A stretch of DNA of 25,110 bases from Flavobacteriaceae bacterium (GTDB lineage Bacteria > Bacteroidota > Bacteroidia > Flavobacteriales > Flavobacteriaceae), in NCBI GenBank assembly GCA_030836435.1, contig JAURPW010000046.1, forward strand, positions 1 to 25,110, written 5' to 3'. Each line of letters begins with the position of its first letter. Within the stretch, counting starts at the first letter, position 1. The notes below the pieces were generated by a model. It ran no database searches and had not been told where the DNA came from. It saw nothing but the letters and a program-made list of their open reading frames with translations. Positions 1 to 25,110 of the stretch are shown one piece after another. The position numbers were made by a program, and so were the translations under genes.

Positions 1-1
1 A

Positions 2-400
2 ACCACACCGATCAGGCCGATCGACGTTGCAGAGGCCGTTTGCGCCATAAGAAGCTCAAAGCTGCCCGATCCGAAAATCATTGGAAATGCGGGAAGTTTC
101 TTTAAGACTCCGGTGGTGTCTGCCGAGAAGGCCAAACCGCTTCGCTCTATAGACAGTGAAACACCCCTATACGCTCAATCCGACGGAAGCTTTAAGGTAG
201 CCGCTGGCTGGCTTATTGATCGACTAAAGCTAAAGGGGTTTAAAAGGGGTAAAGCCGCCGTACACGACAAACAAGCGCTTGTGCTGGTCAATACCGGAGG
301 GGCAAGCGGCAAAGAAATTTTTGATCTAAGTGCTCACATCAAGCAACAAGTAGCCGAAACTTATGGCATTGAACTTGAAGAAGAGGTCACTATTTACTAG
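2..400 (+). CDS. murB: UDP-N-acetylenolpyruvoylglucosamine reductase MurB, 3' part (5' end lies outside the window)
   Basis: Frame 2 is open from base 2, upstream of the ORF-track start at 113. It reads TTPIRPIDVAEAVCAIRSSKLPDPKIIGNAGSFFKTP...AAGWLID...GAAVHDKQALVLVN...IELEEEV, the MurB C-terminal motifs (IRxSKLPDP, GNAGSFFK, HxKQALVLVN). Confidence 0.95.
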   Translation, partial: TTPIRPIDVAEAVCAIRSSKLPDPKIIGNAGSFFKTPVVSAEKAKPLRSIDSETPLYAQSDGSFKVAAGWLIDRLKLKGFKRGKAAVHDKQALVLVNTGGASGKEIFDLSAHIKQQVAETYGIELEEEVTIY

Positions 401-421
401 CAGAGTTCTTACCTTTACACT

Positions 422-619
422 ATGAAATTAGTTTTACTCACTGCAGGCTTACTTTTACTTTCTTTTGCAGGTATAGCGATAAAGCTTTGGGCTAAAAAAG
501 ACGGAAAATTTTCAGGAACCTGCGCCAGTCAGAGCCCTTTTCTGAACAAAGACGGAGAAAGCTGCAGCTACTGCGGAAAGACCGCAGATGAAATGTGCAA
601 AAAAGAGGCAGTTAATTAG
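422..619 (+). CDS. Small single-TM membrane protein with four cysteines (G-T-C34 ... C48xxC51 ... C59); NqrM-like architecture
   Basis: 65-aa ORF with an N-terminal hydrophobic helix, a basic KKDGK stretch and four Cys. It fills the gap between murB and the sigma factor. The NqrM relationship is inference. Confidence 0.8.
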   Translation: MKLVLLTAGLLLLSFAGIAIKLWAKKDGKFSGTCASQSPFLNKDGESCSYCGKTADEMCKKEAVN

Positions 620-624
620 CGATT

Positions 625-1176
625 TTGAATCCAGAGTCTAACGCATCACTTATCGATCGTGCCTTAAGCGGTGACCAATCCGCCTTCAACACCCTTCTCA
701 ACAATCACTGGCAAGAGGTTTACTTCTTCTTGCTCAAGCGCACCGCAAACGAATTAGACGCAGAAGATATCGCCATTCAAACCTTCTCGCGCGCTTTTGA
801 GAAGTTGTCTAGCTACGACTCTGCCTTTCAATTCAACACCTGGCTCATATCTATTTCTAAGAACTTGCACATCGATCTGATTAGGGCAAGAAATCGATCG
901 CGCAGCGAAGAGCGACTAAACGCCGATACCGAACTGGTACTTGACGAAAGCCCTAACCACGAAGACCAGCTTATACTTGAGCAAAGTCAACACCAGCTAT
1001 TGGATTTCATTCACAAGCTCAACCCGCGCTACCAAAAACTGATCGAGCTCTTTTACTTCGAGTCGAATTCTATTCGAGAGATCTCAATCTTACTCGAAGA
1101 GAGCGAAAACAACGTTAAGGTGACTCTTCTTAGGGCAAGGCGAAGTCTCGCTGAAATTCTAAGGAATAACCCTTAA
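625..1176 (+). CDS. ECF-type RNA polymerase sigma-70 factor
   Basis: Region 2 motifs DAEDIAIQTFSRAF and FNTWLISISKNLHID; region 4.2 SIREISILLEESENNVKVTLLRARRSL; 183 aa; TTG start. Confidence 0.93.
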   Translation: MNPESNASLIDRALSGDQSAFNTLLNNHWQEVYFFLLKRTANELDAEDIAIQTFSRAFEKLSSYDSAFQFNTWLISISKNLHIDLIRARNRSRSEERLNADTELVLDESPNHEDQLILEQSQHQLLDFIHKLNPRYQKLIELFYFESNSIREISILLEESENNVKVTLLRARRSLAEILRNNP

Positions 1177-1181
1177 TTTTG
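1174..1181 (+). promoter_or_regulatory. Bacteroidota -7 promoter element (TAATTTTG) for lipA, overlapping the sigma-factor stop codon
   Basis: Exact TAnnTTTG match 14 nt upstream of the lipA ATG; no clear -33 TTTG seen. Confidence 0.5.
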
Positions 1182-1195
1182 ATAAAAATTGTCGC

Positions 1196-2074
1196 ATGGA
1201 ATCTGCCGTAGAAAACAAGACCGAAACCACTCGCGTAGCTAAACCCAAATGGATCAGGGTAACCCTGCCGACAGGGCAGAAATACAAGCAACTTAGATCG
1301 TTGGTAGACACCTATAACCTGAACACCATTTGCACCTCTGGAAGTTGTCCAAATATGGGCGAATGTTGGGGCGAAGGAACGGCGACTTTTATGATCTTAG
1401 GCAACATCTGTACGCGCTCTTGCGGATTTTGTGGGGTGCAAACCGGCAGGCCTGAAAAAGTAGATTACGCCGAGCCTGAAAAAGTGGCCCGTTCTATCAA
1501 GGTGATGGGCATCAAGCATGCCGTTCTCACCTCGGTAGACCGAGATGATCTAAAAGATATGGGGTCTATTCTGTGGGCTGAGACCATTCGTGCGGTCAGA
1601 CGCATGAATCCTCATACCACTATGGAAACCCTGATTCCAGATTTTCAAGGCATAACGGAGCACCTAGACCGCATTATAGATGCAGCACCCGAGGTCATCT
1701 CGCACAATATAGAGACCGTAAAAAGGCTTACCAGATCCGTTCGCATTCAAGCGAAATACGAAAGAAGTATGGAGGTTTTGGCCTACCTGAAATCGGCTGG
1801 GGCGAGACGCACCAAATCGGGTATAATGCTTGGGTTGGGTGAGACCGAAGAAGAGGTTTTTCAGACGCTCAGAGACTTGAGAGCCGTTGATGTCGATGTG
1901 GTTACTATCGGACAGTACTTGCAGCCTTCAAAAAAACACCTACCCGTCTCTTCGTTTATCACTCCAGAACAGTTCAAGGTGTATGAGACGTTCGGATTAG
2001 AACTCGGATTCAGACACGTAGAAAGCGGCCCTTTAGTGCGCTCTTCTTACAAAGCACACAAGCACATCGATTAA
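1196..2074 (+). CDS. lipA: Lipoyl synthase
   Basis: Auxiliary cluster motif CTSGSCPNMGEC, radical SAM motif CTRSCGFC, and HNIET, TKSGIMLGLGET, GQYLQP and C-terminal RSSY motifs. Confidence 0.98.
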   Translation: MESAVENKTETTRVAKPKWIRVTLPTGQKYKQLRSLVDTYNLNTICTSGSCPNMGECWGEGTATFMILGNICTRSCGFCGVQTGRPEKVDYAEPEKVARSIKVMGIKHAVLTSVDRDDLKDMGSILWAETIRAVRRMNPHTTMETLIPDFQGITEHLDRIIDAAPEVISHNIETVKRLTRSVRIQAKYERSMEVLAYLKSAGARRTKSGIMLGLGETEEEVFQTLRDLRAVDVDVVTIGQYLQPSKKHLPVSSFITPEQFKVYETFGLELGFRHVESGPLVRSSYKAHKHID

Positions 2075-3090
2075 CCTGCTGCGGGTTTTCGATCAAACAA
2101 GCCCTCTTCAATGCGTTTTACAAACTGCGCATGGGAATCGAATAATAGCTGGTGCTCTACTTCTACCAGTACGCGCTGCGGTAAGTAATCTTTCCACAAT
2201 GGAGCCAACTTTACTTCATCTTTTGAAGTCGTTAGCACATAGGCATAGCCCTTTAAAGCGCTAAGATCCGAATCGGTATAGTGATGGTGATCGGGCTTTT
2301 CGAAAAAATCAAAGGTGAGCCCCAGCCCCAACAAGTCGTCTTTTAGTTGCTGGGCATCTGCCAAGCCAGTGATCAGGGCTATACGCTGGTTTACCAAAAG
2401 AGGCAGCTGACTTAAAAACTGCTCACTGTATCGACTGCAGGCAAAAAACACTTCTTTGAAACACTTTCGGTTAATTCGCACCCTAATGGCTTCTGCCTCG
2501 GCCCGGCCCAACTGTTGAGGGCATTTGGTCACTAGCACGAAATCGGCTCGATTTAATTGATTCTTATGATCTCTAAGTCTGCCCAGAGGCAAGTAGTGAT
2601 CGGCATAGAAAGGCCATTGATAGGTAGTCAGCAGCAGGTTTAAAGAGGCCCTTATACGTCTATGCTGAAAAGCGTCATCTAGAATGGCGGCTTCTAAGTC
2701 TTCACTCTTTAGTAGTTGTTCAATGGCATTTAGCCTATCCGTATCAACGGCCACCGTAACCTGTGATTTAAACTGCTGATAGAGCTGAAGGGGCTCATCA
2801 CCCACACTGAGGGCCGTATCGCTTTCAGACAGGCGTCTAAACCCTTTTGATTTTCGCTTATAGCCCCTTGAAATCACAGCTACTCGGTGATCTGAAATGC
2901 AATAGCGCAGAATGAATTCAATCATGGGTGTTTTTCCCGATCCGCCTACCGAAAGATTTCCTACCACTAAGCTGTTTACGCTTGGCCTATAACTTTTTAA
3001 CCACCCCCAATCGTACAGGGCATTACGCACATAGACTACCAGTTGGTAGATCAGAGAAATGGGCCATAATAGCGGTCTAAAGAAGGGCAT
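2071..3090 (-). CDS. lpxK: Tetraacyldisaccharide (lipid A) 4'-kinase
   Basis: VGNLSVGGSGKTP P-loop, SRGYKR, GDEP, LDDAFQHRR, PLGRLRD and PDHH motifs. Confidence 0.96.
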   Translation of the reverse strand: MPFFRPLLWPISLIYQLVVYVRNALYDWGWLKSYRPSVNSLVVGNLSVGGSGKTPMIEFILRYCISDHRVAVISRGYKRKSKGFRRLSESDTALSVGDEPLQLYQQFKSQVTVAVDTDRLNAIEQLLKSEDLEAAILDDAFQHRRIRASLNLLLTTYQWPFYADHYLPLGRLRDHKNQLNRADFVLVTKCPQQLGRAEAEAIRVRINRKCFKEVFFACSRYSEQFLSQLPLLVNQRIALITGLADAQQLKDDLLGLGLTFDFFEKPDHHHYTDSDLSALKGYAYVLTTSKDEVKLAPLWKDYLPQRVLVEVEHQLLFDSHAQFVKRIEEGLFDRKPAAG

Positions 3091-3095
3091 CCCGG

Positions 3096-3114
3096 CGAAA
3101 TTATGATAAATTCG
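3096..3114. promoter_or_regulatory. Back-to-back divergent -7-like elements (TAATTTCG on -, TAAATTCG on +) between lpxK and the NIF3 gene
   Basis: CGAAATTA-TGA-TAAATTCG in the 47-bp divergent gap; both are TAnnTTCG variants of TAnnTTTG. Confidence 0.4.
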
Positions 3115-3137
3115 TAGAACCCTTAATTCATTTCTAT

Positions 3138-3923
3138 ATGCGTGTGCAAGATGTTTGCGATCAATTAGCCCTATGGGCCCCTAACGAACTCGCCGAAGAT
3201 TTCGATAATGTGGGGCTACTCGTAGGAAATCCTGAAGATAGCGTAAAGGGCATTTTAGTCTGTCACGATGCGTTAGAAGCGGTAATTGATGAGGCTATTG
3301 CCGTGGGGGCTTCGATGGTGGTCTGCTTTCATCCCATTATTTTTTCAGGGCTTAAAAAAATAACTACAGATCACTATGTGGCTCGAAGCGTCATGAAGGC
3401 TATCAAACACTCCGTAGCTATATATGCCCTGCACACCGCTTTAGATAAAATAAACGGAGGCGTTAGCGACCTTATGGCCGATGCACTAAAATTAGAGCGG
3501 CGCCATATACTCATGCCTGAAACAGAGCATTACGGATTTGGTAGAATTGGAGTTTTGCCAAATCCGCTAAACCCCACCGACTTTCTGGCACTTCTTGGTC
3601 AAACATTCAAAACTGCCGTAGTGAAACACTCTGCTCTGGGATCAAACCGCATTGAAAAGGTGGCTGTTCTCGGAGGAAGCGGAGCCTTCGCTATTGAAAA
3701 GGCAAAAGAGCAAGGCGCAGACGCCTACGTTAGCGCTGACTTCAAGTACCACGACTTTTTTAAGGCCGATACAGACTTTCTTTTGGCCGATATAGGGCAT
3801 TACGAGTCAGAGCGCTTTACAAAAAACGCAATAGCTCAAAAGCTTAGGGAAAAATTTCCTAATTTTGCCGTCACTTTATCAGAACTCAATACCAATCCGG
3901 TCAAGTACTATACCTATGGCTAA
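3138..3923 (+). CDS. NIF3/DUF34 (YbgI-like) dinuclear metal-centre protein, short form
   Basis: AEDFDNVGLLVG, VCFHPIIF, YALHTALD, KVAVLGGSG, DFKYHDF and DIGHYESE motifs. Confidence 0.93.
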   Translation: MRVQDVCDQLALWAPNELAEDFDNVGLLVGNPEDSVKGILVCHDALEAVIDEAIAVGASMVVCFHPIIFSGLKKITTDHYVARSVMKAIKHSVAIYALHTALDKINGGVSDLMADALKLERRHILMPETEHYGFGRIGVLPNPLNPTDFLALLGQTFKTAVVKHSALGSNRIEKVAVLGGSGAFAIEKAKEQGADAYVSADFKYHDFFKADTDFLLADIGHYESERFTKNAIAQKLREKFPNFAVTLSELNTNPVKYYTYG

Positions 3924-4698
3924 AGCTAAAGAAATGAGTGTCGAAGAGAAACTTAGAGCGCTCTACGACCTGCAGTTAATTGATTCACGAATAGACACGA
4001 TTCAAAACTTAAGAGGTGAGCTGCCTATGGAGGTGGAAGATTTGGAAGATGAGGTAGAAGGTCTTAAGACGCGTTTAGCCAAACACGAAGAAGACATAGA
4101 AACACTCAACGCCCAAATTGGAGTTAAGAAAAATGCCATTGAAGAGTCAAAGACGCTCATCAAAAAATACGCCGACCAACAAAAAAATGTGCGCAATAGC
4201 CGGGAGTTTAATTCCCTTAGCAAAGAGGTAGAATTTCAAGAACTCGAAATACAATTAGCCGAGAAGCACATCAAAGAATTCAAGGTTAAGATCGAGCAGA
4301 AAAATGAAATCATTGAGCAGACCAAAGAGAAGCTAGCCGAAAGAGAGGCCCACCTCAACCACAAAAAGGCTGAACTCGATACGTTGCTTGAAGAAACCGC
4401 CAAAGAAGAGCAATCTCTGATTAAGCTTTCTGAAGAATACAAATCAAGCATGGATGAGCGTCTTTCTTACGCTTATTCACGCATTCGTGCATCTGTAGCC
4501 AATAAATTGGCAGTTGTTTCAGTAGAGCGCGGAGCTTCAGGTGGGTCGTTCTTCACCCTTCCGCCTCAAGTTCAAGTAGAGATCGCTGCCAGAAAACGAG
4601 TCATTACCGATGAGCACAGCGGACGCATCTTGGTAGACCCTACACTTGCTGAAGAGCAGCAAGAGAAAATGCAAGCCGTTTTTAAGAAGCTGGCCTAA
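3916..4698 (+). CDS. DUF164 / CT398(CdsZ)/HP0958-like long coiled-coil protein with a degenerate C-terminal zinc ribbon
   Basis: LYDLQLIDSRID N-terminus, long heptad-rich coiled coil and IPPQ/GRIL-type C-terminal motif (TLPPQ...SGRILVD). Start placed at ATG 3916 (8-bp overlap with the NIF3 gene) rather than 3865. Confidence 0.9.
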   Translation: MAKAKEMSVEEKLRALYDLQLIDSRIDTIQNLRGELPMEVEDLEDEVEGLKTRLAKHEEDIETLNAQIGVKKNAIEESKTLIKKYADQQKNVRNSREFNSLSKEVEFQELEIQLAEKHIKEFKVKIEQKNEIIEQTKEKLAEREAHLNHKKAELDTLLEETAKEEQSLIKLSEEYKSSMDERLSYAYSRIRASVANKLAVVSVERGASGGSFFTLPPQVQVEIAARKRVITDEHSGRILVDPTLAEEQQEKMQAVFKKLA

Positions 4699-4768
4699 TT
4701 CCAGTTTTTAGCCTTAAGCTTTTTCAAATTAATCACCGACTAGCGGGCAAACTACCTCGAGTTTAGTG

Positions 4769-4776
4769 TATTTTTG
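4769..4776 (+). promoter_or_regulatory. -7 promoter element (TATTTTTG) of the flavin reductase/photolyase operon
   Basis: Exact TAnnTTTG match 30 nt upstream of the TTG start at 4807. Confidence 0.55.
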
Positions 4777-4806
4777 TTTAATGATTAATATTAAATCTTA
4801 AACAAA
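4773..4806. promoter_or_regulatory. 34-bp near-perfect palindrome, putative repressor operator
   Basis: TTTGTTTAA-tga-TTAATATTAA-atc-TTAAACAAA: 14 of 17 symmetric pairs are complementary. It overlaps the -7 element and ends at the base before the start codon. Confidence 0.65.
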
Positions 4807-5433
4807 TTGATCAGCCTCAACTCAGAAGCTCTAGCGCAACTACCTAGTCGTCAGCGAGCAACACTCATAAATAACCTCTGCGGACTTCGCTCAGCCAACC
4901 TCATCGCCACAAGAGGAACGGCCACCACCAACCTGGCTATTTTCAACTCGGTCATTCATTTGGGAAGCGACCCCGCCTTAATCGGAATAGTCTTCAGGCC
5001 TTTAACTGTAGAGCGTCACACCTACGATAACATCAAGGAGTTTAAAGCATTTACAGTCAATGCCGTGAGTGAGTCGATTGTAGCGAAAGCGCATCAGACC
5101 AGTGCTAAATACCCTGAAACCGTGTCCGAGTTTGAGGCGGTTGGATTAACCCCTCTATACCGAGAAGAAACACACCTACCTTTTGTAGCGGAGAGCCCTA
5201 TCCAACTCTTGTGCAGCTATAGCCAAGAGCATGTGCTAGAGAACGGCTGTGTGCTGCTGACCGCCCATATCGAAACGGTATACATTCAGCAATCGGCCCT
5301 TGATACCGACATGTTTGTAAATCATAGTAAGGCCAATACCATGGCCGTAGGCGGTCTCGATGCCTATTACCACGTTACTCTTGAAGGCCGGTACGCCTAT
5401 GCCAAAGTAGATGAACCCCCTAAGTTGCTTTAA
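4807..5433 (+). CDS. Flavin reductase-like (DIM6/NTAB family) FMN-binding split-barrel protein
   Basis: NLAIFNSVIHLGSDPALIG, RHTYDNI, FTVNAV, AHQTSAKYP, SEFEAVGLT and PFVAESPI pattern typical of this family. Confidence 0.85.
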   Translation: MISLNSEALAQLPSRQRATLINNLCGLRSANLIATRGTATTNLAIFNSVIHLGSDPALIGIVFRPLTVERHTYDNIKEFKAFTVNAVSESIVAKAHQTSAKYPETVSEFEAVGLTPLYREETHLPFVAESPIQLLCSYSQEHVLENGCVLLTAHIETVYIQQSALDTDMFVNHSKANTMAVGGLDAYYHVTLEGRYAYAKVDEPPKLL

Positions 5434-5436
5434 GTA

Positions 5437-5580
5437 GTGGCCCATCGAAAACCCAACCTTCCTGAAAAAATATGTAAGCATTGCCTGCGCCCATTCAGCT
5501 GGCGAAAAAAATGGGAACGCGATTGGCCTGAGGTTAAGTATTGTAGTAAAAAATGTGCCAAAGAGCACCGAACAAAATGA
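5437..5580 (+). CDS. DUF2256 domain-containing protein (47 aa; absent from the supplied ORF track)
   Basis: GTG at 5437 gives (M)[46 protein letters not shown]. This matches the LPxKxCxxCxRPFxWRKKWxxxWxxVKYCSxxC signature and fills the gap between flanking genes (3-nt gap upstream, ATGA overlap downstream). Confidence 0.92.
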
Positions 5581-6869
5581 ATGATTCTAACGCCCTAGTA
5601 CTACTTAACGAATGCTTGAGAATTCAAGACAATCCGCTCCTCGAGCTGGCGTCTAAACATTCAGGAGTACAAGCCGTTTACCTTTTTGATCGTAAACCCA
5701 TTGCCCTATTTAATGAGCCCTTTTTGCCTAAAGCTTACTTTGCGCGCAAATTTGAAATGGAGTGCTTAACCGATACGCAAGAGGCATTACATGCATTGGG
5801 TATTAATCTTCAATTGTGTGAAAACAAAGCAGAATCACTCGAACAGCTCATCAATGAACACTGTATTTCAACCATTTATAGCAGTCTGTTGAGTACCACT
5901 TACGAACGTAATCTCAAGCGCAACCTAATGGAACGCTTTGAGCCAAATGCGCTTAAATGGATCGAAAAACCGCTCGCCTATTTGATTAAACCACAAAACG
6001 CGCCGTTCTCGATTGAGGCGCTTCCGGAGGTGTTCACGGTGTTTCGTAAAAAAATCGAAGCCAGGCTTTCAATAGACAAGCCCTCGAAGGCCATTGAGAA
6101 AATGGAGCAGAACAGCCTATTTAGGGCGCACAAGACACTCCTACCCTCTCTGGCAGAGCTGGGCTATACCGATCAAACAAGCGACGAACGAACGGCGCAT
6201 CCGTTTGTCGGAGGTGAGCGTGCGGCTCACCAGCGCGTAAACGACTATTTTTTTGAACGAAGATTAGTGTCGCGCTACAAACAAACCCGTAACGGCCTTA
6301 TTGGAGAGGCGTACAGCACCAAGTTTTCAGCCTTTTTAGCTTTGGGTTGCATAAGCCCTCAATCGGTTTATGCCTACCTCCGAAACTACGAGCAATCTGT
6401 AGAGCAAAATGAAGATACCTATTGGGTCTTTTTTGAATTGCTTTGGCGCGATTACTTCAAGTATCTAAGTCTGAAACACGGTGACCGAATCTTTAAGCTT
6501 GGAGGTATTAAAAACAGAGATTACCCCTGGCAGCAAAACAAACAGGCCTTTAACGATTGGGTTAATGGCCAAACCAAAGATCGATTCGTCAATGCCATCA
6601 TGCGCGAATTGAAACAAACCGGCTATACCAGCAACAGAGGGCGACAAAATGCAGCGAGCTACTGGGCCAAGACCTTGAAGCAAGACTGGCGTATTGGAGC
6701 AACCTATTTTCAAATTCAACTGATTGATTACGACGTGCACAGTAATTGGGGCAACTGGAATTACGTGAGCGGCGTAGGCAACGATCCTAGAGACCGCGTT
6801 TTCAATACTCAGATCCAGGCCGATCGTTACGATCCAGATCAACGTTACCAACAGCTATGGGAAGACTAA
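5577..6869 (+). CDS. DASH-family cryptochrome / photolyase
   Basis: [43 protein letters not shown] and [24 protein letters not shown] motifs; Trp-triad positions appear retained. Start placed at ATG 5577 (ATGA coupling). Confidence 0.92.
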
Positions 6870-8407
6870 AAAGAATACGGCTGGTCCTAGGAGATCAATT
6901 GAATCCCGCGCATAGCTGGTTTACACACACGCAAGACGACACGATTTACTTGATGGCTGAGATGAATCAAGAGGCTCAACACCCTACTCAGCATATTCAG
7001 AAAATCGTCGCTTTCTTTCAGGCGATGAGGGCCTTTGCCAAGCAGCTTGAAACAAGCGGTCATCAGGTCATCTATCAACCCATTAGTACGCACCCCGAGC
7101 AATCGCTCAGCGCCCGTATTTTGGCGCTTATTGAGTTGCACAAGGTCACGTGCTTCGAATACCAACTTCCAGACGATTACCGATTAGATAAGCAACTGCG
7201 AGAGCTAGGCGATCAACTCCAATCGAGCGGTGTAGAGGTGAACGCCGTAGACAGCGAACACTTTCTAACCAGTCGCTTCGAGCTAAAGCAGTTATTTGGA
7301 GATAAGTCGCTTCTCATGGAACGTTTCTACCGCTACATGCGAAAGAAACACGCCATTTTAATGGAAGGCACTAATCCGCTTGGTGGAAAATGGAATTTTG
7401 ATCACGAAAACAGAAAGGCCTACGATGGCAAAACGCCAATTATAGATCCGTTGACCTTTAATTATGACGTAACTGCTCTAGTCAAAGAGGTAGAGCGATC
7501 AGGACTAAAAACCTATGGCGAGCTGAATAGTCAACAGTTCAATTGGCCTAAAGATTACACTGACGCTAGGCGACTATTAGACTACTTCTGCTCACACCTT
7601 TTGCCTCACTTCGGAACCTATCAAGACGCCCTGTACTCAAACCATAGCTTTCTGTTTCATTCGAGATTGTCGTTTGCCATGAATGCAAAGATGATCACGC
7701 CTAAAGAAGTCATTGCAGAAGCCATTCAAGCTAAAGAAAAACAGCAGCATATTTCGCTGGCGCAACTAGAAGGATTTGTAAGACAGGTGCTGGGGTGGAG
7801 AGAGTTTATGCGCGGTGTATATTGGAAAGAAATGCCCACCTACAAGCAGCTTAATTTCTTCAATCATAGCCGCCCACTTCCCGAATTTTACTGGAGCGGA
7901 AAGACGAAGATGAAATGCGTTTCTCATGCCGTTACTCAAACGAAAAATGAGGCTTATGCCCACCATATACAGCGCCTTATGGTTACCGGAAATTTTGGAT
8001 TGCTCGCCGAGATTGACCCCGATGCCTTAGACCGATGGTACCTAGGGGTCTATGCCGACGCCATAGAATGGGTAGAAATCACCAACACCCGCGGCATGTC
8101 TCAATTTGCTGACGGCGGAATTATAGCGACCAAACCTTATATCAGCAGCGGCAATTACATAGACAAGATGAGTAATTACTGCAAGCAGTGCCATTTTAAT
8201 CCGAAAGAAAAAACCGGAGAACAGGCATGCCCATTCAACGCTTTATACTGGAATTTCTTAGTCAAAAAGAGAGAAGTACTAGCGAGCAATCAGCGCATGT
8301 CTATGATGTACCGCATTTTAGATAAAAAGTCAAAAGAAGAGCTATCCGCTCATTTAGAACGCGCCGAGATGTTATTAACTGACCTTGACGGGCACTTAGG
8401 CGAGTAA
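6857..8407 (+). CDS. phrB: FeS-cluster bacterial cryptochrome/photolyase (PhrB/CryB-type (6-4) photolyase)
   Basis: LVLGDQL N-terminus, HIQKI, LLMERFYR, GGKWNFDHENRK, EGFVRQVLGWREF and YAHHIQRLMV motifs, plus four Fe-S cysteines (KMKC...YCKQC...ACPFN). Confidence 0.93.
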   Translation: MGRLKRIRLVLGDQLNPAHSWFTHTQDDTIYLMAEMNQEAQHPTQHIQKIVAFFQAMRAFAKQLETSGHQVIYQPISTHPEQSLSARILALIELHKVTCFEYQLPDDYRLDKQLRELGDQLQSSGVEVNAVDSEHFLTSRFELKQLFGDKSLLMERFYRYMRKKHAILMEGTNPLGGKWNFDHENRKAYDGKTPIIDPLTFNYDVTALVKEVERSGLKTYGELNSQQFNWPKDYTDARRLLDYFCSHLLPHFGTYQDALYSNHSFLFHSRLSFAMNAKMITPKEVIAEAIQAKEKQQHISLAQLEGFVRQVLGWREFMRGVYWKEMPTYKQLNFFNHSRPLPEFYWSGKTKMKCVSHAVTQTKNEAYAHHIQRLMVTGNFGLLAEIDPDALDRWYLGVYADAIEWVEITNTRGMSQFADGGIIATKPYISSGNYIDKMSNYCKQCHFNPKEKTGEQACPFNALYWNFLVKKREVLASNQRMSMMYRILDKKSKEELSAHLERAEMLLTDLDGHLGE

Positions 8408-8938
8408 CTGATCGACGATGCCGTATGCGAGCGACTCTTGAGCGTCCATCCAGTAATCGCGGTCGAAGTCATTCATGACTTTCTCCAGTGGCTGATTACA
8501 ATTCTCTGAGAGAATACGGGCGCCGATCTCCTTGGTTTTAATGATTTCGCGGGCCTGAATTTCGATAGAAGAGGCCTGCCCTTGTGCCCCACCGCTAGGC
8601 TGATGAATCATAACCCGAGCATGTGGTTGAATCATGCGTCTACCTTTGGCTCCGGCAGAGAGCAAGATACTTCCCATAGAAGCAGCCAAACCTGAGCAAA
8701 CAGTAGCTACTGGGCTCTTGACTTGCATCATGGTATCGTAAATAGCAAAGCCCGAGGTTACGTATCCGCCAGGGCTGTTAATTATAAGCTGAATTTCATC
8801 GTTTCCTAATGAATCGAGGTACATTAGGCGTTCGATAACGTGCTTAGCACTGTCGTCATCTACCATTCCCCACAAGAAGACTTTGCGCTCTTCGAGCAAC
8901 TTGTTTTCGATCAACTCTTTAACCTTTGACTGACTCAT
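8396..8938 (-). CDS. clpP: ATP-dependent Clp protease proteolytic subunit
   Basis: INSPGG, catalytic Ser in AASMGS, His in MIHQP and Asp in DRDYWM. Confidence 0.96.
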   Translation of the reverse strand: MSQSKVKELIENKLLEERKVFLWGMVDDDSAKHVIERLMYLDSLGNDEIQLIINSPGGYVTSGFAIYDTMMQVKSPVATVCSGLAASMGSILLSAGAKGRRMIQPHARVMIHQPSGGAQGQASSIEIQAREIIKTKEIGARILSENCNQPLEKVMNDFDRDYWMDAQESLAYGIVDQLLA

Positions 8939-8959
8939 AGCTTGTTCATTCTATTCACA

Positions 8960-8967
8960 CAAAAATA
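8960..8967 (-). promoter_or_regulatory. -7 promoter element (TATTTTTG) upstream of clpP
   Basis: Exact TAnnTTTG on the minus strand, 21 nt upstream of the clpP ATG. Confidence 0.5.
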
Positions 8968-9014
8968 CGTTGTATGAGTGTTCTAGCCTACTATTGCTTA
9001 TTTTTAAAAGAAAA

Positions 9015-9677
9015 ATGAAGAAGTTTTTTTTACAGCTAACTGCTGTGGTGTTAACCTTGACATCGTGCGCAGAATCGTCTCCTCAGCTAACCAAGGCCCA
9101 GCTAAGAGCTCAGGCGGTTGCAAAGGCCCACGGCATAGACGCCTTTGAAACACTCAACCAAATTGCCTTTACCTGGGGTGTGACACGCGAAGGTGGAAAC
9201 TTCGAGAGAAGATGGATTTGGAACGCCAAAGAAAATCTGGTTACGCGGATCGCCCAAGGAGACACGGTTACCTATAACTGGAAGGCGCTTGATTCGGTAA
9301 GCAACGAAATAAATAAGGGATTTATAAACGACAAGTACTGGCTATTGGCTCCGCTGCAACTCGAATGGGACAAGGAGAGTTACGCGGTTAGTCTAGAAGA
9401 AAACGTAGCCTCTTTGGGCAAGCAAGAACTGCTCGATAAGCTGACTATCACTTACGGCAATGAAGGCGGATACACCCCAGGCGATGCGTATGATTTTTAT
9501 ATCGACGACACCAATACAGTAAGAGAATGGGTGTTCAGACGCGGAGCGGCCGAAGAAGCCTCAATTGTTTCTATATGTGAAGACTACCTAAGCCTAGGCG
9601 GACTTCTTATTGCACAAAGACACCAAAGAGCGGGGCAAGACGGCTACCTTTACTTAACCGACATCTCCATCGAATAA
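9015..9677 (+). CDS. Lipoprotein of unknown function (DUF6503-like)
   Basis: Start placed at ATG 9015: MKKFFLQLTAVVLTLTSC, lipobox LTSC. AHG...FINDKYWLLAP...DAYDFYID pattern recalled from Bacteroidota DUF6503-like proteins; family name is tentative. Confidence 0.7.
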   Translation: MKKFFLQLTAVVLTLTSCAESSPQLTKAQLRAQAVAKAHGIDAFETLNQIAFTWGVTREGGNFERRWIWNAKENLVTRIAQGDTVTYNWKALDSVSNEINKGFINDKYWLLAPLQLEWDKESYAVSLEENVASLGKQELLDKLTITYGNEGGYTPGDAYDFYIDDTNTVREWVFRRGAAEEASIVSICEDYLSLGGLLIAQRHQRAGQDGYLYLTDISIE

Positions 9678-9685
9678 CCGTTTGA

Positions 9686-10339
9686 ATGCATTTTTTTTCA
9701 GACCAACTTGAAGACTACCTCAACACTCAACTCGATTCAGAACCTGAGTACCTGGCTGCGCTTAGGCGCGAGACCCACCTTAAGGTGGTTCAGCCACGAA
9801 TGCTTAGCGGAAAATACCAAGGACGTCTTCTTGCCCTTATTGCCAAGATTTGTAGCCCTGAACAGGTGCTTGAAATTGGCACCTACACGGGGTATAGTGC
9901 GCTTTGCCTGGCGGAGGGCATAAAGCCCGGAGGCCAACTGCTGACCATAGAAGTCAATGAAGAACTCAGTCTGCTTCAGCAGCGGTATTGGAACCAAAGC
10001 CCTTACGGATCAATTATTAAGCCCCTAATAGGCGACGCCATTGAGCTCATTCCACAGCTTGATCAGCGATTCGATCTGGTTTTCATAGATGCCAAAAAAG
10101 CAGACTACACGCGATACCTTGAAGTGGTGATTCCAAAAATGAACCAGGGGTGTTTACTTCTATCTGACAATATCTTGTGGTCGGGTAAGGTGGTAGAGCC
10201 GGCAGATGAGCGCGATAAGGCCACTCAAGAACTAATTAAATACAATCAGCTGCTCACTGACGATGAGCGATTTGAACACGTTATACTTCCGGTAAGAGAT
10301 GGGTTGAGTATAGCCCGCTTTAGGTCTATTGGCGCTTGA
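9686..10339 (+). CDS. O-methyltransferase (caffeoyl-CoA OMT / YrrM-like, class I SAM)
   Basis: MLSGKYQG, VLEIGTYTGYSA, FDLVFIDA, SDNILWSG and LPVRDGL motifs. Confidence 0.92.
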   Translation: MHFFSDQLEDYLNTQLDSEPEYLAALRRETHLKVVQPRMLSGKYQGRLLALIAKICSPEQVLEIGTYTGYSALCLAEGIKPGGQLLTIEVNEELSLLQQRYWNQSPYGSIIKPLIGDAIELIPQLDQRFDLVFIDAKKADYTRYLEVVIPKMNQGCLLLSDNILWSGKVVEPADERDKATQELIKYNQLLTDDERFEHVILPVRDGLSIARFRSIGA

Positions 10340-10598
10340 TAGTTCCCGTTACTTCTTCGACCGATTTTTTCACCTCATCGGCGCTCTTTTTCAGGTCAGA
10401 AGCTATGCTTGAATCAATTCCATTCTTCTCAGCAGATTTTTGAATTTCGCGCTTAATATCGTCGGTAGCGTCTCTTAACTGACGCATGCCCTTACCTAAA
10501 CCGCGAACGATCTCAGGCAATTTATCGGATCCAAAAACGAGGATCACGATAAAAACGATAAAAAAGATTTCAGCTCCGCTGATAAAAAGAGAATACAT
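10326..10598 (-). CDS. tatA: Twin-arginine translocase TatA/TatB-family subunit
   Basis: Start placed at ATG 10598. EIFFIVFIVILVFGSDKLPEIVRGLGKGMRQLR: TM helix, FG hinge and amphipathic helix. TatA versus TatB is not resolved. Confidence 0.88.
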   Translation of the reverse strand: MYSLFISGAEIFFIVFIVILVFGSDKLPEIVRGLGKGMRQLRDATDDIKREIQKSAEKNGIDSSIASDLKKSADEVKKSVEEVTGTIKRQ

Positions 10599-10607
10599 AT
10601 CTAGGTG

Positions 10608-10615
10608 CAAATATA
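10608..10615 (-). promoter_or_regulatory. -7 promoter element (TATATTTG) for tatA
   Basis: Exact TAnnTTTG on the minus strand, 9 nt upstream of the ATG, overlapping the U-tract of the upstream terminator. Confidence 0.5.
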
Positions 10616-10644
10616 AAAAATCCCGCAGCCAAAGCTGCGGGATT
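10615..10644 (-). terminator. Rho-independent terminator of the M1 peptidase transcript
   Basis: Minus strand AATCCCGCAGC-TTTG-GCTGCGGGATT followed by further Ts (T6 run in total), 22 nt after the M1 stop. Confidence 0.85.
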
Positions 10645-10666
10645 ATGAATAAGCTGGGCTTATTGA

Positions 10667-12964
10667 TTACTGTTTTATAGCTTCTTTGAGTTTTTCAAAC
10701 TCTGAGCCCTCTTCGGCTTTTGGCCAACTGTTATTTGAGGTATCTATATCAGCGGTCTCCAGATTAGGGTCAACCGTGATGCCTACAAGCTCTTTATCTG
10801 AAGAAATCACACGCTTTACCTCCGCGTCGTTCTTACGCCAGATCTCTGCAGGGTAACTCACGATTTCTTTGGTTCCGTCGGCATAGGCATATTCAACAAT
10901 AAGCGGCATAGGAATACCTCCTGGTTTCTCAAAGGCGATTTCATAGAAGTACTTGGGCTGTTTTACCTGAGAACGCTCAGCTTCGGTCATGTTGTCAAGC
11001 ATAAACTCTGACAGGGTTGACGATGCCTCGGCAGGAGCCTTGATCTCGGTATCAGTCTCTTTAGCATCTAAGTCGGCCAAATAAACTAGTGGCGGCAAAT
11101 CAGCTGAAGTGAGCCCATTGGCAGCCATATACTCTTTCATCTCGGCCGTAGGCTCATCTGATACATAGTATTTTTTTACTTCCGAAACTCCTATATCCAC
11201 ATAGTCGGTGGTATAGAACCACGATCTCCAGAACCAGTCAAGGTCAACTGCTGAGGCGTCTTCCATTGTTCTGAAAAAATCTTCTGGAGTAGGATGCTTA
11301 AACATCCACCGTTGCGCATAAGTCTTAAATGCATGGTCAAACAACTCTCTACCCATAACTGTTTCACGCAGAATATTGAGCGCCGTGGCGGGCTTAGCGT
11401 AGGCATTTGGACCTAATTGATATACGTTCTCGGGGTTTGACATTATTGGAGCGATATAACTCTGATCTCCGGCCATGTAATCTACAATAGCTGAAGGAGC
11501 TCCTCTTCGAGAAGGGTACTTGTCTAATCCTTCGATTGCGGCAGGGTAAGCTTCGCCAAACTCTTGCTCGGCCAAATACTGCATAAAGGTATCGAGCCCT
11601 TCATCCATCCATCCCCACTGACGTTCGTCTGAATTGACAATCATCGGAAAGAAGTTGTGACCCACTTCGTGAATAATTACGCTCATCATACCAAACTTGG
11701 TGCGATCAGAGTAGGTTCCGTCTTTATTGGGGCGTCCGTAGTTCCAGCAGATCATAGGATACTCCATTCCCTGATTCTTAGCGTGAACCGAAATCGCCTT
11801 GTGGTAAGGGTAATCAAAGGTGTGCGAAGAATACGATTTAAGCGTAGAGGCTACCGCTTTTGTTGACCACTCTTCCCAAAGCGGATTTCCTTCTTTTGGG
11901 TATAGCGAAACGGCCATTACATCGCGATTTCCGATCTTAACCGCCATCATGTCCCAGATGAACTTTCTAGACGAAGCAAAGGCGTAATCGCGAACATTTT
12001 CTGCTCTAAACTTCCATGTCTTTGTCTTTTTGGCAAACGACTTTTCTGCAGCTTCTGCCTCTTCTTGTGTGACAATCATCACTGGCTCGTCATAGCTCTT
12101 CTTTGCTTTCTCGTATCGGTTCATCATTTCTTTAGAAAAGACTTGCTTGCGATTCAGCAGCTCCCCAGTGGCGTCTAGCACGTGGTCTTCAGGAACGGTA
12201 ATAGATACATCGTAGTTTCCGAACGGAAGCGCAAACTCTCCGCTTCCCCAGAATTGGTGATTCTGCCATCCTTCAACATCGCTGTACACAGCCATTCTTG
12301 GGAAAAATTGGGCAATCACGTAAGCTCGGTTGCCGTCTTCCTCAAAATACTCGTAACCCGAACGGGCTCGGTTAACCGTATGGTCGGGTATGTTGTACCA
12401 CCATTTAACAGAAAAAGAGTAGGTCTGACCCGAAAGTAGTGGAGCTGGCAAATCAATGCGCATCATCGTGAAATTAATGACGTGTGGAAGCGCTGCTCCC
12501 CTAGCATCCTTTACCCATTCAATGTTAAATCCACCGTCAAACGATTCTCCCATAAATGTTTGAGAAAAGTTGTCTGGCGTGTAGGCGAGGTTTACTCCAC
12601 TTCCATTGCGAAGCGGAGCCTTTGAGTCTTTGGCGCGAACATTTTGGTCAAGCTGTAACCATAAAAACTCTAATGCATCTGGAGAATTATTGGTGTAGGT
12701 AATGGTCTCTTCACCATATATACGCGCGTTTTCGTCATCGAGCTGAATGTCCATGACATAATCTGCTTGTTGTTGGTAATAGTCAGGTCCTGGTGCCCCA
12801 GAAGCCGATCGAAAAGTATTCGGTGTAGCAAACTCCTCATAGAGCTGCTTGAATTTGTTGGTGTTGTAGTGTCCGGGCTCCCGCTCTTTTTTCTCTTCTT
12901 GAGCCGTAAGACCGGCTGAGAATAACACGAAAGCTGAAGCAAACCATGCAAATAAGTGTTTCAT
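10667..12964 (-). CDS. Secreted M1-family zinc metallo-aminopeptidase
   Basis: Signal peptide; GMEYP exopeptidase motif; HEVGH-x18-E (HEVGHNFF...WMDEG) zinc ligands; NAYAKP Tyr motif. Confidence 0.93.
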   Translation of the reverse strand: MKHLFAWFASAFVLFSAGLTAQEEKKEREPGHYNTNKFKQLYEEFATPNTFRSASGAPGPDYYQQQADYVMDIQLDDENARIYGEETITYTNNSPDALEFLWLQLDQNVRAKDSKAPLRNGSGVNLAYTPDNFSQTFMGESFDGGFNIEWVKDARGAALPHVINFTMMRIDLPAPLLSGQTYSFSVKWWYNIPDHTVNRARSGYEYFEEDGNRAYVIAQFFPRMAVYSDVEGWQNHQFWGSGEFALPFGNYDVSITVPEDHVLDATGELLNRKQVFSKEMMNRYEKAKKSYDEPVMIVTQEEAEAAEKSFAKKTKTWKFRAENVRDYAFASSRKFIWDMMAVKIGNRDVMAVSLYPKEGNPLWEEWSTKAVASTLKSYSSHTFDYPYHKAISVHAKNQGMEYPMICWNYGRPNKDGTYSDRTKFGMMSVIIHEVGHNFFPMIVNSDERQWGWMDEGLDTFMQYLAEQEFGEAYPAAIEGLDKYPSRRGAPSAIVDYMAGDQSYIAPIMSNPENVYQLGPNAYAKPATALNILRETVMGRELFDHAFKTYAQRWMFKHPTPEDFFRTMEDASAVDLDWFWRSWFYTTDYVDIGVSEVKKYYVSDEPTAEMKEYMAANGLTSADLPPLVYLADLDAKETDTEIKAPAEASSTLSEFMLDNMTEAERSQVKQPKYFYEIAFEKPGGIPMPLIVEYAYADGTKEIVSYPAEIWRKNDAEVKRVISSDKELVGITVDPNLETADIDTSNNSWPKAEEGSEFEKLKEAIKQ

Positions 12965-13028
12965 CTAATCAACGATTAATGTTAAGATGGTGAATTTAGG
13001 TTGTTTTTGGGAGGTCTACAAGTTTGGT

Positions 13029-13565
13029 TTACAGATGAGAAAGCTCCCATGTAAAGGTGTCTAGTTCTCTAGAAAGCACGCTGCTTTTCTTGAACTTAAG
13101 TACAGTGAGGTGAACCAGATTTTGCTGTTCGTCAAACACATCGGTCAATAACCTGTTGCGAAATTCAACCCGGGCTATTGGTGATGGGTCTGGCCGTTTA
13201 AACTCGACTAGCAACAGTACCTGATCAGCCTCGTAGGTATACCCTATAAAGTCAAGAGCAACCTCTTGGTCGTTTACCCGTAAACTAAGCATACTATTCA
13301 AATAGCGATCAATGGTGGATTGGGCCAAAACCTTTTGCTCAGCCTCAGTGTCTAATCCCAAGTCGACTCCATACCGGGTCTTTAAGGCCAGCTCAAGGTC
13401 GTCTATGAAGACGCGTGATACCAGTTGAAAGGCCTCTTCGCTTTGGTTGTAGTTCAATTTAGATACGCTGAGGTAAAACTTATGTTCCGCATGATCGGCA
13501 ATACTAGTTACACTAAGCGAAAGTGCGACAAAAAGAACCGATAAGGTGTGTAGTAAGGATGTCAT
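13029..13565 (-). CDS. DUF6702-like exported protein
   Basis: Signal peptide followed by HKFYLSV...SRVFIDDLE...NRLL...EQQNLVH, a pattern recalled from Bacteroidota proteins encoded beside M1 peptidases. Confidence 0.7.
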   Translation of the reverse strand: MTSLLHTLSVLFVALSLSVTSIADHAEHKFYLSVSKLNYNQSEEAFQLVSRVFIDDLELALKTRYGVDLGLDTEAEQKVLAQSTIDRYLNSMLSLRVNDQEVALDFIGYTYEADQVLLLVEFKRPDPSPIARVEFRNRLLTDVFDEQQNLVHLTVLKFKKSSVLSRELDTFTWELSHL

Positions 13566-14329
13566 TCTTCTAATTGTTTAAATTCTCGACTCTTCTTTTT
13601 CATGAACTCTAAAAATTTAAGCTCGTCTCTTACCGTCAATAACTGGGTGTAGGTAGAATCGGTTTCAATGAAGTACAAAAAACGCAGTATCTGAGTAGTA
13701 TTCAGCGCTAAGTAATCTTCAAATAGCGGCTTCTCGTAACGCTTGACTACTTGGTCAATGGCATTGTTTTTGGCCTCTAAGGCAATTCTGTTTTTCAACA
13801 TTTTGGTCCTTCCTGACAGGGCGTTTAGCAGCGGGTTCAGTGGAATAAATCCGCCACCTGAGGTCGCCTCGTAAAGTAGTCGTTGGCTTTGCGTGAGCTG
13901 CGGAGCATCTGCATTAGGTAGCCCGAGCTGCTCTGCATCAAGCTGTTTGTTGACGCTCAATCGATCGAGGTCTTCAGTAAGCGCTCGGCTCAATCCATAC
14001 GGATTGAGCGTCACCCCATCAAGCTCATTCACAAAGGGTTCTAAGGGAATCCGCAAACGCGTGGCTCTAAATACATCGGCATCAACCACAATCATTTTTG
14101 GCTTAATCTGCACCGATGTGATCCGCAATGTGTCTCCTATGCTTACCAGCAGTTCAAAATCGCCGTACTGATTCGTAACCACCCCTGATTTCTTGCTTAG
14201 ATTCTGCACCGTGATATTGGAAAGCTCAACGTCTTCGACGCTTACCGAGCCCATCAAACGTTTTTGATTTTGGGCATAGACGCCACAAACCGTTAAAAAG
14301 AAAAAGATTACAAAGCGGTCTAGCTTCAC
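13562..14329 (-). CDS. Exported protein with an N-terminal CarboxypepD_reg-like beta-sandwich and a helical C-terminus
   Basis: Signal peptide; TNQYGDFEL...GDTLRITSVQ...LDGVTL pattern; GTG start overlapping the upstream TGA. Confidence 0.75.
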   Translation of the reverse strand: MKLDRFVIFFFLTVCGVYAQNQKRLMGSVSVEDVELSNITVQNLSKKSGVVTNQYGDFELLVSIGDTLRITSVQIKPKMIVVDADVFRATRLRIPLEPFVNELDGVTLNPYGLSRALTEDLDRLSVNKQLDAEQLGLPNADAPQLTQSQRLLYEATSGGGFIPLNPLLNALSGRTKMLKNRIALEAKNNAIDQVVKRYEKPLFEDYLALNTTQILRFLYFIETDSTYTQLLTVRDELKFLEFMKKKSREFKQLEE

Positions 14330-15060
14330 TTCATCTCTTCTTTAAAGGCTTCTGCGGTGGTTACTAAAAACTCCAGTAGCTCAAATTCATTTTCTTTTCG
14401 CAGCAGTTGAAAGGTGGGCACACGCTCGTCACAATAGGCTAAGAAATCAGGTATTTGCGCGCGCTGTAACCGCAGATCTTCTATAAAGAAACGTTCGTCA
14501 TACACCTTTGCCAGTGCCTCAGACAACTTAATACTTGGCCCGTCTTGTTGATCTTTTGAAGCCAACAAAGACTTTAAGAGTTTAAAAACAGATACCACAT
14601 TAAGGCCGTCTTGCATGCCTCGAACGGCAGGAGACAGCGCAATATTATCTACAGCTGAGGCCCGATCTATCTCGTACTCAAAGCCTTTAAATTCTTCGTT
14701 CTTAAGTTCTATGAAGGCTTCTTGATTGTCAGGAGTCACTACCACCTCGTCTAATTGCCTGACTTTCTCCGTTACCTCAACAACTAACCGGCCGTTTTTC
14801 AATATATCTTCAGTGATCTTAATCACTTCTAGCTGATAGTTAACCGCAGTGAAGACTAGCTCATCTCCGACCGCAACTTCAATGCTGAAGGCTCCGTTTT
14901 CGTCGGTAATGGTGCTAATTTCTCTAGTGGAATTAACGACTGCTTCATCTGAAACAAAGCTATTGCGGTAAAGCACCTGACCTTTAAGCCTGACTAATTG
15001 GGCTTGAGAAAATGCACTGAGGCTTACCCATAGAACTACAAAAAAGAGCGTATTTTTCAT
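14326..15060 (-). CDS. Exported protein with an N-terminal CarboxypepD_reg-like beta-sandwich (tandem paralog of 13562..14329)
   Basis: Signal peptide; TDENGAFSI...GDELVFTAVNY...LDEVVV pattern in the same residue register as the neighbour. Confidence 0.75.
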   Translation of the reverse strand: MKNTLFFVVLWVSLSAFSQAQLVRLKGQVLYRNSFVSDEAVVNSTREISTITDENGAFSIEVAVGDELVFTAVNYQLEVIKITEDILKNGRLVVEVTEKVRQLDEVVVTPDNQEAFIELKNEEFKGFEYEIDRASAVDNIALSPAVRGMQDGLNVVSVFKLLKSLLASKDQQDGPSIKLSEALAKVYDERFFIEDLRLQRAQIPDFLAYCDERVPTFQLLRKENEFELLEFLVTTAEAFKEEMK

Positions 15061-15105
15061 GCGTTGTGCTTACTTGCAATAAATTTACTACAAAGCAGTC
15101 AGTAT

Positions 15106-15561
15106 ATGGCGGATATTAGCGAAATCAAGCCGCATGAATTAATACCTATTCGGCAGGCGGTGTTAAGACAAGGCCTACCCGTAGAGGCCAGTATTTTCGA
15201 TGGAGATTACTCCGAGCATACGGTACATTTTGGCGCCTTTGAGAACAATCAGCTCATCGGGTGCGCCAGCCTCGTAGCTAATCAAACTACTAGACTCGAA
15301 GGGCAGATTAATTTTATGATGCAACTGAGGGGAATGGCCGTGCTGCCTGAGTACCGAAGTAAGGGGGTCGGAGCCCAATTGCTTCGAGCAGCAGAAAAAC
15401 ATGCGCGCTCAAAAGGCACAGACGCTTTATGGTTCAATGCTCGAATAAGAGCGGTAGCCTTTTACGAACGAAACGGCTACCTAAAAAAGGGAGCTCCCTA
15501 TGAAATTGAAGGAGTAGGCACGCATTACTTTATGTTCAAAAAGCTCATTGCGTATGCATAG
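15106..15561 (+). CDS. GNAT family N-acetyltransferase (YitI/ElaA-like)
   Basis: IRQAVLRQG, QLRGMAVLPEYRSKGVG (motif A), WFNAR and FYERNGY. Start placed at ATG 15106. Confidence 0.9.
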   Translation: MADISEIKPHELIPIRQAVLRQGLPVEASIFDGDYSEHTVHFGAFENNQLIGCASLVANQTTRLEGQINFMMQLRGMAVLPEYRSKGVGAQLLRAAEKHARSKGTDALWFNARIRAVAFYERNGYLKKGAPYEIEGVGTHYFMFKKLIAYA

Positions 15562-16288
15562 ACGAGACTATTTAAAGTTGCAGAGCTTGGGTTTGGCGGC
15601 CATTGTCATTCCGCAATTCGATGCCGACTTAGCAAAAAGATACAGTATTGAGCGTCTTATGGGGTTAGATGCGCCTAAACTCTTCGGGCAAGAGAACACC
15701 CAACTCAGCAGAAAAGCCTACAAGGCCTTTAACAAAATGAAAATGGCCGCATGGAACGACGGCATACTCATAAAAACGGTGTCTAGCTACCGTTCGTACC
15801 GCGATCAAAAACGCATATTTGAGCGTAAGTTCAACGCCTTTACTAAAGAAGGAGATACGGGTCAACAAGCCATTGAACGCATCATTGAGTATTCGACCAT
15901 TCCCGGAACATCACGTCACCATTGGGCGACCGACATAGATATCATTCAAGCCGGCAAGCCCATTGAGGGCGATTCGTTGCTCGCCGAACATTTTGCGCCA
16001 CAGGGTGCTTTCTTTGAGCTCAAAGAATGGTTAGACGCTAACGCCTCTGATTTTGATTTCTACCTGGTCTACACCGATAACCCCAATCGAAAGGGCTTTA
16101 AATACGAGCCTTGGCACCTGAGTTATGCCCCTGAATCAGTGCCTCTGCTCAAAAATTACCTCAAAAAAGAGGTGATCAAATTGGCCTACAAGCAACAGGT
16201 CGAGGGCTTTTCTTTCTTAACCCCAGAGCGCATAGATCGTTACTTAGATGAGCATGTGTTGGGCATTAACGAGGCCCTTCTGCCTTAA
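15554..16288 (+). CDS. M15 (VanY-like) D-alanyl-D-alanine carboxypeptidase with a twin-arginine-like signal
   Basis: SYRS, SRHHWATDID (SxHxxxxxxD zinc motif) and YEPWH (ExxH); N-terminus MHRRDYLK. Confidence 0.88.
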   Translation: MHRRDYLKLQSLGLAAIVIPQFDADLAKRYSIERLMGLDAPKLFGQENTQLSRKAYKAFNKMKMAAWNDGILIKTVSSYRSYRDQKRIFERKFNAFTKEGDTGQQAIERIIEYSTIPGTSRHHWATDIDIIQAGKPIEGDSLLAEHFAPQGAFFELKEWLDANASDFDFYLVYTDNPNRKGFKYEPWHLSYAPESVPLLKNYLKKEVIKLAYKQQVEGFSFLTPERIDRYLDEHVLGINEALLP

Positions 16289-16294
16289 TAGTTT

Positions 16295-16302
16295 TAAATT
16301 TG
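16295..16302 (+). promoter_or_regulatory. -7 promoter element (TAAATTTG) for gpmI-map-methyltransferase
   Basis: Exact TAnnTTTG match 22 nt upstream of the gpmI ATG. Confidence 0.5.
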
Positions 16303-16324
16303 TACGGTCATCAATCCTAATCCC

Positions 16325-17842
16325 ATGAATAAAAAGGTACTTCTTATGATCCTAGACGGATGGGGCATGTCGCCCGATCCTAAAGTCTCCGCCATTGATC
16401 AGGCAGATACACCCTTTATAGACAGTCTCTACACCCAATACGCTCACGGCAAATTGCTCACTCACGGTATGAATGTTGGGCTTCCCGACGGCCAAATGGG
16501 CAATAGTGAAGTAGGGCATATGAATCTTGGGGCCGGACGAATCGTGTATCAAGATCTAGCGCGCATCAATAAAGCGGTAAGCGATGATACCCTAGGCCAA
16601 GAAGAAGCCATACGAAAAGCCCTTGAATACGCACATAAAGAACAGGTGAATGTTCACCTGCTTGGTTTGTGCAGTGACGGAGGTGTGCATTCGCATATTG
16701 ATCACTTGAAGGCCTTAATCACGGTTTGCGAGAAGAACAATCACCCGAACACCTTCATTCACGCCTTTACTGACGGAAGAGACGTCGACCCCAAAAGCGG
16801 CTCAGGCTTTATCGCAGATTTATTAAAATTTATCGAAAAAGGTAAAACTAGACTCGCGAGTGTGACCGGAAGGTACTATGCCATGGATCGAGACAAGAGG
16901 TGGGAACGCGTAAAGGTTGCCTATGATGCCCTAGTTCACGGACACGGAAATCAAGCAAAGGATATCGTAAATGAACTAGAAGGCTCCTATGAGAATGGGG
17001 TTACCGACGAATTCATTCATCCGATCATCGCCGTAAATGACGATCAAACAGCTGTGGGGACCATTCAACCTAAGGATGTGGTGCTCTTCTTTAACTTCAG
17101 AACCGATCGGGGCCGTGAGCTTACCGAGGCACTTACGCAACGCGCTTTTGAAGAGCAGCAAATGCATCCGCTCGATTTGTACTACGTCACCCTGACCAAT
17201 TACGATAGCTCGTTTAAGGGCGTGCATGTGGTTTTCGATAAAGACAACCTGAGAGACACTTTAGGTGAGACGATCTCAAAGGCCGGCAAAACCCAGTTGC
17301 GTATGGCCGAAACCGAAAAGTATCCGCACGTAACCTTCTTCTTCAATGGAGGCCGTGAAGAACCCTTTGAAGGGGAAGCGCGCATCATGTGTCCTTCGCC
17401 CAAAGTAGCCACTTACGACCTGAAACCCGAGATGAGCGCATACGAGCTAAGAGATGAGTTGTTGCCGCATCTAAAATCGTCAACCTACGATTTTGTGTGC
17501 TTGAATTTTGCCAATCCAGACATGGTCGGTCACACCGGAAGCATGGAGGCCGCTATCAAGGCCTGCGAGACCGTAGATCAGTGCGCCAAAGACCTCGTTA
17601 CACAGGCACTAGATTCGGGATACACCACCTTAATCATCGCCGATCACGGCAATTGTGACACCATGGTAAACCCCGATCAAAGCCCAAATACGGCACATAC
17701 CACTAACCCGGTTCCGTTTATTGTTGTTGATCCCGAATTAGAAAGCGTGAGTGATGGAGTTCTTGGAGACATCGCTCCTACCGTACTCAAGCTAATGGGA
17801 TTAGATAAACCGGCAGCCATGACTCAAGATTCGCTGATTTAA
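16325..17842 (+). CDS. gpmI: 2,3-bisphosphoglycerate-independent phosphoglycerate mutase
   Basis: ILDGWG, DGQMGNSEVGH (catalytic Ser), FTDGRD, GRYYAMDRD, NFRTDR, AETEKYPHVT, NPDMVGH and ADHGN motifs. Confidence 0.98.
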   Translation: MNKKVLLMILDGWGMSPDPKVSAIDQADTPFIDSLYTQYAHGKLLTHGMNVGLPDGQMGNSEVGHMNLGAGRIVYQDLARINKAVSDDTLGQEEAIRKALEYAHKEQVNVHLLGLCSDGGVHSHIDHLKALITVCEKNNHPNTFIHAFTDGRDVDPKSGSGFIADLLKFIEKGKTRLASVTGRYYAMDRDKRWERVKVAYDALVHGHGNQAKDIVNELEGSYENGVTDEFIHPIIAVNDDQTAVGTIQPKDVVLFFNFRTDRGRELTEALTQRAFEEQQMHPLDLYYVTLTNYDSSFKGVHVVFDKDNLRDTLGETISKAGKTQLRMAETEKYPHVTFFFNGGREEPFEGEARIMCPSPKVATYDLKPEMSAYELRDELLPHLKSSTYDFVCLNFANPDMVGHTGSMEAAIKACETVDQCAKDLVTQALDSGYTTLIIADHGNCDTMVNPDQSPNTAHTTNPVPFIVVDPELESVSDGVLGDIAPTVLKLMGLDKPAAMTQDSLI

Positions 17843-18651
17843 TGAGTGCCATCGTCTTAAAAACGGCCGAAGAGATTGCCCTGATAGAGCAAAGCGCCCA
17901 GCTCGTTTCCAAAACCTTAGGAATGCTGGCTAAAGAGGTGGTTCCAGGAGCCATGCCGCTCGAATTAGACCGACTAGCCGAGACCTTCATTAGAGATCAT
18001 GGTGGGGAGCCCGGATTTTTAGGCATGTACGATTTTCCAAACACCTTGAACTGGAGCCCGAATGAACAAGTGGTTCACGGTATTCCTGATCACACTCCCC
18101 TCAAAGATGGAGACATTATTTCTATAGATTGCGGAGTGTACATGAACGGATATTACGGCGATCACGCCTACACCTTTGAAGTGGGTGAGGTGCATCCCGA
18201 TACAAAGAAGCTTCTAAAGATCGCCAAAGAATCCCTCTATGTAGGAATCGCCCAATTTAAGGCCTCAAATCGCGTGGGCGACGTAGGTTACGCCATTCAA
18301 CAACACAATGAGCGCGAAGGGTACGGAATCGTTCGCGAACTGGTCGGACACGGCCTAGGCAAAAGCCTTCACGAAGGCCCCGAGATGCCCAACTACGGCA
18401 GGCGCTCTCAAGGAAAGCAGTTCAAAGAGGGGCTGGTGGTAGCCATTGAGCCCATGATTAACCGCGGAACCCACCGTATCGTTCAGGGCAAAGACGGCTG
18501 GACCATTAAAACGGCCGACGGAATGCCCAGCGCCCATTTCGAGCACAACGTGGCCATAGTAAACGGAAAGCCCAAGCTACTTTCAACCTTTAACTACATT
18601 TATGAAGCGCTAGGAATACAATCTGACGAAGAAGCGCCATTTAAGTTCTAG
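17842..18651 (+). CDS. map: Methionine aminopeptidase type I
   Basis: VVHGIP, DIISIDCG, GDHA, GHGLG, IEPMI and AHFEH metal-ligand motifs; TAATG coupling to gpmI. Confidence 0.97.
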   Translation: MSAIVLKTAEEIALIEQSAQLVSKTLGMLAKEVVPGAMPLELDRLAETFIRDHGGEPGFLGMYDFPNTLNWSPNEQVVHGIPDHTPLKDGDIISIDCGVYMNGYYGDHAYTFEVGEVHPDTKKLLKIAKESLYVGIAQFKASNRVGDVGYAIQQHNEREGYGIVRELVGHGLGKSLHEGPEMPNYGRRSQGKQFKEGLVVAIEPMINRGTHRIVQGKDGWTIKTADGMPSAHFEHNVAIVNGKPKLLSTFNYIYEALGIQSDEEAPFKF

Positions 18652-18656
18652 GCGGT

Positions 18657-19439
18657 ATGCTAAACAAACTCTTTAGTTACAGTCTGGCCTTTATTCCCAG
18701 ACCCCTACTCATAAGGATTAGCCTTTTTGCTCAACCGCTGTTGCGCCTCTTATTTAAGGGAGACCGCTACACAGACCCCATCGACAAGCGCTCTTTTCGC
18801 AAATTGTTACCCTATGGCTACCGCAGCCAGCGCCAAAATGTGCTCTCCCCCTCTACCCTTTCGTTGGAGCGCCATCGCTTGCTCTGGCTCTATCTCGAAA
18901 GGCACACTTCGTTTTTGAACAGCAACCCAGAAAAAAGACTGAGTGTGCTGCACGTGGCACCTGAACAGTGTTTTTATGGGCGCTTCAATAAACTTTCGCA
19001 TCTAGAGGTCATCGGCTTTGATCAAAATTCGCCACTGGCCGAAGTCAAAGGCGATTTAAGGGCTCTTCCGTTCGAAGATGAACGATTTGATGTGGTGTTC
19101 TGCAATCACGTTTTAGAGCATATCGCCGACGATCTCGCGGCCATGAAAGAACTCTACCGTGTACTCAAGCCGGGGGGGTGGGGAATCGTTCAGGTACCCA
19201 TGAAAGCCGACTTGCTTGAGACCTATGAAGACCCCAGTATTACAACGGCTGCCGAGCGCGAAAAACAGTTCGGTCAATACGACCATGTGCGTTGGTACGG
19301 GCGTGAAGATTACTTCACCCGCCTAGAACAAGCCGGATTTGTGACAGAAGCACTGCGGGTTTCTGAACTTTTCACAGCAGATGAAATCGAGCGATTTGTT
19401 CTCGATATAGACGAAATTCTTCCGATTATTCGACGTTAG
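18657..19439 (+). CDS. Class I SAM-dependent methyltransferase with a degenerate N-terminal zinc-ribbon region
   Basis: SLERHR, VLHVAPE, LPFEDERFDVVFCNHVLEHIADD, RVLKPGG and FGQYDHVR motifs. Confidence 0.88.
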   Translation: MLNKLFSYSLAFIPRPLLIRISLFAQPLLRLLFKGDRYTDPIDKRSFRKLLPYGYRSQRQNVLSPSTLSLERHRLLWLYLERHTSFLNSNPEKRLSVLHVAPEQCFYGRFNKLSHLEVIGFDQNSPLAEVKGDLRALPFEDERFDVVFCNHVLEHIADDLAAMKELYRVLKPGGWGIVQVPMKADLLETYEDPSITTAAEREKQFGQYDHVRWYGREDYFTRLEQAGFVTEALRVSELFTADEIERFVLDIDEILPIIRR

Positions 19440-20436
19440 CTTCGTCAAAATGACCCTGAGAAATTCGCTGAGTTTGATTATACTCATCGACAAAGATGAT
19501 GAAGGCCGAGAAACCAGGACGCTCTTTTAAAAAAGCCTTGCTCATCTCTAGTGGCATAGCCATCAAAGCAGTCGCATAGGCATCAGCCTCTGCACAGGTT
19601 GGCGCTATAACGCTAGCCGATAGCACATTGGTCGGTTCGGCCATTCCACTTAGCGGGTTAATGGTATGCACGTATTTGCTTTGGGTGTCAGGGTCGATGC
19701 GATACTTTCGGTAGTTACCCGAAGTTGCCATGGCCTGATTAGAGAGCCCAATAATCTTGGTTAATGAATTTGATTCTGGAGACAGCGGGTCGTCAATTCC
19801 GATTCGCCAAGGCGAGCCTTTTTGTTTGTTCTCACCTTTGGCAACAATCTCTCCGCCCAGTTCTACCAAATAATTCGAGGCGCCCAGCTCTTGCAATACC
19901 ATTGACATTCTGTCGAGCGTGTATCCCTTGGCCACGGCATTAAAATCAAATTGAATACCGGGCTGACTCATTTGAATCTTGCGATTAACCAGAGACACCT
20001 TATCGAAACCTACAAACTGAAGCAAGCTATCTAGATGCGTTGGCCGTTCTGAACTCGGCCCTTGAGGGCCAAAGCCCCAAGCATTCACAAGCACCCCAAC
20101 AGTAGGATCAAAGTAGCCTTTGGATTCGCTATAGACACGCTCCGAAAGCCAGAACACGTCCTCAAACAGTTCATCGACCACCACCGTAGTGTCTCCCGCA
20201 TTTATTCGCGATATACTTGAATCATCTTGGTAAGTAGACATAGAGGCATTTACCTTAACAAACAACGAATCAAAGGCCTTTCGCAGCGCTAAGTCACCGC
20301 CCTTTAGCTCGTTCTCGAAAACCGAAACGGCATAGGTGGTTCCGAGTGCGTTCCCCTGAACGATTTTCAGCTCGTTTGAAGGCTTGCAACTTGCAACAAC
20401 GAATAGGGCAGATAGTAGAAGTAAAAACGGTCTCAT
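19426..20436 (-). CDS. apbE: FAD:protein FMN transferase ApbE (lipoprotein)
   Basis: Start placed at ATG 20436 (MRPFLLLLSALFVVASC, lipobox). MSTY, FDPTVG, NAVAKGY, ATSGNY, HTINP and ADAYATA motifs; sits downstream of the nqr genes. Confidence 0.95.
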   Translation of the reverse strand: MRPFLLLLSALFVVASCKPSNELKIVQGNALGTTYAVSVFENELKGGDLALRKAFDSLFVKVNASMSTYQDDSSISRINAGDTTVVVDELFEDVFWLSERVYSESKGYFDPTVGVLVNAWGFGPQGPSSERPTHLDSLLQFVGFDKVSLVNRKIQMSQPGIQFDFNAVAKGYTLDRMSMVLQELGASNYLVELGGEIVAKGENKQKGSPWRIGIDDPLSPESNSLTKIIGLSNQAMATSGNYRKYRIDPDTQSKYVHTINPLSGMAEPTNVLSASVIAPTCAEADAYATALMAMPLEMSKAFLKERPGFSAFIIFVDEYNQTQRISQGHFDEANVE

Positions 20437-20446
20437 AATAAGCGAG

Positions 20447-20818
20447 TTAGAGTAATTCGTCAACCAAAAAGAGTCCCTTGAAATCAATATCGCAGTCTTG
20501 ACCCTTTTCGACCGGGAGGCTTTTATCGATGGCATTGTAAACGCCAACCCCGGCAAAGTAGGTGGCTGCTTCAAAGGCCACTGCGTGATCTTTCACCTTG
20601 GTAAGAAGAGCGCGGTCAACGGCCATTGGATCTTCAGGAAAGCGCGAAGCCCGAACGATAATAAAGTGCAGCTCTTTATCTTTTAGACAGACAAACTGCG
20701 GATCTTTCTTCAATTCAGAATTAACCCCCAAGAACTCAAAGCCCGCTTGCTCGAGCTGTTTTCCTACCACGTTCATGGCCATGCGATGTAAATCGTGATC
20801 CGAAATCATACTGGTCAA
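20447..20818 (-). CDS. Conserved hypothetical protein between nqrF and apbE; YraN/PD-(D/E)xK-like fold lacking catalytic residues (inferred)
   Basis: 123-aa ORF (TTG 20818; ATG 20809 is an alternative start) filling the nqrF-apbE gap. It contains no Fe-S, FAD or NAD motifs. Confidence 0.75.
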   Translation of the reverse strand: MTSMISDHDLHRMAMNVVGKQLEQAGFEFLGVNSELKKDPQFVCLKDKELHFIIVRASRFPEDPMAVDRALLTKVKDHAVAFEAATYFAGVGVYNAIDKSLPVEKGQDCDIDFKGLFLVDELL

Positions 20819-20823
20819 AGACT

Positions 20824-20849
20824 AAAAAACCGCTGCAAGGCAGCGGTTT
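20824..20849 (-). terminator. Rho-independent terminator after nqrF
   Basis: Minus strand AAACCGCTGC-CTT-GCAGCGGTTT with a T6 run, 5 nt after the nqrF stop. Confidence 0.8.
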
Positions 20850-20854
20850 GATTA

Positions 20855-22162
20855 TTACCCTCCGAAATCGTCGAAGCGAATATTTTCATCGGGTATTCCG
20901 AAGTCTTCACCCATTTTCTGAACGGCCTGGTTCATGAGTGGAGGACCACAGAAATACAGCTCGATGTCTTCAGGAGTCTCGTGATGCTTTAGGTACTGAT
21001 CAATGACACAGTTGTGAATAAATCCGACAAAACCATCGCCTTCAGTGTCATTGATGTCTTTCTTAACCTTCCAGTTGTCTTCTTCTAGGGGCTCCGAAAG
21101 GGCCATGTAGAATTTGAAATTTGGAAACTCGGCCTCTAACTTCTTGAAGTGATCGATGTAGAAGAGCTCGCGCTTAGAGCGCCCACCGTACCAATAGGTC
21201 ACTTTGCGGTTAGTTCTAAGGGTCTTGAACAAATGATAAAGGTGAGAGCGCATTGGAGCCATTCCGGCACCACCACCCACATAAAGCATCTCGGCCTCTG
21301 ATTCATTGATGAAGAATTCGCCGAACGGGCCTGAAATGGTCACCGGGTCACCTGCCTTTAGACTGAAAATATAAGAAGATGCTACCCCAGGATTAACGTC
21401 TGCCCAATCGTTCTTTTTGCGATCAAAAGGGGGAGTCGCAATACGCACATTGAGCATGATCTCTCTTCCTTCTGCCGGAAAAGAGGCCATAGAGTAGGCA
21501 CGCTCAACGAGCTCTGGATTTTTCATAACTAATGGCCAAAGCTTAAACTTATCCCACTCGTTTTGAAACTTCTTCGGATCGTCGTGTTCTTCGGGGTGGG
21601 CCGTAATATCCATGTCGGCATACTTCACCTCGCAAGCGGGAATCTCAATTTGAATATAGCCTCCGGCCTTGTAGTTCATGTCTTCAGGAATCTCCACCAC
21701 AAACTCTTTGATGAAAGAGGCCACATTGTAGTTGCGCACAACCTTTCCTTGCCACTTCTTGATACCGAAGACCTCCTCTGGGATCTCGATCTCCATGTCT
21801 TGCTTAACCTTTACTTGACAAGCTAGGCGCGCCCCTGAGAGCAGCTCTTTCTTCGAAAAGTGTGGAGTCTCCGTAGGTAAAGCCTCACCGCCTCCTGAGA
21901 GCACGTGACACTCGCACTGAATGCAGGTTCCACCGCCGCCACAGGCAGAAGGCAAAAACACCTTTTGATTTCCTAGAGTTGAAAGCAAAGAGCTACCAGA
22001 AGGCACCTCAATTTTTCGCTCGCCATTAATAGTAATGGTTACCGGGCCCGAGGGCGAAAGCTTTTCTTTGGTGTAAAGCAGTAACCCCACTAGAAGCAGA
22101 GTGAGCACCAAAAAGGCAGCAACGGTAATGAGCATTGTACTTCCGATAGCAGCTAAAACCAT
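20855..22162 (-). CDS. nqrF: Na+-translocating NADH:quinone reductase subunit F
   Basis: N-terminal TM anchor, [2Fe-2S] motif SACGGGGTCIQC...RLACQ, FAD motif RAYSMA, GGGAGMAPMRSH, CGPP and C-terminal FDDFGG. Confidence 0.98.
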   Translation of the reverse strand: MVLAAIGSTMLITVAAFLVLTLLLVGLLLYTKEKLSPSGPVTITINGERKIEVPSGSSLLSTLGNQKVFLPSACGGGGTCIQCECHVLSGGGEALPTETPHFSKKELLSGARLACQVKVKQDMEIEIPEEVFGIKKWQGKVVRNYNVASFIKEFVVEIPEDMNYKAGGYIQIEIPACEVKYADMDITAHPEEHDDPKKFQNEWDKFKLWPLVMKNPELVERAYSMASFPAEGREIMLNVRIATPPFDRKKNDWADVNPGVASSYIFSLKAGDPVTISGPFGEFFINESEAEMLYVGGGAGMAPMRSHLYHLFKTLRTNRKVTYWYGGRSKRELFYIDHFKKLEAEFPNFKFYMALSEPLEEDNWKVKKDINDTEGDGFVGFIHNCVIDQYLKHHETPEDIELYFCGPPLMNQAVQKMGEDFGIPDENIRFDDFGG

Positions 22163-22185
22163 ATCAATTCTTCTTTTAGCAATTA

Positions 22186-22926
22186 TTAATTAATACCCGC
22201 GATTACCTCTTCTTGCTGGTCTTGCGGTTCTTCTAACTCTTTAGTTTCTTCAGGTGATTCTTCGGTCTTCACCACGGCCTCTTCGACGGCGGCAGGCGGC
22301 TCATTATCTCCTGTTAACATTCCGCCAAAGCTCTGAAAGCCTATACCCATTAATCCGGTGATAATAAAAGTGATTCCAAGGCCTCTCAATGGAGCCGGAA
22401 CGGCCGAATAGCGAATCTTCTCGCGAATGGCAGCAATAGCCAATATGGCCAGAAACCACCCAATGCCCGAACTCAAACCGTAGTTAAAGGCCAGATCTAG
22501 CGAAGGTATTTCTCGGGCCTGCATGAATAACGAACCTCCCAAAATGGCGCAGTTCACAGCAATTAGCGGCAAGAAAATACCCAAAGAGTTATACAGTGAG
22601 GGAGAAAATTTCTCCACCACGATCTCAACAAGCTGCACCATAGTAGCAATGGTGGCGATGAATAGAATGAACGATAAGAAACTCAAGTCGTAATCGGCAT
22701 ATTCGGCACCTAACCAGGTGAGGGCTCCGGGCTGAAGAATGTACTGATCCAATAGCCAGTTAAGGGGAACGGTCACGGCAAGCACGAAGATTACGGCTGC
22801 ACCCAGTCCGACAGCGGTGGCCACCTTTTTCGAAACGGCTAAATAGGAACACATTCCTAAAAAGACCGCAAAAACCATGTTGTCAATAAAAATAGACTTG
22901 AAAAATAATTCTAAATGCTCTAACAT
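22186..22926 (-). CDS. nqrE: Na+-NQR subunit E with an acidic C-terminal extension
   Basis: Start placed at ATG 22926. FLGMCSYLAVS and LPLIAVNCAILG (Fe-ligand Cys), QLVEI, VPAPLRGLGITFI. Confidence 0.97.
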   Translation of the reverse strand: MLEHLELFFKSIFIDNMVFAVFLGMCSYLAVSKKVATAVGLGAAVIFVLAVTVPLNWLLDQYILQPGALTWLGAEYADYDLSFLSFILFIATIATMVQLVEIVVEKFSPSLYNSLGIFLPLIAVNCAILGGSLFMQAREIPSLDLAFNYGLSSGIGWFLAILAIAAIREKIRYSAVPAPLRGLGITFIITGLMGIGFQSFGGMLTGDNEPPAAVEEAVVKTEESPEETKELEEPQDQQEEVIAGIN

Positions 22927-22936
22927 CTCTATACGA

Positions 22937-23584
22937 TTAAGCTTCTTCAATTAATGCCGGATTCTTCGCGCGCTGAACCCAAATTAAAACCCCAACTACA
23001 ATTAGCGCGGCTGGAGGTATGATCATAAATCCGTTGTTTTCATAGCCAAAGGCATAAAGCCCTGTTTTGGCAATCGGATCTCCGAGTACGGGAATTCCGA
23101 AGAGTGTACCCGAACCCAATAACTCTCTGAAAAACCCAACGATTACCAAGATAACCCCGTATCCTAAGGCGTTTCCAATACCGTCTAGAAATGATCTCCA
23201 CGGCCCGTTACCCAAGGCAAAAGCCTCAAAGCGACCCATGATGATACAGTTGGTAATGATAAGGCCTACAAAGACAGATAGCGTTTTACTCAGCTCATAA
23301 GCAAAGGCCTTTAAGGTCTGGTCGACCACAATAACCAAGGTAGCCACTACGATGAGCTGAACAATGATGCGGATCTTTGATGGAATCACATTTCGCATAA
23401 GCGAAATCACCACGTTTCCAACACCAAGAACGAATAAGACCGAAACGGCCATTACCACAGAGGCTTTGAGTTCAGCTGTGATAGCCAGTGCAGAACAAAT
23501 CCCGAGAACCTGAATAGTGATCGGGTTATTATCTGCTAAGGGATCAAGGATTAACTTGGTTTCTTTTTTTGATAGTAAGGGCAT
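22937..23584 (-). CDS. nqrD: Na+-NQR subunit D
   Basis: NNPITIQVLGICSALA, RIIVQL, VFVGLIITNCIIMGRFEAFA and DGIGNALGY motifs. Confidence 0.98.
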   Translation of the reverse strand: MPLLSKKETKLILDPLADNNPITIQVLGICSALAITAELKASVVMAVSVLFVLGVGNVVISLMRNVIPSKIRIIVQLIVVATLVIVVDQTLKAFAYELSKTLSVFVGLIITNCIIMGRFEAFALGNGPWRSFLDGIGNALGYGVILVIVGFFRELLGSGTLFGIPVLGDPIAKTGLYAFGYENNGFMIIPPAALIVVGVLIWVQRAKNPALIEEA

Positions 23585-23594
23585 GACTTACGAT

Positions 23595-24347
23595 TTAATT
23601 AACAGCTCGAACAGATTCGAAATAAGGTTCATATAGACGGATGCTCTCTTTGATCATGGCACTTACCCCGTTTCCGGTAATGGTGGCACCTGCTAGTGCA
23701 TCTACCTGCGCATCCAATTTATCGGAATTTAATGGATCGTTATTTCCTTTAACCACTTCGATAGCGCGGTATCCTGAATCAGAAATAATAGACTCTCCGA
23801 TAAAATCATCCATGAAGAAGCGCATCTTGATGTTGGCTCCCAAACCAGGGGTCTCGCCTTTGTGATCGAAATAAACACCTGTTATGGTGAGCGATTCGTC
23901 TACAGACATATAGCCCCAGATGGCGTCCCAAAGGCCCTTTCCGTACATCGGAAAAATGTAGTAGGTGCTTCCGTCACGTTCTCCGACAAAGAGTGGCAAC
24001 TTGCCGGGCTTGCCTGATTTGATCAGATCGATCTCTTTCTTGAGGTCGATCATGTAGGCATTTTCTGCAGCAACAGCCTTACCTTCTTGGATAATGTATT
24101 GACCCTTAATGAGCTCATCAAAGCGCTGGCCAACTTCAGTGGTCGGTATAAAATTCACGCTTGAATCGTCTTCGTTGTTGTGAACCCCCATAGCGTACAG
24201 AATGTTCTGCTGCTTTTCAAAGCGTTGATTTTCAGTAATTCGGTCTTTCAAACCAGTGGCTAAGTAGGCCAAAATCGAACCCACTACAGAAACCATCACT
24301 ACTGCGAATACTACGGTGTACGTATTTTTATCGGTATTTATTGCCAT
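23595..24347 (-). CDS. nqrC: Na+-NQR subunit C
   Basis: N-terminal TM helix, QQNIL, GKGLWDAIWGY, HKGETPGLGA and FMN site VDALAGATIT. Confidence 0.97.
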   Translation of the reverse strand: MAINTDKNTYTVVFAVVMVSVVGSILAYLATGLKDRITENQRFEKQQNILYAMGVHNNEDDSSVNFIPTTEVGQRFDELIKGQYIIQEGKAVAAENAYMIDLKKEIDLIKSGKPGKLPLFVGERDGSTYYIFPMYGKGLWDAIWGYMSVDESLTITGVYFDHKGETPGLGANIKMRFFMDDFIGESIISDSGYRAIEVVKGNNDPLNSDKLDAQVDALAGATITGNGVSAMIKESIRLYEPYFESVRAVN

Positions 24348-24364
24348 TTCGCTGAGCGCTTAAA

Positions 24365-25110
24365 TTAAACGGTTTGTGTTTCAAGGGTTGCGGGCTCATT
24401 CGCCGGATAAATCTTTGCATGCTGAGCGCGCTTTAATCTGCGCTTCACATTGGCCTGAACCACATAATGGTCGATGGTAGGTGCAAAAACATTCATCAAT
24501 AAGATGGCCAAGAAAACACCTTCTGGATAACCGGGATTAAACACACGGATCATCACCGATATAAAACCGATCAGAAAACCGTATATCCATTTACCGCGGT
24601 TGGTTTGCGAGCTAGTTACAGGATCGGTGGCCATATAGACAATTCCGAAGGCCAAGCCGCCTACGATAAGGTGTTTCCAAAAATCAAAGGCCATAAGGCT
24701 GTAGAACTTCGAATAGGATTGTATCCAGCCGAAATCAATCACTGCGTTAAACATAAGGCCCATAGCCAGAGCGCCCAACACGGCACTCAACATAATGCGC
24801 CAGCTGGCGATTTTGGTGAAAACCAAAAATAATCCGCCCAATAAAATGAGAAAGGTAGAAGTCTCACCGACCGATCCCGGAATAAACCCGTAAAACATCT
24901 CGCTCAACGAGTAGGTCATTTCATCGGTTTTGTTTTGAGCCAAATACCCCAGAATAGTCTCACCCGAAATAGCATCTGTGGTGTTAGCCTTGGTCACCCC
25001 GTCAACCGCCCCGTGAACCCAAACCTTGTCGCCACTCATCCATGTCGGATAAGCAAAGAACAAAAAGGCTCTAATGGTAAGTGCTGGGTTCAATATGTTC
25101 ATTCCGGTTC
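24365..25110 (-). CDS. nqrB: Na+-NQR subunit B, 3' part (runs off the window end)
   Basis: Frame is open to the edge: TGMNILNPAL..RAFLFFAYP, PGSVGETS, IASWRI, MATDPV, GYPEG and NVFAPTIDHYV motifs. Confidence 0.97.
   Translation of the reverse strand, partial: TGMNILNPALTIRAFLFFAYPTWMSGDKVWVHGAVDGVTKANTTDAISGETILGYLAQNKTDEMTYSLSEMFYGFIPGSVGETSTFLILLGGLFLVFTKIASWRIMLSAVLGALAMGLMFNAVIDFGWIQSYSKFYSLMAFDFWKHLIVGGLAFGIVYMATDPVTSSQTNRGKWIYGFLIGFISVMIRVFNPGYPEGVFLAILLMNVFAPTIDHYVVQANVKRRLKRAQHAKIYPANEPATLETQTV

Follow-up and report, generated by a model that had tools for sequence, protein, structure and literature searches.

The 65-aa protein encoded near the start of the window, by which we mean the whole 25,110-nt stretch of flavobacterial DNA analysed here, is probably the NqrM of Bacteroidota, that is, a remote homologue of the PF04400 family that most likely serves as a maturation factor of Na+-NQR through delivery of iron or Fe-S to NqrD/E. 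The protein and its relatives are homologous to canonical NqrM, occur strictly together with nqr genes and, in other lineages, are encoded next to apbE and the nqr operon; metal delivery and the requirement for assembly would hold by analogy with work on the NqrM of Vibrio and Klebsiella. In two sources (PMC12174285, PMC6209661) NqrM is described, after Kostyrko et al. 2016, as a Na+-NQR maturation factor of proteobacteria. A literature search retrieved no paper tying NqrM or DUF539 to a Bacteroidota protein, although Kostyrko et al. 2016 might comment on Bacteroidota. Judged by its sequences, the family would represent a diverged NqrM subfamily lying outside the current models. The initial annotation had proposed a divergent flavobacterial NqrM equivalent unlinked from nqr, a proposal upheld by the profile homology, the co-occurrence and the orthologues found after apbE.

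The gene at positions 422-619 and its product

The ORF is a real gene, because it is related to more than 2200 protein clusters and because all of the 20 base differences between it and the nearest genome, the Flavobacteriaceae MAG L131, were synonymous; among the differences from remoter relatives there was a third-position excess, as expected for a coding gene. The listed relatives appear in public records mostly as 'membrane or secreted protein', and their genera include Flavobacterium, Flagellimonas, Aquimarina and Maribacter. The following features were located:

422-619, forward strand: nqrM-like gene, ATG start, stop included, for a 65-aa single-pass membrane protein with a four-Cys tail
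425-493, forward strand: N-terminal transmembrane helix, residues 2-24 (AlphaFold2 helix, pLDDT 95)
515-523, forward strand: G32-T33-C34, counterpart of the G-S-C33 of canonical NqrM (by conservation; placed on GSC by hhalign)
563-577, forward strand: C48-S-Y-C51-G52, a CxxCG knuckle (by conservation; aligned to the C-x2-C-G-G of the second NqrM subtype)
596-598, forward strand: C59, the fourth Cys, kept in at least 90% of the members

The length of 65 residues, the single N-terminal transmembrane helix, the basic stretch, G-T-C34 and the three further cysteines (C48, C51 and C59) had all been read from the letters at the outset, and both the translation and the AlphaFold2 model agreed with that reading. 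The model, built on an alignment of 54 sequences, consists of the helix and, at a pLDDT of about 70, a tail in coil conformation. Directly after the hydrophobic N-terminal segment comes the basic stretch (K21-K29, AKKDGK); by the positive-inside rule, the tail is predicted to be cytoplasmic and the N-terminus to lie outside. A Foldseek comparison of the model with the PDB gave no match, and the tail has no regular secondary structure. In the alignment of 27 close relatives (A1) the segment G-T-C-A-S-Q-S-P-F-L-N and the CxxCG knuckle were invariant; in the alignment of 54 diverse relatives (A3) C34, C48 and C51 were invariant, and G32 and G52 nearly so.

Surroundings of the gene and the nqr locus of the window

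The source assembly is a 1.1-Mb MAG, 65% complete. Apart from the small gene, the window contains these relevant features:

2-400, forward strand: 3' end of murB, conserved upstream neighbour (synteny)
625-1176, forward strand: ECF-type sigma-70 factor gene, 5 nt downstream of the small ORF, conserved neighbour in Flavobacteriaceae
1196-2074, forward strand: lipA (lipoyl synthase), conserved downstream neighbour (synteny)
18657-19439, convergent with apbE: methyltransferase gene
19426-20574, reverse strand: apbE, encoding the flavin transferase that also serves NQR maturation; position of the start codon uncertain, and overlap with the 123-aa ORF
20447-20818, reverse strand: 123-aa ORF between nqrF and apbE
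20855-22162, reverse strand: nqrF
22186-22950, reverse strand: nqrE, with both Cys aligned to the V. cholerae NqrE Cys kept (presumed cluster ligands)
22937-23584, reverse strand: nqrD, with both Cys aligned to the V. cholerae NqrD Cys kept (presumed cluster ligands)
23595-24347, reverse strand: nqrC
24365-25110, reverse strand: nqrB, partial, cut by the window end

The remaining subunit gene, nqrA, was found on another contig of the same assembly (G000:C146). The distance from the small ORF to apbE is 18.8 kb, matching the figure of about 19 kb given initially, and the accompanying observation that the nqr locus has no small four-Cys ORF after apbE was also correct: the convergent methyltransferase gene overlaps the 3' end of apbE (19426) by 14 nt, and there is therefore no room for one. 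The 123-aa ORF matched no Pfam or NCBIfam model, and tblastn against 24 further nqr loci of Bacteroidota, in which nqrF and apbE were mostly directly adjacent, did not find it; it appears to be an insertion into the nqr operon that is specific to this lineage. A scan for sigma-70 promoters and terminators was uninformative, the consensus being different from Bacteroidota promoters.

Homology to canonical NqrM

Single-sequence and family searches did not recover the relationship. Pfam and NCBIfam scans of the 65-aa protein returned only sub-threshold zinc-ribbon or C1 noise, and PF04400 (gathering score 22 bits) matched neither the protein nor its 54 relatives at E up to 10. A six-frame PF04400 search of its own genome (65% complete) gave nothing at the place of the ORF and one chance match elsewhere (E 0.32), leaving no canonical nqrM found in that assembly, whose missing part may yet hold a second factor; none of the 401 Bacteroidota genomes sampled had a PF04400 match over the cut-off.

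Canonical sequences were collected with the last 59 residues of NqrF from V. cholerae (taken from a PDB alignment) as query, which led to 80 metagenome loci, and 30 of the small ORFs following nqrF-apbE in those loci made up the canonical NqrM alignment (A2). All of these exceeded the PF04400 cut-off, with E down to 4e-24, serving as positive control. G31 and C33 were invariant among them and S32 was present in at least 90%, one sequence (L096) having GTC. Two subtypes were distinguished, the Vibrio type GSCGG-x9-C-x-C-x3-C, and a second type GSCGG-x9-C-x2-C-G-G-x4-C (n = 8/30). In the proteobacterial loci L060 (4183-4383), L062 (4180-4398), L071 (4180-4383) and L075 (4183-4383), nqrM begins within a few bases of the nqrF 3' end, with apbE either behind it or missing, so that the two maturation genes do not have a fixed order.

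The profile similarity that the initial annotation had called for was found. Comparison of A3 (n = 54) with A2 (n = 30) by hhalign gave a probability of 96.7% and an E of 3.5e-10 over 65 aligned columns, in a register that aligned the helices, the G-[ST]-C motif (GTC on GSC) and the later cysteines. The real score was 53.5, against a maximum of 29.5 in 30 column shuffles in which the helix and tail segments were kept. The best partner was the CxxCGG subtype alone (96.9%, E 1.8e-10, 67 columns, 22% identity). With the Cys tails alone the alignment was not significant (score 11.7 versus 8.5 +/- 2.2 for shuffles), and much of the profile signal therefore comes from the helix and the GxC junction.

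The similarity was selective in both directions. When the A3 HMM was run with filters off against all 2778 ORFs of at least 40 aa from the 80 proteobacterial nqrF loci, NqrM ORFs made up 64 of the top 65 matches, the best at an E of 2e-10; a single decoy came in at 0.0019, and none of the many multi-helix Nqr subunits gave a score. Conversely, the canonical NqrM HMM run against 1245 ORFs from 18 Bacteroidota nqr loci ranked small post-apbE ORFs in all of the top nine places. An NqrM cluster was the first family other than its own that the ESM Atlas listed (score 0.88, 194 of 256 features), and the predicted architectures correspond, with helix 2-24 plus coil here and helix 2-26 plus coil in canonical NqrM. 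By these results the 65-aa protein is a remote homologue of NqrM and not merely an analogue.

Comparison with related and unrelated small proteins

The Vibrio-type NqrM (DUF539, PF04400) and the family described here share a size of about 65-85 aa, an N-terminal helix of equal length, a basic stretch, G-[ST]-C at residue 33/34 and four cysteines in a coil tail; both are found only in NQR-bearing genomes and, in several lineages, are encoded after apbE at the end of the nqr operon. They differ in that the flavobacterial motif reads GTCAS(Q/N)xP instead of GSCGG, the 65-aa protein is without the C-terminal amphipathic helix, the match to PF04400 falls below threshold, and the gene is unlinked from nqr in Flavobacteriaceae. 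The cysteine spacing had been noted from the beginning as unlike that of NqrM, which holds for the Vibrio type (C-x13-C-x2-C-x7-C here versus C-x11-C-x-C-x3-C) but not for the CxxCGG subtype (C-x11-C-x2-C-G-G-x4-C), which is a close match: it has the same C-x2-C-G knuckle and a last Cys 6-7 residues later, whereas it carries GSCGG, passes PF04400 and has a loop between the first and second Cys that is two residues shorter.

A further form was found in Ignavibacteria/Melioribacteraceae, in all four of the genomes examined (L113, 6531-6731; L114, 6649-6861; L117, 7034-7240; L118, 6285-6503; all on the reverse strand). These ORFs lie directly after apbE on the nqr strand, are labelled 'hypothetical protein' in public records and resemble the flavobacterial protein in being unannotated and in having a single helix and a four-Cys tail, whereas their motif is SGCCGGG(N/H)C...C, with a CC doublet, and they do not match the profile of the present family at E up to 1. 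PF04400 misses them at E up to 0.05, and they are the best matches of the canonical NqrM HMM among the Bacteroidota loci.

Relatives with a single cysteine, in which the helix is followed by GKFPNxH(V/I)GxN...GIxC, were also detected (L120, 1517-1717; L121, 1549-1761; L122, 1450-1752; all on the forward strand). Three of the four cysteines are lost in them; among the 401 genomes they occur only in those with nqrA, and they were not beside nqr where this was checked.

Two other groups of small, single-pass proteins with a Cys-rich tail and a link to metal handling were considered, the FeoB-associated Cys-rich proteins (PF12669) and CcoS/FixS (PF03597). They differ from the present family in giving only weak matches, in 3 and 5 of the 54 members respectively (best E 0.12 and 0.048), and neither feoB nor ccoS or fixS was seen beside a family member in the loci examined. 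Several long proteins among the representative matches (P0146, P0158, P0214, P0242 and P0248) were treated as spurious repeat proteins (DUF11, PD40, LRR); in P0146, the one that was aligned, no Cys was aligned, and repeats sum the scores.

Proposed role in Na+-NQR maturation

From its anchor in the inner membrane, with the N-terminus outside, the protein would extend its Cys tail into the cytoplasm; there C34, C48, C51 and C59 would hold iron or a small Fe-S unit, to be passed during assembly of the complex to the Cys4 site between NqrD and NqrE. The presumed client site is present, as NqrD and NqrE of the window have kept the cysteines of their V. cholerae counterparts; we take these cysteines to be the ligands of the intramembrane iron-sulfur centre. 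The C33 of G-S-C, equivalent to C34 here, is reportedly essential in V. harveyi NqrM, as Kostyrko et al. 2016 are said to have found. NqrM is not known to be a subunit of the purified NQR.

The protein might be tied to NQR without being a donor of iron or Fe-S, acting instead as a zinc-stabilised assembly chaperone or as a loosely bound extra subunit on NqrD/E. We regard this as unlikely, though as the best-placed of the alternatives: the same co-occurrence and synteny data are compatible with it, the CxxCG knuckle is typical of zinc ribbons and weak matches to Pfam zinc ribbons were obtained in 10 of the 54 members, and the one-Cys relatives in some nqrA-bearing genomes suggest that the full set of cysteines is not always needed. 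Against it stand the invariance of C34, C48 and C51 and the homology to NqrM, which PMC12174285 and PMC6209661 treat as a maturation factor.

Gene position across genomes and the neighbouring sigma factor

In 11 genomes from six GTDB families, nqrABCDEF and apbE are directly followed by the small gene, at a distance of 75-200 bp from apbE, and one further Flavobacteriales MAG has the same layout with a gap of 60 bp. Flavobacterium piscis, a Cryomorphaceae MAG and Runella are among the genomes with this arrangement. In the Cryomorphaceae genome the small gene is on the operon strand, which gives the canonical nqrA-F-apbE-nqrM layout; in the other ten of the 11 genomes it is convergent with apbE.

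In Flavobacteriaceae, the small gene is followed on the same strand by the sigma gene in 79 of 80 named loci, usually as murB-small-sigma-lipA, and in 10 of 11 unnamed loci. Given the 79/80 figure, separation from nqr is the rule in this family and not a peculiarity of the genome studied here. Four loci (L005, L006, L008 and L011) have a gene of about 1.1 kb between the small and sigma genes, taken as a glycosyltransferase, and L129, from a genome without the small gene, has a 379-aa ORF (1679-2818) in the corresponding place, which we take to be a GT2-type glycosyltransferase. The flavobacterial murB-small-sigma-lipA block was also seen in L133 (CAXPJI010000016.1), a contig whose label, 'MAG: Euzebya sp.', names an actinobacterium. 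Its small protein is 83% identical to that of the window, and the contig is probably flavobacterial and misbinned.

Metatranscriptome contigs from four libraries and three studies (runs X15, X16, X17 and X20; window positions 337-1023) run across the whole small ORF, into murB on one side and into the sigma gene on the other. This fits one transcript, although contigs are no proof that the region is transcribed, or transcribed as one unit. Co-transcription of the small gene with the sigma gene is probable.

This linkage raises the question of a membrane-anchored regulator, anti-sigma-like and sensing redox state or metal, that acts on the downstream ECF sigma factor and has an indirect link to nqr. 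The same-strand sigma gene at nearly all Flavobacteriaceae loci and the RNA-library contigs that bridge the junction in the four runs speak for it, and we nevertheless consider it highly improbable, for outside Flavobacteriaceae the small gene sits beside apbE-nqr with no sigma gene, nqr-less Flavobacterium genomes retain the sigma gene without the small one, and in several genomes the glycosyltransferase gene separates the two. Zinc-binding anti-sigma factors have an N-terminal cytoplasmic anti-sigma domain with HxxxCxxC, and any transmembrane helix is C-terminal to it. The 65-aa protein, in contrast, has no His, no HxxxCxxC motif and no Pfam anti-sigma match, and its helix is N-terminal rather than C-terminal to a sigma-binding domain.

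A weaker form of the link, in which an NqrM-type maturation factor has a second role, its Cys tail reporting iron, Fe-S or redox state to the co-transcribed sigma factor within the fixed murB-nqrM-ECF sigma-lipA block, is a speculative idea to which we give little credence. If true, assembly of NQR would be linked both to a stress regulon and to the product of the adjacent lipA, a lipoyl synthase that consumes Fe-S.

Co-occurrence with Na+-NQR

The distribution of the family was scored in 401 Bacteroidota genomes, at least 90% complete except for the window's own, with profile A1 at E up to 0.001, and nqrA was scored by TIGR01936 over its cut-off. By these measures nqrA was present in 99 of the 401 genomes; in one further genome nqrA was split in two. 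The counts were as follows:

Family present (A1): 70 genomes with nqrA, 0 without
Family absent (A1): 29 genomes with nqrA, 302 without

The co-occurrence with nqr expected for an NqrM was thus observed, no nqrA-less genome (0/302) having the family. With the wider profile A3, the family was found in 75 genomes, all of which (75/75) carry nqrA. The agreement extends to mixed taxa: in Flavobacterium (genus g2) nqrA was present in 3 of 15 genomes and the small-gene family in the same three, and in family f30 the 26 of 61 genomes with nqrA are identical with those that have the small gene. Five nqr-less Flavobacterium genomes lack the small gene yet have kept lipA, the sigma gene and either one or two copies of apbE, and the family therefore tracks NQR, and not ApbE or the flavobacterial neighbours.

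The nqrA-bearing genomes without a member in the sample of 401 number 24 and comprise 10 Ignavibacteria (family f31) and 14 genomes of family f23. In the latter, including the loci L115, L116 and L119 (genomes G085, G020 and G205), nothing NqrM-like was found with three profiles; these genomes are 2-3 Mb in size, have an RnfC-like gene and lack apbE after nqrF. A weak A3 match in G020 was rejected as spurious, its frame overlapping a 183-aa ORF.

Least probable of all, in our estimation, is an unrelated small metal-binding membrane protein whose association with nqr reflects shared habitat (marine, sodium-rich) or ancestry: NQR-bearing flavobacteria are mostly marine, and the Fisher test for family and nqrA (p 4e-55) is descriptive only and overstates the association in its raw form, related genomes not being independent, but a place next to apbE is shared by at least six families and comes in two orientations, the profile similarity is specific to NqrM, and the concordance is perfect inside mixed genera and families.

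Implications

Read as the NqrM of Bacteroidota, the small gene would fill the NqrM gap for Flavobacteriales, Cytophagales (Runella) and further Bacteroidota families, in a sample in which a quarter of the 401 genomes carry Na+-NQR. Thousands of entries now named 'membrane or secreted protein' would gain a function that can be tested, and the gene to co-express with apbE for production of a flavobacterial NQR in a foreign host would be named. NqrM itself would then be a wider superfamily, with at least three Cys patterns, that the current models miss.
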